From contig CBDBHR010000027.1 in assembly GCA_965205865.1 (NCBI GenBank), positions 64,001 to 128,000 on the forward strand: a DNA stretch of 64,000 nucleotides, read 5' to 3'. Each line of letters begins with the position of its first letter. Position 1 is the first letter of the stretch. The notes beneath the pieces were generated by a model. The model saw only the letters and a program-made list of their open reading frames with translations. It was not told where the DNA came from and searched no databases. Shown here piece by piece: positions 1 through 64,000 of the stretch. A program made the position numbers and the translations under genes. Origin of the DNA: a bacterium. Its GTDB lineage: Bacteria > SAR324 > NAC60-12.

Positions 1-220
1 TGTCTATACTAACACCCAGAACTTGAGTGTCCGCCGCCTTGAAATCACTGAGTCGTGATTCGATATCCGGCATTTCCTTGCTTCACGTGCCTGTCCAATC
101 CAGTGGATAGAAGGCCAACAATACATTTTTTTCTCCTTTGAATTGGCTCAGGGAGTATTCTTTTCCTCCCAAGTGACTTGCCAATGTAAAATCAGGGGCT
201 TGAGCGCCTACTTCAATCAT
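1..220 (-). CDS. Peroxiredoxin (AhpC/TSA, AhpE-like), probable selenoprotein; 3' end outside window
   Basis: Manual translation from ATG 220 (RBS AAGGAG): MIEVGAQAPDFTLASHLGGKEYSLSQFKGEKNVLLAFYPLDWTGT[UGA]SKEMPDIESRLSDFKAADTQVLGVSID. UGA (85-83) lies at the PxxxTxxC peroxidatic Cys position. Confidence 0.9.
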
Positions 221-779
221 GATTCTCCTTAATTATAAAGTGATTGCCAATAGTTCGTCTCCGTAGATTTTCAAATGTGGTTAAACCGCAAAAATGTCAT
301 CCGGAATCCGGATGATACCTGGAAGATTCCAGGTACAGGTCTGTAGGAGCAGAACTGATGAAGACTGTATAATAGCTCAGTCTTGCTAATTTGCAAGCTC
401 TACTAAAGCCTGTACCAAGCTTGTTTTGCGCAGCAAAATAAGATTGCGAATGGGAAAAGAGTTCGGTTCGAACTTGATTTTACGGTGGAGACTTCGCTAG
501 CGGTAACCGAGTCGAAGGTCCGGTCCCCGATACCCAGTGTCTCGTTGACCAGCGAAATCCAAGCCCCGGCTGTGTAGCGGAAGAACGTTGCGATGCTCTC
601 TGGCTTTGGGCAGGAGTGCGGAGTCCTGAATGGGCAGGTGGCTGAGGATTGATGGCAAACAGATAAATGAAAGAGGACTGCCTGACATCGAGTGAGAGAT
701 TCAGCGGTCTCACCTGGTTCGCAACCAGAGTATTTTCCATGCCTGGTTATAAATAAGGCTCGCTGTTAGCCAATCGCTT

Positions 780-788
780 TGATATACT
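780..788 (+). promoter_or_regulatory. Extended -10 promoter candidate (TGaTATACT) of the Rpn genes
   Basis: GCTTTGATATACTTA is conserved upstream of the Rpn copies starting at 834, 7176 and 47204. Confidence 0.55.
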
Positions 789-833
789 TACTGAAAACAA
801 GTGATTTCTTGTTCCCCTTCTTTTAGGATCGTC

Positions 834-1241
834 ATGTTGAAACATCCCATTTCTCCGACAGTAGATTGTGTCTTCAAGAGCATATTGGGGTCCAAGGAAG
901 ACCAATGGTTGTATTTTTTTAAAGAAGCCGAAAACTGGAAGGAATTACCCGAAATCATCAACACCCCTGAAATGAGGCAAGCAATGGCAGTTTTAAAACG
1001 ATTTTCTGAAAAAGAAGCCGATTATCACTTATACCAAGCCCGCCAAAATGCCATCCGTGAGGAAAAAACAAGGCAAATGCTTTTGGAAGAGGCTCTGCGA
1101 GGAAAGGAAGAGGCCCTGCGGAGGGAAGAAGAGGCCCTGCGGAGGGAAGAAGAGGCCCTGCGGAGGGAAGAAGAGGCAGATGCTAAAGAAAAACGTCTCA
1201 GAGAAATCTTGAAAAAAGCTGGGATAGATCCGGATGTATAA
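834..1241 (+). CDS. Mini-Rpn A: Rpn with an in-frame deletion of the nuclease core (135 aa)
   Basis: MLKHPISPTVDCVFKSILGSKE is fused directly to DQWLYFFKEAENW...; 148 codons are missing relative to 5816-6667. Confidence 0.85.
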   Translation: MLKHPISPTVDCVFKSILGSKEDQWLYFFKEAENWKELPEIINTPEMRQAMAVLKRFSEKEADYHLYQARQNAIREEKTRQMLLEEALRGKEEALRREEEALRREEEALRREEEADAKEKRLREILKKAGIDPDV

Positions 1242-1327
1242 GCTCTTTTTCTTTGGTTTCTCACGACAACCACCTCCGTAGCAGAGACAGGCTCTTCCCC
1301 GTTTTCACGAGGACAAGTTTTGTGCGC

Positions 1328-2299
1328 TTACCAATTGAAAGGGAAGAGCAGTCGGGCCAGGAATCCTCGTTTGCGTTTCCTCTTTGCGGTGCCGTAACTT
1401 CCCTGCCCGCCCCGCAACCTGGGGTCGAACAGGTCCCTGAGGGCGTCACCGAACATGTTGAGGGAATAGACGGTAATCGTCAGGCAAAGCCCGGGCCAGA
1501 GCGCCAGCCAGGGCGCCTGCTCCATGTACTTGCGCCCTTCCCGGCTGAGCAGACTCCCCCAGCTGGGAATCCCGACGGGCAGCCCGTATCCGAGAAAGCT
1601 CAGCGAGGCCTCGGCAATGATGACACCGCCAATGTTGATTGAGAAGATGATGAGGATCGGCGCCATGATATTGGGCAGGACATGCCGTATGAGGATTTGG
1701 CTCGTGGAGGTGCCCACGGCCCGGGCTGCCAGAAAATAGTCATTCTCCTTGACACCAATCACAGCCCCTCGGACGACTCGGGAACCCCCGATGCCTCCGG
1801 TGATGCCCAGCACCACGATGATCTGGAGGAGCCCCTCTCACACGATGGACATGATGGTCAACAAGATCAGCAGCCCCGGGAAGGCCATCCAGGCATCGAC
1901 AAAGCGTTGCGCAGCCAGGTCCACTTTCCCTCCCAGGAATCCGGAAGTGACGCCGATCAGGACAGCGACGAGCACATTGAGCGTGGTCGCAGCCAGACCG
2001 ACCAGCATGGAAACCCGAGCCCCGAAAATCAGACGGCTCAACAAGTCTCGCCCTATATGGTCGGTCCCCAGCGGATACTGGGCGGATGAGCCCGTCATCC
2101 GGTCTCTCAGGTGCATTTCATCAAAGGGATAAGGCGCCAGCGCATCGGCAAAGATCGCCACCAGAATCAAGAGCAAGACGATCATCCCGCAGGCCGTCCC
2201 CAGGGGCTGCTCCTTGAGCAGTCTCATCAGGAAACCCGTCAGCCGTCCCCGTCGCTTGGGCTCACTGACTGTGGATGGTGTTTCATGAGTGTTGTTCAT
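1328..2299 (-). pseudogene. Peptide/nickel ABC permease (DppC/OppC-like) with an in-frame TGA at 1840-1838
   Basis: ORFs 1838-2299 and 1328-1816 are in the same frame. LGTDHIGRD and EAA-like AARAVG motifs; ...SIV*EGLLQ, likely GGA>TGA. Confidence 0.85.
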
Positions 2300-2603
2300 G
2301 TTCTCGATTTTTCTATAATACAGTCCCGGAGGGACGAAAGGGAATAGCCCAGCGATTCATCGCTGGGAAAAGAAACCCCCTCCTCCTCAGCTAGTCCCAG
2401 AGGGACGACACTTCTTCGATCGATCGAGTTACTGCCAAATATAACGCTCATGATGTCAAACATACGTGTTCGGGTTTTAAAATTAATGATTTCAGTGATA
2501 TATAAAAAAGTTTCACTCAATTTGAGGCTATCCACCTAAGGTGAAACAGTCAGTAATTTCATGGAGTTAGATTTTTTAACACCGTAAGGATTGACAGCCT
2601 CTT

Positions 2604-2674
2604 TGTCATCCTCGCGCAGGCGGGGATCCAGGGGATTGAAGCGAACCCTGGATTCTTGTTCAAGCCAGGAATGA
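2604..2674. repeat. REP-like double hairpin GTCATCC..GGATCC / GGATTC..GGAATGAC
   Basis: Same family as the MITE core and 54898-54972. Confidence 0.7.
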
Positions 2675-2864
2675 CAACGCTTGCGGTTGTCGCTAGTTCA
2701 TGATTTTAACATTTTGTCCCACTATAGGTGAGTAGCCCAATTTGATTAAATTTTCACGATTTGCGATAAGAAATTCAACGAAAGTCAGGTTCCCTCCCCT
2801 CCCGATGCACCCCTGCAGATCAAATGTTCTTGTGCGTTCTTGTGCGTTCTTGGCAAAATAACGA

Positions 2865-3862
2865 CTACTCATACCTGACCCTCGGGTCCAAGTAAGCATA
2901 AATCAGGTCGATCATGAGATTGATCCCCACCACCGCAGTGGCGAAGAGCAGGTTGATTCCGGACACCAACGGGTAGTCTCTGATTTCGAGTGCATCCAGC
3001 ATGAGACCCCCTAACCCTGGCAGGACAAATATGTTCTCCATGATCACGGCGCCGCCGATCAGGATCGGCAACTGCAGACCGCAGAGAGGCTGGGCGGCCG
3101 CAGCGCGGCCAATAAGCCTAGCTGAACGCGACACCACCGGGATGAGGGCATTTTTGATGGCGTGCCGGATTACCACGATCCGCTCCTTGAGCCCCTTGGA
3201 CCAGGCGGTGCGGATATAGTCCTGCCGGAGCACCTCCAGCATCATGGTGCGCGTCATCCGCATGGTGGCGGCCGCTGAAGCCGTCCCCAGAATCAGGCTG
3301 GGAATGAGGAACATGCCGAGATTGCCCAGCGGGTCTTCGGAGAAAGGAATCAGCTGCATCGGTGGCGACCAGGACCACCAGATGGCCGGGTAGATCATGA
3401 CCATCAAGCCCAGCCAGAAGTTCGGCGTGGCCAGGCCGATGATGGCGAAGGAGCGCCCCAGTCGGCGGCCGTATTCTGGCGAATCGCCGAGTAGATGCCC
3501 ACCGGCAGTGCGATCAGGAATCCAATGACGAGGGCCAGGACGCCAAGCTCCAGGGTGACGGGCAATCTGGCGAGTATCTTCTCCTCTACTATAAAACCAC
3601 CGAGCAGTGATTCGCCAAGGGTGCCGTGAAGCAAAATACCGCCCACCCAGCGGCCATACTGCACGTAGACCGGCACGTCCAAGCCTAACCTACGCTCAAG
3701 AGCTTCACGGTCGATGGGCCCACTCCCCATGTATGCCAAATCGCCCATCATGATGTCGATGATGTCGCCCGGGATGAAGCGCACGGAGAGAAAGACAAGA
3801 ATCGTCACGATGAACAGCGTGGGGATCATGAGCAGTATCCTCCTGGTGATATACGCGCTCAT
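2865..3862 (-). pseudogene. Peptide/nickel ABC permease (DppB/OppB-like), frameshifted near 3460, with an in-frame insertion near 3079-3130
   Basis: N-half MSAYITRRILLMIPTL...IRQNTAAD and C-half ...DYIRTAWSKGL...LDPRVRYE are in different frames. Confidence 0.85.
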
Positions 3863-3958
3863 TCCCCACACCTCATCGTTGTTCGGTTTAGATGGGACGG
3901 CGGCCTTCCGCCACCGTCCCACCATTCACTGTCTTGTTACTGCTTCTGAAGGCGGATA

Positions 3959-5125
3959 CTAGAAGCCCATCTCCTTCTTCAGATCTTGATCAATCCAGAG
4001 ACGGGCGAAGATGGGAAGTCGGTGCTGGCCCCCAAAGTGAACTTCTCCGTTATAACCTGTGACCCACGGCTGGAGCGCCATGTACTTTCCAGTTTTCGGA
4101 CCCCATACACGGTAGTGACCCTCTATCAGGAACATGTCGACCTCCTTGATCAGCCTCTGCTGTTCTGCAAGGTCGGTCGTGGCTTCAGCCGCTTCGATCT
4201 TGGCGTCTATCTCGGCGTCCCTCACATGGGGGAGGTTCCAATCTGACGTCGAGTGAGCCCAAACGCGGAGTATACTTGGATCAGTATTGAAACCCAGAAT
4301 TGTCATAGCGATACCTTTCAGGGTGCGTGCCGTTACCAGAGGAATAAACTGAGGTCGGTCCAGGTCCCTGATCTCTACATCGATGCCAATTTCCTTCCAG
4401 TATCCTGCGGCTATTTCCGTGTACCCCAAATCGAACTCACCGAAGTGGTTCAAGATCGTCTCGAAGCCATTGGGATAGCCAGCTTCCGCCAGAAGCTGCC
4501 TCGCCCCTTCCGGGTCATAGGCATAGCCTTTCTTGACCTCGTCGGGCCACTCGTCAAACGGCGTGTAGTAGCCTACGGCACCTTCCCCCATGACCCCCTG
4601 AGGTTGCCAGTTTGCAGTGCCCTTGTAGTGGGTATCGCTAATGGTCTTTAGGTCCAACGCCATCTGCATCGCCTTGCGCACCCTGATGTCATCGAATGGC
4701 GGCTGGTCTACCGGGAGGGCGTAAGAGGTTTCCGAACGATCCCACCACGCCATGAGCTGGATGTCAGGATTGGTGCGTATGAGGCTATCGACGATGTCGA
4801 CCGATACGATATCAGAGACACCAGCAGGGAAACCCAGGAAATCGATCCTACCGGAGCGCAGTCCCGCCAGACGTGTCGCTTCCTCCATGATGAAAAGGCC
4901 CACTAACTTGTCAATGTAAGGTAAGCGGTTTTGCGGGTACTTTTCGTCGAAGCCCCAGTAGTCGGGATTCTTGGTGTGGGTGATAGACGTGCCTTGGACC
5001 CAGTCAGTCAGCTCATAGGGCCCAGTGCCGACGAAGTTCCTCCAATCCGAAATGTCGCCGTGTTGCTTGATGACCTCAGGGGGCAATATGAATCCGTAAT
5101 GGTCCTCTACGAGGATCGTTTTCAA
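3959..5125 (-). pseudogene. ABC substrate-binding protein family 5 (SBP1), 5'-truncated
   Basis: VGTGPY and PPFDDIRVRKA motifs; C-terminus WIDQDLKKEMGF. Lacks the signal peptide and N-terminal part found in paralog 53092-54864. Confidence 0.85.
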
Positions 5126-5634
5126 TTCCTCTCACGATATTTTTCAATCGATCGGAAACCCTCTCATTCGCTAAAACAACTTAGCAATGGCATGATCCTA
5201 GCACAACAACCCAATGTCAACCCCCCAAGGCAAAATAAATGCGGGATTCGCAAAAAAACAAAAAATCAATAAATCTGCTCAAATCCGGGGACAGTCAGAA
5301 GCCGTTCAGTTCAATAACATTGAAAAAAGATTCCCGGCAAGGATTCATCGTTTTCACATCCTCCCAGGGTATTGTTCAATCGATCGAGTGGGAACCCTCC
5401 CACAGCTAATTTTGAATCAAACGAGCGGAAGTCATCTCCTTCCCTGAAACAACAAGGCATGATTTCAGCACTACTACGCGGCGCAAAGCCTATAGCAAGT
5501 TTGGATCAGGAGAATTGCGCAACAATGGAGGTCAGCTATAAAAAAATGGAGGTCAGCTATAAAAAAGATATATTGCGGTCCATCTTCGGCATGAGCCAAA
5601 AAGCGAATGTTCGCTCCACAATCCAGCGTTTTTT
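5111..5634 (-). repeat. ~520-bp SBP upstream module (second copy 52351-52854)
   Basis: Reverse-complement alignment; near-identical shadow ORFs 5372-5647 and 52312-52590. Confidence 0.9.
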
Positions 5635-5745
5635 CCAACGGCGATAATGATCGTAAACGCTTTTCCAGGGAGGTAAATCATGGGCAAGCATTCTCCACTG
5701 ACAACCCGTTTTCAGGACATACAAAATCGTATTGACGATGCTATG
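5557..5745 (-). mobile_element. IS5-family transposase remnant, internally deleted
   Basis: N-terminal motif IVNTILYVLKTGCQWRMLAHDLPPWKSVYDHYRRW is fused to the C-terminal motif KRWIVERTFA. Confidence 0.75.
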
Positions 5746-5815
5746 TTTGCTATGAATACTTTTGGCCACGCAGGGGGCGGAACGTGGTTGTCGTGAGAAA
5801 CCAAAGAAAAAGAGC

Positions 5816-6667
5816 TTATACATCCGGATTTATCCCAGCTTTTTTCAAGATTTCTCTGAGACGTTTTTCTTTAGCTTCTGCCTCTTCTTCCCTCCGCAGG
5901 GCCTCTTCTTCCCCTCGTAGGGCCTCTTCTTCCCTCCGCAGTGCCTCTTCCTTTCCTCGTAGGGCATCTTCAAAAAGCATTTGCCTTGTTTTTTCCTCAC
6001 GGATGGCATTTTGGCGGGCTTGGTATAAGTGATAATCGGCTTCTTTTTCAGAAAATCGTTTTAAAACTGCCATTGCTTGCCTCATTTCAGGGGTGTTGAT
6101 GATTTCGGGTAATTCCCTCCAGTTTTCGGCTTCTTTAAAAAAATACAACCATTGGTCTTCCCTGTTTAATGTCTCAGAATACTGCCATTTGTCCAATTCT
6201 AAAACATGGATTGAACAATGCTCCGAGAATCTTTTTTGGTTTTCCTGGTCCACTAATTGGAAGTGATGATGAAAGGCAGGGCTTTCGGGAAACAGGTTGG
6301 GAGTCAGCATCCAAATGGAAATGACCGACCGCAGTTGGGCGAATGCCTCTCCGCTTTGCAGTTGGGATCGATAAATATCGCTCCACATGTAGAGCATCCT
6401 CTCCGGCAAATAAGGAAAAACGGACAATTGAATTTCTATCTGGTAGGTGGTTCTATTTTCATCTTTGGCTTTGACATCGACAATCGTCAATTTGTCCGAA
6501 TAAAACTCGCGTTCATTGTAGGGGTTGAGGATTTCAACATCCAAAATGGGAGACTGCGGAGCCAGCACGCCGTTGAGGAAATCAATCAATAAATTTGTAT
6601 TTTCCTCTGACCCCAAAATGCTCTTAAAGACACAATCTACTGTCGGAGAAATGGGATGTTTCAACAT
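5816..6667 (-). CDS. Rpn family recombination-promoting nuclease / PD-(D/E)xK putative transposase, full length (283 aa)
   Basis: PTVDCVFK...LIDFLN...IVDVKAKD...YQIEIQ motifs; C-terminal EEALR heptad repeats; start ATG 6667 with RBS AAGGA. Confidence 0.9.
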   Translation of the reverse strand: MLKHPISPTVDCVFKSILGSEENTNLLIDFLNGVLAPQSPILDVEILNPYNEREFYSDKLTIVDVKAKDENRTTYQIEIQLSVFPYLPERMLYMWSDIYRSQLQSGEAFAQLRSVISIWMLTPNLFPESPAFHHHFQLVDQENQKRFSEHCSIHVLELDKWQYSETLNREDQWLYFFKEAENWRELPEIINTPEMRQAMAVLKRFSEKEADYHLYQARQNAIREEKTRQMLFEDALRGKEEALRREEEALRGEEEALRREEEAEAKEKRLREILKKAGINPDV

Positions 6668-6774
6668 GACAATCCTTAAAGAGGGGAACAAGAAATCACT
6701 TGTTTTTGCTATGAATACTTTTGGCCACGCAGGGGGCGGAACGTGGTTGTCGTGAGAAACCAAAAAAAAAGAGC

Positions 6775-7176
6775 TTATACATCCGAATCTATCCCAGCTT
6801 TTTTCAAGATTTTTCTGAGACGTTTTTCTTTAGAATCTGCCTCTTCTTCCCTCCGCAGTGCCTCTTCTTCCCTCCGCAGAGCCTCTTCCTTACCTCGCAG
6901 AGCCTCTTCCTTACCTCGCAGAGCCTCTTCCTTACCTCGCAAGGCTTCTTCCAAAAGCATTTGCCTTGTTTTTTCCTCACGCAAGGCATTTTGACGGGCT
7001 TGGTATAAGTGATAATTGGCTTCTTTTTCAGAAAATCGTTCTAAGACTGCCATTGCTTGCCTCATTTCAGGGGTGTTGATGATTTCGGGTAGTTCCTTCC
7101 AGTTTGCGGCTTCTTTTGACCCCAATATGCTCTTGAAGACTCAATCTACTGTCGGAGAAATGGGATGTTTCAACAT
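6775..7176 (-). pseudogene. Mini-Rpn B: 157-codon in-frame deletion plus TGA at codon 12; C-terminal ORF 6775-7053 intact
   Basis: GAT TGA GTC at 7143-7141 where the paralogs have TGT; junction ILGSKE|AANWKE. Confidence 0.85.
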
Positions 7177-7403
7177 GACAATCCTTAAAGAAGGGAAACA
7201 AGAAATCACTTGTTTTCAGTAAGTATATCAAAGCGATTGGCTAACAGCGAGCCTTATTTGTAACCAGGCATGGAAAATACTCTGGTTGCGAATCAGGTGA
7301 GACCGCTGAATCTCTCACTCGATGTCAGGCAGTCCTCTTTCATTTATCTGTTTGCCATCAATCCTCAGCCACCTGCCCATTCAGGACCCCGCACTCCTGC
7401 CCA

Positions 7404-9008
7404 AAGCCAGAGAGCATCGCAACGTTCTTCCGCTACACCGCCGGGGCTTGGATTTCGCTGGTCAACGAGACACTGGGTATCGGGGACTGGACCTTCGACC
7501 GCAGCGTGTTCGCCTTTGACACGCTATACCTGCCCAATGAAGTCATCACCGGGCACCTGGCTGAGAGCTGGGAGCACCCGGATCCTTTTACCTACGTGTT
7601 CAAGCTCCGCGACGATGTCTTCTGGCATAACAAGGCGCCCATGAACGGTCGACCCTTGAACGCGCACGATATCGAATACACATGGCAGCGGCTCCTGGGG
7701 TTGAGCGGCGGTGAGCCGAGCCCGGATATTGCGGTAGTCGGCGACCTCGCGAAGATTCCCTTCGACTCGGTTACCGCTAGCGACGACTCCACCGTGGTAT
7801 TCAAGTTGAAAGAGCCGAGTCTCATCGCCTTGAGATCCATGCTCGTGGGAGAACATACCTTCGTCATCGCTCGCGAGGTGGTCGAGCAATATGGGGACAT
7901 CCAAGACTGGCGTAATGTGGTCGGGACGGGGCCCTATCAACTGACCGATGTGCTGGAGGGCAGCAGCTGGACCTACACCAAGAATGATGACTACTGGGGA
8001 ACCGACCCGAAGTATCCCGAATACCGCATGCCCTATGCGGACTCGGTGGAGTACGTGATCATCAACGACCCCGCGGCCAAACTGTCCTTGATGCGCTCGG
8101 GGCAGGCGGATTATATGGGGTTCGCTTACCTCTCACATCTCACCAGCATCGACCAGGCGGTCAGTCTGCAGAAAACCAATCCCGAGCTGGTGCTGCACCC
8201 GTTTTCGTTTCGCGCGGAGACGGGGTTCAGTTGGAACAACCAGAAGGAGCCCTGGAGCGACATCCGGGTACGCCGGGCCTTCAACATGGCCGTCGACATC
8301 GAGTCCATCGCCCGGAACTACATGCAGGGTTGGGGTGATGCGAGCCTGGTCGGTCCAATTGGCAAGAGCGTGGTCGGGTAATTCATGCCGGCCGAGCAGT
8401 GGCCTGACGAGGTCAAGCAGTGGTATCGGTATGACCCCGAGGCGGCCGAAAAGCTGCTGGATGAGGCCGGCTATCCGCGTGGCGCAGACGGTAAGCGCAT
8501 GAGCGTCATCTTTCAGAAATACGAGTTCGTCGACCTCGGTTACTACCAGATCGCCATGGATTATCTCCGGCAGATTGGCATCGATGTGGAGATCCGGATC
8601 GTACCCCGCGCGGAATGGGGCAAAATGGGCCAGGAGCAATCTTTTATCGACTTGCACTCCGAGGTTTGGGCCGCCGAATATGGCACGCCCACGGGCCCGA
8701 TCGCTCCCTATTGGTCGCAAAACGGATGGCGCCCTCAGAATGTCAACGACGCCATGTTTGACAAGTACTTCGAAAACGCGCTGGCCGCTACCACGCTAGA
8801 GGAACAGGAGAAATGGCTGCAGAAGGCCGACCTGCGAGTCGCCGAGATGCTGTGGGTGATCAGGGGGCCACTGGCGCCGCTGTTCGGTGCCACCCGGCTG
8901 TGGATCAAGGGATACAACGGGGAAACCGATCTCGGCATAACTGTCAACAAATCCTGGCTCGCCTTAATCTGGGTCGACCAGGAGCTGAAGAAAGAGATGG
9001 GCTACTAG
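7404..9008 (+). pseudogene. ABC substrate-binding protein family 5 (SBP2), 5'-truncated, in-frame TAA at 8379-8381
   Basis: Homology starts near PESIATFFRY...LGIGDW; VVG*FMP where Tyr is expected; ends WVDQELKKEMGY. Confidence 0.85.
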
Positions 9009-9075
9009 TCCTCGCCTCCAGGATGGGGAACTGCTTCAGCGGTCCCCTGTCTTCTCTCTCGAAACTTCCTGATCA

Positions 9076-9132
9076 ACCTGAGTTCGACATAAATCTTCAA
9101 TAATATGAGTATCCTAGTGTATATGTCATCCT
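9076..9132 (+). mobile_element. Truncated left end of the ACCTGAGTTCG MITE
   Basis: Matches 22647-22703 and stops at the start of the REP hairpin. Confidence 0.85.
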
Positions 9133-9235
9133 TTGGAGCCGAGATGAACTATACCGATAGTCGATGTTTTGTTGATACGATCATTTTCCTCTGCTCCCTT
9201 GATGAAGACTCGCTAAAAAAGCAGAAGACTGCCCC

Positions 9236-10081
9236 TCAAAGCGGAAAATAATATTGAAAAAAAATGGTGTGATACTGGGAGGATTGCAAGGCGTTGTTGA
9301 CGTTGGGGCTTGTGATCAAGGGAGAATAAATTCCGTAAGTATAACGGTATTGTATGAAGAAATTGGAAGTGAGAAAAAAGGAAACGCCGCCTCCGAAAAT
9401 CAGCGAACCTTCTTGGTAAAGCATCGAAGAACCATTCGAGATTGAAGACCTATCAACGGAGCTGCTTGATGCGTTGGCGATCAGTCGAACTTCAGAGGTT
9501 TGAACCCCGATACCATAACGCAAGTAGAGATCCGGATTCAGACGCAATACTCGAAAATACCAAAAATTGTTTTGGATCGCCTCCACAGCATTGAAAGAGA
9601 CGTCCTGCAGAGTCAAGACTTCTTGAAGATCCAAGATGGTCACATGCCGGGTATATTCTAAATTTAGCGTTTCCGTGAAATATCCCAGATTGAAGGCAAC
9701 CCCGTTGCGGACACTATCATTGTCAAGAATAGAAAGCCCTTCTCGAAAATCCAAACGAACTTGCCGAAAACCGAACCCGAAATAAATACCCAGCGTACGA
9801 ATGGAAGTCCCTTCTGTGATGAATGTGGGATCCGGGATTTTCAAGACGCCATGGGTTTCCAGACTTCGTTCTTCCATACTGGGGGAGACAGACTCTTGGA
9901 TGTTACCGGCCTCTGAATTTGTCTTTTGTTCTCTCGCAAGCGGAATAGGGACAACTTCCATTTCGAGCTGGGAGGAATTCGCTTCCCGGGAATTCGGACT
10001 CTGAGCCTGAACAGATCCTGTCAGAGTCAGCTGGGATATCAACAAGCAAATCAGCGCGTAAAGAAAGATCCATGGTTTCAT
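9236..10081 (-). CDS. Exported protein, probable outer-membrane beta-barrel
   Basis: Signal peptide, alternating aromatic strands, C-terminal FQYYFPL; downstream of lptD. Confidence 0.65.
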   Translation of the reverse strand: MKPWIFLYALICLLISQLTLTGSVQAQSPNSREANSSQLEMEVVPIPLAREQKTNSEAGNIQESVSPSMEERSLETHGVLKIPDPTFITEGTSIRTLGIYFGFGFRQVRLDFREGLSILDNDSVRNGVAFNLGYFTETLNLEYTRHVTILDLQEVLTLQDVSFNAVEAIQNNFWYFRVLRLNPDLYLRYGIGVQTSEVRLIANASSSSVDRSSISNGSSMLYQEGSLIFGGGVSFFLTSNFFIQYRYTYGIYSPLITSPNVNNALQSSQYHTIFFQYYFPL

Positions 10082-10098
10082 TGATCGCAGACACCGGA

Positions 10099-12690
10099 TT
10101 AGAATTGAAATGACTGCCGCGGCAAGGGCAACACCTCGCCGAGGGAGATTCTCAAGATGATGGAAGGATCAACGATTTCTTTTCGTATTCCTCCGCTGGT
10201 AACGGTCTGTTCTGCCAGTTCTTTGAAAACGAGACTGATAGTATAGCATTTCGGATGATAGTCGATAAAGAACGAATCTTCAATCAAACGTCGTCGCAAG
10301 GCGTTTTTATCGGAAACATTAAGATTGAGTTTCCCACTGAACCCGAAAGATAATTCGTCACTGGCTTCAAAAATATTGCCGAAGCTGAGGGTATTGGTTT
10401 TATCATGGAACACATTATTCGGAGAGCGGTATGCGGATTCATTGTTGTGAAATTGAATTTGAGCCCGATTGTTGGGGCTGACTTGAACGTTAAGGTTCGC
10501 TTTCGATTCCACAACCCGTTTCGCCTGATGACTATAGCGCAGAAAAAACTCGACTGAGAATTGGGGACCAGGATTCAGTTTCCATTCGATTTGCAGAGGG
10601 AGCAGAGGTTCTCCCGGCATGGTTTCCTGATCTTCGATTTTTGGGCCTTTTGGATCAAAGTTTTTATCCCGCCGCAATAGGTTTATACGCTGGATGATAT
10701 TCAAACGGGAAAGCACCCAACTCTCGCTCTCCTGATCCGTGTCTCTCACTGTTGCTGCTCGCCGGCTGCGAACTCCCTCTTGAAGATAGGATAGAATCAA
10801 TTCTTCCTGTTCCGTAGAGAGTTTATTAGAAAGCAAGGCTCTCATTTGTGACAAAAAAGCTGTTTCTGAAAAAAATTTCTCATTGACCAAAGCCTGCAAC
10901 CGGTTGAAAATACTTTCGCTCAAATGGTTTTTCAAGAGTTTGATGGAATGCTCCGTGAGAGTGACTTCTCGTACCAACAAATGTTTTTTGACCAGTAGCA
11001 GATTGTCCAGCCGAAGCGTCAGTAATTGCTTGCCTGCTAAGCTATCCTCTTTGTCAAAAAAATCAACAGGTGCCGGACTGGGATACCTCGAAGTTGGTTG
11101 AATCAATGCCATGGTCTTGTCTTGATTCACGTCCTCGGTTGATTCAAAGAGAAGACGGGGGATAATAATGTGTTTAAAGCGACTGAAAATCCCGTCGTCC
11201 GCAACTATCACCCGAGACAAAGTCGTATTCACTTCTGCTTCGAAGAGATCAATCCCATGAAAAATTTCCCGGTTTTCCCGCGATTCCAATGCAATTGTAC
11301 GATCCGCGTAAAACACTGGTGAGCCTGGGTTATTCACCTGATAGTAAGACAATCGTTTGGCTTGGCTCACTATTATATTAACCCCAGCGAAGGGGGCAAA
11401 GCGAAAACGTAGACGAGGCGTGAAAATTTCACGCCATCCAATCACGCCTTTATCTCGATAAAAACGGGTGACCACTCCGTCCACTTCAAACGTGAGCGGT
11501 ATCTGAAAGGGATTGTCGCTGTAATGAAAGGAAATCTCTGGTAGGCGCTGCACCCGGGTTTCGATGAAATTCCTATTCAAAAGGGCAACTTCTTCATACA
11601 CCAACTCCCGGTCGATGACAAAATTGATATTTCCCTGGTCGAATTGATGAGAAAGGCTGAGATTGAGATCTTGGGCATAATTCGGATTAGGCTCACGTAC
11701 TTGTTCATATTCGCGCTGGAATTGACTGTCACTGAAAATCTCGCTGGAGAAGATTAGCTGAGTCCGCTCTCCCCAATTCTGACTATGATTGAATTGAAGT
11801 TTAAAGCGAGGATGTTGCAGTTCGGAATCGGGAATATCGTCCGCATTCAGACGCCCACTCTCTTGGGCGGGATCACGTCTATAGTTTTCTCGCATTGCCC
11901 AGAAATTCCATTGCCCTCGCAAATCGTTTCGCAAGGCATATTCGTATTGAATACCCATGCCAACACCACGACGTTCAATGAAATCTGCCATAAGGGTGAG
12001 ATTTTGATCTTGAGCAATGCTCCAAAAATAGGGAACCTGCAGTTTGATTCCCAGATTGAATTTTTCTTCAGTACTGGAAATGACTTCATAGGACGGCGCT
12101 AAAAAACCACTCTGACGTTTTGTGACAGTGGGCCAGAAGAGATAGGGAAAATAAAAAACCGGGATACCCCGGATCAGCAGACTGACTCCTTGGGCGGAAG
12201 AAAAATTTTCTCCCTGGTAATTGACTTGCGCACCCTCGATTTCCCACACAGGGTTTTGTGGATCACAGGTGGTGATGGAACATTGTTTTGCAACAAACTG
12301 TAATTTCCCCGTTTTGTGAGCTTCCTTTGCCGTCAAAAAGGCCTGTGTGGTGGCGTCATATAAAACAACATTGTAGAAAATCCCTTGCTGGGTGTTCAAA
12401 TCGAATTCCAGACGATCTAAAATTGCGATGATCCGGGAATCCGTAAATCTCACAAAGTCACTGGCAATCAGGGACCTGCTTTCCAAGTTGAAACTCACTT
12501 TCCCTGCTTCCAATGTAATATCAGCCCATGTCAAAGTGGCGTTTTCGGCAATATATGTCTGGTCATCCAAGTAGTAGGACTGGGTCTCGATCTTCAGTTC
12601 CGATATCCCTTGCGCAGCTGCCATTGGGATAGCGATCCTCCCTAGAAAGAGTACGCCGATGAGAGCGAGACGGAAGGTGGACACAAGCAA
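10099..12690 (-). CDS. lptD: LPS-assembly protein LptD
   Basis: N-terminal jellyroll, ITTC..., PVFYFPY...KRQSGFLAP, QRLPEI motifs, terminal Phe. Confidence 0.85.
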   Translation of the reverse strand: MLVSTFRLALIGVLFLGRIAIPMAAAQGISELKIETQSYYLDDQTYIAENATLTWADITLEAGKVSFNLESRSLIASDFVRFTDSRIIAILDRLEFDLNTQQGIFYNVVLYDATTQAFLTAKEAHKTGKLQFVAKQCSITTCDPQNPVWEIEGAQVNYQGENFSSAQGVSLLIRGIPVFYFPYLFWPTVTKRQSGFLAPSYEVISSTEEKFNLGIKLQVPYFWSIAQDQNLTLMADFIERRGVGMGIQYEYALRNDLRGQWNFWAMRENYRRDPAQESGRLNADDIPDSELQHPRFKLQFNHSQNWGERTQLIFSSEIFSDSQFQREYEQVREPNPNYAQDLNLSLSHQFDQGNINFVIDRELVYEEVALLNRNFIETRVQRLPEISFHYSDNPFQIPLTFEVDGVVTRFYRDKGVIGWREIFTPRLRFRFAPFAGVNIIVSQAKRLSYYQVNNPGSPVFYADRTIALESRENREIFHGIDLFEAEVNTTLSRVIVADDGIFSRFKHIIIPRLLFESTEDVNQDKTMALIQPTSRYPSPAPVDFFDKEDSLAGKQLLTLRLDNLLLVKKHLLVREVTLTEHSIKLLKNHLSESIFNRLQALVNEKFFSETAFLSQMRALLSNKLSTEQEELILSYLQEGVRSRRAATVRDTDQESESWVLSRLNIIQRINLLRRDKNFDPKGPKIEDQETMPGEPLLPLQIEWKLNPGPQFSVEFFLRYSHQAKRVVESKANLNVQVSPNNRAQIQFHNNESAYRSPNNVFHDKTNTLSFGNIFEASDELSFGFSGKLNLNVSDKNALRRRLIEDSFFIDYHPKCYTISLVFKELAEQTVTSGGIRKEIVDPSIILRISLGEVLPLPRQSFQF

Positions 12691-12691
12691 C

Positions 12692-13126
12692 TTACCTGAG
12701 GTAGTCTATAGTAACCCGAGCAGCCAATTCATAGCCTCGAATTCCCAGTCCGACTACCGAACCTATGGCGATATCCGAAAAATAAGAATGGTGCCGAAAG
12801 GGCTCTCGTTTGAAAATGTTGGAAATATGGATTTCAATCAAGGGGATTTGAATTCCCAATATCGCATCTCGGAGCGCGATGCTGGTGTGCGTGTACCCTC
12901 CTGGATTCATCAACAGAAAATCAGCATCCCGATGAGCATGCAACCAGTCTATCATTCCTCCTTCTGAATTGGATTGAAATGCTTGACATACGATTTGATT
13001 TTCCTTGAAAAAAGCAATGATTTTCTGTTCCGTTTCAGAGAGTGTTGTCTTTCCATAAAGATCTGGTTCACGAGACCCCAATAAATTGAGGTTTGGGCCA
13101 TTGAGTAACAGTACTGTTTTATTCAT
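12692..13126 (-). CDS. aroQ: Type II 3-dehydroquinate dehydratase
   Basis: LNGPNLNLLGSREPDLYG, NPGGYTHTSIALRDA, EIHISN. Confidence 0.97.
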   Translation of the reverse strand: MNKTVLLLNGPNLNLLGSREPDLYGKTTLSETEQKIIAFFKENQIVCQAFQSNSEGGMIDWLHAHRDADFLLMNPGGYTHTSIALRDAILGIQIPLIEIHISNIFKREPFRHHSYFSDIAIGSVVGLGIRGYELAARVTIDYLR

Positions 13127-13199
13127 ACTCCCGTCCTATTTGAAAAGTAGGGTGAGCCCTCGCCGGAGACCAGGATTTTCTTCTAACGAAGATCCTTGC

Positions 13200-13228
13200 A
13201 AAGTAATGCGGAATGCTTGGGGTGTCAA
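13200..13228 (-). promoter_or_regulatory. Sigma70-type promoter for aroQ-lptD
   Basis: TTGACA-17 bp-TACTTT about 75 bp upstream of aroQ. Confidence 0.5.
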
Positions 13229-13363
13229 GTCCCCGAAGGGCAAAAAGATGGCATATTTTTTGTTTGATGGCCTGTTAGAAACGGGACAAAAGGTGGACTG
13301 CATCCGGAAGAGTTGGCACAGGCCTGCCAAAAGGAGGATAATTGGAGGGAATCGCATCTTTCC

Positions 13364-14536
13364 TCAAGCTTGCCAACCAATGGCTTTCCTTGCCATCAAC
13401 TCCTCAATTTCACAAGGAGAAAATCCCCATGCTTGCAATTCTTCCGCTGTATTCTCACCAAACGAGGGAACCCCTGTCGATGGCGAAGCAGGTGTTCTGC
13501 TGAATTTCGGCGCTGAGCCCGGATGAACTACGCCATCGACCTCCAAATAGCTTTTTCTTGCCTGATTGTGAGCATGCTTGGGGGCTTCCTCAAAAGAGAG
13601 GACGGGGGCAAAACAAACATCGCTGCCTTCAAAAATCTCACACCATTCTTTGCGGGTTTTGCTCTTGAAAATTTCAGTGAATTTTTCACGCATTCTTGGC
13701 CATTGGGTTCGGTCCATTTGAGAGGGCAATTCCTCCGAGTCTATTCCCAGTTTCTCTAAAAGGAGTTGATAAAACTTGGCTTCGATAGAACCGAGGGAGA
13801 TGTACAAGCCATCTTTCGTTTCGTAAGTCCCATAAAAATGGGCTCCGCCGTCCAGGAGATTGTCTTCACGCTGTTTCGTCCATTGCCCTGCTGCAGTCAA
13901 TCCAAAGTTCCCGCTTGCCAAATAGGCGGCTCCTTCGGTCATGCTGACGTCAACGACCTGGCCTTGATGCGAATGCTGCGCTTCATAGACGGCTGCCAGT
14001 ATTCCGAAGGCCAGAAACATACCACCTCCTCCCATATCTGCTACGACGTTTAGAGGAGGCATCGGTTTTTCTTTGGGACCAATTGCGTGCAAGATTCCGG
14101 TGAGCGCCAAATAATTGATATCATGTCCGGCTGCTCGGGAGAGAGGCCCACTCTGTCCCCATCCCGTCATCCGCGCATAAACCAGCATCTTGTTGCGTAC
14201 AAAGCAATCTTCCGGACCCAATCCAAGTTTCTCGGTCACTCCCGGACGGAATGGATCAATCATCGCGTCAGCCTGTTCGAGCAACCGCAATACGGTTTCA
14301 ATCCCCCCCGGGTTTTTTAAATCAATTGAAACGGAAGGTCGATTGCGACGAAGGAGATCGTATTTGCCAGGGCGGGGAGTTCCCAATCCGGAAAGTTGAT
14401 TTCGATCAATGCGAAGTACATCAGCGCCCATATCAGCCAGCAACATGCCACACAAAGGGCCTGGACCTATGCCCGCCAATTCCAACACTTTCAGTCCTAC
14501 TAGGGGGCCCGTCAATTTAGTAGTCTCTTTCTTCAT
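13364..14536 (-). CDS. CaiB/BaiF family III CoA-transferase (alpha-methylacyl-CoA racemase-like)
   Basis: ELAGIGPGP, FRPGV, GHDINY, ADMGGG. Confidence 0.93.
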   Translation of the reverse strand: MKKETTKLTGPLVGLKVLELAGIGPGPLCGMLLADMGADVLRIDRNQLSGLGTPRPGKYDLLRRNRPSVSIDLKNPGGIETVLRLLEQADAMIDPFRPGVTEKLGLGPEDCFVRNKMLVYARMTGWGQSGPLSRAAGHDINYLALTGILHAIGPKEKPMPPLNVVADMGGGGMFLAFGILAAVYEAQHSHQGQVVDVSMTEGAAYLASGNFGLTAAGQWTKQREDNLLDGGAHFYGTYETKDGLYISLGSIEAKFYQLLLEKLGIDSEELPSQMDRTQWPRMREKFTEIFKSKTRKEWCEIFEGSDVCFAPVLSFEEAPKHAHNQARKSYLEVDGVVHPGSAPKFSRTPASPSTGVPSFGENTAEELQAWGFSPCEIEELMARKAIGWQA

Positions 14537-15075
14537 AATTTCTTATCGGAAAAGATCCATTGTGTTTTTGATAACTCCCACCATATGGGAATTGAAAAAT
14601 TCGGTGAACAGAGAAATCCTTTTGAGAAGATCTTAGGTCACTCCCTATTCTGCAGAAGATCCATATCCCATAAAATCGGGTGGCGTTGCAGGGTAAGAAC
14701 GAAGCGAGGATCAAGTCGAAAATTCTGCAACCCCTGATACAAATTGATACAATTTGTAACCTCTGCGAAAAGATCTCGGCCTCTTGTCCATGAAACACTC
14801 GAGAGAGTTGGCGCACACCCACAAAACCCTTTATTTCCTTGAGGGTATGCTATAACATAAACTCAGTTCCGGAGCGGGATTGAAAGCAGATTTCTCCATT
14901 TCTGAAGAGGGTTTGTGAGAATTCGAGTGGAAAGCGAAGGACCCTCACTATTTCCCTTTTTGAAAAAGAAGAAAAACCAGCCAATCACGAGTTTTTCTTC
15001 TCCAGAATACACTTTTTAACATAAATATAATTCAAAAGGCAAGCATTGGGAGAGTCAAATGACCATGGTGAGAAA

Positions 15076-15714
15076 ATGAACATGAAGATGCGATTGCTAC
15101 TGTTCCTGGGCGTATGGTGTCTCCTGTTGGCAGGGGTCTCTACCGGCGTTGCTCAGGCAAAAACCACCATTGTTTTTTTGGGAGATTCGTTGACAGAAGG
15201 ATACGGATTGGAAAAAACAGAAGCCTTCCCTTTTCTTTTTCAACAGGCTCTGAAGGCGAAAGGATACAAAGATATCAAAGTGATCAATGCGGGTATCAGT
15301 GGATCCACTTCAGCCAGCGCTCCTTCTCGTTTGAAGTGGTATCTGCGAATCAAGCCGACAATTTTGGTTTTAGCCCTCGGTGCTAATGATGGACTGCGAG
15401 GCGTGAATCCCCAAGCCATGAAAAAAAACCTGGCGACAACCATCCAACTAGCTCTGGATCGCAATATACAAGTGGTATTGGCAGGAATGAAGATTCCGCG
15501 CAATTACGGATCCCAATATACTCGGGAGTTTGAATCGGTGTATCCGGAACTTGCCGAAGAATTCAAGATTCCCCTCATCCCTTTTTTACTGGATGGAGTG
15601 GCCACCCACCCCGAGATGAACTTGCCAGATGGTATTCACCCCAATTCAAAGGGGCATCAAATCATTGCCAAACACATCTTAGAAAATCTACTGCCTTTGC
15701 TGCCCGAATCTTGA
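15076..15714 (+). CDS. tesA: Arylesterase / acyl-CoA thioesterase I (SGNH/GDSL)
   Basis: GDSLT, NAGISG, LGANDGLRG, DGIHPN. Confidence 0.9.
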   Translation: MNMKMRLLLFLGVWCLLLAGVSTGVAQAKTTIVFLGDSLTEGYGLEKTEAFPFLFQQALKAKGYKDIKVINAGISGSTSASAPSRLKWYLRIKPTILVLALGANDGLRGVNPQAMKKNLATTIQLALDRNIQVVLAGMKIPRNYGSQYTREFESVYPELAEEFKIPLIPFLLDGVATHPEMNLPDGIHPNSKGHQIIAKHILENLLPLLPES

Positions 15715-15809
15715 TCCATCTGTTGCCTGATTGAAGCGTTGGAATAGGCAGACATTTTTTTTTTTGGAATAAAGAAGGATTATTTTAAATTTATATTTCA
15801 AGAGTTTTT

Positions 15810-16469
15810 ATGATCTTAGAAGTCAACAAATTGATCAAAACATTTGAAACGTCTGCCAAATCCGTAGAGGTCCTCACAGGGATCAACCTCACAATCGATG
15901 CCGGTGAGACCGTTGCCATATTGGGTCAATCAGGAAGCGGAAAATCGACATTGCTTTCCTTAATGGCCGGTCTGGACCAACCCACATCTGGTTTTATTGA
16001 ACTCATTGGACAAAAACTGCACGAAATGGATGAAGAAAACCTCTCGAAATTCCGTGCTCAAAATATAGGGATTGTTTTCCAGCAATTTCACCTCATGACC
16101 CATTTGACAGCACTGGAAAATATCTCACTGCCCCTGGATCTCAGCCGTGATCCGAATGCGCTAAGCAAGGCTGAGATTGCGTTGCGGCAAGTGGGACTGG
16201 ATCATCGGGAGAGTCATTTTCCCCATCAGTTGAGTGGTGGGGAATGCCAAAGGGTTGCTATCGCACGCGCACTGGTCGTCCGACCCGCTTTACTACTTGC
16301 TGATGAACCGACTGGGAATTTAGACAATAAGACAGGGGAACATATTGCGGATTTGTTTTTTGATCTGGTAGAATCGACAGAAATGACCCTCCTTTTTGTC
16401 ACTCACAACGAACATCTGGCAGATCGCTGTTTTCGCAAGCATATTTTACGGAAAGGTAGATTCGTATGA
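15810..16469 (+). CDS. ybbA: ABC ATP-binding protein (YbbA/LolD-like)
   Basis: GQSGSGKS, LSGGECQR, DEPTGNLD; context with tesA and ybbP. Confidence 0.85.
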   Translation: MILEVNKLIKTFETSAKSVEVLTGINLTIDAGETVAILGQSGSGKSTLLSLMAGLDQPTSGFIELIGQKLHEMDEENLSKFRAQNIGIVFQQFHLMTHLTALENISLPLDLSRDPNALSKAEIALRQVGLDHRESHFPHQLSGGECQRVAIARALVVRPALLLADEPTGNLDNKTGEHIADLFFDLVESTEMTLLFVTHNEHLADRCFRKHILRKGRFV

Positions 16470-19042
16470 GGCTTTGGATCAAACTGGCGCTTAAGGAAAT
16501 TCGTAACAATTTCCATTTCAGTCTTTTTTTCATCATCAACCTCACTCTGGGACTGATCGGGTTTATTGCGCTGGATTCATTCAAGACCTCGATTCATCAT
16601 CATTTGGAACAAAATTCAAAAAACATCCTGACGGCTGACATAAGCGTGCGTTCCAATCAGCCGTTTACGGAGCAAGAAATCGACTTGTTTACGGAAGCCA
16701 TTGGCGCAGAAGCAGAAACATCGGAGCAAATTCATTTCATCTCCATGGTTGCAGGCAATCAAAATTCCCGCATGGTGCGCATTATTGGAATCGATGAGAA
16801 TTTTCCCCTTTATGGCGATATTGTTTTAAAAAACCATGGAGTCCTCGAAGGTAAGAAAGTTCGGGATAGGTTGTTGTTGCGGAAAGGAGCCTGGGTTGCC
16901 CAAGATTTGATGATCGCCTTTGAATTCCAGGAAGGAGAGGCGGTCAAGGTCGGCCAAACATCTTTTGAAATCGCAGACACGATTTTGGAAGATCCTACCA
17001 GTACCGCTGCATTTCTTGCAGGAATTCCTACCGTTTATTTGGGTATCAATCAGATTCCGGATACCGGATTAGTGCAAACCGGCAGCCGGATTCGCTACGA
17101 GCGCTTTTATAAATTACCGGAAGGCGCAGCATTGGAATCGGTGGAGGAAGAGTTGCGTCAAAGGCTTAACGCGCTCTATCCGGGATCTCGAAGAATACGC
17201 ATTGAAACTCACAAAGATGCCAGCGAACAACTGGGGAGGGTGCTGGGGTACCTCAATGATTACCTGGGATTGGTTGCCCTCATTGCTTTGTTTCTGGCAG
17301 GAGTGGGCGGAGCTTATTTGTTCCGCAGCTTCTTAACCAGCCGTTTTCGGGAAATGGCCATCCTCATCAGCTTGGGCGCAACTCGGAAAAATGCCTATCT
17401 GATGAGTTTGATGCAAATCACAATCCTCGGTTTGATCAGTGCGGCTGCTTCCACTTTCTTTGCCTTCCTCTTACTTCCCATACTACCCTCACTTTTACAG
17501 AATTTCCTTCCCAAAGGCTTCGTCAGTTCCATGGGGTGGAGCACTCTCTTGCTCGCATTTTTTATGGGTACCTTGGGCAGCGTGATTTGCTGTTTGCCGA
17601 TCTTGGTCCGTATTTACAATCTCAATCCCGTCGCTTTATTTCATGAAAATGTTATTCCTACCCGGGAGGACCGACGCACGCAGGTGAGGAAGATTTTCAG
17701 TTATACGCCGGCACTGCTCGCGTATTGGGCATTGGCTGTTTGGCAAGCGCATTCCTGGCTCATTGGCAGTTTGTTTGTCTCATTGTTTTTGGGCTCGCTT
17801 GTTGTGCTGGGATTGGTAGCTTGGGGAGTTTTGACGATCTGTGGCAATCTCTCGCACCATCAGAGAGTGACTCCTAAAATCGCCCTGAGGAATCTCAATC
17901 GCAATAAATTGGGAGCCATTTCCTGTTTTCTTGCCATTGGTTTGGGATCTTTGTTGATCAACCTGATTCCCCAAATCCAACGGGGCTTGCAAGAAGAAAT
18001 TGCCCAACCTGCAGAAGTCGAGGTTCCCAGTTTTTTCCTCTTTGATATCCAGTCTGAACAAGTGCCCCTTTTGCAAAACTACCTGCAGCAAGAAAATTAT
18101 CAATTGTCCTATCTCTCTCCCATGATTCGCGCCCGTTTGGAAGCAGTCAACCAGAAAACTTTTGATTCCACCGTCGAGCAGGTGATGATGACCAGGGAAA
18201 ATGAAAGGGAACAGCGATTTCGAAATCGCGGTTTCAATTTATCGTATCGCGCGGAATTGAACGACTCTGAATCCTATGTGGCAGGAAAACCGCTTTCTCT
18301 ACAATTTCAACCGGACTCGGAAAACCCGCCAGAAATCTCATTGGAGGAAGGTTTTGCCGAACGCCTGGCACTGAAAATTGGGGATGAATTGACCTTTGAC
18401 GTGCAAAGCGTGCCCATCACCGGAAAAGTGGTCAACTTGAGAAAAGTCAAGTGGAACAGCTTTCAGCCCAATTTTTTCATCGTTTTCCAACCAGGAGTTC
18501 TGGAAGACGCGCCGAAAATTTTTCTGGCAGGGATATCTAATGTGAGCGCCAATCGCAAACTGGCTTTACAAAACGGAATCGTGCAGCGTTTTCCCAATAT
18601 TTCCGTAATCGACGTGTCCCGCGTCGTCTCTCGCATTTTGGATATTACAGAACAAATCAGTTGGGCAATTCGTGTGATGGCCTACCTTTCCATTCTAGTT
18701 GGGCTGGTGGTCTTGTTTTCCATTGCCCGCTACGAGATTCAACATCGATTTTGGGAAATCAATCTCTTGAAAGTCCTGGGAGCCCGTTTTCAGGACGTGC
18801 GTCTCATCGTACAAATCGAGTTTGGCATTCTGGGATTGTTTGCTGCCATTTTCGGGGTTATTCTCAGCAATGGCATGTCCTTTGTTATTTCCTATATCAT
18901 TTTTGAACGCCTCTGGAGTTTTTCCTGGCAAATGAGCCTCTTCAGCATTGTGGGCATCAGTCTCCTCAGCATTGGGACCGCCTTGCTGGCCACCCATCAA
19001 CTACTCAAACAAAAACCCTTGAAGTTGCTCCAAGCGACTTGA
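16466..19042 (+). CDS. ybbP: ABC permease, duplicated FtsX domains (YbbP-like)
   Basis: PSFFLFDIQ, VKWNSFQPNFF motifs; ATGA overlap with ybbA. Confidence 0.85.
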   Translation: MRLWIKLALKEIRNNFHFSLFFIINLTLGLIGFIALDSFKTSIHHHLEQNSKNILTADISVRSNQPFTEQEIDLFTEAIGAEAETSEQIHFISMVAGNQNSRMVRIIGIDENFPLYGDIVLKNHGVLEGKKVRDRLLLRKGAWVAQDLMIAFEFQEGEAVKVGQTSFEIADTILEDPTSTAAFLAGIPTVYLGINQIPDTGLVQTGSRIRYERFYKLPEGAALESVEEELRQRLNALYPGSRRIRIETHKDASEQLGRVLGYLNDYLGLVALIALFLAGVGGAYLFRSFLTSRFREMAILISLGATRKNAYLMSLMQITILGLISAAASTFFAFLLLPILPSLLQNFLPKGFVSSMGWSTLLLAFFMGTLGSVICCLPILVRIYNLNPVALFHENVIPTREDRRTQVRKIFSYTPALLAYWALAVWQAHSWLIGSLFVSLFLGSLVVLGLVAWGVLTICGNLSHHQRVTPKIALRNLNRNKLGAISCFLAIGLGSLLINLIPQIQRGLQEEIAQPAEVEVPSFFLFDIQSEQVPLLQNYLQQENYQLSYLSPMIRARLEAVNQKTFDSTVEQVMMTRENEREQRFRNRGFNLSYRAELNDSESYVAGKPLSLQFQPDSENPPEISLEEGFAERLALKIGDELTFDVQSVPITGKVVNLRKVKWNSFQPNFFIVFQPGVLEDAPKIFLAGISNVSANRKLALQNGIVQRFPNISVIDVSRVVSRILDITEQISWAIRVMAYLSILVGLVVLFSIARYEIQHRFWEINLLKVLGARFQDVRLIVQIEFGILGLFAAIFGVILSNGMSFVISYIIFERLWSFSWQMSLFSIVGISLLSIGTALLATHQLLKQKPLKLLQAT

Positions 19043-20127
19043 AATTCAATCCGGTTTCTGCAGGAGAGAGAGTTTGTCAAGAATGGATAGAGTAATCAGC
19101 GGAGCGCTATTGACAACCACTTTCATGAGGAGGATAAATTTTCGGCAAGTTGTTTGCCGGAAGCTACTTCTTCCTGGAAATCTTCTTCAGAATATTCAAT
19201 GACCTTAAAGCCATGTTCCGAAAGCAGATGGTAGAATTCATATTTATTGCCTGACAGAAAAATACAATTTTACTAATAGGAGGTGTAGAACTCGCGAGAA
19301 CAGCCATTCTTGAACAAGCCATATTTTAGATAGCTGAAGCTATTTTTCTTTGAGATCCCCGCTTTTTTGTTAATCCTCTTTTTTTGGGCACTCGCTCCCA
19401 GCCTCCCTTCTTATTTTAGTGCTTGACCGAAAAATACTCAAATTGCTGATATTAAATGACAATTCTTCAATTTCACAGGATGAAGATTGGTTTGATGCAG
19501 TGTTCAGATTGCCAAAATCAGCAAAAAATGGGATTTTTATGAGTTTCTCCAAAATCTTCGTTTCTTGAAAATAGGTGAATACCATTAAATATCATGTAGT
19601 TATCTAATTTTTGTCCAAGCACTAGTTATCATATTCTAACTTGACTATCTCGTCAGGTTAGAAGGTATAAAGGACCGATATTTGGGGAAGCGACGACGAG
19701 TGGGTTGCCAGCGGAGGAATTGCTTAAGCGCTTGAATGGTCCTATCAATGTTAATCTTGAATCGTTTTTTTCTTATTCCTGCCTTTATGGACCGGTATAG
19801 GCTTGGCCAGGTCTCTCCTTCCGGCTAGCGCTGCGTATCGAAAAAATGCCGCCTCTCGAGCGGTTTTACTCGAGATTTGAAACTAGCGCCTCCCTGCGGA
19901 ACCCTCGAGTCGAAAAACCGGAAGACCGACAATCTCCCGCCTCGGGTGTGGCAAAAGCTGGAATTGCGTTTTTTGATTCAGTAGACTAAAATTGTTGAGT
20001 AAACTATCCGGTCGGCTGTCATTTTCTCTGTTATTTTCGGAATAATCAATGATTTATCATCCCGGTCTTGATCCGGGATTCAGGAACCACTTCCCTCCTT
20101 CAGCAAACCTCGAGACATTGAAGCGCG

Positions 20128-21345
20128 TTGGCAAAACCCGAGAAAAAAACGGTTTTTACGGATTTTGAAAAAAAGAGCATCTATAGCTTGAGTTGCATCT
20201 TCTTTTTCAGAATGTTCGGACTTTTTCTGGTCATCCCCGTTTTCAGCCTGCTGGCTTTGGACTTGCAAGGAGCCACGCCTTTGCTGATTGGATTGGCGTT
20301 GGGAGCCTATGCGCTCACGCAGGCCTGTTTGCAGATTCCCTTTGGCATCTGGAGTGATCGAATTGGCAGAAAACCCGTGATTGCCTTGGGGCTCTGCCTG
20401 TTTATTCTGGGCAGTGCTATGGGAATATTCGTTGAAAACGTCTATTGGATGATAGTCGCGCGATTGCTACAGGGGGCTGGGGCAATCAGCAGCGCCGTGT
20501 TTGCCCTGATTGCCGATTTGACGCGCCCACAAGTCCGCACGCGGGCCAATGCGGGATTGGGAGTCAGTGTCGGTTTGGCCTTTGGGACCGCCTTTTTCAT
20601 CGCTCCATTTTTGGGAGGTTGGATGGGATTGAGCGGCATTTTCACTCTGATCACCATCATGGCCATCATCAGCCTGATTATTTTACTCTGTTGGGTGCCC
20701 ACACCCCGGCAGATGATTGCTTCGGAACCGACCTGGTCCATGATGCAGACGGTGCTGCGCACGCCCGTGCTTCTCAAAATTGATTTTGGCGCCTTCATCG
20801 CAACCATGGGATTGTCCGCCATATTTTTTATCTCCCCTCTCGTATTACACGAACATGGCTTTGCGAAAACAGATCTCTGGAAAGTTTATCTCCCCATGCT
20901 GCTGCTTGGAGGAGTGACCATGATCAGCGCAACGATTTATGCGGAAACCCGTAATCGCTACCGACAAGTGATGATGACGGGCGCCGGATTGTTATTGATT
21001 TCTTTTTTGCTCTCCTGGGCAGGAAAGGAATGGGACGGGGTGCCTCTTTATCTGGCAGCTTTGTTTTTGTTTTTCATGGGATTCAACGTCTTTGAACCGA
21101 TTTTTCCAAGTCTGTTGACGCGCATGACGACTCCCCAGACCAAAGGAACCGCCAGTGGCGTTTACAGCTTTTCTCATTTTATGGGCAATTTTGCAGGAGC
21201 TGTTTTAGCGGGATTGTGGTATCACGACCATCTTAACTGGCTCTTTTTATTGCTCATCGGTATGGCCACTTTCTTTTTTTACCTCCTCCTCACTTTTCCC
21301 AATCCTCAAAAAAAAGAAACTTCCTTTACGCCGGGCGCTCGGTGA
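20128..21345 (+). CDS. MFS transporter (YajR-like)
   Basis: QIPFGIWSDRIGRKPVI, RLLQGAGAI; about 12 hydrophobic segments. Confidence 0.9.
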   Translation: MAKPEKKTVFTDFEKKSIYSLSCIFFFRMFGLFLVIPVFSLLALDLQGATPLLIGLALGAYALTQACLQIPFGIWSDRIGRKPVIALGLCLFILGSAMGIFVENVYWMIVARLLQGAGAISSAVFALIADLTRPQVRTRANAGLGVSVGLAFGTAFFIAPFLGGWMGLSGIFTLITIMAIISLIILLCWVPTPRQMIASEPTWSMMQTVLRTPVLLKIDFGAFIATMGLSAIFFISPLVLHEHGFAKTDLWKVYLPMLLLGGVTMISATIYAETRNRYRQVMMTGAGLLLISFLLSWAGKEWDGVPLYLAALFLFFMGFNVFEPIFPSLLTRMTTPQTKGTASGVYSFSHFMGNFAGAVLAGLWYHDHLNWLFLLLIGMATFFFYLLLTFPNPQKKETSFTPGAR

Positions 21346-21914
21346 GAGTATTTTTGCATGGCCAAAGTAGAAATATTCCGTATCGGAACGGATATCCCGG
21401 GCGATGACCTCAAATATGTGTCCTTCAATTCCAGTCAATCGCTCCTGGAGTTTGTTGCAATCCAAGATGCGTTCGCAAGTAGGGTTGGTCTCCAGGTTGA
21501 GTTCATGCCACTCGCCGGAATGGGCATCCAAGTTCAGCTCAAATGTGACTTCGTTCGGACCGAAGGACCACTCCGCTTGAATACCTCCGCTTGTCATAGA
21601 TTCACGACGCTTTGGATGGCTCTCATCGCAATCCTGCTTGTGTTTTTTCAGGGTTTTTGTTAAATTCACAATACTCGAATGCTACTCAATAACTCAATTG
21701 TCAGAGATCCGATGAGAACCCATGGCACTTGTTATCCTGATAAAGAAACACCCTTTCCATCCGAGGACCTCCCGCGACGAGCTGGCTGAACAGCGCGAGC
21801 GCATGGCCAAGCTCGCAGGTTCGGTCGGAGGCTTCTTCGCCGGCCGCCGTGGCCTGCTTCCACGGCGCTGTTTGTCAACTGTCACGTCAAGTGTTTGAAA
21901 GAAAGAAGGAAACC

Positions 21915-22556
21915 ATGGGCTTCAATGTCGAAGGTCATCTCGGCGCCATAGAGCGCTCCCTGTCATCGCAGGAGCGGGATGGACAACCCGCTCGCGCGGT
22001 CACTCTTTCTCGCAGCTACGCGACGACGGTTGAGGACTTGTGGGACGCTGTAACGAACGGCGACCGTATTCCCCGCTGGTTTCTACCGGTCAGTGGCGAA
22101 CTCGAACTTGGCGGTCGCTATCAATTGGAAGACAACGCAGGTGGGGTGATCACGGCGTGCGAACGAGCATCGCATCTCTCGCTCACATGGGAGTTCGGCG
22201 AAGACTTGAGCTGGGTGGAGGTACGTTTCTCGGACGATGGAACCGGCCGCGCGCGCCTTACTCTCACGCACACAGCGCACCTTTCGGAACACTGGGGCGA
22301 GTACGGGCCGGGCGCGGTCGGCGTCGGCTGGGAGTTGGGTCTCTTGGGACTCGCGCTCCATCTAACGCAACCGACCGAGCCAAAGCCGGAGGAAACCGCT
22401 TTCGCCTCTTCACGGGACGGCAAGGCGTTCATCACGGGCAGCAGCGAGGGCTGGGGGCAAGCGGCGGTCGCGGTCGGAACGGACCCCGACGCCGCGCGTG
22501 CAGCGGCAAGGCGCACAACCATGTTCTACACTGGTGAATCAGCCGAGCCTGCCTGA
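21915..22556 (+). CDS. SRPBCC/AHSA1 domain protein
   Basis: DLWDAVTNGDRIPRWFLPVSGEL, GPGAVGVGWE; RBS AAGGA. Confidence 0.85.
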   Translation: MGFNVEGHLGAIERSLSSQERDGQPARAVTLSRSYATTVEDLWDAVTNGDRIPRWFLPVSGELELGGRYQLEDNAGGVITACERASHLSLTWEFGEDLSWVEVRFSDDGTGRARLTLTHTAHLSEHWGEYGPGAVGVGWELGLLGLALHLTQPTEPKPEETAFASSRDGKAFITGSSEGWGQAAVAVGTDPDAARAAARRTTMFYTGESAEPA

Positions 22557-22646
22557 TACGTACATTCGTTGCGCCCTAGAGGCTCCTGAAGGCGATTGAC
22601 GAGATCGGATTCCAGTCAAACCCCAGTTCGAGGTTCTCCTTAATGA

Positions 22647-22862
22647 ACCTGAGTTCGACATAAATCTTCAATAATATGAGTATCCTAGTGTATATGTCAT
22701 CCTCGCGAAAGCGGGGATCCGGATTTCAGTCTGGCTGCATACCTCCGGATTCCTGCTCCCTGCTTTCGCAGGGACAAGCTTCGCAGGAATGACAAGCTTT
22801 CTCTAAGATATGAAGATTCCATAACATATTGAATTTATTAAATTCTTATCTCGAACTCGGGT
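22647..22862 (+). mobile_element. MITE (IS982-like ends ACCTGAGTTCG...CGAACTCGGGT), 216 bp
   Basis: Terminal inverted repeats; flanking direct repeat TAATGA; four full copies in the window. Confidence 0.9.
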
Positions 22863-22890
22863 TAATGAGGTATCGTCGAGCCTCCCACCG

Positions 22891-23616
22891 TTATCTCAGA
22901 GTCCCGCCACGTAGAAACGCTTCTTTCTTTTCCAGATACAATGACTCCATCTTTTTATTTGCTTGCAACACCGTTGTCAGCTTTTTTTCCAGTTCAAGCA
23001 ATATACTCCCCGGGATCGAATAAAGAGATTGGGTATCCGGTATTTCAGTGAATGTTCTCATACCGGTACAACCGTTAGACAATGTCGATTGATTTTTCTT
23101 GAATGAAAAAGGGACAACTGCGCAACCCGGTCGTCCCAGGTTATTGGTTTGTGCCGCATTTATCCACGACGTATTCTCTGTAATCTCTTGCAACTGCATG
23201 ATTTGTTTAGCATTCAACCATAGAATAACGACTTCGGGCTCAAGAGGAAACAAGGACAAAGGCCCATAAACAATTCCTGCCATAGCATTTTCAAATTTGG
23301 GAATGAGGGGTACTTCTTCTTCTTTTAAGTAACCCACCTCGCACATTGTCGTCACTGTCCCCATTAAGTCTTGTTCTTGATCTTTTGATAGAGTGAATCC
23401 CATCACCATTGCTCCCACCGCGCATTGCATGTGCGCTTCCGCGCTGGCGTAAAAGACTCCTTTTTCAGCTTCTCTCCACATTGCGCAGGTTGAAGGTATT
23501 CGTCTTTCCAAATCAGGGATCTCTCGAGGACGACTATCAACTCTTTTGAGCGCAATTGGCGCTATATCTAAATTCAGTTCATCTTTCAGTATTCTTGAAA
23601 GGATATTGTAACTCAT
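22891..23616 (-). CDS. DUF169 family protein
   Basis: Cys-rich pattern TCAMW...CAVGA...RPGCA...GCTGMR. Confidence 0.75.
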   Translation of the reverse strand: MSYNILSRILKDELNLDIAPIALKRVDSRPREIPDLERRIPSTCAMWREAEKGVFYASAEAHMQCAVGAMVMGFTLSKDQEQDLMGTVTTMCEVGYLKEEEVPLIPKFENAMAGIVYGPLSLFPLEPEVVILWLNAKQIMQLQEITENTSWINAAQTNNLGRPGCAVVPFSFKKNQSTLSNGCTGMRTFTEIPDTQSLYSIPGSILLELEKKLTTVLQANKKMESLYLEKKEAFLRGGTLR

Positions 23617-24320
23617 AATTTTTCTCCAAATAGTTTAAAAGCCGTTTGGTAAAAAAATTGCTTGTTTACTAAATTTCCACTGCCATGGTCAAAGTTACCT
23701 TAGCGCACCGGCGAATTCTCCACCGCAGCCCGGTCAATGCCTCACAGGAAAATCAAAATTCAGGTGAGATGTTAGCAACTAAAGATATCAGTGTAAAGGA
23801 AAATACAAGAAGGACACGACCGCTTCCCCATTTACAGCCACAAGGCACTTGATTAAAATTCGGATTCGTAAAATCCGTTTATTGGGTTCAAAAGGCGACA
23901 GGCGTACCGGATTATAAGCGGACGACGAAAATAACCTCAGCCAAGCGTGTTATATAAACAAACGTATTCCAAGAGACAGAGTAGGATTTCCGGGAGCTCA
24001 GGAGGGAAAAAGATGCTGAGACGGACTTGACCCTGAGCCGAAAGGACTATATACGTGAACATCACCGTTTACGGCATGCTCGAGAACGGTCTGTCGAGAG
24101 CGTGAATCACAGAGGCGACCGAAGAAAAACGACATGAATGTCTTCAGCATACAGCCAAATGGCGCATTCAACGAATATGTCCGGACGCCCTTCCAAATAG
24201 ATCATAAAGAAACAGGCACGCTGCCTGACTCGATGAATTTTCCCCGGGCAGCAGTTCTCGCGCATTCCATTGAGCCATAGATGGAAACAGATATCACTGA
24301 CATCATCAGGAGAGACAGGT

Positions 24321-25892
24321 ATGGAAATCCCATTGACTCCCATGGAGTTTGCGCGACGGGCGCGCAGATTGTATTCTGACCGTGAAGCTGTCGTCGATGG
24401 AGAGCTACGACTTACATACGCGCAATTCTTCGAGCGGTGTGACCGTTGGTCATCGGCTTTGCAAGGGCTCGGCATCCAACAGGGGGAGCGGGTGGCCTAT
24501 ATTGCGCCGAACACCCATTCCCAACTCGAGTCATTCTACGCCGTACCACAGATAGGAGCGGTTCTCGTGCCGATCAATTATCGACTGACTGCCGATGACT
24601 TCGCCTTCATTATCAATCACAGCGGGGCGCGCATTGTCTGCGCCCACAGTGATTATCTCGATATGGTGACCGGCATTCGCGATCAATTGCCGACTGTCGA
24701 ACATTTTGTCGCTTTGGAAGCTTCGCGGGAGGGCTGGCTGGATTATGAAACCACGCTTGCCGCCGCCACTGACGACTTCGCGCGTCCGCATATCGAGGAA
24801 AACGACCTCATCACCATCAACTACACCAGCGGTACCACGGCGCGTCCCAAAGGGGTGATGGTGACCCATCGCAATGCTTATATGAACGTGGTGGGCACGC
24901 TCGCGCATCACCCGCTCACCCTGGAAGATCGTTACCTGTGGACGCTGCCCATGTTCCATGCCAATGGTTGGACCTTTGTATGGATCGTAATCGCGCGTGG
25001 CGCCGCGAATATTTGTTTGCGCAAAGTGGAGCCGGGCGCCATTTTTGAGCTGATGGAACGCGAAAACGTCAATATGTTCTGCGCGGCGCCAACCGTGCTC
25101 ATTGGGATCGCCAATGCTCCTGAAGAACTGCGCCGCGCAACGCGGCGAAAAGTGCGTTTGTTTACGGCAGGCGCGCCACCCGCCGCTGCTACCATCGAAC
25201 GCATCGAGGGTGAATTGGGTTGGCAATTGACGCATGCGTATGGGCTCACGGAGACGGCGCCGTTCATCACGATTTGTGAAGAACGTCCCGAACACGCGAA
25301 ACTCTCACCGCAAGAACGGGCAGTCGTCAAAGCGCGACAAGGGGTGGAACTTCTCACCTCAGGCGAACTGATCGTCATGGATGAAGAAGGAAAAGAAGTG
25401 CCCCATGATGGAAAAACGATGGGCGAGATCACCGTCCGTGGCAACGTCGTCATGAAGGGTTACTTCGATGACCCCGAAGCAACTGCTGCGGCGATACGTG
25501 ATGGCTGGTTCCATTCCGGGGATGTCGCCGTCGTTCATGCGGATGGCTACGTCGAGATTCGCGACCGGATCAAGGACGTCATCATCAGTGGTGGTGAGAA
25601 CATCTCCTCAGTGGAAGTGGAAGGCCTGCTCTTACGCCACCCTGCTGTCCAGGAAGTGGCCATTGTGGGCATTCCGCATGAGAAATGGGGGGAAGCGCCC
25701 CATGCTTTCGTCCTGCTCCGTGCAGGTACGACAGCGAGCGAAGACGAACTGAAACAGTTTGTGCGCGAGCGCCTCGCGCATTTCAAAACGCCGCAACGGA
25801 TTTCGTTTGTCGAAGAGTTGCCCAAGACGGCAACGGGGAAAGTCCAAAAATATGTCTTGCGTGGCAAACGCGCTGCCATTGCCAGGCAGTAG
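24321..25892 (+). CDS. Acyl-CoA synthetase (long-chain fatty acid--CoA ligase family)
   Basis: YTSGTTARPKGV, YGLTE, WFHSGD, ISGGENISS, LPKTATGKVQK. Confidence 0.93.
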   Translation: MEIPLTPMEFARRARRLYSDREAVVDGELRLTYAQFFERCDRWSSALQGLGIQQGERVAYIAPNTHSQLESFYAVPQIGAVLVPINYRLTADDFAFIINHSGARIVCAHSDYLDMVTGIRDQLPTVEHFVALEASREGWLDYETTLAAATDDFARPHIEENDLITINYTSGTTARPKGVMVTHRNAYMNVVGTLAHHPLTLEDRYLWTLPMFHANGWTFVWIVIARGAANICLRKVEPGAIFELMERENVNMFCAAPTVLIGIANAPEELRRATRRKVRLFTAGAPPAAATIERIEGELGWQLTHAYGLTETAPFITICEERPEHAKLSPQERAVVKARQGVELLTSGELIVMDEEGKEVPHDGKTMGEITVRGNVVMKGYFDDPEATAAAIRDGWFHSGDVAVVHADGYVEIRDRIKDVIISGGENISSVEVEGLLLRHPAVQEVAIVGIPHEKWGEAPHAFVLLRAGTTASEDELKQFVRERLAHFKTPQRISFVEELPKTATGKVQKYVLRGKRAAIARQ

Positions 25893-26064
25893 ATAGTCCA
25901 TGAATTCATGCCGGTCCACATCGTCTGCTCCATCGCGGAAGCTTTCAAGACTCGGCTTTGCGCAGTTCTCCGCATTTTATCTCCCCCTCGATGTGAGGGA
26001 ACCGGGGGAGGTTGTTTTCGACGAATTTCCCGCTCCCGGTGACCCCCTCCCCTGGCCCCTCCCT

Positions 26065-26255
26065 CTGGAATGATAAAGGGGAGGGGAATTCTTTTGGGAT
26101 TGCAAGAGACTGGAATGATAAAGGGGAGGGGAATTCTTTTGGGATTGCAAGAGACTGGAATGATAAAGGGGAGGGGAATTCTTTTGGGATTGCAAGAGAC
26201 TGGAATGATAAAGGGGAGGGGAATTCTTTTGGGATTGCAAGTGATTGGAATGATG
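26065..26255. repeat. 45-bp tandem repeat, 4 copies plus a partial
   Basis: Unit CTGGAATGATAAAGGGGAGGGGAATTCTTTTGGGATTGCAAGAGA at 26065, 26110, 26155, 26200. Confidence 0.95.
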
Positions 26256-26287
26256 AAGGAAAGAGGATTGCTACCGCAGTGTTTGGA

Positions 26288-27142
26288 TCAGTCAGGCGTG
26301 ATGCCTCTCAGTCGTTCATTCCGGTGACGAAGCCATTCCAGGGTGACCAGGAGAATAATGGAAAAGAAGATCAGCATGGTCGCGACGGCTAAAATGGTGG
26401 GGCTGATCTGTTCCCGGATCCCGGAGAACATCTGCCAGGGAATGGTGCGCTGTCTGAAACTTCCGACAAAGAGCACCACGACCACTTCATCAAAGGAGGT
26501 GATGAACGCAAAGAGCGTTCCGGAGATGATCCCGGGGGCGATCAAAGGGACGGTGATCTTAAGGAAAGCGCGAAGGGGTGAGGCTCCCAGACTGGCTGCG
26601 GCACGAATCAAAGTAGAATCGAATCCTACCAGCGTCGCGGTCACCACGATCACCACGAAAGGTGTAGAGAGGACCGCATGCGCTAAAATGACTCCGACGT
26701 GCGTGCCCTGCAAATGGATTCGAGAGTAGAAAAAGAACATCCCTGCTGCAGTGATGATCAGTGGAACAATCATCGGTGAGATCAAAATCCCCATCACCAG
26801 CGTACGGAAGGGAAATCGGGGATGACTCAACCCCAAAGCGGCAAGCGTTCCCAACACCGTGGCGATCAGGGTGGAAAAGAGAGCAATGATAAAACTGTTT
26901 TTAACCGATCCCAGCCAGTTCGGGTTTGTAAAGAAATCCTCATACCAGCGTAGCGAATACCCTTGCGGATCCAGAGTCAACATCTCTGACGTGAACGAAA
27001 AATATGGGATCGCATTGAAGGACAGCGGCACAATGACGAAAATCGGGAAAATCAGGAATAATAAAATACACGCGCAAAACAGGCGGAAGAGATAATACCA
27101 GATTCTTTCACTCAAGCTGAGATAACCAGGAAATCCCGACAT
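26288..27142 (-). CDS. Polyamine-type ABC permease (PotC-like)
   Basis: RAAASLGA EAA loop, FITSFDEVVV. Confidence 0.9.
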   Translation of the reverse strand: MSGFPGYLSLSERIWYYLFRLFCACILLFLIFPIFVIVPLSFNAIPYFSFTSEMLTLDPQGYSLRWYEDFFTNPNWLGSVKNSFIIALFSTLIATVLGTLAALGLSHPRFPFRTLVMGILISPMIVPLIITAAGMFFFYSRIHLQGTHVGVILAHAVLSTPFVVIVVTATLVGFDSTLIRAAASLGASPLRAFLKITVPLIAPGIISGTLFAFITSFDEVVVVLFVGSFRQRTIPWQMFSGIREQISPTILAVATMLIFFSIILLVTLEWLRHRNERLRGITPD

Positions 27143-27144
27143 GA

Positions 27145-28491
27145 TCAACCCAATTTGATGTTGGCAATGCCTACGACTTTATCGTAAAGCAAATAAAGCG
27201 CTAGTATCAACAACAGCAGAATCGTCCCCAGGGCGGCCGCCAGACCCCAATTCAGGGAAGTCGAAATGTGATAGGCGATCAAATTGCTGATAAAGGTGCC
27301 ACCGGTCCCCCCTACCAGGGCAGGCGTGATATAATAGCCGATGGCAAGAATGAACACCAGAAGCCCGCCTGCGCCGATTCCGGGAACCGTGTTGGGCAGA
27401 TATATTCTGCGAAATGCCGTGAATGGCGTTGCGCCCAGAGAACTAGCGGCACGCATATAATCGGGGGGAATGGTTTTCATGACGCTGAAAAGGGGTAAAA
27501 CCATGAAGGGAAGCAGGATGTGGGTCATGGCAATCACGGTACCGGTGGCGTTATAGATCATCGAAAGCCTGTTTGCATCGTCAAGGATATTGAGAGCGAC
27601 CAGAAAATCATTGATGACCCCTTCTTTTTGCAACAAGGCAATCCAGGCGCTGGTGCGAACCAGCAGGGAGGTCCAGAAAGGCAGGAGCACCAGGATCATC
27701 AGCAAGTTGCTGATTCGGGTCGGCAAGGACGCCAGCAAAAAAGCAAGAGGGTATCCCAGCAGGAGGGTCATCACGGTAATCAACAAACTGAGTAGGAGCG
27801 TCTTGCCGAACAACTCGACATAGATCCGTTCCGTCTCGGGTTTCGGAACGATCTGGCCTCTGTTATTATTCTCGACGTCGAAAGCGGCCAGATAATAAGA
27901 AGCGGTATGGATTCCGCTTTCGCGTTTCAACACCTGCCAGAATTTGATCTGCTCCCACCGTTTGTCGATCCTTACCATTTCCTCACGAAACGAAGTGACC
28001 TCGTCGAATTCGAGATTCTTTACGCTGCGAGCGCTTTTTCTGAACAAACTGGAGAACCCGGCGTGCTCGTAATTGAGTCGTTTGCCGGCCCGGTTGATGG
28101 TTTTTGTTTCCGCCCCTTGACGGATATCGGTTGCCAGAGCGGCGAATACAATTTCATTGGGGAGTTCACCGCTCCGTTCATCCCAGTCCGCAAGCCGTTG
28201 CACGGTTCGGGGAAGCTCTGAGGGAATGATTTCATTATTGACGCTGCGCAACAGCATATCACTGATGGGGAGCAGAAAGGTGAGCACGATGAAAAGGAAA
28301 AGGGGAGCCACCAACGACAAGGCCACCATTTTCTGGCGGCGCAACGTGCGCCGCAAACTGATCTTCAATGGCACCCCGTCGGCGGTAGTCAACGGAATCC
28401 CCCTCCCCTGGAGGGAGGGTCCGGGGGAGGGGGAAATGGGGAATTTCGAATCATTTCGAGTCATATTGCCGGCGACCTTCTCGTTGCTCAA
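27145..28491 (-). CDS. Polyamine-type ABC permease (PotB-like) with a large periplasmic loop
   Basis: LPFWTSLLVRT, RAASSLGA, GYYITPALVGG. Confidence 0.9.
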   Translation of the reverse strand: MSNEKVAGNMTRNDSKFPISPSPGPSLQGRGIPLTTADGVPLKISLRRTLRRQKMVALSLVAPLFLFIVLTFLLPISDMLLRSVNNEIIPSELPRTVQRLADWDERSGELPNEIVFAALATDIRQGAETKTINRAGKRLNYEHAGFSSLFRKSARSVKNLEFDEVTSFREEMVRIDKRWEQIKFWQVLKRESGIHTASYYLAAFDVENNNRGQIVPKPETERIYVELFGKTLLLSLLITVMTLLLGYPLAFLLASLPTRISNLLMILVLLPFWTSLLVRTSAWIALLQKEGVINDFLVALNILDDANRLSMIYNATGTVIAMTHILLPFMVLPLFSVMKTIPPDYMRAASSLGATPFTAFRRIYLPNTVPGIGAGGLLVFILAIGYYITPALVGGTGGTFISNLIAYHISTSLNWGLAAALGTILLLLILALYLLYDKVVGIANIKLG

Positions 28492-28494
28492 CGA

Positions 28495-29589
28495 TTACTC
28501 TGCCAGCCAGGCTTGGAAGCGTTCGTTCATATCATCCCGATTATCCGCCCACCATTCATAGTTGAACAGCAAAGTATTTTTGGAATTTGCAGGAGCGGTC
28601 GGCATGTGCGGTGCCATATCGATACCTAATTCTGCATGCTTGCCGATCAAAGGTGCGGAAGACGCGCGGGCCGGACCATAGGATATATACTTGGCCTGAT
28701 CCGCCAGACGTTGCGTGTCGGTTGCGAATTTGACGAACTTCAAGACTTCCTCCTTGTTTTTCGTTCCTTTGGGAACAACCCAGCCGTCCAGATCGAAGAC
28801 CTGCCAATCCCACATCATGCCAATGGGTTGTTTTTCTGTTTCGATCGCATCGAATAAACGGCCATTGAATGCGGAAGCGATCACCACTTCGCCGTCCGCC
28901 AGCAATTGAACCGGTTGTGATCCTTGGGTCCACCAGACCACTTCGGACTTGATCGTGTCCAGTTTGCGGAAAGCCCGTTCGACGCCTTCGGAGGTACTCA
29001 GGACCTCGTAGACTTGATCCACCGGGACGCCATCGGCCAGCAAGGCCCACTCCAGATTGCCGATCGGTCTTTTCTCCAGGGAGCGTTTGCCGGGGATTTT
29101 TTCCAGATCGAAGACGTCGTTGATGGTGGTCGGCGCCGTCTCGACTTTGTCCGTACGATAACCAAAGGTCGTCGAATAAACGATCTGCGGGATAAAACAA
29201 GGACTGACGATCATTTCCCCGAAATCCTGCGACGCCGGGGTACCATCCGGGGCAGCGGCCAATTGCGCGTCATGGTCGATTTCTTCGACGACGCCCTCAT
29301 CGCAGAGGGAAATGGTATCCGCTGCCGTCGAGTCGAGCAGATCCCAGGTGACGTTTCCGGCTTCGACCTGAGCGCGCAGCTTGGCTGCGCCTTCCGCGGC
29401 AGAATCGTCATTGACGATCTTGATCTCCGGGTTTGCTTGCATGTAGGGATCATGATAAGCCTTCTGTTGACTGGCACTATATGCGCCTCCCCAGGAGACG
29501 ATGACCAACGTTGTTTCTGCCGACGCGATTCCGCTCCACCAGGTCAGTGCCGTGATGATAAACATGGTTCGTTTTAAATATTTTTTCAT
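28495..29589 (-). CDS. Polyamine-type ABC substrate-binding protein (PotD-like)
   Basis: Signal peptide, SWGGAY, LEWALLADGV. Confidence 0.9.
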   Translation of the reverse strand: MKKYLKRTMFIITALTWWSGIASAETTLVIVSWGGAYSASQQKAYHDPYMQANPEIKIVNDDSAAEGAAKLRAQVEAGNVTWDLLDSTAADTISLCDEGVVEEIDHDAQLAAAPDGTPASQDFGEMIVSPCFIPQIVYSTTFGYRTDKVETAPTTINDVFDLEKIPGKRSLEKRPIGNLEWALLADGVPVDQVYEVLSTSEGVERAFRKLDTIKSEVVWWTQGSQPVQLLADGEVVIASAFNGRLFDAIETEKQPIGMMWDWQVFDLDGWVVPKGTKNKEEVLKFVKFATDTQRLADQAKYISYGPARASSAPLIGKHAELGIDMAPHMPTAPANSKNTLLFNYEWWADNRDDMNERFQAWLAE

Positions 29590-29693
29590 CTCTACTCCTT
29601 TATTTTTTATTGACGTATGCATTGAAAATTCATTTTACGAAATGCAGCGGCGTCCCTTGCGGGAGTCTTTCTGCAAGTTGCTCATGAATCGAA

Positions 29694-30791
29694 TCAATCG
29701 GAGGGATCCAGGGCGCGACAATCCTCCACGTGCCACCCGATTCTGATGCTTTCTCCGCTTTGCGGCCGGGCGCGAGTGGAAGAATTGGGAATTTTTACGA
29801 TAAAGTCATCGTATCCGCAAACCCTGATACGAGTGCGGATATGATCCCCCTGGTAGACCAGTTCTTCTACCGTGGCATCAAAGATATTGGCAAGACTCCC
29901 GCATTCCGGACCGACTATCACCCGTTCCGGTCGCAACGAGAGGGTCGCGCGTTTGCCCACTCCGTCGATATTGATCGTTTTGGCCTTCACCACGCCCTGC
30001 CCCCCATCTATTTCGACCCAACACTGGTCAGCATCCGTTTTCCGCACCGTACCCGAAAGACGATTGTTTTCACCAATGAAATTGGCGACAAAAGCGTTTT
30101 CGGGACGCTCATAGAGGACTTCCGGGGAGGCTAATTGCTGGACAACCCCTGCGTCGAATACCGCGACTCGATTCGACAGTGTCAGCGCCTCACTCTGGTC
30201 ATGCGTCACATAAACGACGGTTATGCCCAGGCTGTCGTGGATGTGTTTGATCTCATATTGCATCTGCTCTCGCAAGTTCTTATCCAGAGCTCCCAATGGT
30301 TCGTCCATCAAGACGAGTTCGGGATCGAATACCAGGGCTCGCGCCACGGCGATCCGTTGTTTCTGACCCCCGGAAAGCTGTCCCGGCCGTCGGTCCCCGA
30401 AACCTGCAAGCCTTACCATCTCGAGCGCGCGATTGATCCGTTGCTCCCGTTCAGGCTTGGGTATCTTGCGGACTTCCAGGGGAAATGCCAGATTCTCGGC
30501 AACCGTCATGTGAGGAAAAAGAGCATAATTTTGAAAGACCATCCCCATACTACGTTTATGCGGGGGAATGTGGTTGATGAGCCGCTCCGCCAGATAGATT
30601 TCGCCATGAGTTGCCGGTTCGAAACCGGCAAGCATCATCAGGCAGGTGGTTTTCCCCGACCCGGAGGGTCCGAGCATGGTGAGAAATTCACCACGCGCGA
30701 CGTCCATATTGAGGCTTTTGATAACGAGAGACTCGCCGTCATAGCTTTTTTGCACGTCTACAAATCGCACCAGGGGGTTACTTCCACTCAT
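29694..30791 (-). CDS. Polyamine-type ABC ATPase (PotA-like)
   Basis: GPSGSGKT, LSGGQKQR, DEPLGALD, TOBE C-terminus. Confidence 0.92.
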   Translation of the reverse strand: MSGSNPLVRFVDVQKSYDGESLVIKSLNMDVARGEFLTMLGPSGSGKTTCLMMLAGFEPATHGEIYLAERLINHIPPHKRSMGMVFQNYALFPHMTVAENLAFPLEVRKIPKPEREQRINRALEMVRLAGFGDRRPGQLSGGQKQRIAVARALVFDPELVLMDEPLGALDKNLREQMQYEIKHIHDSLGITVVYVTHDQSEALTLSNRVAVFDAGVVQQLASPEVLYERPENAFVANFIGENNRLSGTVRKTDADQCWVEIDGGQGVVKAKTINIDGVGKRATLSLRPERVIVGPECGSLANIFDATVEELVYQGDHIRTRIRVCGYDDFIVKIPNSSTRARPQSGESIRIGWHVEDCRALDPSD

Positions 30792-31007
30792 AATGATCGA
30801 CGAAATCCGGTTGAATGCGCCATCTAGTCAACGACAATGTTCCGCCTTGACTGCTACTTGGCGATTATTTTGTAAAAAGTAACAATAATTTCCAGTAGAA
30901 TACAAATATTATCAAAAAAGAAACGTGAATACAATAACAATTCCGTTGCTAAGAGACTTCCGAGAGCAACTCGTAGTGCGGAGATTTCATCTTGCAAAGG
31001 AGAAAAA

Positions 31008-31832
31008 ATGGATATAGTGCGAAAGCAGTCGATGGTCATTCTGATATTTTTCAGTTTCGTGATCCCCTCCGCTTTTGCGGTGGATCTGAGCGCAAAAGAA
31101 GTGATGGAGAAAGTGGAAGAACGCGACACGGGTGCAACTGTCATGCGGGAAAGCACCATGATTCTCATCGACCGGAAAGGCAGGCAGCGTGTGCGTCAGA
31201 CCAAAATGTATTCCAAAGAAACGGATGAGGGCACGAAAGCGATCACTTTTTTTCTCACTCCTGCCGATGTCAGAAACACGGCCTTTCTTTCCCATGACTG
31301 GGATGATGAAAGCAAAGAGGACGATTCCTGGCTCTATCTGCCGGCATTGCGTAAAGTGAAACGAATCGCCTCCGCAGACAAATCCGGAGCCTTCATGGGC
31401 AGTGATTTTACCTACTCGGATATCGAAGGAGTGGAACTGGAAAATTATGATTTCACCTTTGTCGACGGCAAAGAAAACGAAACGGTGGACGGTTATCCGG
31501 TCTGGGTCATCGAAAGTCGGCCGCAGAATGCCATTGCCGAACAAGTGATCAAGCAAACAGGATACCTGAAAAGCCAGGCGTGGATTCGCAAAGACAATTT
31601 CATGCTCGTTCGAGGAAAATTCTGGGTGAAAAAAGGAAAGAAAATAAAATATTTGACCATCTTCGAGATCGAAAAAATCCAGGATATCTGGACTGCGAAA
31701 AGAATACAGATGGTGACCACCAAAAGAGGGAAAAAAGAACACAGCACCGTTTTGCAAACCAATTCGGTTCAGTACAATGAGTCCCTGGACGACGACATGT
31801 TCACCACGCACCGTATGGAACGGGGGCTGTGA
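31008..31832 (+). CDS. Outer membrane lipoprotein-sorting (LolA-like) protein
   Basis: PADVRNTAFL, WLYLPALRKVKRI, FMGSDFTYSD. Confidence 0.85.
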   Translation: MDIVRKQSMVILIFFSFVIPSAFAVDLSAKEVMEKVEERDTGATVMRESTMILIDRKGRQRVRQTKMYSKETDEGTKAITFFLTPADVRNTAFLSHDWDDESKEDDSWLYLPALRKVKRIASADKSGAFMGSDFTYSDIEGVELENYDFTFVDGKENETVDGYPVWVIESRPQNAIAEQVIKQTGYLKSQAWIRKDNFMLVRGKFWVKKGKKIKYLTIFEIEKIQDIWTAKRIQMVTTKRGKKEHSTVLQTNSVQYNESLDDDMFTTHRMERGL

Positions 31833-33320
31833 ATGAATCGCATCTTTTTGAGACTGGTGGCGCTTTTGGTAGTTGTCAACTGCTCTTCCGCCAACTTTTC
31901 TTACCTGCCCGTAATCCGCGCGCAGGAGATCTCCTCCGAAACAGGGGAAGAATTCGATGAGGATGAGGAAGAGTGGCTCGATGAGGAAGGATTCGAAGAT
32001 TCCGGGGAGGACGCCTTCCAGGAAATCGAGGTGGAGACTCCGGCCGAGACGCGTGTCGACGCCAGCACCGGTTTCAGCGGATTTTTCAAAGAAGAATTGA
32101 ATTACAGCTATCAAAAACCTGATGCCGATTTACCGTTCATGCGAAGCGGAGCGGAGTGGACCAAGATCCGTTCCACTCTGAATTTGAGTTATCAGTTTCC
32201 ACTTTCGGAAAAGTGGAGAGTGAAAGTCAGTGGAAATGCCTTTTACGATGCTTATTACAGTCAGAAAAATCGCAGTGATTTCTCCGCTGAAACTCTGAAC
32301 GTGTTTGAAGCGGAAGCGGAATTACGGGACACCTTCATCGAAGGACCGATCACCGGTTCTTTATGGATCAAAGCGGGACGTCAAATCATGGCCTGGGGAG
32401 AATCGGAAGTCACTGCGATTACGGACGTGGGCAATCCGCGGGACAATCGCGAGTTGGGGCTGGTTGACGTCGAAGATGCCCGTATGCCCGTTTGGGCGAG
32501 CAAATTTTCCTACTCGAATGGAAGCTGGGAATGGAATCTGGTGGCAATTCATGAATTCCGTCCCAACAAAAGGGCCACGCCAGGGGCCGACTTCGATCCT
32601 TATATTGGAATTCCATTCACTGTTGCGCCGGAAGCGCGACCCGGAAGCACGGGAAAGGAAACGGAGTGGTTGCTGCGGTTCTTCAAATCATTCAATGGAG
32701 GCGACGTCGGTTTCGTTGCCGCCGATGTTTTTGCAGACGATCCCTATCTGGATTTCCAATCGCAGAATTCTACTTTCATACCCCGTTATAAGCGGACCCG
32801 GACTTTTGGCGCTTCAGGTAATTATGTCAGTGGCCCCTGGCTGTTCAAATTCGAATTGGCCCGCAAACTTGGTGTGATTTTGGGCCGCAGGGAAGAAGAT
32901 ATCAGGCGCCAATTGAAAAATGAAGTGCCGCACCCGCAAAGCTGGAGCGAGAAAGACCTGACCCAATTCATGTTGGGTTTTGATTACGTGGGAGTGTCGG
33001 ATTTGACAACGACGGTGGAAGTCAATATGACCAGAATCGAAGCCTATGAGCCCAATTTGTTCAATGAGGAGCATCGTGCCACTCTGGCCCTGGCCCTGCG
33101 TTACGACACCTGGTCCAACACGTTGCATCCTCGATTTGTTTGGGTACGACTGCCTCATGACAATGGGGATTTGTTGCGTCTGTCTGCCGATTATGATTTT
33201 ATGGATGCCTTGCAATTGTCGGGAGGAGTGGTTATCTATCAAGCAGATCGAAAAGATGACCTTCTCTATGCCTTCCGTAACAATGATCGCATACTGGTCA
33301 GCATGAAATATAGTTTTTAA
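31833..33320 (+). CDS. DUF1302-like outer membrane protein
   Basis: ELRDTFIE, GRQIMAWG, terminal KYSF; acidic N-terminal linker. Confidence 0.7.
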   Translation: MNRIFLRLVALLVVVNCSSANFSYLPVIRAQEISSETGEEFDEDEEEWLDEEGFEDSGEDAFQEIEVETPAETRVDASTGFSGFFKEELNYSYQKPDADLPFMRSGAEWTKIRSTLNLSYQFPLSEKWRVKVSGNAFYDAYYSQKNRSDFSAETLNVFEAEAELRDTFIEGPITGSLWIKAGRQIMAWGESEVTAITDVGNPRDNRELGLVDVEDARMPVWASKFSYSNGSWEWNLVAIHEFRPNKRATPGADFDPYIGIPFTVAPEARPGSTGKETEWLLRFFKSFNGGDVGFVAADVFADDPYLDFQSQNSTFIPRYKRTRTFGASGNYVSGPWLFKFELARKLGVILGRREEDIRRQLKNEVPHPQSWSEKDLTQFMLGFDYVGVSDLTTTVEVNMTRIEAYEPNLFNEEHRATLALALRYDTWSNTLHPRFVWVRLPHDNGDLLRLSADYDFMDALQLSGGVVIYQADRKDDLLYAFRNNDRILVSMKYSF

Positions 33321-33373
33321 ACCGGAAGCTTCCCCAGAACAAAAAACGGGAAGTCCATTCAAAGGAGAATCCA

Positions 33374-33916
33374 ATGAAAAAACTCATCGTATTGTTGCTC
33401 ATCACTCTCGCTTCTTCCGCAATCCTGCTGGCTGAACTGCCGCTGAACGAAGTACCTCCCCAGGTGATCCTTTCCGGAGACGAGGGCGGATATGTCGACG
33501 GACGCGGGGCTTGGGACAGTGCCACCTTGAAAGAGCAAGTGAGCGTGATTTTTTATGTAGATCCGGATGAGAAGGATTTGAATGACAAAGCCTCCGATGC
33601 GCTCAGCGCGGATGAATCTCTGGGTGAAGCCAGGAAGGCTGGGGAATACGCCTCGTATGCCATCATCAATATGAAAGCCACCTGGATACCCAATGTGATA
33701 CTTAAAGGCGAGATTCAAAAGAATCAAAAAGAATTTCCCAATACCAATTTTGTGTTCGACATGAATGAGATTCTTCACAAAAAATGGAACATTGCCACAG
33801 ACAACAGCGACGTGGTGGTGTTGGATAAAGAAGGGAAAGTCGTCTTCAGCAAAGACGGTAAATTGTCGGATTCCGAAATCCAAGCCATGTTGCAGGCCAT
33901 CCATGCCAGTCTGTGA
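33374..33916 (+). CDS. YtfJ family exported thioredoxin-like protein
   Basis: FYVDPDEKDLN, AIINMKATW, VVVLDKEGKV. Confidence 0.75.
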   Translation: MKKLIVLLLITLASSAILLAELPLNEVPPQVILSGDEGGYVDGRGAWDSATLKEQVSVIFYVDPDEKDLNDKASDALSADESLGEARKAGEYASYAIINMKATWIPNVILKGEIQKNQKEFPNTNFVFDMNEILHKKWNIATDNSDVVVLDKEGKVVFSKDGKLSDSEIQAMLQAIHASL

Positions 33917-33970
33917 ATCCGGTTTTGGCGATCAACATGCGCTGTCTTGGAATTTTTCCGATGGAGTCTC

Positions 33971-34666
33971 GTGCCGGTTTACAAGTTATCAGACGAAGTG
34001 CCGCTTTTTCCTCCTCAAAGCCATGCGGAGCCGGGGGGTCTGCTCGCGGTGGGAGGGGATTTGTCGACCGAGCGTCTGCTGGCTGCATACCGGCAGGGGA
34101 TTTTTCCCTGGTATGAAGAAGGGCAGCCCATTTTGTGGTGGAGCCCGGACCCCCGCTTGATTTTGGAACCCGCTTCCCTCAAAATTTCCCAAAGCTTGCG
34201 CAAAGTTCTCAAAAAGCAAATCTTTCAAATTAAAAGCGATACGGTATTCGAGCAGGTGATCCACGCCTGTGGAATGCCGCGCCGCCACGGCAAAGGGACT
34301 TGGATCACCGGGGACATGCGAAGAGCTTACACGCGCCTGCATGAGTTGGGATACGCCCATTCCGTGGAAAGTTGGTATGAGGAAAAACTGGTGGGGGGCT
34401 TGTACGGTGTTTTTCTGGGAAAATGTTTTTTTGGAGAATCGATGTTTTCCCGGAAGACCGATGCGTCCAAAATCGCCCTGGTGTCCCTGGTGGAACAATT
34501 AAAAAAATGGCAGGTGGAACTGATCGATTGCCAGGTCACTTCCAATCACCTGATCCGTATGGGGGCTCGGGAAATCTCACGTCAGGAATTTTTACGGCGT
34601 TTGAGCCTCGCCGTCGCATCTCCCGCCGTTCCTCGAAAATGGTCCTTTGGCGGCATAGCCAACTGA
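33971..34666 (+). CDS. aat: Leucyl/phenylalanyl-tRNA--protein transferase
   Basis: GLLAVGGDL, AYRQGIFPW, WWSPDPR, FFGESMF. Confidence 0.95.
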   Translation: MPVYKLSDEVPLFPPQSHAEPGGLLAVGGDLSTERLLAAYRQGIFPWYEEGQPILWWSPDPRLILEPASLKISQSLRKVLKKQIFQIKSDTVFEQVIHACGMPRRHGKGTWITGDMRRAYTRLHELGYAHSVESWYEEKLVGGLYGVFLGKCFFGESMFSRKTDASKIALVSLVEQLKKWQVELIDCQVTSNHLIRMGAREISRQEFLRRLSLAVASPAVPRKWSFGGIAN

Positions 34667-34688
34667 TCGGCTTTGCTGGTGGTTCCTT

Positions 34689-35801
34689 TCATGGAAGGCT
34701 GGCTTGATAGACTTGCAGGGTTTTCTTCAAAAACAAATCATGAGAAAAGTGTTGTTCTGCCTGCTCAAAAGCTCCACGGCTCAATTTTCTCAGTAAGCCT
34801 TCTTCTTCCAGGATCTTCCGTAATGCCTCACAGAGTTCTTCTGCCGTGGCAGCTTTTGTAACGATCCCGTTGACTCCGTTTTTTATGATTTCCGGCAGAC
34901 ATCCGGTCGGCGGCGCGATAACCGGGGTTCCCACCGAGATGAATTCCACCGCAACCCGGCAGATCATTTCCGAGTCCAAAGAACTTATGACTCCCACGTC
35001 GACGAATTTCATAATGCTGCGAATGTCTTTACGAAGCCCGATGAATCGGATGTGTGATTGTATCCCCAATTTTTTACTTTTTTCCTGAAGGGCCTGCAAT
35101 TCAGCGCTTTGGGGGTCCGCACTCTTATGCAATACCAGCAATGTAGTGAAGGGCAGGCGTTGCCTCAGTAGCCGGAAACTCTTCAGCAACAAATCATGTC
35201 CCTTCACCGGGCTGATCCTGCCCACAATGGCCAGGGTTCGATGATCCCTGGGAATGCCGAATTCTTTCGCATAGTGGACGCAGGGAGGAAGCTGCGGCCT
35301 GTCGATGGGGTAGTAGATGACGTTTTGTTTGTCTCGGGGAACCTCGATGGTCTTCAATATGCGTCCCAAGACCACTTGTCCCGTGAATATGTGGGCATCC
35401 ACCCAATCTCGATAAATTTTTTGATTGAACCATCCCCCGCGTACCGCGCGAGCGGTTCCCCGAGTACGGATCAGTCTGAATGATTTCAAGGTCCATTTCA
35501 ATAAAACGTATATAAAAAAACCTTCGGAACGATGCGGATTGACGATTTGAATTTGGCGGACGCGCAAAAAATGCTTCAATCGTCGATAGGATTTGTACAG
35601 TCGGATAGGATTGACCGTGTTCAATTCAATGTCCGTCAAAAGCGTCAAGCCACGTTGTTGAAGTTGTCCCGCGTTGGCCGTATGGGGTCGAGTCAGGACA
35701 TAGACGCGATGTCCCGCGCCTTCAAGCAGTTCAGCAGTAATAGCGGCATAGGCGGCATCCGCATTCCACCAGTGCACGTTGCTCCCTATCAAAATATTCA
35801 A
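34689..35801 (-). CDS. GT4 family glycosyltransferase (start uncertain)
   Basis: VGRISPVKGH, FIGLRKDI, GTPVIA...LPEII. Confidence 0.85.
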   Translation of the reverse strand: MNILIGSNVHWWNADAAYAAITAELLEGAGHRVYVLTRPHTANAGQLQQRGLTLLTDIELNTVNPIRLYKSYRRLKHFLRVRQIQIVNPHRSEGFFIYVLLKWTLKSFRLIRTRGTARAVRGGWFNQKIYRDWVDAHIFTGQVVLGRILKTIEVPRDKQNVIYYPIDRPQLPPCVHYAKEFGIPRDHRTLAIVGRISPVKGHDLLLKSFRLLRQRLPFTTLLVLHKSADPQSAELQALQEKSKKLGIQSHIRFIGLRKDIRSIMKFVDVGVISSLDSEMICRVAVEFISVGTPVIAPPTGCLPEIIKNGVNGIVTKAATAEELCEALRKILEEEGLLRKLSRGAFEQAEQHFSHDLFLKKTLQVYQASLP

Positions 35802-35814
35802 GGATTTCTTTGAT

Positions 35815-37206
35815 TTAGAATTCGGCGTTGTTCGGAACTCGGGGAAAGGGGATGACATCGCGAATATTGCTCATTCCGGTGACAAATTGGACCAGGCGCT
35901 CAAATCCGAGGCCGAAGCCGGAATGGGGAACCGTGCCAAAGCGGCGCAATTCCAGATACCAACTATAATGCGTTTCGTCCATTCCCAACTCTCGCATGCG
36001 CTCGAGGAGCAGGTCATGGCGTTCTTCACGTTGGGAACCTCCGATCAACTCGCCCAAATCAGGAAAAAGCACGTCCATGGCGGCCACGGTTTTGCCGTCA
36101 TCGTTCTGCCGCATGTAGAACGCTTTGAGGGTTTTCGGATAATCGACGACAATCAGCGGGCGCTTGAAGTGTTGTTCGGTAAGAAAGCGTTCATGTTCCG
36201 ACTGCAAATCGGAACCCCATTGCACCGGGAATTCAAAAGGATGGTCGGTATTTCGCAGAATCTCCACGGCTTCGTCATAGGTGATTTTTTTGAAAGTGGA
36301 CTGAACGATACCTTGCAAGGTCGCCATCAGGGTCCTGTTGTAGAATTTTTGCAGGAAGGCGAGATCTTCGGCATGGCGCTCCAGGCAGAAAGTGAGTAAA
36401 TACTTCAGAAATTCCTCTGCCAACCGGCACATCTCATCCAAATCACAGAAAGCCATTTCAGGTTCGATCATCCAAAATTCCGCCAGGTGTCGCGAAGTGT
36501 TCGAATTTTCCGCGCGGAAGGTGGGGCCGAAAGTATAAACGTCACTGAGAGCCAGAGCAAAAATTTCGGCTTCCAATTGTCCCGAGACCGTCAGATAAAC
36601 TGGTTTGCCAAAAAAATCCCGGGAATAGTCGAGCGCCCCCGTCTCGTTATTTGGGGGATGCTCCGGATCAAAGGTAGTCACCCGGAACAATTCTCCACTG
36701 CCTTCCGCATCACTGGCGGTGATGATTGGGGCATGGAGATAGTGGAAATGACGCTCCTGGAAAAAGTGATGGACCGCCTGAGCGAGGCCATTTCGCACAC
36801 GGAAGACGCAACCCATCGTATTGGTGCGCGGACGCAAGTGGGCGATTTCCCGTAAAAATTCCAGCGTGTGTCCTTTTTTCTGCAGAGGATAACTGTCTCC
36901 CGGCGCATTGCCATAGATTTTGAGCTTTCGTCCCTGTATCTCGAAGGCTTGCCCTTTTCCGGGAGAAACGACCAAGGGTCCGATCACTTCGATGGCAGCG
37001 CCCGTGTTGAGAGAAAGCACTTGCTCGTAGTTCTGCAAATCCGCGTCGACGATGATCTGAATTCCTTTCTGATTGGAGCCGTCATTGAGGTTGATGAAGG
37101 AGAGGTTTTTTGAATCACGCTTGGTTCGAATCCATCCGCGGACGCAAACCTGCCGGTCACATGGATTTCCTGCTGACAAAGCGTCTATTTTTGTACGTGA
37201 AGGCAT
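35815..37206 (-). CDS. asnS: Asparagine--tRNA ligase
   Basis: [38 protein letters not shown]. Confidence 0.97.
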
Positions 37207-37252
37207 GATTTTCCGGAGTCGCGTTTCAGTTCATCAAAGAAGGAGAGGATGT

Positions 37253-39016
37253 TCAGTCCCGGCGATTATTGATTTTCTGCAAAACGATACTTTGGAATGC
37301 TTCAAATGCCAGGATTTGTTGCTCTTGCACGCCATATTTTTTCCAGGTGACCGCTTGCGTTGCCTGTTCTTTTTCCCCCACAATCAACAAATTCGGGATT
37401 TTTGCAGTCGCGCCATTGCGGATTTTTTTGCCGAACGATTGATGGGAATCGTCGACTTCCGCGCGTATAAAATGACTACGTAAGGCGTTCCGCAAGCCCT
37501 GCGCATACTCATTGAAAACAGGAGCAACCGGCAATACCCGCACTTGAACGGGAGAAAGCCAGGTGGGAAAGGCTCCTCCGTAGTGTTCGATCAAAAATGC
37601 GCAAAATCGCTCGTGGGTTCCCAATGGGGCCCGGTGGAGAATGACCGGCCTGTGGTGCTCATTATCGGCGCCAACGTAGGAAAGATCGAATCGTTCAGGC
37701 TGGATCATATCCAACTGGTTGGTTGAAGCGGTTTCTTCTCTACCCACCACGTTGACGATTTGAAAATCGATTTTCGGGCCGTAAAATGCGGCTTCACCCC
37801 TCACGGATTCGTAGGGCACGCCGACCTCATCCATGGCCTCGGTGACGATCTTTTCCGCAGTTTCCCAGACTTGCCAATCGGAAACAAATTTTTTACTGTC
37901 TTCGTCAGACAGGGACAATCGCACCCAATAGTCCTTCAGGCCGAACAGTTCATAATAATCCAGGTGCAAGCGCACCACTCGGATGAATTCATCTTTTACT
38001 TGATCAGGAGCGCAATAAATGTGTGAATCGTTCATGGTGAATCCACGAACCCTGAGCAAGCCCGTCAATTCACCCGACTGTTCGTAACGATAACAAGTTC
38101 CGTATTCCGCCAGTCGCAAGGGCAGGTCCCGGTAGCTTCGGGAGGCCGATTTGTAGATCATGTGGTGAAACGGACAGTTCATGGGCTTGAGATACAGCTT
38201 CTCGCCATCCACTTCCATGGGAGCAAACATGCCTTCCGTATAATAGGACAAATGCCCGGAAGTGGCGTACAGATTTTCTTTGGCGATATGCGGAGTGGCG
38301 ACCCGCTGGTAACCTCCCTGAAACTCCTTTTCCTTGGCCAGTTTTTCCAATTCATCCCGCAAAATCGTACCGTTGGGCAGCCAGAGCGGCAAGCCCTTGC
38401 CGACATCCTCCTCGATAATGAAATATTGCTGTTGCGTGTTGAGCTTGCGATGATCGCGCTCCAAAGCCAATTTGCGCAACTTCAGAAAGTCACGCAGCGC
38501 ATCGCCGGATTCAAATGCCAGCCCATAAACCCTTTGAAGCATCTTGTTTTCTTCAGAACCCCGCCAGTAAGCTCCTGCCAACGAATCGAGCGTGAAACAA
38601 TCCAAGGGAATTTCCCGGGTTGTTGCCACGTGCGGACCTTCACACATGTCCCAAAACGGGCCGTTGTTGTAAATACTGAAAGTGCTTTCCCCTTTTTCCT
38701 TCAAATCGCGGACGTATTCGACCTTATAGGATTGATCCTCGGCTTCCAGCCGGTTTACCAACGCATCGAAGGGTAAATCTTCCCGTTGAAATTTCTGGTT
38801 GGCCTTGATGATTTGCTTCATCTTTTTTTCCAGCACTTTCAAATCCTGCGGAGTCAATGCTTCTTCGAAATCGAAATCATAATAAAATCCTGTATCAGTA
38901 GGCGGGCCAAATCCCAGCTTGGCACCAGGACGGATGTCCAAGACGGATTGGGCCAGAATATGCGCCAGCGAGTGTCTGATTTCGTAGAGATGGGAATTAT
39001 GATCCGGTTTTTCCAT
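37253..39016 (-). CDS. thrS: Threonine--tRNA ligase (short form, no TGS domain)
   Basis: RHSLAH, CEGPHV, KPMNCP, LHRAPLGTHERF. Confidence 0.97.
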   Translation of the reverse strand: MEKPDHNSHLYEIRHSLAHILAQSVLDIRPGAKLGFGPPTDTGFYYDFDFEEALTPQDLKVLEKKMKQIIKANQKFQREDLPFDALVNRLEAEDQSYKVEYVRDLKEKGESTFSIYNNGPFWDMCEGPHVATTREIPLDCFTLDSLAGAYWRGSEENKMLQRVYGLAFESGDALRDFLKLRKLALERDHRKLNTQQQYFIIEEDVGKGLPLWLPNGTILRDELEKLAKEKEFQGGYQRVATPHIAKENLYATSGHLSYYTEGMFAPMEVDGEKLYLKPMNCPFHHMIYKSASRSYRDLPLRLAEYGTCYRYEQSGELTGLLRVRGFTMNDSHIYCAPDQVKDEFIRVVRLHLDYYELFGLKDYWVRLSLSDEDSKKFVSDWQVWETAEKIVTEAMDEVGVPYESVRGEAAFYGPKIDFQIVNVVGREETASTNQLDMIQPERFDLSYVGADNEHHRPVILHRAPLGTHERFCAFLIEHYGGAFPTWLSPVQVRVLPVAPVFNEYAQGLRNALRSHFIRAEVDDSHQSFGKKIRNGATAKIPNLLIVGEKEQATQAVTWKKYGVQEQQILAFEAFQSIVLQKINNRRD

Positions 39017-39076
39017 TCTTTTTACTCCAGTGAGGATGCTTTGCGAGGATTCCTCCTCAAAAAAACACCAGGTACG

Positions 39077-40297
39077 TTATCGGAGAAGTGCTTTCAAGTT
39101 CACATTTTCGTCTGCCAACTGACTACGGGTGACGGATTTGCGACGGGCCATCAGGCGCTTGGCGATTTGCATGACGCGGGGTTGATTGATTGTTATGGTT
39201 GCAGAGAGAAATCCATTTTCTTCAAAAAAGATCGCCCTGCTGTCCTCTTGCGGATTTCCCCGAAGAATAGGCGTCGTCCAACTAGTGGGGACGCCGAGCA
39301 TCTGGATTTTGACGTCGAATTGATCCGACCAGAACCAGGGAATCACTTCAAGTCCGCTGTCATGGTTCAAAATGATTTTGGCCACCGTTTCGGCCGAATG
39401 CATGGCATTGGCCCAGGATTCCAGGCGCAGGGAGTTTTTGCGACTTTCATCGTAACGGTTGGCCGTATCCCCGATAGCGAAGATTTTTTCGTCGGAAGTA
39501 CGCCAGTCACCGTCCACGGCGATCCCGTTGTCGATACGCAAGCCCGCTTCTTCTCCCAGACGGGTTTCGGGGGCAAGTCCAATGCCTACCAGTAAATGAT
39601 CCGCTTCCAGTGACGGTCCATTTGCCAGGATGACCTTGACTTTCTCGGAGTCGATGATCCATTCGTCAGCCTGCGCATCGAGATGAATTCGAATTCCGTG
39701 GCGCCGGTGAAGATCGAGGAGATAGTCCGATAAGATGGGTGGCACCGCACGTGCGCAGAGACGGTCCTGCGCTTCCACGACGGTGACGGCAACATTGTGA
39801 CTGGCTGCCGTGGCAGCCACTTCCAGACCAATCCATCCTCCACCGAGCACCAGCAGACTATTGCCGGAGACCAGGGCCTCTTTCAGGCGTAAAGAATCTT
39901 CAATCGTGCGAATAACGTGCACTCGATCCCCCTGAAGACCGGAGAGGGTACGGGCTCTTCCTCCCGTTGCCAGTACGAGCCGGTCGTAGGCGACGCTGTT
40001 TCCGGAGTGCAGTCGAATCGATTGCTCGGGGCGGTTGATTGCCACTACCGGATCATTTGCCAGAAAATTCAACTGCAACTCCTCAATAGCGCTGTCACTA
40101 TACAAAAGGCAAATATCCGGCTCATCGGCGCCGGAAAGAACCGATTTGGACAAAGGGGGACGTTCGTATGGTAGATGATTTTCATCGCCGATCAAAGTGA
40201 TCGTCCCTGAGAATCCTTCCTTGCGTAAGGATTTGGCGCACCATCCTCCCGCCTGACCGGCTCCCACGATGACAATGGAATCAAGGGTGTCACTCAT
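39077..40297 (-). CDS. FAD-dependent ferredoxin reductase
   Basis: GAGQAG, PYERPPLSK, GGGWIGLE, PWFWSDQ. Confidence 0.92.
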   Translation of the reverse strand: MSDTLDSIVIVGAGQAGGWCAKSLRKEGFSGTITLIGDENHLPYERPPLSKSVLSGADEPDICLLYSDSAIEELQLNFLANDPVVAINRPEQSIRLHSGNSVAYDRLVLATGGRARTLSGLQGDRVHVIRTIEDSLRLKEALVSGNSLLVLGGGWIGLEVAATAASHNVAVTVVEAQDRLCARAVPPILSDYLLDLHRRHGIRIHLDAQADEWIIDSEKVKVILANGPSLEADHLLVGIGLAPETRLGEEAGLRIDNGIAVDGDWRTSDEKIFAIGDTANRYDESRKNSLRLESWANAMHSAETVAKIILNHDSGLEVIPWFWSDQFDVKIQMLGVPTSWTTPILRGNPQEDSRAIFFEENGFLSATITINQPRVMQIAKRLMARRKSVTRSQLADENVNLKALLR

Positions 40298-40374
40298 TTC
40301 AGTTCTCTTTCTTACTCGCGTTGATGACGACGATGCCGTCCGAAAGGGCGACTGCGGCATAAAAAATCCGCCCC

Positions 40375-40689
40375 TTATGCCTGCACCAGAATTTGATCCC
40401 CTTCGGTTTTGACGGGAAATGTCTGCAAGTCACGGTCCGCCGGTCCACTCAGTAACTTGCCATTGGTGATATCAAAGGTTGCTTCATGAAGGGGACACTC
40501 CACTTCACACCCTTCAATGAAACCCTCGGTTAATATTGCAAAGGCATGAGGACAGACGTCCTCTATGGCATGATACTCCTCTCCTATCTGGTAGATTCCA
40601 ATCGCAATTCCATTGACCTCGACCGAAAGAGGTTGATCTACCTTGATTTTGGAAACACTGCCCACCTGGCGCCATTTTGCATCTGACAT
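40375..40689 (-). CDS. Rieske [2Fe-2S] ferredoxin (dioxygenase type)
   Basis: CPH...CPLH. Confidence 0.93.
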   Translation of the reverse strand: MSDAKWRQVGSVSKIKVDQPLSVEVNGIAIGIYQIGEEYHAIEDVCPHAFAILTEGFIEGCEVECPLHEATFDITNGKLLSGPADRDLQTFPVKTEGDQILVQA

Positions 40690-41001
40690 GAAAACTCCTC
40701 TATTAATGCAGTTTGCGTATGATATTCAAGACTTGGAACTATGTTTGATCTCTAAAATAAATTTCCCGGAAAAGGAATCAAGCTAAAATTTTATTTTGGA
40801 AAGAAGAGGGCGTAGGTATGAAGGACGCGCAAAGCTCTTTGCGGGAGGAAGCATATAAGTTGAAAGTTTTATTGGCTTTGTTATTTTCTTTGCACGGCAG
40901 TGGAGAAATCGGATAACCAAAAGAGCAAAACAGGGCGCATGGAAAAATCACGCCAAACCGGTTATCTTGATTTGTATAAGGAATTGAAAAAAGGAGCGCA
41001 G

Positions 41002-41259
41002 ATGGCATTACAAGAAGAATTCGAAAAGGCGGCGGCAGAAGCAACGCAGCTACCCGAGCGTCCGAGTAACGAGGTCCTCCTGGAATTGTACGGCTTGTAC
41101 AAGCAGGGGATGAAAGGAGACGTGAGTGGAGAGGCGCCCGGTATGATGGAATTCGTCGCAAGGGCGAAATACAATGCCTGGCAACAGTTGAAAGGGACGT
41201 CCCGGCAGGAAGCGCAACTAAAGTATGTGGACCGGGTCAATACGCTGAAAGGAGCGTGA
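41002..41259 (+). CDS. Acyl-CoA-binding protein (ACBP)
   Basis: LLELYGLYKQG..GD, AKYNAW; RBS AAGGAG. Confidence 0.9.
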   Translation: MALQEEFEKAAAEATQLPERPSNEVLLELYGLYKQGMKGDVSGEAPGMMEFVARAKYNAWQQLKGTSRQEAQLKYVDRVNTLKGA

Positions 41260-42743
41260 AGCCTTTGCAAGCGATTTTTGAATTGTCTCTGCAGCAATTG
41301 GTAGAGCGGATCAGAACCGGACGAATCAAGGCGCGCGACCTTTTGGCGTCCGTTTATGACAATATAGAACGCTATGACGGCCAATTGAACGTCTTCCTTT
41401 CCCTGGTGGACAAAAACCGGGCGATGCGATGGGCGGAAGCGATCGATGGCAAAGCCGTCAAGGGAGAGCCTTTGGGAAAGCTCGCGGGAATTCCGGTGGC
41501 CTTGAAGGACAATATTGCGATTGAGGATGCGCAACTGAAAACGACCTGCGCCTCGCGAATCCTGGAAAACTTTCAAGCGCCTTACAATGCGACGGTTGTG
41601 GAAAAGCTGCTCCGGGAAGACGCCTTGATCATAGGCAAAACCAATATGGATGAATTTGCCATGGGTTCCTCCACCGAAAATTCCGCGTATCTGCCCACCA
41701 GAAATCCCTGGAACCCGGAAAGGGTGCCGGGAGGCAGCAGTGGGGGTGCGGCCGTTTCAATTGCAACCGGCATGGCTCTGTTGGCATTGGGGTCTGATAC
41801 CGGAGGATCCATTCGGCAGCCTGCGGCCTTTTGCGGAATTACGGGGGTGAAACCCACCTACGGGAGAGTCTCTCGATATGGTTTAGTGGCCTATGGCTCT
41901 TCCCTGGACCAAATCGGATGTTTGGCAAGGAGTGCCGAAAATTGCGCCTATGGACTTTCCGTCATCCAGGGCTACGATTCCAGAGACAGCACGTCCGCGC
42001 ACGTCGATGCCATGGTGGCTCCTGAAACTATTGATTTATCCCAATTGAAATTTTGCTTCCCTCTTGAATATAGGGACGAGAAAACGGCTAGCGCGGACAT
42101 TATTGAAAGTACCGTGGAAATGGTGAGTCTCTTGAAAAAAAAAGGCGCTGTGGTGAAAGAATGCTCCCTTCCCTTCACTCGTTATCTCGTCCCCACCTAC
42201 TACATTCTGGCGTTTGCGGAAGCAAGCTCCAATCTCGGACGATTTGATGGCATCCGTTACGGAGTGAGAGAGCAAGGGGGATCGACCCTGGATTCGCTCT
42301 ATAAAAAGTCACGCAGTCAGGGATTCGGCACCGAAGTGAAACGGCGGATCATGTTGGGAACCTTCGTCCTCAGCTCCGGATATTATGACCAGTACTATGG
42401 AAAAGCCAGCAAAGTGAGGACATTGATCGAAAAGGAAGTCGAGACACTGCTCAACGAGTTTGATTTCATCATCGGGCCGGTCTCTCCTTTTCCCCCATTC
42501 AAACTTGGAGAGAAAACGGAGGATCCGCTATTGATGTATCTGGCGGACGTATACAGTGTCTTGGCCAATCTGACACGCGCCCCTGCAATTTCAATTCCAG
42601 GCAAACCTTCCCGAGAAGGTCTACCGATTGGCGTGCAACTCCTGGGGCGCAAGTTTGAGGACGCCCATCTGCTGGCGACGGCGGAGGCCATTCAAAAAAT
42701 CACCAATTACCATACCCGGCAACCCCCTGATTTCCGGAAATGA
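41256..42743 (+). CDS. gatA: Asp/Glu-tRNA amidotransferase subunit A
   Basis: KTNMDEFAMGSSTENS, GGSSGG, GSDTGGSIRQPA, EVKRRIMLGTFVLSSGYY. Confidence 0.95.
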   Translation: MKPLQAIFELSLQQLVERIRTGRIKARDLLASVYDNIERYDGQLNVFLSLVDKNRAMRWAEAIDGKAVKGEPLGKLAGIPVALKDNIAIEDAQLKTTCASRILENFQAPYNATVVEKLLREDALIIGKTNMDEFAMGSSTENSAYLPTRNPWNPERVPGGSSGGAAVSIATGMALLALGSDTGGSIRQPAAFCGITGVKPTYGRVSRYGLVAYGSSLDQIGCLARSAENCAYGLSVIQGYDSRDSTSAHVDAMVAPETIDLSQLKFCFPLEYRDEKTASADIIESTVEMVSLLKKKGAVVKECSLPFTRYLVPTYYILAFAEASSNLGRFDGIRYGVREQGGSTLDSLYKKSRSQGFGTEVKRRIMLGTFVLSSGYYDQYYGKASKVRTLIEKEVETLLNEFDFIIGPVSPFPPFKLGEKTEDPLLMYLADVYSVLANLTRAPAISIPGKPSREGLPIGVQLLGRKFEDAHLLATAEAIQKITNYHTRQPPDFRK

Positions 42744-42755
42744 GAGGAGTCCGAC

Positions 42756-43196
42756 ATGCCGGCTCACCTGAAGATTCAATGCCACCTGGAAGGCATGAGC
42801 CTACCCAGGCGCGGACACGCAAGCGACGTGGGATTGGATCTTTCCGCATACGCCTATCGGCAAATAAACGAGTCTGTATTTTTTTTTGACACCGGGATTT
42901 CGGTGCGAATTTCTCAGGGTTATTATACCGAAGTGGTACCCCGATCCAGCATCGTGAAAAGCGATTTTATGCTGGCAAACAGCGTGGGGGTGATTGATCC
43001 GGATTACCGGGGCCGGATTTTTGTCCCTTTTCGATATCTCGGTGGAGGCGACGCGAAAGCGGCGGCTGAAAAGCTGCTCAACAAACGTATCGCGCAATTG
43101 ATTGTCCGTCGTTTAGAACCTTGTACGATTGAATTTGTCGCTTCCCTGGATGAAACCGACAGGGGAATCGGAGGTTTTGGAAGCACCGGAGATTGA
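42756..43196 (+). CDS. dut: dUTP diphosphatase
   Basis: GLDL, PRSS, GVIDPDYRG, RGIGGFGSTG. Confidence 0.95.
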   Translation: MPAHLKIQCHLEGMSLPRRGHASDVGLDLSAYAYRQINESVFFFDTGISVRISQGYYTEVVPRSSIVKSDFMLANSVGVIDPDYRGRIFVPFRYLGGGDAKAAAEKLLNKRIAQLIVRRLEPCTIEFVASLDETDRGIGGFGSTGD

Positions 43197-43197
43197 A

Positions 43198-43272
43198 AGG
43201 CTTACCAGCCGGTCGATTCAACAATACCGTGGGAGGCTTCCCAGCCGATCGATTCAACAATACCGTGGGAGG
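43198..43272. repeat. 36-bp tandem duplication ending in the RBS of the next gene
   Basis: AGGCTT(A/C)CCAGCCG(G/A)TCGATTCAACAATACCGTGGG x2, then AGG. Confidence 0.9.
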
Positions 43273-43279
43273 AAAAGTC

Positions 43280-44044
43280 ATGTCCGATGCCAGCACGACC
43301 ACAACGCAACAATCAATTGCCAATCAGATTTTCAAGGTGGTGTTCGCTTTCTATTTTTTGGTCACGATGATGGTGACGACGATACTGATGCTCACGGATT
43401 ACCGTACTGCTGAAAAACAAGTTCGGGAGGAATTGGATTTGTTATATGGCGCCGCCCAAGCCGGAATAGTCGACTCTTTACGGAGGTCCGACAACAAACA
43501 ACTGCGTTTCTTCCTGGATGAAGTGGTGCAGCATCCTTCCCTGCTGGGTATCAAGATTGTTGCGCCGGATGGGCGGATACTGGCAGGCGCGGGCATCTTG
43601 GTCAACGCCAAAGAACAATCGGTGACCGTCAATTTGCAAGGACAGGAAGTGCTGGTAGGTCGCGTGATGGGAATGTTCGCGCAAACGCACAAAATTGTTT
43701 ATCAAACCGGAGAAGGAAAAGCACGACAATTGGGAGAAGCGCGCTTGTATTCCAATACCAAAATCGTCTTTCAAAATGTGCGCTTGCGCTTTATTTTGTT
43801 AGTAACAGGAGCCCTCCTCAAAACCGCAGCCCTTTGGTTGATCTTTTATTGGGTCATGCAATTCCGGATCAGTCGTCCTTTATCCCTTTTTACTTACGCG
43901 ATGAACCATCTGGAACTCGAGAATCCCGAAGAAGTCAAAGTCGACCTGCAATTGCAAGTCAGGAACGAGCTGAAGGCCTTGGAAGGCGCATACAACGGCA
44001 TGATTGACAAACTGACCCAGCTCTCGCGGAAAACTCAGGTGTAA
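43280..44044 (+). CDS. Two-TM periplasmic sensor-like protein ending after a HAMP-like domain
   Basis: TM1, periplasmic region, TM2, SRPLSLF...NELKALEGAYNGMIDKL, then stop. Confidence 0.7.
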   Translation: MSDASTTTTQQSIANQIFKVVFAFYFLVTMMVTTILMLTDYRTAEKQVREELDLLYGAAQAGIVDSLRRSDNKQLRFFLDEVVQHPSLLGIKIVAPDGRILAGAGILVNAKEQSVTVNLQGQEVLVGRVMGMFAQTHKIVYQTGEGKARQLGEARLYSNTKIVFQNVRLRFILLVTGALLKTAALWLIFYWVMQFRISRPLSLFTYAMNHLELENPEEVKVDLQLQVRNELKALEGAYNGMIDKLTQLSRKTQV

Positions 44045-44201
44045 CAGTACATTGAACCGTACCCCTCGTTTCCATCTCGACCGCAGGGAGCGATCTTCAT
44101 TCGACTTGGTATTTCCCTCGGTTCTCAAACTAACGCCATTCCGAAAAGAGGAAGCGAATCAGGAAAAAGAGGACGTCTTTGTGGACACCCTCCAACTCTG
44201 T

Positions 44202-44387
44202 CTAAATTGATGAAATGCCAAGCTGTTTACATATTTGTCGGGCGGTATGATTGTCAATTTCCGCGTGTCGGGGAATCATGGCATATTGATCCCCGGGAGC
44301 ATTACTCCATATTGAATGTTTTCCTCCTTCACGTACCATATAACAACCCGAATTGCTGAGATGACGTAGAAGCTGTCTCCGATTCAT
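44202..44387 (-). CDS. hicA: HicA family toxin
   Basis: REGGKHSIW...IPRHAEI...ICKQLGI. Confidence 0.9.
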   Translation of the reverse strand: MNRRQLLRHLSNSGCYMVREGGKHSIWSNAPGDQYAMIPRHAEIDNHTARQICKQLGISSI

Positions 44388-44632
44388 GCAGTTAAAATTT
44401 CCGTTTGATAATTTTCTCCATCACTTACGAAAGCCTGTTTATCACTCCATTTTGCCTCAGCAAATTTATGTTGTTCATCCCATTCTTCTACTAAGGAGAT
44501 CCCTTCACGAAGACGATCTTTTAGTTCCTCCAACGTTTTCTCCTGGCAAATAACGCCAGGCAATTCCCTGACCCAACCGATCCACCATTGATCGATTTGT
44601 TTAATAATCGCCGTAAATTTTTTTCGTTTCAT
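44384..44632 (-). CDS. hicB: HicB family antitoxin (short)
   Basis: FTAIIK...WWIGWVRELPGV..QEKTLEEL; ATGA overlap with hicA. Confidence 0.88.
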   Translation of the reverse strand: MKRKKFTAIIKQIDQWWIGWVRELPGVICQEKTLEELKDRLREGISLVEEWDEQHKFAEAKWSDKQAFVSDGENYQTEILTA

Positions 44633-45043
44633 GATGTTCTCCTTCTTCCGGGTTTTTAATAAGGATACGTTCCTAAAAGATCGCTTCAATTTGATCATAT
44701 TTCGTGATTATTATTAGAGTGAACAATATATGTCAACACTATATTTTGATGATAATTCGCTATATTTTGATGACTGCTTGACCATAGATTCACAGCGTTA
44801 GAAAGTGCCTGTTTTCACACCATCAAACCAACTACAGAGAACATTCGGTTCTTTAGGTTTACCAGTCCTCGAGGAACGTCGTTTCCTCCTCCGCCAGAAA
44901 GTCCTTTTCCAAGCGGGCGATCAACACAGGTTCAACCGCTCCAGTCGCATCATGATCCGGCAATAACGCGCAATCATGAGCACGCCTTTCAACTTCGGTC
45001 AGGATACGTTCCCTTTCAAGCAGTCATCTTTCGAGTCTGCTTA

Positions 45044-45201
45044 GGAACAAACCTTAAATAACCTGTAATTATTCCAATGGTGTGAGCAAAATTGGGGGAC
45101 ATGTACACCGCTGCGCATCCCAACTCTACTGTTTTATGCCTGCTGTTACGTGTACCCTAATTTTGCGTATCCATACTTCTAACTTATTTAAATTTCATTC
45201 C
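45044..45201. mobile_element. 158-bp MITE, TTA target duplication (second copy 55023-55180)
   Basis: Imperfect TIRs GGAACAAACCTTAAATAA / TTATTTAAATTTCATTCC, flanked by TTA on both sides. Confidence 0.85.
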
Positions 45202-45310
45202 TTAGTGATTTTCAACTTTCAAGGCAACATGAGCACCAACGGTAAATGACAAGAAATCGGCTTAAAACGAGGTGAACGTGGATTATTGACGTGTAGAAAA
45301 ATCTATGGTA

Positions 45311-45570
45311 ACCTGAGTTCGAGATAAGAATTTAATAAATTCAATATGTTATGGAATCTTCATATCTTAGAGAAACCTTGTCATTCCTGCAAAGCTTGTC
45401 CCTGCGAAAGCAGGGAGCAGGAATCCGGAGGTATGCAGCCAGACTGAAATCCGGATCCCCACTCCCCGCTCCCCGCTTTCGCGAGGACAGGTTTCGCGGG
45501 GACAAGTTTCGCGAGGATGACATATACACTAGGATACTCATATTATTGAAGATTTATGTCGAACACAGGT
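45311..45570 (-). mobile_element. ACCTGAGTTCG MITE, 260 bp
   Basis: TIRs; flanking direct repeat TATGGTA. Confidence 0.9.
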
Positions 45571-45756
45571 TATGGTAACAGTTTTTTGGAGAAGATCAGG
45601 AATGACGATGCGGACAACTTCAGGAAGAATGGCTGGAAAGGGAAGCGTCGTTGCGGAAGTCGTCCTTTTTGCATTATTTCATCTCAGTCTGTCGCAGCTC
45701 ACACCGAACATTCGTTGCCTTGGTTCTTGCTAAGGGGGAATATAAAAAGGTAAGCA

Positions 45757-46341
45757 ATGGTTAAAAAACTACCTGTATTTGATCCAATACCATCTGTGAA
45801 ATTAGCTTTGGATATTTTTAAAACCGCCGCAATCACAAAATTTGCTTTGATTGGCAGAATTGCTACTTGGTTCTATTTAGATAGTGATTTGCATCAATTT
45901 ACCAAAAATGTGGATTTTGCAGTTCCTTTAACTGAGATACAGTCGATTGAACAAGAGATCATTTCCCGAAAACTAAACTACAGCTACCTGTCCATTGGAG
46001 GGCTTGGCATCCGGGAACAGAAAGACATAAAAATTGATTTTATCGACAGACGTCTACGACAAACGAATCTACTGTTTGCTGAAGCCATTGAAGAAGCTCG
46101 CTCAAAAGTGATAGTAGGCAACCAAGAAGTGCCTATTGTGTCTTTAGAGCATTTAATCGTAATGAAAATGGTTTCCGGGGAACCTAAAGATGATAAAGAC
46201 GTCAAAGATTTATTAAAGGTAAAAACCATTAAATATGACATAACAAAAGCTATTGTGGAAGAATACTTAGGAGGTTATGTAGCAGATCGATTGGATATTT
46301 TTGCCGGAGAAGTAGGAATTTTAGAACCAAGAGGGCCTTAG
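45757..46341 (+). CDS. Nucleotidyltransferase-fold protein (AbiEii/DUF6036-like)
   Basis: ALIG..A....TKNVDF, IDFID, SLEHLIVMK...EPKDDKDV. Confidence 0.65.
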   Translation: MVKKLPVFDPIPSVKLALDIFKTAAITKFALIGRIATWFYLDSDLHQFTKNVDFAVPLTEIQSIEQEIISRKLNYSYLSIGGLGIREQKDIKIDFIDRRLRQTNLLFAEAIEEARSKVIVGNQEVPIVSLEHLIVMKMVSGEPKDDKDVKDLLKVKTIKYDITKAIVEEYLGGYVADRLDIFAGEVGILEPRGP

Positions 46342-46343
46342 GT

Positions 46344-47204
46344 TTATATCTTTGGATCAATTCCTGCGTTTTTCAAGATTTCTCTGAGGCTTTTTTCTGT
46401 CTCTTCCGCCTTTTTTATCGCTTCTTCTTTGTCTCGCACTGCATCTTGCTCTCTCCGCAACGCCTCTTCTTCCCTCCGCAGGGCATCTTTTTTATCTCGC
46501 AGGGCATCTTCTAAAAGTTGTTGCCTTGTTTGTTCCTCACGTATAGCATTTTGACGGGCTTGGTATAAGTGATAATCAGCTTCTTTTTCAGAAAATCTCT
46601 CTAAGACTGCCATTGCTTGCCTCATTTTAGGGGTGTTGATGATTTCGGGTAATTCCCTCCAATTCTCGGCTTCTTTAAAAAAATAGAGCCATTGCCCTTC
46701 AGGGTTCAATGTCTCGGAATACTGCCATTTCTCTAATTCTAACGTATGGATTGAACACTGATCGGACAATCGTATTTGATTTTCTTGATCCACGATTTGG
46801 AAGTGATGATGAAAGGCAGGGCTTTTGGAGAACAAATTTTCAGTCAACATCCAAATAGAAATAACCGGACGTAATTCTGAGAATCTCTCTCCGCTTTGTA
46901 TCTGGGACTGATAAATGTCACTCCAGGTATAGAGCATCCGTTCCGGCAAATAAGAAAAAACGGACAATTGAATTTCTATCTGGTAGGTCGTCTCATTTTC
47001 ATCTCTGGCTTTGACATCGACAATCGTCAGCTTGTCGGAATAAAACTCGCGTTCATTGTAGGGGTTTAGGATTTCAACTTCAGAAATAGGAGATTGTGGG
47101 GCAAGGACGCCGTTGAGGAAATCAATCAGTAAATTTTTATTTTCCTTTGCCCCCAAAATGGCTTTGAAGACACAATCGACCGTCGGAGAAATGAGATGTA
47201 GCAC
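46344..47204 (-). CDS. Rpn family nuclease, full length, divergent C-terminus
   Basis: Close paralog of 5816-6667; GTG start after GAGGAG. Confidence 0.9.
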   Translation of the reverse strand: MLHLISPTVDCVFKAILGAKENKNLLIDFLNGVLAPQSPISEVEILNPYNEREFYSDKLTIVDVKARDENETTYQIEIQLSVFSYLPERMLYTWSDIYQSQIQSGERFSELRPVISIWMLTENLFSKSPAFHHHFQIVDQENQIRLSDQCSIHTLELEKWQYSETLNPEGQWLYFFKEAENWRELPEIINTPKMRQAMAVLERFSEKEADYHLYQARQNAIREEQTRQQLLEDALRDKKDALRREEEALRREQDAVRDKEEAIKKAEETEKSLREILKNAGIDPKI

Positions 47205-47966
47205 AATGATACTCCTCAAAAAAGGGAACAAGAAACCTTTGTTTTCAATAAGTATATCAAAGCGTTTGGACAACAGCGAGACTTATTTGTTTTCTCTTTG
47301 TATCAAGGTCATTTTCCCGATTTCTCCTGATGGCTTCATGTTCAAATTTGGCAATTGTCAATCTTCGTCGAATGGTTCTCCTTTCAAAATGGTCATGGGA
47401 GGAAGGCGCCTCACGGAGGATTTGACCTCCTCCCTCGGGTGCTCCAGGAAAACAAAGAGGGTTGCCCTGGTGGAAAGGGTTTCCTCATCGGCTGCTTTTT
47501 CTTCCTGAGTAAGGCGCTGAGCTCAATTGGGTGAGGGGAGGCCTTTTTGGAGAGAATGGTTGATATCGAGAAAATTTGTCTATACTGTCGAGTTTTTCTG
47601 CGGTGCCAATCGCAAAGTGCAGGCTTGTGAGGGGGAAGGAAAACAGGTCGCGGCCTTCATCAGGGCATCATGTTTATCAGAGGGCCAACGATCAAAAAAG
47701 GCCTTGAGCCCCTTCTGAGGCCTCAAAGAGGATTAAAGAATTTCTGCTGGTCTTTCGTTTTCTTTTGTGATAGTTTTCAAGAAATAGTCTTTTGCTGAAG
47801 GTTTTATTTCAATTTCGCTAATATTAATTTAGCCGAGAGTCGTGTAAAACATCATTTCATCACCAGAGGATTTTTAGAAACTGTCGACTAGGAATTGAAA
47901 AGTGCCGGATATGTCTTAAAAAAAAATATTGATTTCCTGTTCTGGATATGAAAGAATTTGCCTTAA

Positions 47967-48115
47967 ATAATCGCTGTCGCGAAATGGTTTTTAGCCGTCT
48001 GCTGTCAGCTATCAGTTTTTGAATCATATTGATATACCGTTTTTTTTGTAAGTGAAAACGGTTAGCTGAGAACAGATAGCCTTAAATGCTTGACAACCAT
48101 TTGCAGAGCGATTAT
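47967..48115. repeat. Small inverted-repeat element (MITE-like)
   Basis: ATAATCGCTGTCGCGAAATGGTT ... AACCATTTGCAGAGCGATTAT, with an internal GCTATCAG/CAGATAGC hairpin. Confidence 0.55.
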
Positions 48116-48252
48116 ACAATATTTTATTCCAGGGACAGAAAAGCAATAATGAGATCCTTCGCTTTGCTCAGGATGACATGAAAGTCTGGAATTAACCCGT
48201 TACAAGAATAAAAAAATTGACAATAAGGTGGATATGAGAGTAAGCTTAAACA

Positions 48253-48363
48253 CCCAGTTCCCAGTTCCCAGTTCCCAGTTCCCAGTTCCCAGTTCCCAGT
48301 TCCCAGTTCCCAGTTCCCAGTTCCCAGTTCCCAGTTCCCAGTTCCCAGTTCCCAGTTCCCAGT
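48253..48363. repeat. Heptamer microsatellite (CCCAGTT) x ~16
   Basis: Perfect tandem run followed by degenerate units. Confidence 0.97.
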
Positions 48364-50381
48364 AATAAGTTCCAAGCAACAAGTCACAAGTCCCCAATCC
48401 CAAGTTCTACCCCCTTATATTATCTCGACATCAGGGAGAGATCCTTAAGATCCCTCCTTCCCCGTTCCAGAAATGGAAGGGCAATGGGGAATTTGGAAAA
48501 TCATCGGCGCCTGAGTGCGTCGGTTTATGGTTCATTGCCCAATCCTGGAGCCAATGAATCGGTTTTTTGATCACTCCAAAATGAAGGAGACCCAATGTGT
48601 AGAGGAATCCTCGACAACCTGCTTTCGGGGACGAAAGTAGTTTAAAGCAACTCGCAATCTTGTTTTTAATCAAAAAGCAGAAAGGAAAAAGATGGATAAT
48701 CAAAAAAGCAAATCAACCTTCGGTGCAACCCTGATGTCCCTCACCCTTTTGGTGGGGTTGAGCCTGGCAGGCGCCTGGTCTGCTGCGAAAATCCGATTCG
48801 CCCGATGGCGGGGGAATCGTTCTCAAAACCCTCAATTTAGAGAGGATCCCATGTTTTTTATTATGATGAAGAAATTTGTCGCCCCTCTCGTGGGGCTGAC
48901 CCCGGCAGGCTTCTGGTCTGCTGCAAAAATGCAATCCTTGTTGCTCACCCTCATTGTGAGCATCTTGGCCTTCGGGGGAAGTCTGACCGCTGCCCTTGCG
49001 GCAGAGATGGTCTGGGACCGCACCATCCGCAAGATGGTGGAAAAACCTCGCTATGGCGGAACCTTGACCTACGCCAACAATAATGAGGCGCCAAATACTG
49101 ACCCCTCGGTTGGGGGGCACGAAGCGGGATTTGCCGTTTCGGGGGTGCTGGAGAAACTCAGCATCGCGGACTGGGCCATCGACCGGAAGGTGAATGACCT
49201 GGTAAACGAGTTCCTGGCAGATGATCATTATGCACCAGCGCTGGCTGAAGGTTGGGAACAACCCGACCCCACTACGTATATCTTCCACATCCGCAAGGGG
49301 GTGCGTTGGCACAAGAAAGCCCCTTTGAATGGCCGAGAATTTACGGCACAAGATGTCGAATATAACTTTCACCGTACAACGGGTACGGGCAGCGGCTTTA
49401 GCGAACCTCCCGGCGTTAGCCAAGGACTCCCGCAGCTGGAATACGAATCGATCCGGGCGACCGACAAATATACCGTGGTTGTTAAGTTGAAGAAACCCCG
49501 CCTCGATGCGCTTACGATTCTCATCGAAGACACCTTTACCTTTATGGCCCCTCCCGAACTCATCAAGCGGGACGGGGATACGACGGATTGGCGGAAGCTG
49601 GTGGGCACCGGACCGCTGATGCTGACCGATTGGGTCGAAGGAAGCTCGATCACCTGGCAGAAAAATCCCGACTACTGGGGGGTCGACGAGAAGTTCCCAC
49701 AGAACCGCTTGCCCTATATTGATACCTTGAGGAGCCTGATCATACCGGATGAATCAGCCCGCGTCGCGGCCATGCGCTCGGGGAAGGTGGATTATATCGG
49801 TCACCAATCCAGATCGGCCCTCAAAGTCCCTGACATCGTGGAGAGCCTCCGGCGGACCAATCCCGACCTCCAAGTGCATGCGTATTATTTTCGCTCGAAT
49901 AACGGGATGGCCTATGATGTGACCAAGCCGCCCTTTAACGACATCCGGGTGCGCAAAGCCCTGCAACTGGCCCTGGATCTCGAAACCATCCACAAGGCCT
50001 TTTATAAAGGATTATCCATTGCGACCCCGCAAGGGATAACTGGGCATTTTCAGACCCAGTTTACGGTCCATTATGATCAGTGGCCCGAGGAAATCAAAGC
50101 GGGCTATCGCTACGACCCGGAGGCGGCAGAGAAGCTGCTGGATGAGGCCGGCTACCCGCGGGGCGCGGATGGTATGCGCTTTTCGACGAAACTGGATGGC
50201 GCCACGCACAACGGCTTCATTCTGGATTATTGGGCCATCGTCCAGGATTACTGGCGCAAAATTGGCATTCAGTCAGAAGTGATAGTCCATGAAATCCCAG
50301 ATTGGGTTGCTCGGGTTCGAAACCATACATTTGAAGGCATGACCTGGGCGATTGCGGCCGGCCCCTATCACCCTTTATCTA

Positions 50382-51533
50382 GTGTATTGCCTGTTTAATA
50401 CATTGTATTATTGGTCATTTGGTAGACAGGTTTGAGTTTGTTGATAATTTCTTCGGCAGTTTTAGTCCAGACATAGGGTTTTGGGTTGCGATTGTGTGTC
50501 TCGATGTAACTATGGATGGCTTCGGTCAACTCGAGCACGCTTTTGAAGGCGCCTCGTCGAATCCGTTCTGCAGTGATCTTGCCAAAAAAGCGTTCCACCA
50601 TGTTCAGCCATGAGGAGGAAGTAGGAATGAAATGCGGGTGAAATCGCGGGTGTTTTTTGAGCCATTCTTTCACCTTAAGATGTTTGTGGGTGGCGTAATT
50701 GTCCAAGGTAGTCTTGTCAATAAGACGCAGGAAGCGCAGATACTCTTGGTGTCGGTGCCGTTTTTCACAGCGAGCGAGCACTTCCCCTGTCTGCGTATTC
50801 AAAGCAGTAAACAGACAGCAGGTGCCATGACGGATATAATCATGAGTTCTGGTGCCATTGCGCCCTGGTTTCAGTGGCAGACCTGGCTGGGTGCGATCGA
50901 GTGCCTGGATTTGTGATTTCTCATCGACGCTCAAGACCAGCGCTTTCTCAGGAGGATTCATGTACAAACCGATGACATCTTTCAGTTTCGCAGTGAAATG
51001 CTTATCATGCGACAACTTAAATGTTTTTTCCAGATGAGGCTTGAGGCGATGGGCCTTCCATACTTTACCGACGGTTGTCTTGCCTACGCCAACTGCCTTG
51101 GCCATCGATCGCGTGCTCCAATGGGTACGGTCCTCAGGCTTCTCTTCAATGGTTTTCTTCACAATCTCCTCGATTTTATCCGCTCCATAAATGCGTGTCC
51201 TGCCAGGCCGCGGATCATCATTGAGACCTGTTATTCCTTTTTCAACAAAGCGCCGTCGCCACTTTCCAACGGCATTACCGCTGGTTCCAAGCGTTTTGGC
51301 AATTTCTTGATTCTTAAGGCCATCAGCAGCCAACAGGATGATGCGCGCACGACGAGTGTCTCGCATCGCTCCGGTATGACGGCGTGCGGTTTTGCCCAAT
51401 TCATCCCGTTCTTCCCGGGTCAGTTTTATACTTGGTGCTTTTCTCATGCTGTCTCCATATATGCAAAAAAAAGGACAGCTCGTAGTATAGCAAACCAAGG
51501 ATTTTTTTACACATTAATAAAAGAGCGACACAC
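50382..51533 (-). mobile_element. IS630-family insertion sequence, TA duplication
   Basis: Ends GTGTATTGC.../...GCGACACAC, flanked by TA inside a CTAG target. Confidence 0.92.
50395..51447 (-). CDS. IS630 transposase (short in-frame deletion before the second Asp)
   Basis: SVDEKSQIQALDR, YIRHGT, LDNYATHK, SSWLNMVERFF. Confidence 0.9.
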   Translation of the reverse strand: MRKAPSIKLTREERDELGKTARRHTGAMRDTRRARIILLAADGLKNQEIAKTLGTSGNAVGKWRRRFVEKGITGLNDDPRPGRTRIYGADKIEEIVKKTIEEKPEDRTHWSTRSMAKAVGVGKTTVGKVWKAHRLKPHLEKTFKLSHDKHFTAKLKDVIGLYMNPPEKALVLSVDEKSQIQALDRTQPGLPLKPGRNGTRTHDYIRHGTCCLFTALNTQTGEVLARCEKRHRHQEYLRFLRLIDKTTLDNYATHKHLKVKEWLKKHPRFHPHFIPTSSSWLNMVERFFGKITAERIRRGAFKSVLELTEAIHSYIETHNRNPKPYVWTKTAEEIINKLKPVYQMTNNTMY

Positions 51534-52158
51534 TAGTCTGAATGCACATTACAAAGGTGCCACCTTTAACCGTGGGCAAGTGGATGATCCCCAATATAAT
51601 GCCATCTTTGAGGCGATGAAAGCCGCGACCACCGTGGAGGAACTGGGGAAGTACTCCAAAGAGGCCAATCTGCGTATCGTTGAGCAGCACTGGCAGCTCT
51701 GGGGGCCTGTCGAACCCTCGTATAACTTCGCCCAACCCTGGGTCAAAGGCTACAACGGAGAATTCTATATGGGCGTCTGGAACAAAAATGCCGCCTACGT
51801 CCGCTTCTGGATTGACCAGGATCTGAAGAAGAAAATGGGATTTTAGATCCTCCTTCTCATTTTCCCCCTCTTCCACCAGGGGAGAGGGGACTTTCTCACC
51901 ATAAAATATCAATAATTATTGCTCACAGTATATGAGCTTCCAAGCGACAGGCAGTAAGAAAAAAAGAGATTTTCTCTCACGAGTGGTCCGACATTCCCAC
52001 TCCTTAGTTGTCGTGGAATGCCGCTTCGTCTGACTGGCTGGGTCTTAGCAGACGGAGAACTCATTCGGACAGCCAGCCCCAAAATGTGTCAGTCTTCGCT
52101 CGATACGCTAACAGTGAATTAGACTGCATGCAGGAATATTGGAAAAGACTGCAGGAAG

Positions 52159-52238
52159 GGGGTCAGGCCTTTGATTAGATGAAAAGGGAGCAAAAAAACC
52201 AGACTCGTTCCTAATCAAATAATCAAAGGCCTGACCCC
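52159..52238. repeat. Perfect 19-bp inverted repeat GGGGTCAGGCCTTTGATTA, 42-bp loop
   Basis: Arms at 52159-52177 and 52220-52238. Confidence 0.9.
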
Positions 52239-52350
52239 ATTAAAAAAGAAACGAGGACACCCCAAACAGGAGATAAGCAGGAAAGTCAGTTTGTCAAGTC
52301 CTTTCAATCAGTTAGGCCTGATTCGAGATAGATTCAGTGGGACACACCCG

Positions 52351-52854
52351 AAAAAACGCTGGACTGTGGAGCGAACATTCGCTTTTTGGCTCATGCCGAA
52401 GATGGACCGCAATATATCTTTTATAGCGGACCTCCATTGTTGCGCAATTCTCCTGATCCAAACTTGCTATAGGCTTTGCGCCGCGTAGTAGTGCTGAAAT
52501 CATGCCTTGTTGTTTCAGGGAAGGAGAGGATTTCCGCTCGTTTGATTCAAAATTGGCTGTGGGAGGGTTCCCGCTCGATCGATTGAACAATACCCCGGGA
52601 GGATGTGAAAACGATGGATTCTTCCCGGGAATCTTTTTTCAACGTTATTGAACTGAACGGCTTCTGACTGTCCCCGGATTTGAGCAGATTTATTGATTTT
52701 TTTTTTTGCGAATCCCGAATTTATTTTGCCTCAGGGGGTTGACATTGCATTTCATTGTGTTATAAACATGCCTTCGTTAAGTTGTGTTAATAAAAGAGAG
52801 GGTTTCCGATCGATTGAACAATATCGTGAGAGCACTTGAAAACGATCGATCCTC
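52351..52854 (+). repeat. SBP upstream module, copy 2, with a promoter candidate TTGACA-16 bp-TATAAA (52739-52766)
   Basis: Aligns with the reverse complement of 5111-5634. Confidence 0.85.
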
Positions 52855-53091
52855 CCCGGGAATCTTTTTTAATGATATTTAACTAAAAGGGTTTTTCAGA
52901 GACCTGAATAGTTGCGCTCTATCATAAGAAAGGTCATCATGAATATTAAACAATTCCTGGCCCCTATCTTGGGGCTAAACGTGGCAGGCATCGTGTCTGT
53001 TGCGAAAAAGTTTGTCCTCGCGAAAGCGGGGGTCCGATTCGCTCAATGGTATAGCGAATCTTCTTATTTCAGTTCAAGTGTAGGAGGAATC

Positions 53092-54864
53092 ATGGAAAAA
53101 AGTAAAACAAGAAAAATCCAATCATTGTTGTTAACCCTCATCCTGATGGTGGCTGCCTGCTGGGTCGTCCCGTCAGCCGCAATCGCGCAAGAGATGGTCA
53201 AAGACCCCGCAACCGGTGAAATGGTGCAGGCCCCACGATATGGCGGGACATTCACCCTTTCCGGGAAGTTCGAGCCGCCGCATACTGACATCTGGTTCGG
53301 GAGTGCTTCGTCGGCAGTACCTCTCAGTGCTGTTCTGGACAGGCTGGGTGTCGCAGACTGGGCAGTCGATCAGAATATATGGGACCACACATCTGACGTC
53401 TCGGCGGCCGCTCCCCTAAGAGGGCAACTGGCCGAAAGCTGGGAGACGCCCGACGCCACTACGATCATCTTCCACATTCGCCAAGGCGTGCACTGGCATA
53501 ATAAGGCACCGATGAATGGGAGAGAATTGACGGTCAAGGACGTCGAATTTCACTTTCACCGTCTCTTGGGTCTGGGTAGCGGTTTCACCGAAACGATGCA
53601 AGGCGCCGGCGATTTTGTCGATTTGCCCTGGAATTCGGTAACGGCCACCGACGATGGGACAGTTGTTTTTAAGCTGAAGCAGCCAAACCTCGATGCGCTC
53701 TCTAAGCTATTAAGCCACTGGGTAACAAGCGTAATGCCCCCCGAGGTCATCAAAGAACACGGCGACGTGAAGAATTGGAGGAACCTGGTGGGCACCGGGC
53801 CCTTCGAGATGAAGGACTGGGTCGAGGGCAGCTCTCTGCACTATACCAAGAATCCGGACTACTGGGGCCACGACGAAAAATACCCGGAAAACCGCCTGCC
53901 CTATGTGGACGAGGTGATTGTCAGGATCTTCCCGGATGAAGCAACAATTTTAGCGGCGCTGCGCTCCCGTAAGATTGATTATACGGGTGTGTACGAACAA
54001 GGGGCAATAGCGTCGCGCGACCAGATAGATAGTCTCCAAAAGACCAACCCCGAATTGGTGATGTCCCATTGGTATAATCGGTCGGAGACGTCTTTTGGTC
54101 TGAACCTGAAAATGCCGCCCTTTGATGACATCCGGGTGCGCCGGGCCATGCAGATGGCCCTGGACCTGGAGACCATCAACAATACCTACTATAAGGGGAC
54201 GGCGAAGCATACCCCGATGGGGTGGCAGAGAACCCCGGGGAGTTTCATCCCCTTTGCAGAGTGGCCCGAAGAGATCAAACAATACCATCAGTATGACCCC
54301 GAAGGGGCGAAGAAGCTGCTGGCTGAAGCGGGCTATCCCAATGGTTTCAAGACCGTCTACCACCACTACACCCCCTTCGATTTGAACTACTATGAAATAG
54401 CCAATCAATACTTCAGAGAGATTGGCGTTGAGGTAAAGACAAGGCTCGTCGACCGATCCGGTCTGTTCGGTTTAATCAGAAGTGGTGATTATGAAGGGAT
54501 GGTCACGGCGATTCAGGGCGTTGCCTGGGGCAATATGAACCCCATATCAATGAATCACTCATCGAGGGCTGGGTCCGATTGCTGCAACTACGGCGGAACT
54601 GCGGATCCGGATTATGATGCCATCGTTGATGCCGCTGCAGCCGCAAACACCTTTGAGGAGCAGCAGAGGCTGACGAGAGAGGCAGATTGGTACGGGATCG
54701 AAAGTGCGTGGCTTATCTGGGGTCCTATCAGCCCATCGTTTGTCGTGGTCCAGCCTTGGCTCAAAGGGTTTAACGGGGAAAATCAGTTGGGGGTGATCGA
54801 CTATCACCGGGTGCACGCCCGCATCTGGATTGATCAGGAGCTGAAGCAAGAAATGGGGCATTAG
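53092..54864 (+). CDS. ABC substrate-binding protein family 5 (SBP4), intact
   Basis: GGAGG RBS, signal peptide, PRYGGTF, VGTGPF, WIDQELKQEMGH. The frame stays open upstream to 52912. Confidence 0.92.
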   Translation: MEKSKTRKIQSLLLTLILMVAACWVVPSAAIAQEMVKDPATGEMVQAPRYGGTFTLSGKFEPPHTDIWFGSASSAVPLSAVLDRLGVADWAVDQNIWDHTSDVSAAAPLRGQLAESWETPDATTIIFHIRQGVHWHNKAPMNGRELTVKDVEFHFHRLLGLGSGFTETMQGAGDFVDLPWNSVTATDDGTVVFKLKQPNLDALSKLLSHWVTSVMPPEVIKEHGDVKNWRNLVGTGPFEMKDWVEGSSLHYTKNPDYWGHDEKYPENRLPYVDEVIVRIFPDEATILAALRSRKIDYTGVYEQGAIASRDQIDSLQKTNPELVMSHWYNRSETSFGLNLKMPPFDDIRVRRAMQMALDLETINNTYYKGTAKHTPMGWQRTPGSFIPFAEWPEEIKQYHQYDPEGAKKLLAEAGYPNGFKTVYHHYTPFDLNYYEIANQYFREIGVEVKTRLVDRSGLFGLIRSGDYEGMVTAIQGVAWGNMNPISMNHSSRAGSDCCNYGGTADPDYDAIVDAAAAANTFEEQQRLTREADWYGIESAWLIWGPISPSFVVVQPWLKGFNGENQLGVIDYHRVHARIWIDQELKQEMGH

Positions 54865-54897
54865 TACAGGTGTCACGAAGAAATTGAACTTCTTTGC

Positions 54898-54972
54898 GTC
54901 TTCCCGGACTTGATCCGGGATCCAGGAGTTTATGGGTAGGTCCCCTGGATTCCCGGGCAGGCCTGGAATGAC
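54898..54972. repeat. REP-like double hairpin downstream of SBP4
   Basis: GTCTTCCCGGACTTGATCCGGGATCC ... GGATTCCCGGGCAGGCCTGGAATGAC. Confidence 0.7.
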
Positions 54973-55022
54973 GCATCCAACTAAATATCCGCTCCTTTAA
55001 TTTGGGTCATTGATCATGATAA

Positions 55023-55180
55023 GGAATGAAATTTAAATAAGTTAGAAGTATGGATACGCAAAATTAGGGGACACGTATCAGCAGGCATAAAACAGTAGAG
55101 TTGGGATGCGCAGCGGTGTACATGTCCCCCAATTTTGCTCACACCATTGGAAGAATTACAGGTTATTTAAGGTTTGTTCC
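55023..55180. mobile_element. 158-bp MITE, copy 2 (inverted), TAA duplication
   Basis: Reverse complement of 45044-45201. Confidence 0.85.
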
Positions 55181-55436
55181 TAAGTTAAATCGTTTCCATG
55201 TTGACGTGGGAACAACAATATTGGCCGCTTTGCAGTTTATAGGCCGTGAAGCGGTCGAGTTTGTATTCCAACAAAAAGCCCTGGAAATTCGGGGACAGTT
55301 AAAAATATTTATCTTTAGGTCTCCCTGGTTTCCTGGTTCTCGATTCTTATTTGGTGATGGCTTCCGCGTTTCTTAAAATACGCTCATCTGCCAAAGAGCG
55401 ATCACTCAGAATATGCTCTCGAAATCTTTCTAAATA

Positions 55437-55652
55437 ACTTGAGATCGACATAAATCTTCAATAATATGAGTATCCTAGTGTATATGTCATCCTCACGAAA
55501 CTTGTCCCCGCGAAAGCGGAGAGCGGGGATCCGGATTTCAGTCTGGCTGCATACCTCTGGATTCCTGCTTTCGCAGGAATGACAAGGTTTCTCTAAGATA
55601 TGAAGATTCCATAACATATGGAATTTATTAAATTCTTATCTCGAACTCAGGT
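55437..55652 (+). mobile_element. ACCTGAGTTCG-family MITE, 216 bp
   Basis: TIRs (left slightly degenerate); flanking direct repeat TAAATA. Confidence 0.9.
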
Positions 55653-55699
55653 TAAATAACATTTCCCGTATCGTTCTGAGATGGGGTGACTCTGCCGTT

Positions 55700-58123
55700 C
55701 TATTTTCTCCGGTCCAGCAAGATCATCATGGCGGGTGCGATTAGAAAATCCGCCAGCAAGGCCAAGAGGATGGTCATTGCGGTCAGCCATCCGAAGTAGA
55801 AGAGATTTTTCATCGGAGAGAACATAAACAAGCCAAATCCGCAGGACAAAACCAGCGTGGTCAGCAACATCGCCCTTCCGGCTGTCTGTAAAGTAAGATG
55901 AACAGCTTCCGTGGGAGAACCGGTTTCTTCGAGGTAGCGGCGATAATTGTGCATGAAGTGGATGGTGTCATCGACCACCAGACCAATGGCGATGCTGCCA
56001 ATCAGCATGGAAAACATGTCCATCGGAATCTGCAACCACCCCATCATGCCAAGGGTAAAAAGAATGGGGAACAGGTTGGGAAACATGCTGAGCAGTCCCA
56101 TTTTCCAACTGTGGAGCAACAGTATCATCAACAATGAAATCAAAATTCCGGCAATTATGTAGCTGATAAGCGTACTGCGCATCATCAAATCAATGGAAGT
56201 CGTCAACAAGTAAAGCAATCCGGTTGTGGTAACCACGACTTGGGGACCGAATTCTTTGGCAAAGCGGGCCTCCATGTCAGCGACAAATTTCACATAATAA
56301 GCCGCATTGTCCCATGGTACCTTCAATGAAAATCGAGCTGTACGAAACTGGCTATCGACGACGTCCTGCAGCGCATCACTTCCGCTGTTTTCGAAAAGAA
56401 GAAATTCTTGGGCAATCAGTTGGGGATCATCAGGGATGGCGTAATAGTCGTCCTGGTTGTTGCGCAACGCCTTATTGATTTCTTTGAGGACGTGCGACAG
56501 CGTGATCACGCTGCCGACAAAACTTTCTTCGTTTTCACGTTGATACGACCTGGCATACTCAGCCATGGCGTCCAAGTGATTGAGCAAGTCGGGGTCGTGA
56601 AATCCGTTTTCCTTGCCGGAATCGATTAAAAACTCCAACATGATCGATCCTTGCATGCGTTGATCGATCCAGTCACTGGCGATACGCACCGGATCCTCGA
56701 GAGCAAACCAAGTCACCGGATTGTGGGCAAATCGAATCTGGGGGATACCTGTGATGAAAAAAAGCGTCATCCCGATGCTCACCAGAAGAATTTTAATGGG
56801 ATGCCGGCTGGAAAATTCAGCAAACCCCCTCAACAAGCGATCAATGAATCCCCGGGACTGGTTGTGGTGACCAGATTTGTTTTCTTTGATGGGGACCAGG
56901 GCAATCAAGGTGGGCAGGAAGAGCAAGGTGACGAGCAAACAAAGCATTACCCCTGCCCCGGCAAAAATACCAAGATCGGCAACCGGGGCGACTTCCGCCC
57001 TGGCAAATGACCATAAACCGACCGCCGTGGTCAGGCTGGTCATTACGACGGGCAGGGCGGAATGCGACATTGCCGCCACCATCGCCTCTTCTTTACCGCG
57101 CCCTTTTCTGATTTCCACAAAGAACAAGGCGAGGATGTGCACGGATGCTCCGATTCCCACGGCAAGCAGAAAAGAAGGAAGGATCTGGCTTGGCAGTTTG
57201 ATCGCCTTGTCGAAAATACTCATCAAACTCAAGGTACTGACCAGAGAGCAAATGACGATGAGAAGGGGGAGAACCGTTCCTGAAATATGGCGCAGCAGCA
57301 AAAAAAGAAAGATTGCGATACTGAGGATGGCCAAGGTCATGAACCGTTGTAAGTTTCTTATTAAATTGCGCTTGAGGTTGTCAATGACAATCGGTGAGCC
57401 GGCCAATAGAATTTGAAAATCATCGCCTTCATATCGATGAATGATGTCTTTCACCACCTGCAATAGATGGTGGATCTGTTCATCCGTAAGCAGTTGCGAG
57501 TCCTCACCGCTATGATCCGTCTCGACAGAATCGCTCACCGGACCGGTTTCATCGGAAATGAGAAAGCCCTCCTCTTCATCCGTGGCTTGATAAAGACTGG
57601 TTCTCAAGGTCATGGTGGTCACGGTTCCATCTTCGGAAATCAGCAAATTTTTATAGATCCTGTTCGACATCACCCGTTCTCGGACCCTGCTGAACTCTTC
57701 CTCGCTTCCGGGAAACTCTTCCAGCAAATCCTCCACAATCAATTCGTCCGCTTCTCCATAAGTGGACCGGGCATTGAGCAAGCTGGTTATTTCTTCCAGA
57801 AAAGGCACATGCTCTTCAAGCTCTTCATGTAGATTTCTGAGGCGAGTGAGGAAGGATTCGGAAAATATTTGCTCGGATTCGATAGCCAGCAGGATCACCT
57901 CGTCGCGGCCAAAGTCCTCGCGAAATTGTTCATAGGCTTGCAATACCGGATCATTCTGGTGGAAAAATCCTTCCGTCGAGGTGTCGATCTTTATCTGGGG
58001 AAGTTGACTCCAGAGCATGGCAAACAAGACCATCCAAGCAGCCAGAATTGATTTGGGATGACGGAATTGGAAACGGGTCAATACGGCAAAGAATAATTCC
58101 AATCGTTTTCTGGAAATTTTCAT
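55700..58123 (-). CDS. MMPL/RND family transporter
   Basis: Two repeats; MTSLTTAVG and GLVVDDTIHF motifs. Confidence 0.9.
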   Translation of the reverse strand: MKISRKRLELFFAVLTRFQFRHPKSILAAWMVLFAMLWSQLPQIKIDTSTEGFFHQNDPVLQAYEQFREDFGRDEVILLAIESEQIFSESFLTRLRNLHEELEEHVPFLEEITSLLNARSTYGEADELIVEDLLEEFPGSEEEFSRVRERVMSNRIYKNLLISEDGTVTTMTLRTSLYQATDEEEGFLISDETGPVSDSVETDHSGEDSQLLTDEQIHHLLQVVKDIIHRYEGDDFQILLAGSPIVIDNLKRNLIRNLQRFMTLAILSIAIFLFLLLRHISGTVLPLLIVICSLVSTLSLMSIFDKAIKLPSQILPSFLLAVGIGASVHILALFFVEIRKGRGKEEAMVAAMSHSALPVVMTSLTTAVGLWSFARAEVAPVADLGIFAGAGVMLCLLVTLLFLPTLIALVPIKENKSGHHNQSRGFIDRLLRGFAEFSSRHPIKILLVSIGMTLFFITGIPQIRFAHNPVTWFALEDPVRIASDWIDQRMQGSIMLEFLIDSGKENGFHDPDLLNHLDAMAEYARSYQRENEESFVGSVITLSHVLKEINKALRNNQDDYYAIPDDPQLIAQEFLLFENSGSDALQDVVDSQFRTARFSLKVPWDNAAYYVKFVADMEARFAKEFGPQVVVTTTGLLYLLTTSIDLMMRSTLISYIIAGILISLLMILLLHSWKMGLLSMFPNLFPILFTLGMMGWLQIPMDMFSMLIGSIAIGLVVDDTIHFMHNYRRYLEETGSPTEAVHLTLQTAGRAMLLTTLVLSCGFGLFMFSPMKNLFYFGWLTAMTILLALLADFLIAPAMMILLDRRK

Positions 58124-58420
58124 ATCCCTTCCCCGCAGCTCCTCACGCCTGGCCCCTCCCTCGAAGAGAAGGAGATTCTCGGTTACACGGAAAAATGGAG
58201 TTCTTTGTCACTCCTCCCTGCGACACCTCACCCCCGGCCCCTCCGTCAAGGGGATGGGGATTCTCGGTTACATGATCTTACTCTAATGCGGATAGTGCAC
58301 CCACGATTTAATGTGGATAGCGCATCCACGAGGGGAGGGGGATTCTCTGTTGCATGATCTTACTCAATGCGAATTGCGCTTCCACGAGAGGAGCGGTATT
58401 CTCTGTTTAGCGGTTGCCAA

Positions 58421-60697
58421 TCATTCCGATCCATTGTGTTTATTCAACGAATCGAGAACTGCCACGGGAGACATGGGCAAATCCCGCATGCGCAGACCGG
58501 TTGCGTCATGAATGGCGTTGGCAATGGCAGCAAGCGGAGGGACAATGCCTACCTCACCGACGCCTCTGACTCCATAAGGATGCGAGGGGTTGGGCACTTC
58601 TACGATAACGGTATCGATCATGGGGAGATCCGAAGCGACTGGAATGCGGTAATCCAGGAAGCTTGGGTTTTCCATGTTTCCTTTTTCGTCAAGGATGTAC
58701 TCCTCGTTGAGCGCCCAACCTATGCCCTGCGCAACTCCTCCTTGCATCTGTCCTTCCACGTAGCTGGGATGAATGGCAGTACCGGCATCCTGCGCCGTGG
58801 TGTATCTCAAAATAGTCACCTTTCCCGTTTCAGGATCGACTTCGACGTCACACACTTGAGTGGAGAATGCGGGACCCACCCCCCTGCTGGCCTGCAGGGA
58901 TTTTGTCGCCGAGATTGGCCCTCCCGTCTGTTTTGCCACGGCAGTGATCTCGGCCAATGCCAACGGGGGTTCATTGCCGATTTTATGGTGAGCGCCGCCT
59001 TCGATCCATTCCACGTCCTCGACGTCGCAATCCCACATGATAGCAGCCCGTTCGCGCAATTGCTTAACGATAAGGCGACAGGCTTCCACCACCGCCATTC
59101 CCGTTGAGAAGGTAACCCGGCTGCCCCCGGTGACGTCGGTGTACCCGACGGACTCGGTGTCCGCAACCAGCGGTTGGATGGATTGGACGTCAATTCCCAA
59201 CTCCTCGGCAGCCATCAATGCCATCGAAACACGACTTCCCCCAATATCCGGACTGCCAGTTATTACGCTGGCAGTGCCATTTTCATTGAGATTGACGATT
59301 GCCGAGGAAGCTTCTCCTCCATTGGGCCAGAACCCACTTGCCACACCTCGTCCCTGGTTGGGGGCCAATGGGCTTTTGTAATGGGGATGATTACGAATGG
59401 CTTGCAGAGTTTCCTTGAATCCGATACGGGCGAATACCGGCCCGTCAGGTCGGCGGCAACCTTCTTCCACCGCATTGATCATACGCAATTCAATCGGATC
59501 GATTTTGAGCTCATGGGCGATCTCATCCAGGATAGAATCGGTGGCAAAGGCGCCCATGGGTGATGAGGGCGCGCGGTAAGCCATATTGACGGGTTTGTTG
59601 ACCACCACGTCGAATCCTTCGATCTTAAAGTTGGGAATATTGTAGGGAGTGAAGACGCACATGGCGCCCGCCCGCGCCCATGACCCGGGAAAGCCTCCAC
59701 TTTCATAGGCAAACCAGGCTTTGCCCGCAGTGATTTTTCCGTCTTTGCGCACTCCCAATTTGACCCGGAATTTGGTGGCGGGAGTTGGTCCGGTAGCCTG
59801 AAAGACTTCACTGCGACTCATCACCAGTTTCACCGGACGCTTTGTTTTTTCTGAAAGCTTCACTGCCAAAGGTTCGAGATAGATGGTGGTTTTCCCTCCG
59901 AATCCACCGCCAATTTCGGCTGGCGTCACTTTGATACGAGAGTTCTCCCAACCCAACATCCTCGCCGTTGCCGAACGTACCATGAAGTGTCCTTGCGACG
60001 AACACCATATATCTGAGCGGCCGTCTTTGCTGGTATCTGCTACGGCAGCATGCGGTTCAATGTAACCCTGGTGCACCACCTTGGTGGAGAATTCCCGTTC
60101 GATCACCAAATCCGCATCTGCAAATCCGGCCTCGAGATCTCCACGTTCATGCAAAGTTCGTTTGCTGACGTTTGACGCTTTGGTCGGCATGGGGTCGGCT
60201 CCTTCGGTTATCAAGTCGTCGTGAAGCAGGGGCGCGTTTTCCGCCATGGCTTCATCGATGTTGAGCACCGGAGGGAGTTGCTCGTATTCGACCACGATTT
60301 TCTCGACAGCCGCTTTGGCCTGGCGCCGGGTACGAGCCGCCACCGCAGCGAGCACCTGCCCTTCGTAAAGTACTTTGTCGCGTGCCATCAAATTGCGGGA
60401 GACATAGTCCTGGCGACCAGGTACCGGAAAGTCCTTTGCGGTGATGACTGCTTCCACCCCTGGCATGGCTTCAGCTGACGTTGTATCAATCGAGAGGATT
60501 CGCGCGTGGGCATAGGGGGATCGTAAGACCTGTCCTGTCAACATCCTGGGCAATATCAAGTCCGCGGCAAAACGAGCGCGACCGGTCACCTTGTCGAGCC
60601 CATCGTGGCGTACCGGGCGAGTTCCCACCCACTTGTAAGGGGTTTGCGAGGGGGAAACCCCTGCGGTTGCCATTTGTTCTTCATTTGCAATCGTCAT
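58421..60697 (-). CDS. Xanthine dehydrogenase family molybdopterin-binding subunit
   Basis: DKVTGRARF, IGGGFGGK, AYRAPS, VEGQMQGG, GVRGVGE. Confidence 0.92.
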   Translation of the reverse strand: MTIANEEQMATAGVSPSQTPYKWVGTRPVRHDGLDKVTGRARFAADLILPRMLTGQVLRSPYAHARILSIDTTSAEAMPGVEAVITAKDFPVPGRQDYVSRNLMARDKVLYEGQVLAAVAARTRRQAKAAVEKIVVEYEQLPPVLNIDEAMAENAPLLHDDLITEGADPMPTKASNVSKRTLHERGDLEAGFADADLVIEREFSTKVVHQGYIEPHAAVADTSKDGRSDIWCSSQGHFMVRSATARMLGWENSRIKVTPAEIGGGFGGKTTIYLEPLAVKLSEKTKRPVKLVMSRSEVFQATGPTPATKFRVKLGVRKDGKITAGKAWFAYESGGFPGSWARAGAMCVFTPYNIPNFKIEGFDVVVNKPVNMAYRAPSSPMGAFATDSILDEIAHELKIDPIELRMINAVEEGCRRPDGPVFARIGFKETLQAIRNHPHYKSPLAPNQGRGVASGFWPNGGEASSAIVNLNENGTASVITGSPDIGGSRVSMALMAAEELGIDVQSIQPLVADTESVGYTDVTGGSRVTFSTGMAVVEACRLIVKQLRERAAIMWDCDVEDVEWIEGGAHHKIGNEPPLALAEITAVAKQTGGPISATKSLQASRGVGPAFSTQVCDVEVDPETGKVTILRYTTAQDAGTAIHPSYVEGQMQGGVAQGIGWALNEEYILDEKGNMENPSFLDYRIPVASDLPMIDTVIVEVPNPSHPYGVRGVGEVGIVPPLAAIANAIHDATGLRMRDLPMSPVAVLDSLNKHNGSE

Positions 60698-60834
60698 TGT
60701 ATGTCTCCTTTTCTTTGAAAAATAAGCGAATTCTTGTCTTGAATTGATTCTGGTACAGTATCACGGAAATATGCAAAAATATTCACGATTCGACCTGCCA
60801 CTTATTTTTGCTCATCGAATCATCACTCCATTTT

Positions 60835-61524
60835 TCAGATCCGTGACGCAGACCACTGGATGCCTCGTTGCAAAAAGGAAATAAAATTCGTATTAACCCA
60901 CGTTTGATTGTCATGACCTGATTGCCAACAGAGAATGCGATGGCCTTTGTATTGCCGAGTCCAAGCCAACGTCCGCATGCTCTTGGGGTGATTGGTGGTC
61001 AGGAGAATTCGACTCTCGCAATCGGGGTCGTTCATCAGATAAAGTTCATCCGTCATCTGCCAATCCGCCATTCCCCGGGTTATCGGATGTTCCGCATGGG
61101 TCACGGTCACCGAAAGCGTTTCCGGATCGGTGACCTCTAATTGGTTGAGGTCCAGGCTCAGATCATGAATTCCCACCCACTGGTTCCAAACAGGCCATTC
61201 CGGGAATGCCAAAATTGAATGATGGAGAATGAAAATTCCCTGTCCGGATTGATCCAATTGTTCCAACGCAAACCTGGGTTTTCCCCTGAAGCCAGGGCCT
61301 TCATCGTGTGGCTCATCCAAGAGCATCGTATAAAAAAGAACAACCTCATAAAAGTCCCGTTCCGCGGGCGAAGAATTGGCGAAATCGTCCATATGCTGGA
61401 TGTAGGCATCGACCCCTTCCAATCCCCGAAAGAGACGATGAAGCCCCACCACGTCAAAAGAATGACCGCCCGTCACCACGGCAGTGGGAATTGGTTTGTT
61501 GGTTTGCGTTGCATTATTCGTCAT
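60835..61524 (-). CDS. ThuA (glutamine-amidotransferase-like) domain protein
   Basis: TGGHSFD, HPITRG...DELY, GHDNQTW. Confidence 0.85.
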   Translation of the reverse strand: MTNNATQTNKPIPTAVVTGGHSFDVVGLHRLFRGLEGVDAYIQHMDDFANSSPAERDFYEVVLFYTMLLDEPHDEGPGFRGKPRFALEQLDQSGQGIFILHHSILAFPEWPVWNQWVGIHDLSLDLNQLEVTDPETLSVTVTHAEHPITRGMADWQMTDELYLMNDPDCESRILLTTNHPKSMRTLAWTRQYKGHRILCWQSGHDNQTWVNTNFISFLQRGIQWSASRI

Positions 61525-61562
61525 TTTTAACTCTCCTCGAGATATTTATGAATGGATACATA

Positions 61563-61756
61563 ACCTGAGTTCGAGATAAGAATTTAATAAATTCAATATG
61601 TTATGAAATCTTCATATCTAAGAGAAACCTTGTCATTCCTGCGAAAGCAGGAATCCAGAGATATGCAGCCAGACTGAAATCCGGATCTCCGCTTTCGCGA
61701 AGATGACATATACACCAGGATATTCATATTATTGAAGATTTATGTCGAACTCAGGT
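61563..61756 (-). mobile_element. ACCTGAGTTCG MITE, minimal 194-bp form
   Basis: TIRs; flanking direct repeat TACATA. Confidence 0.92.
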
Positions 61757-61953
61757 TACATAATTGTTTATATATTTGCATCACTTTAGAAGATTTGCAA
61801 ACTCTTGGTATTTTTGCCGGAAGAGGGATGAGCGCTACGGGTGGAAGTGGAGCAACGACGGCTCTGCTCGAGGAGAAGGGGGAGCAACTTGCGGGACTTG
61901 AATGAAAGGCTTATCCGCAGAATGAAACGTAAACCCTGATACCCTGGTTCCTT

Positions 61954-62853
61954 CTAAAGTTGAAACTTTAAATCAGATGTGAGCGCCCTGGCAAGCGCGT
62001 TGGCTTTTTCGGAGGAAATTGGTTTCAATGGCGGGCGCAGATTATGCCACTTGTTATTTCCAGTTCGCATTGCCAGCAAGGCTTTTTGAGCCGGGATGGG
62101 AGCATAATCCTGCAATAGAAGGCGCACCTTTTTGACTGTTTCATGCAGATTTTCCGCGTCCTCCCATTTTCCATTATGGCAGAGGGAAATCACCTTGCTG
62201 ATATCTCCCGGATTCAGATTTGCGGTTGCAGAAATACAGCCGGGCGCGCCAAGACGAATGGCATCGATCACAGGCAATTCCGCACCTGGATATACAATCA
62301 GCCCATTAATTCCCAATAGCGCCTTTGTATTCTCCCAGACCCCTGAGCTGTCCTTGATACCGGCAATGATGTCCGGATATGCCTGTTTCAGGCGTGACAC
62401 CAGTTCAATTGTCAGTGACACGCCAGAAACCTGAGGGATATGGTAGAGATAAATTTTCAATGTCGGGTCGTTAATCCGTTCAATCAACAGTTGATAATAA
62501 TCAAACAACCCTTCATCACTGACACCTTTAAAATAAAAGGGTGGAAGCATCAATATTCCGGCACAGCCCAATTCCAGCGCATGACGGCTCAGAGTCACCG
62601 TATCAGGCAAATTGCACAAACCTGTGCCGGGAATAATAAGATTCGGGTCAATGCCTGAAGCAATCAATCCTTCAAGGGCCTCGATCCGCTCTGAATTGCT
62701 GACGGACAATGCTTCACCGGTTGTACCAAATGGAGCCAATCCTGAACAGCCTGTTTCCAGCAATTGCGCTGCAAAATCGTTATACATGCCCTGGTCCAGA
62801 TTCAATTCATCATCAAATGGCGTCAAGACAGGTGCGATCAATCCTTTAATCAT
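61954..62853 (-). CDS. DapA/NanA family aldolase
   Basis: FGTTGE, YLYHIPQ, GIKDSSG (Schiff-base Lys). Confidence 0.9.
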   Translation of the reverse strand: MIKGLIAPVLTPFDDELNLDQGMYNDFAAQLLETGCSGLAPFGTTGEALSVSNSERIEALEGLIASGIDPNLIIPGTGLCNLPDTVTLSRHALELGCAGILMLPPFYFKGVSDEGLFDYYQLLIERINDPTLKIYLYHIPQVSGVSLTIELVSRLKQAYPDIIAGIKDSSGVWENTKALLGINGLIVYPGAELPVIDAIRLGAPGCISATANLNPGDISKVISLCHNGKWEDAENLHETVKKVRLLLQDYAPIPAQKALLAMRTGNNKWHNLRPPLKPISSEKANALARALTSDLKFQL

Positions 62854-62903
62854 TTCAAATCAATTCAATTTCTATCTGAAGGTGGACAATTATTTCGCGA
62901 CCG

Positions 62904-64000
62904 TCACACCCCGTGTGGCGCGTTTGAGGCCGAGCCTAAGATTTCTTCGGCAAAGCACATCGCCTTGAGCACACGGATGTCGTCGCGTTGCCTGCCGATG
63001 ATCTGCATTCCCACGGGCATTCCTGAGCGTGTGAACCCCGCATTCACAGTGCCGGCAGGATTGCGGGTCATGTTGATGCCCTGCGTAAAACCAACCGCCC
63101 AACCGGGTGAAAGGTCGCCGTTTACCAGCCCTTCGTAGCTGCCAATCTTGGGTGCCTGTCCCTGCAACGTCGGCGAAAGAATCAGCGGCGCCTCTTGAAA
63201 TACCTCCTCCAATCGATAGTTCAGGGTGAAACAAGCGTCGATCGCGCGGGCATAGTCCACCGCCGTGATCTGTTCCAGGCCATACTCGATCGCCAGGCGG
63301 AGACGCTCATCGATAAGCTCCCAATCGGCAGTACCGCGTAGATGTCCGTGAGCTCGAGCCCGGGAGGCTGTCCAGATGACCCACCATTGTTTGATCGGAT
63401 CTGCTTGCCAAATGTCCTCGCGTTCGATCACCTCCACGCCCGCTTCCTTCAGTTTTGCCACGGCTTCGCTGACAATGGCAGCGATTTCAGAGTCCACCTC
63501 GGCATATCCCATTGTACGTGAAAAGAGCACGCGCTCGGGTTTGTTGTCATGATCCAGTTGGGGGCGCCAGTCGGGGCCGTCTTTCGGCAAACCAAAAATA
63601 TCCGTCGCTTCATCTCCCCTGACGGCGTCCAAGGCATAAGCGGAGTCACGCGCGCAAAGCGCCATAGGACCTCTGAGCGTGAGGATTCCAGCTCCCGGTG
63701 GTTTGGGTCCACCGAGGGGAACACGCCCCTGGCTCGTCTTGATGCCACTGAGACCGCATAGCGCGCTGGGAATACGAATACTGCCGCCACCATCACTGCC
63801 AGTACACAATGGCACGACTCCCCCGGCAATTGCAGCCGCAGAACCTCCGGAGGACCCACCGGTATTGTAATCGAGGTTCCAGGGGTTCCGCGACGCGCCA
63901 AACGGTCGATTGTCGGTCTCTCCACGGTGACCAAACTCCGAGGTGTTGGTTTTGCCGACAACGATGCAACCTGCCACCTTAAGCCGGGCAACGAGGGGTG
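62904..64000 (-). CDS. Amidase-signature family enzyme; 5' end outside window
   Basis: GKTNTSEFG, GGSSGGS, GSDGGGSIRIP. Confidence 0.92.
   Translation of the reverse strand, partial: PLVARLKVAGCIVVGKTNTSEFGHRGETDNRPFGASRNPWNLDYNTGGSSGGSAAAIAGGVVPLCTGSDGGGSIRIPSALCGLSGIKTSQGRVPLGGPKPPGAGILTLRGPMALCARDSAYALDAVRGDEATDIFGLPKDGPDWRPQLDHDNKPERVLFSRTMGYAEVDSEIAAIVSEAVAKLKEAGVEVIEREDIWQADPIKQWWVIWTASRARAHGHLRGTADWELIDERLRLAIEYGLEQITAVDYARAIDACFTLNYRLEEVFQEAPLILSPTLQGQAPKIGSYEGLVNGDLSPGWAVGFTQGINMTRNPAGTVNAGFTRSGMPVGMQIIGRQRDDIRVLKAMCFAEEILGSASNAPHGV

Follow-up and report, generated by a model that had tools for sequence, protein, structure and literature searches.

Genomic context of the rpn copies

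The 64,000-nucleotide stretch of DNA analysed here, which we call the window, carries a full-length rpn gene, named F, together with mini-A and mini-B, two rpn copies that have lost the nuclease core by deletion. The features of this region are as follows:

511..900, no strand: left arm of a 390-nt, 97% identical inverted repeat common to mini-A and mini-B, holding the upstream region, a solute-binding-gene fragment and the rpn 5' stub
780..788, plus strand: extended -10-like motif TG-n-TATACT upstream of mini-A, a putative rpn promoter
834..1241, plus strand: mini-A, rpn codons 1-20 fused in frame to 169-283 as a 135-aa open frame; junction at 892/893
972..986, plus strand: internal start of mini-A, ATG AGG CAA GCA ATG, with GAGG 6 nt before the ATG at 984-986
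984..1241, plus strand: RpnS-type frame of mini-A, 85 aa
1086..1190, plus strand: 21-nt (7-residue) tandem repeats in the mini-A tail, a predicted coiled coil
1328..5125, minus strand: decayed dppC/dppB/solute-binding ABC cassette between mini-A and F
5114..5785, minus strand: leader of about 670 nt that recurs many times in the genome, with an insertion-sequence remnant; the 3' ends of F and mini-B are both joined to its end
5816..6667, minus strand: F, 283 aa, a PD-(D/E)XK nuclease with a long helical tail
5816..6073, minus strand: intragenic RpnS-type frame of F, 85 aa from Met199; Shine-Dalgarno at 6085-6071
6775..7176, minus strand: mini-B, rpn codons 1-20 joined in frame to 178-283; TGA at codon 12 (7143-7141); junction at 7117/7116
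6775..7053, minus strand: RpnS-type frame of mini-B, 92 aa, exceeding that of F by one heptad
7110..7499, no strand: right arm of the 390-nt inverted repeat
7222..7230, minus strand: extended -10-like motif upstream of mini-B, which would also drive F by read-through

The insertion-sequence remnant is presumably IS5-like. The order of promoter, mini-B and full-length rpn in a decaying neighbourhood, as given in the original prediction, was confirmed, with the promoter being a putative motif; mini-B sits upstream of F, and mini-A lies inverted 4.6 kb away from it. F has ABC-transporter genes as its neighbours, and those adjoining the rpn copies are broken. The extended -10-like motif, TGATATACT, found upstream of mini-A (780-788) and mini-B (7230-7222), is present in 11 of the 12 rpn copies of the genome having a 5' end, with F being the sole copy without it. 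Scanning found no terminator between mini-B and F, a hairpin over the stop codon in that interval scored no better than shuffled sequences (z -0.02 to -1.31), and a consensus scan for an internal RpnS promoter was negative. Contigs of RNA runs X17 and X18 cover rpn sequence, as contigs that give no strand, start or level and in which the paralogues are indistinguishable.

Two in-frame deletions with a common 5' breakpoint region

It was confirmed that two in-frame deletions remove the catalytic region, taking 444 nt (148 codons) from mini-A and 471 nt (157 codons) from mini-B relative to F. Both eliminate D64, E78, Q80 and R90, residues that vary little or not at all in 77 homologues, and both retain D11. 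Also confirmed were the TGT>TGA change at codon 12 of mini-B and the open final codons, 85 in mini-A and 92 in mini-B. The two deletions had been described as independent, and this was not confirmed, given that mini-A and mini-B have 390 nt of upstream and 5' sequence in common at 97% and their 5' breakpoints lie at most 1 nt apart (after GGGTC or GGGTCA, at Ser20), the mini-B deletion being that of mini-A plus 27 nt. The claim that both begin after ILGSKE was right about the common 5' breakpoint region at Ser20 and wrong about the KE, which derives from the 3' side of each junction. The mini-B junction is compatible both with direct deletion from a full gene, which requires no further change, and with a deletion nested on that of mini-A, which requires one.

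That the deleted copies are assembly artefacts of collapsed or mis-joined repeats is suggested by the abundance of direct and inverted repeats in the region, by the fact that no single contig among the run contigs compared spans the whole stretch, and by the absence of the mini-A junction among the matches shown in two run-contig comparisons, of which the one covering 400-7700 was swamped by ABC-cassette paralogues. Against this, the mini-A junction occurs in 10 distinct database proteins, this one included, from related assemblies; 8 of them have an open tail of 78, 85 or 92 aa, and 2 are frameshifted in the tail, which could be assembly errors. The mini-B junction, in turn, is found in protein P0131 and at a contig end in run X5, both with Cys instead of the stop at codon 12; the joint of a 256-nt deletion of another rpn copy is seen in runs X1, X5 and X8; and mini-A and mini-B each bear their own sequence variants. 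For the two junctions the artefact reading is largely refuted, and we regard it as very improbable.

F belongs to the PF12784 clade

The original prediction had cited the enterobacterial type of Rpn, whose Pfam family we take to be PF04754; F is instead of the PDDEXK_2 type, with PF12784 as its sole Pfam match (E 4.5e-49, 167.7 bits vs. a cut-off of 27.4), and it also passes TIGR01784 (112.1 bits vs. 52.1). Its conserved residues are D11, D64, E78, Q80 and R90, and its predicted model (pLDDT 88.4) has a single helix over residues 209-276. A Foldseek search with F returned no fold match at E<=0.001, with weak restriction-enzyme matches (best E 0.011); a PDB sequence search for solved relatives found none better than E 0.69; PADLOC models matched 0 of 4 proteins; and DUF4351 had no match in 34 tails.

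A conserved internal start

Met199 of F is invariant in the 77 homologues. Three codons ahead of it, Arg is encoded by AGG in 19 of 20 copies of the own-genus type and in 32 of 39 distant copies, vs. 49 of 418 other Arg codons of the same genes. The same bias was found in a second set of 83 sites, where AGG is used at 58 of 68 Arg codons before the internal Met vs. 94 of 922 elsewhere, and in short relatives the gene callers placed the start at the internal Met in 49 of 112 cases. Mini-A and mini-B retain, as read from their sequence, an RpnS-type frame in which the internal ribosome-binding site and ATG are conserved, and there is strong sequence evidence that this gene-within-gene design extends to the PF12784 clade in many environmental bacteria.

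Both copies may, of course, be inert pseudogenes, with their tails open through recent deletion and gene conversion among near-identical copies, and giving no useful protein. This would fit the mosaic look of the tails (mini-A is 97% like F over 381 nt, mini-B about 90%, and protein P0237 combines the mini-A junction with an F-type tail), the equally high decay of the surrounding genes, detailed below, and the state of mini-B, upstream of which a consensus scan gave no sigma-70 site on the right strand. Besides its stop, mini-B has in its tail a Pro>Ser change within the GI[DN]P motif, seen in 1 of 70 tails, together with an Ala>Ser change seen in 1 of 49, both also present in P0241, a protein of another assembly; the C-terminal frame of mini-B, once called undamaged, is indeed open over 92 codons and is nevertheless altered by these two rare substitutions. 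However, the promoter-like motif, Shine-Dalgarno and ATG are unchanged in mini-A and mini-B, the mini-A tail has no private change over the 56 head and tail codons compared, and E. coli still makes RpnDS from its rpnD pseudogene (PMC10400941, Fig. S2 legend and main text). We consider the inert reading rather unlikely, and the copies probably still make a small C-terminal protein.

Tail length and predicted pairing with F

The tails vary in steps of 7 residues (64, 71, 78, 85, 92 and 99, with one of 89), the repeat unit being 21 nt or 7 residues and not four residues. The mini-A tail has the same length as that of F and is identical to it at 80 of 85 residues; F is also the best match of the mini-B tail, at 73 of 92 residues with a 7-residue gap. 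In complex modelling, the 85-aa mini-A tail with F scored 0.65 and the best of three controls 0.00; of 157 solved complexes 116 attain the mark applied, as do 2 of 215 mismatched pairs, figures that are only roughly valid here. Between runs, at least 78% of the contacts agree, and the partner pLDDT is at least 76; the predicted complex is 2+2, and the contacts on F fall at residues 45-110 (including D64, K66 and R90) and 225-281. The mini-A tail is predicted to bind full-length F by pairing in register with its tail in a parallel coiled coil built of 7-residue repeats, with the head helix resting on the nuclease domain, bearing in mind that this tail is 95% identical to the own tail of F, so that the pass may reflect self-pairing, and that close cousins also pass the test (10 of 12 colicin pairs).

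A two-gene or trans-acting arrangement had been proposed for both copies. Mini-A does have a matching toxin, whereas the unit of motif, mini-B and F is a poor two-gene pair because the tail of mini-B is one heptad longer than that of F; mini-B would fit F worse if the length rule of E. coli RpnC, whose specificity is set by repeat number (PMC10400941), carries over. Only 1 of the 7 orphan tails in this genome, that of mini-A, has a same-length, >90% identical toxin, and the proposed library of immunity variants was not supported.

Decay and selection

In this genome we counted 15 rpn copies, leaving out C24:122521 and C29:654794 (weak C-terminal matches at 39% identity, in other proteins); five matches of 30-31% to residues 11-125, one of 27%, and the divergent copy at 2486174 in the congener G001 are also outside the set. 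Eight of the 15 are broken, vs. 59 of 135 dppC loci (p 0.59) and 45 of 139 dppB loci (p 0.15). The excess of in-frame deletions expected of antitoxin genes was not found, since of the core deletions observed at the DNA level 2 of 6 plus 1 of 2 (3/8) preserve the frame, with one third expected; the in-frame deletions of P0144, P0185 and P0195/P0208 were kept out of this count because a protein search favours open frames. Purifying selection on the C-terminus was not seen either, with private N/S changes of 12/5 in broken copies, which is nearly neutral, vs. 12/13 in intact ones (p 0.21, a non-significant contrast of low power). Nor was preferential retention of the tail seen, the tail being intact in 9 of 14 broken copies, not above the random-lesion null (p 0.15-0.75, low power).

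An alternative interpretation of these data in functional terms is that mini-A and mini-B are dedicated, selected antitoxin cassettes, with RpnS placed under the main promoter and with orphan tails of varied heptad counts acting in trans as an immunity library against resident or incoming rpn alleles. The recurrence of the mini-A junction in proteins with open tails of three lengths, the 80/85 match to F, the predicted binding and the repeat-number rule of E. coli RpnC all speak for it, as does this genome, where tail and start survive in 7 of the 8 broken copies (p 0.024 under a null of two-ended deletions, p 0.23 under one of point lesions) and one deletion stops 12 nt short of the Met199 codon. 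It also fits the recurrence of stand-alone tails beside full genes in other taxa, with 10 modules lacking a nearby core among 124 loci. On the other hand, G001 has both tail and start in no more than 2 of its 6 broken copies, one deletion having taken out the internal start and one copy being without the tail; no mini locus was found at the syntenic place there, over 18 kb beside the syntenic genes; and the absent in-frame excess, the N/S ratio of broken copies, the two frameshifted tails among the mini-A-junction proteins and the 6 of 7 orphan tails without a matching toxin also weigh against dedicated cassettes, which we judge unlikely. Of the claim of dedicated antitoxin genes, what remains is the RpnS-type frame, the internal start and the predicted mini-A–F binding, without a sign of special selection. 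Phage-borne RpnS as a counter-defence was also considered and dropped, as none of the 68 pattern matches in viral contigs proved to be a relative.

Proposed origin and role of the deleted copies

Our preferred explanation, which we hold at somewhat better than even, is that mini-A and mini-B are rpn copies left as orphan antitoxin frames by decay in which the toxin goes first, with mini-A likely dampening the adjoining intact Rpn. Most likely, this is ordinary decay within a deletion-prone, repeat-rich region, in which the toxin half would be lost first while the upstream promoter-like motif and the internal start are kept. The 135-aa fusion product would be incidental, as stops and frameshifts are tolerated ahead of the internal start. 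Provided that the frames are transcribed and translated and that F is toxic, the mini-A product would bind the intact Rpn nuclease beside it and inhibit it.

Two observations go against toxin-first decay, namely the persistence of the mini-A junction in 10 proteins, 8 of them open-tailed, which suits a maintained allele, and the 7 of 8 broken copies keeping the tail in this genome. Moreover, the order "toxin first" is not required by the data, because loss of the tail may also disable the nuclease, according to the heading of Fig. S4 of PMC10400941. A more speculative proposal, to which we give little probability, is that in this SAR324-related lineage core deletion makes promoter-driven antitoxin cassettes whose specificity is the count of 7-residue coiled-coil repeats, with recombination between inverted copies keeping mini-A matched to its toxin, and with the other orphan tails forming a length-coded library against incoming rpn alleles.

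What this work adds is sequence evidence for the gene-within-gene design in the PF12784 clade, and a tail varying by seven residues, for which coiled-coil pairing is predicted with the head placed on the nuclease domain. The tails of this one genome, 64 to 99 residues long, would also provide a natural panel for repeat-number specificity and for cross-protection by orphans.

Comparison with known systems

Stand-alone Rpn antitoxin genes are known, and therefore the arrangement itself is not new; the suggestion of an undescribed system was not borne out, given that Zhong et al. 2023 (PMC10400941) have already described both separate rpnSs genes in E. coli, for one of which, ypaA, the protein was detected, and the production of RpnDS from rpnD. 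The stand-alone set comprises ypaA/rpnESs, rpnCSs, rpnFSs and rpnP1Ss, with DUF4351 in some species (PMC10400941), a domain without a match in the tails studied here. Like mini-A and mini-B, the rpnSs genes are separate loci carrying only the C-terminal module; they derive from a neighbouring full-length Rpn and have arisen more than once, which may also be true of mini-A and mini-B. In contrast, they lie directly downstream of their parent, unlike both copies described here, and these copies keep the promoter-like motif and the first 20 codons of the parent, with the core cut out. The rpnD pseudogene is similar in that its long frame is broken while the small protein started inside it is intact, the codon-12 stop of mini-B being the same in effect; rpnD, however, is broken by a stop codon and its expression has been demonstrated, whereas mini-A and mini-B are broken by core deletion and are presumed to be expressed.

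Like the RpnL/RpnS pairs (TIGR01784, COG5464), F scores above the TIGR01784 cut-off, has a conserved internal Shine-Dalgarno and ATG, varies in the repeats of its tail and is predicted to form a 2+2 complex. It differs in being PF12784-type, in a tail that steps by 7 residues instead of 4, and in one long predicted helix instead of the three-helix bundle of RpnAS (PDB 7TH0, unmatched in the PDB search); RpnL is a toxic DNase that RpnS neutralises and that protects against phage, properties that F may share. Finally, orphan type II antitoxins also are antitoxin frames left without a toxin, and they are read in PMC7192599 as decay remnants, anti-addiction modules or modulators of active pairs; those orphans come from two-gene operons, whereas in the present case the antitoxin frame lies inside the toxin gene.

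The three rpn genes and their deletions

Three rpn genes occupy the places that the original prediction had given them, and the claimed stop codon in mini-B is present:

834-1241, + strand: mini-A, core-deleted rpn
6667-5816, - strand: F, full-length rpn (283 aa)
7176-6775, - strand: mini-B, core-deleted rpn with TGA at codon 12

In profile searches F matches PF12784 PDDEXK_2 (E 4.5e-49) and TIGR01784 Rpn (112 bits vs. a cut-off of 52), and its structure model (pLDDT 88.4) has an alpha/beta domain at about residues 1-190 and one helix at 209-276. In an alignment of 77 homologues no change occurs at E78, Q80, or R90, and D11 and D64 hardly vary; the putative catalytic residues of F were assigned from the family motif and the RpnP2 mutant set D14/R66/E86/Q88 given in a legend of PMC10400941. 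Relative to F, 444 nt are deleted in mini-A and 471 nt in mini-B, both in frame, and D64, E78, Q80, and R90 all fall inside the deleted part of both genes, with D11 alone remaining, which bears out the claimed in-frame loss of the D...ExQ region.

Internal start and predicted binding of the tail

The tail, an RpnS-type C-terminal frame starting at internal Met199 in F numbering, keeps an unbroken start in mini-A (984), mini-B (7053), and F (6073). Met199 is invariant in the 77 homologues, the most distant being about 47% identical to F, and among 112 short relatives 49 are annotated from Met199 and 2 from Met195. Three places before Met199, the codon for Arg reads AGG in 19 of 20 own-genus-type copies (genome-wide AGG use, 10.5%), and it puts GAGG, matched by the 3' end of the genome's 16S, 6 nt ahead of the ATG. 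In distant copies AGG occupies 32/39 of these sites vs. 49/418 Arg codons elsewhere in those genes, and a further 83 sites, drawn from genome contigs as a second sample, gave 58/68 vs. 94/922, with ATG at 82/83; the AGG counts include kin and are not independent, and a Fisher p for the first comparison overstates it. Tails in G000, the genome of the window, are 64, 71, 78, 85, 89, 92, or 99 aa long, mostly in 7-aa steps.

We modeled two F with two mini-A tails (window 987-1238, first Met left off), and this complex scored 0.65, the best of three controls reaching 0.00; the score mark is attained by 116/157 solved complexes and 2/215 mismatched pairs, counts that calibrate only roughly here because of the custom alignments and the multi-copy job. 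Runs agreed on at least 78% of contacts with a partner pLDDT of at least 76, and the confident predicted contacts lie at F 225-281, in parallel register, and at F 45-110, including D64, K66, and R90; a sequence search returned no similar structure. Since the mini-A tail differs little from F's own and tests of this type are also passed by close cousins, the model supports compatibility of the mini-A tail with F, and neither specificity nor inhibition.

Selection and decay

G000 carries 15 close rpn copies, 7 intact and 8 broken. Its further core deletions (224, 538, and 256 nt) are all out of frame, as is one in genome G010, and 124 other loci hold two more, one in frame and one out; with 3/8 in frame overall, the excess of in-frame deletions expected under the original prediction did not appear in this survey. 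Tail and start are unbroken in 7/8 broken copies of G000 and in 2/6 of the congener genome G001, where one deletion takes out the internal start and one copy is without tail. Overall retention (9/14) does not exceed what random lesions would leave (p 0.15 under a two-ended null, 0.75 under a point null), G000 alone giving p 0.024 and 0.23, respectively. Private non-synonymous/synonymous changes, counted over 56 non-repeat codons in copies from both genomes, are 12/5 in broken vs. 12/13 in intact copies (p 0.21).

The neighbors decay similarly to rpn: the 4.7 Mb hold 135 dppC-like loci, 59 of them broken, and 139 dppB-like loci, 45 of them broken, or between a third and almost half. By raw count, 12/15 rpn copies have a dppC-like match no more than 7 kb away, a pairing also found in G001. 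The very large dpp/opp-type ABC cassette expansion spans window 1328-5125, extends G000-wide, and recurs in G001. A leader of ~670 nt (5114-5785) is repeated across G000 (233 blastn pieces) and in G001, and includes, near 5557-5785, a transposase-like remnant with an internal deletion, which by its motifs we take to be IS5-like. The solute-binding gene at 7506-9008 is split by an in-frame stop at 8379-8384 and also lacks its 5' end. Elsewhere in G000, a PD-(D/E)XK-like gene less closely related to F occurs five times in near-identical form (C23:136692, C26:275598, C29:683360, 693984, and 701458), with 30-31% identity to F over residues 11-125. At C29:153752-154602 a full-length rpn has lost 1 nt at a TATTTTTTT run just before the tail, whose frame is unbroken, and a 1-nt loss at this run of bases also occurs in one contig of sequencing run X5 (place 6144); it could be slippage-type toxin switching or a sequencing error.

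History of the copies

The two deletions had been called independent. Mini-A and mini-B have in common a 390-nt, 97% inverted arm, and their 5' breakpoints are 1 nt apart; in the 3' part mini-A is 97% like F and mini-B about 90%, so the copies have probably undergone conversion or recombination with one another. Independence is therefore not established. Mini-B and F share a downstream junction with the repeated cassette leader, which argues for a tandem duplication in which F would have come to lack the TGATATACT motif, present in 11/12 G000 copies with a 5' end, F being the exception.

The mini-A junction occurs in 10 distinct database proteins, mini-A's own included; 8 keep an open tail (78, 85, or 92 aa), a point against the outcome of the selection tests above, so the allele is common to several strains, and the tail is frameshifted in 2, which may be assembly errors. 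The mini-B junction occurs in protein P0131 and a contig end of X5, both without the codon-12 stop, which is thus recent or private in mini-B. Proteins P0122, P0237, and P0240 (longest contig 17935 each) comprise two A-junction minis and one B-like tail, P0237 being an A-junction mini whose tail is of the F type, which hints at another strain with a mini in F's place or at an exchange of tails. A copy of the solute-binding gene fragment adjoining mini-B, with an internal deletion of ~260 nt, is found upstream of mini-A; repeat comparison pairs these segments:

482-518 with 7759-7795
511-595 with 7415-7499

Proposed role and comparison with known systems

Most likely, the minis are remnants of toxin-first decay in which the antitoxin frame would still work, driven by the main promoter. 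If expressed, the mini-A product may serve as a spare inhibitor of F, presuming F toxic, and that of mini-B would fit F less well, provided that the rule on repeat number described for RpnC of E. coli (PMC10400941) applies. The mini-B tail is one heptad longer than that of F. Among the 7 orphan tails (those of broken copies), only mini-A has an intact toxin of the same length and >90% identity, the next best match being 72/85, and we consider it improbable that these tails form an immunity library.

The system had been put forward as undescribed; according to Zhong et al. 2023 (PMC10400941), RpnS is made from within rpn or from a separate gene, RpnESs (ypaA) was detected and RpnCSs, RpnFSs, and RpnP1Ss listed, all five small proteins were observed, including that of pseudogene rpnD, and rpn arrays are ascribed to tandem duplication. 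Koonin's commentary points out decoupled second copies (PMC10400984), and PMC7192599 discusses orphan antitoxins as decay products or anti-addiction modules. Our literature search returned no further paper on RpnS and none on core-deleted copies or heptad repeats, and examples may exist in the Fig. S6 alignments of PMC10400941. Stand-alone tails in a downstream position are also common in F's clade: the 124 loci hold 10 modules without a nearby core, 114 full genes, and 3 cores that lack a tail away from edges, shares biased by retrieval with full-length or mini queries. In other taxa tail-only copies, and in L135 a core-deleted copy that is out of frame, sit directly behind a full-length rpn; the sites are L135:1479-2000, L132:3379, L136:4435, L158:3373, L106:3415, and L107:3421. 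In summary, rpn copies that have lost the core and keep an RpnS frame of the heptad type are a real feature and a modest variation on known systems.

Follow-up and report, generated by a model that had tools for sequence, protein, structure and literature searches.

The 64,000-nt stretch of DNA analysed here (the window) contains four complete copies of one MITE (ends ACC...GGT), with lengths of 194, 216, 216 and 260 bp, and raises the question of what the extra DNA in the longer copies is and how it got there. Each MITE has two internal hairpins, and all of the extra pieces in the window are 22-mers, each within the GAAA loop of one such hairpin. The sequence-only reading had put this as a rule, with lengths of 194 + n x 22 and the extra DNA always a 22-mer at the GAAA loop of a REP hairpin; the rule describes all copies in the window and breaks down genome-wide, where 15 of the 48 full-length copies carry a different insert of +16 in the right arm and four of the nine doubly filled left arms measure +37 instead of +44. 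Elhai and colleagues are said to have described, in 2008, the repeats SDR1-8 of the Nostocaceae as hairpins of 21-27 nt inserted into minitransposons and into their own copies.

The unit and its places in the window

The 22-nt unit, RCTTGTCCYYGCGAAAGCRGGG, is placed at GCGAA|AGC without target duplication. Its ends (RCTTG...GGG) are unambiguous in the right hairpin of the MITE, and the boundary is therefore drawn one base to the left of the earlier call. The 260-bp copy (45311..45570, minus strand) consists of the 194-bp backbone and three units, and contains two inverted CGTC-type hairpins. The right host hairpin (45379..45426, plus strand), with a TGTC tag and a ATTCCTGC stem of the CGTC-1/NTS type (consensus as reported in PMC11893778 and PMC3733652), is split by one unit at 45394..45415 (plus strand), a G-head CCCTGC variant, and the left host hairpin (45453..45522, minus strand) is split by two nested units. 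The outer one (45464..45507, minus strand; CCCCGC variant) is interrupted at its own loop, with halves at 45493-45507 and 45464-45470, and encloses the inner unit (45471..45492, minus strand), a CCTCGC variant that differs from it at two bases; the claim that both hairpins of this copy are filled, with one insert inside another, was confirmed.

In the 216-bp copy at 22647..22862 (plus strand) the left arm is empty and the right hairpin holds a unit at 22758..22779 (minus strand), and in that at 55437..55652 (plus strand) the left hairpin holds a unit at 55500..55521 (plus strand) and the right arm is empty; the arms had been assigned correctly before (at about 22760 and at 55501-55522), and the boundary shift moves the latter position by one base. 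Both arms are empty in the 194-bp copy (61563..61756, minus strand), and a truncated left end of the same MITE lies at 9075..9130 (plus strand). Outside the MITE, a unit variant at 53010..53031 (plus strand) sits in the leader of SBP4, a family-5 solute-binding protein ORF (52912-54864), whereas the homologous site in the neighbouring solute-binding protein ORF SBP3 (48766..48795, plus strand) is empty, as is a second module starting at 48904. This presence and absence had been noticed before; the position was corrected, and the net gain is +24 nt, which keeps the frame, rather than +22. An unrelated repeat carries a variant with a compensatory stem change (GT-GAAA-AC) at 1297..1318 (minus strand), absent from the earlier note, and a free-standing empty CGTC-type hairpin at 2604..2631 (plus strand) is a potential target.

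An end-anchor scan of the whole genome (G000) returned 52 complete MITE copies, plus 19 left ends for which no right anchor matched. Among the 48 copies without internal deletion, the number of units in the left arm is 0, 1 or 2, and the right arm is empty or carries the 22-mer or the +16 insert; all nine combinations occur, and there is one +7 allele. Direct repeats of 6-8 bp flank 37 of the 52 complete copies, in agreement with the ACC...GGT ends and 6-9 bp target duplications of the IS982 type, to which we take the MITE family to belong. A rough end-pair scan of the genome, which is 92% complete, found no cognate transposase between MITE ends. Since 40 of the 120 SNP pairs among the 16 informative columns of the MITE backbone are incompatible, there is no usable backbone tree for counting gains. 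The micro-insert of net +16 (e.g., C3:5344 and C30:405621 in G000) has a different head and replaces the loop by a CCCTGC-GTAC-GCAGGG palindrome, and similar loop replacements carry a CCGGACTTGATCCGG hairpin. Other repeats of the window are a 165-bp one, present in inverted orientation and 98% alike at 45040-45204 and 55020-55184, approximately 100-250 bp from two MITE copies, and two tandem repeats, one made of perfect 7-nt units (CCCAGTT; 48253-48371) and one of 45-nt units (26065-26244). Contigs from four of 24 public runs break at repeats over 48500-56000.

Empty alleles, nesting and spread of the unit

The degenerate 22-mer has 55 exact matches in the genome, against none for the reversed control and 1.3e-5 expected from base composition. 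In 111 stems compared, one pair is C-G in 91, T-A in 12, T-G in four and C-A in four, and further compensatory stem variants are present, so that the unit appears, like an SDR, as a dispersed element of 22 nt (within 21-27 nt) with a conserved hairpin maintained by compensatory changes. The 120 looser matches fall into 32 flank classes, 11 with an empty allele and 21 without, the latter including some chance matches or junction fragments. The 11 classes represent six host families, and in six of them filled and empty alleles differ by exactly 22 nt. The MITE left arm is filled in 29 copies and empty in 23, the right arm filled in eight and empty in 27 (an exact 22-nt difference); the unit itself, as a host, is filled in five cases and unfilled in 47; the leader of solute-binding protein genes is the fourth family; a repeat ending in TAAGCGCACCAA|AGGAG is filled once and empty four times, again with an exact 22-nt difference, and the sixth family, one further repeat, gives one filled and one empty allele. 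The TAAGCGCACCAA|AGGAG repeat (the TAAGCGCAC host) has no likeness to the unit, which excludes both slippage and direct-repeat deletion as the explanation there. Filled and empty alleles at several unrelated sites, together with insertion into itself and into minitransposons, are the pattern known for SDRs. Two singleton sites lie in intergenic DNA that is too diverged in the congener G001 for an orthologous allele call. A unit-like 22-mer in the 3′ non-coding end of a 32-33 copy IS-like element (C25:45611 and 31 more in G000, and also in G001), presumably IS1380 judging from its ends and protein, was discarded as an independent site because no empty allele was found among 35 alignments.

The sequence-only reading had proposed that filled and empty alleles be compared, and had named two outcomes that would speak against it: that the short forms arose by deletion only, or that the unit never occurs at independent sites. 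Neither was found, since empty alleles exist in six unrelated host repeats, and a deletion-only or slippage-only origin fails for the same reason. Its proposal of a self-targeting micro-element that recreates its own target is supported as well. The unit carries within itself the site CYYGCGAA|AGCRGG and is thus a matching recipient for further units, and nested units occur in both genus genomes searched (G000 and G001), with inner variants that differ at the same site. We conclude that the 22-mer is, with high probability, a mobile unit, and that it is a real self-targeting micro-element, SDR-like in its behaviour, although we do not claim identity with SDRs.

The same unit enters translated DNA. 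The leader modules of the window (52912-53100 and 48692-48950) have a reading frame continuous with that of the gene, in which the unit adds approximately eight residues. A scan of such leaders gave 142 motif matches, of which 49 were parsed (30 of them empty; one 30-nt spacer was dropped as a false parse); net inserts were +24 in eight copies, +45 in eight (nested) and +23 in one, so that 16 of the 17 filled alleles keep the frame, and 12 of these 16 are open for more than 580 codons onward. The 16 frame-keeping copies stem from few events. From these data it seems that in translated DNA a junction persists only if it keeps the frame. The inner unit at one and the same leader site is CCCCGC in G000 and mostly CCCTGC in G001.

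The exact 21-nt core of the unit was found in at least 110 GTDB stretches, and the 80 titled records among the matches listed belong to approximately 16 phyla, all non-cyanobacterial, in contrast to the reported confinement of SDRs to the Nostocaceae. Among the same matches, including G001 loci, the 102 distinct flanks show A at -2 in 76, at -1 in 77 and at +1 in 90, and C at +3 in 79; a guide-type pairing between the head base and the +3 base of the target was unsupported on inspection of these flanks. When the unit was removed from the 64 outside site classes, the junction fell in a hairpin loop in 27 (shuffled mean 14) and was enclosed by a stem of at least 5 bp in 15 (shuffled mean 3.4); the loop position is enriched and not obligatory. 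At several alphaproteobacterial loci the match (22-mer + ACCCAG) is a stem variant of a repeat and not an insertion. Head-to-head double units sharing two bases are common elsewhere (L058, L073, L046, L333 and many G054, G090 and G069 loci), the base at -3 covarying with the head base (T with A, C with G), and head-to-tail tandem copies occur in other organisms (L105, L217).

Among 40 relatives the unit was found only in the congener G001. Of 150 genomes of another class, five have it: four of the 25 with the host hairpin and one of the 125 without. The other 21 hairpin-bearing genomes of that class lack the unit, some of them with 90-170 hairpins, and G113 (93 hairpins) and G233 (47) lack it although they also encode Ssn. 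Since hairpin-rich genomes lack the unit, it is acquired and not made locally. Viral contigs gave only four exact matches and therefore do not support phages as the vehicle.

Host hairpins, Ssn nucleases and a proposed route of copying

The hairpins of the MITE match the NTS consensus (PMC11893778) and the CGTC-1 REP (PMC3733652), as far as these sources give them: the host hairpins have a YGTC tag, an 8-bp stem starting with AT, a 4-nt loop and a CCA-like tail, and form head-to-head dimers. The unit, which has neither ATY nor the tail, departs from the CGTC-1 REP/SRM pattern of an 8-bp stem with AT at positions 1-2 and a CCA tail; it is built from CGTC-REP/SRM hairpins and parasitic on them, and is not a canonical member of them. 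CGTC-type REPs (NTS/SRM) are reported to be the sites of Ssn GIY-YIG nucleases (PMC11893778). In the same report, SsnA of Neisseria frees a 20-nt fragment from the NTS75 oligonucleotide, corresponding to a cut 4 nt 5′ of the CGTC tag and outside the loop, and has no action on RNA or dsDNA. According to how the sequences are aligned, this cut is 1 or 4 nt out of register with the unit boundary.

The genome has 13 GIY-YIG matches; 12 small ones were inspected, most of them flanked by host hairpins, and among these one of 95 aa has an intact motif, the rest including a family carried between hairpins and several broken genes. The 95-aa protein (P0001; PF01541, E=7e-17) corresponds to the single-domain GIY-YIG proteins of about 94 aa flanked by SRM hairpins that define Ssn, and its cleavage activity is predicted; an NCBIfam search of it returned no family. 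The search for a linked enzyme had been suggested by the earlier reading. Ssn matches (E<=1e-12) were found in 32 of 50 unit-bearing genomes, taken from 50 of 65 candidate loci, as compared to four of 39 unit-free relatives; in the class sample, 19 of 145 unit-free genomes have one. Among hairpin-positive genomes only, Ssn is present in three of four unit-bearing and nine of 21 unit-free ones (p=0.32), so the association may reflect the shared hairpin only, and for this reason we infer the moving enzyme rather than observe it. With the query used, 18 of the 50 unit-bearing genomes gave no Ssn match, and the sole GIY-YIG match of G115, with 13 units, is a 458-aa frame. Unit-type inserts do occur in hairpins beside ssn genes (L166, L182, L183 and C30:870714 in G000); no Ssn gene was found within 400 bp of 110 outside unit loci among the matches listed. 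An autonomous form, with a gene inside the loop of the unit, was not found, and no unit bounds the 30 outside ssn loci or the Y1 and IS110 loci inspected, nor is any reverse transcriptase (RT) gene inspected so bounded.

Some further structures of these loci are worth recording. G000 contains another type of unit, in which a similar head is joined to a CCGGACTTGATCCGG hairpin (C27:467, C28:96596-115855 and C30:870714-870810; 17 loose matches); it is inserted in other loops, including one beside the intact ssn gene. The hairpin-ssn-hairpin cassette is itself a multi-copy element between short inverted ends (C30:468656, C23:86554, C28:277554, C27:136449 and others in G000), and most of its copies are either broken or altered by substitutions at or close to the motif. 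GTGCG, the start of a group II-like intron, lies at the tag of host hairpins in the MITE and in an ssn cassette (C29:587265-588623, and upstream at C23:188291, in G000).

The base 3 nt before the junction gives information on how the unit may move. In 54 filled loops of G001 it is T in 33, G in 19 and A in two (the reversed control of this search gave 18 matches, and a few of the 54 rows may be chance), while in empty hairpins of G001 it is G in 12 of 12. The contrast in T (Fisher p=1.4e-4) is overstated by the test because many T copies ride on the MITE, and the number of independent events behind the T junctions is lower than 33. Unfilled T-loops in G001 are at control level (2 vs 2), and the upstream T is found in hosts of three stem types as well as in free-standing hairpins. 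In G000 it is absent from all 60 junctions. Since a base outside the unit changes with filling, these results point to copying from a filled donor and not to the pasting of an excised circle, and the absence of the upstream T from G000, together with its other dominant inner variant at the same leader site, implies separate waves of the unit in the two species. The idea that the T came from a local head-to-head double unit was tried and rejected, such double units having no match in G000 and G001 and 56, 25 and 10 in three other genomes.

The reading that we rank first, to which we give about an even chance, is a DNA-templated homing with a probable Ssn nick. The 22-mer would be a non-coding micro-element living on CGTC-type REP hairpins (NTS/SRM), made of a constant 7-base head fused to the repeat's inner hairpin, and would spread by a homing-like copy reaction. 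A break in single-stranded DNA, which we attribute to an Ssn GIY-YIG nuclease, would occur at an AA|A site, mostly in a hairpin loop; by means of a few shared bases the free end would anneal to a filled copy at another place, a polymerase would copy the unit from this DNA template, sometimes with a few flanking bases, and the copied strand would rejoin the target. The unit could in turn serve as its own recipient and become nested, and new lineages were probably reached inside hairpin-nuclease-hairpin cassettes and MITEs. In favour of this scheme are the empty alleles in unrelated hosts, the flank base that changes with filling, the differing inner variants of the two species, the hairpin-rich genomes without the unit and the unit-type inserts beside ssn genes. 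Against it stand the cut of SsnA, which is not in the loop, the unrelated targets, which short homology explains poorly, the loss of the Ssn association among hairpin-positive genomes, the 18 unit-bearing genomes without an Ssn match, the outside loci with no Ssn gene nearby, the absence of the upstream T from G000 and the proportion of outside site classes, 27 of 64, that place the junction in a loop.

Ranked next, and unlikely in our judgement, is an RNA route, in which a group II intron RT, with template switching on the 5′ side, would reverse-transcribe a transcript containing the unit at a nick in the target. An RNA intermediate has reportedly been proposed for the cyanobacterial SDRs. 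Here, 11 RT-domain matches (10 over the cut-off), the GTGCG intron start in the tag of host hairpins, the preponderance of junction changes on the 5′ side (T, +1, +2, -1) and the tolerance of T-G wobble on the sense strand (23 of 111 at one position) are in keeping with such a route; none of the unit copies has a linked RT or promoter, however, the nearest RT being 2.7 kb away, T-G pairs form in DNA hairpins too, and the known enzyme of the host repeat, SsnA, is DNA-only and ignores RNA in what PMC11893778 reports. The flank co-conversion, the nine arm combinations with the 40 of 120 incompatible backbone pairs, and the loss of the Ssn signal after conditioning on hairpins would all agree with host repair only, that is, a fork stall or SbcCD-type cut at the stable GCGAAAGC mini-hairpin followed by gene conversion among repeats, with no repeat-specific enzyme; this leaves unexplained the exact 22-nt boundaries at targets that share only AA|A with the donor and the constant head on many different hairpins, and we consider it less likely than the RNA route.

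Improbable, and placed lower again, is a peel-and-paste reaction, in which an HUH (IS200/RAYT-like) or IS110 enzyme would excise the 22-mer as a circle and integrate it at AA|A. A short tag before a hairpin is a feature of IS200/IS605 ends, a likeness that counts for this route, as do the precise ends without target duplication and the 15 Y1 and six IS110 matches of the genome. A circle, however, cannot carry the upstream T, and the five Y1 (of 15) and three IS110 loci inspected are not bounded by the unit or the host hairpin (one has an unrelated hairpin pair); CGTC repeats are also reported, in the available part of PMC3733652, not to flank tyrosine transposase genes. Last comes the view that nothing moves, the pieces being products of local slippage or quasi-palindrome correction, or ancestral long forms shortened by deletion. 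Its support consists of the 15-nt and 7-nt slippage alleles (the four +37 left arms and the +7 allele), the alphaproteobacterial stem variants with ACCCAG, and the right-arm insert of the MITE, which resembles its own upstream flank minus ATT (three bases); the earlier statement that the CTTGT flank is not a simple local duplication accordingly finds its support in the other host repeats and not in this arm. The clean empty alleles in unrelated hosts, the differences between inner and outer units, the published 4-nt empty loop (PMC11893778 and PMC3733652, in the parts available) and the hairpin-rich genomes without the unit speak against it, as do four MITE copies with the right arm filled and the left empty and the three-base difference between the inserts of the two arms, so that we regard it as largely refuted and very improbable. 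On the same two grounds, copying from the opposite MITE arm was rejected.

Relation to known repeats and meaning

With SDRs the unit shares size, hairpin, a precise site and nesting in itself and in minitransposons. It differs in spanning approximately 16 phyla among the matches listed, in targeting CGTC-REP loops and not HIP1, and in the donor-linked flank change; SDR5 is reported to insert precisely in HIP1, and SDRs were not found outside the Nostocaceae among HIP1-rich cyanobacteria, in the portions available of PMC4390886 and PMC5861425. The unit reuses the inner stem and loop of the CGTC-1 REP/dRS3/NTS/SRM repeats (Di Nocera 2013, PMC3733652; Chenal 2025, PMC11893778, as far as these describe them), without the outer AT pairs and the CCA tail of CGTC-1 REP/SRM and with a head of its own, and the genome, like the Ssn system, has single-domain GIY-YIG genes of 94-95 aa that lie between such hairpins. 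No loop insert is described in the available parts of PMC3733652 and PMC11893778, where the movement of DNA by Ssn is a hypothesis only. A literature search that included literal sequences, and covered sources other than subscription papers, bioRxiv supplements and two supplements of PMC11893778, found no description of the unit or of SRM-loop inserts.

Two further systems offer a comparison, the REPINs and BIMEs with RAYT (Bertels and Rainey 2011, PMC3116915) and the homing of group I introns and inteins. REPINs and BIMEs are non-autonomous hairpin repeats that presumably move by an enzyme acting in trans; theirs are a GTAG tag, an HUH enzyme and larger, paired REPs, whereas here a single 22-mer is concerned, and GTAG-tagged repeats flanking a Y1 HUH gene have no counterpart in the five of 15 Y1 loci inspected, none of which is unit-bounded. 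In the homing of group I introns and inteins a filled allele is copied into an empty one and flanking bases are co-converted. The unit would resemble them in both respects, but has no endonuclease, no splicing and only a few bases of homology, and it restores its target instead of destroying it.

The 22-nt unit may rank among the smallest mobile DNA elements, and we propose it as a candidate. More tentatively, it may represent a family of elements of 22-24 nt, each made of a head and a hairpin and found across phyla. These would be hyperparasites of the Ssn/SRM system that borrow the Ssn nick, home into loops by short-homology copying, regenerate their target and travel from phylum to phylum in the nuclease cassette. 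CGTC repeats have been reported without a dedicated transposase. Insertion of the unit is a route by which inserts of 7-8 residues enter the N-terminal regions of secreted proteins. By what means elements of 20-30 bases are mobilised has been debated as an open question since the cyanobacterial SDRs. Here the unit and its target are defined, a 95-aa protein is a candidate enzyme, and the upstream T, which predicts flank transfer, can serve as a natural marker, so that the question becomes testable with oligonucleotides and a reporter. If driven by Ssn, the reaction may provide a minimal tool for writing short sequences at hairpins; and if the unit is indeed a hyperparasite that borrows Ssn, it would represent homing without an encoded endonuclease at the smallest known size, and the first testable mechanism for SDR-like elements.
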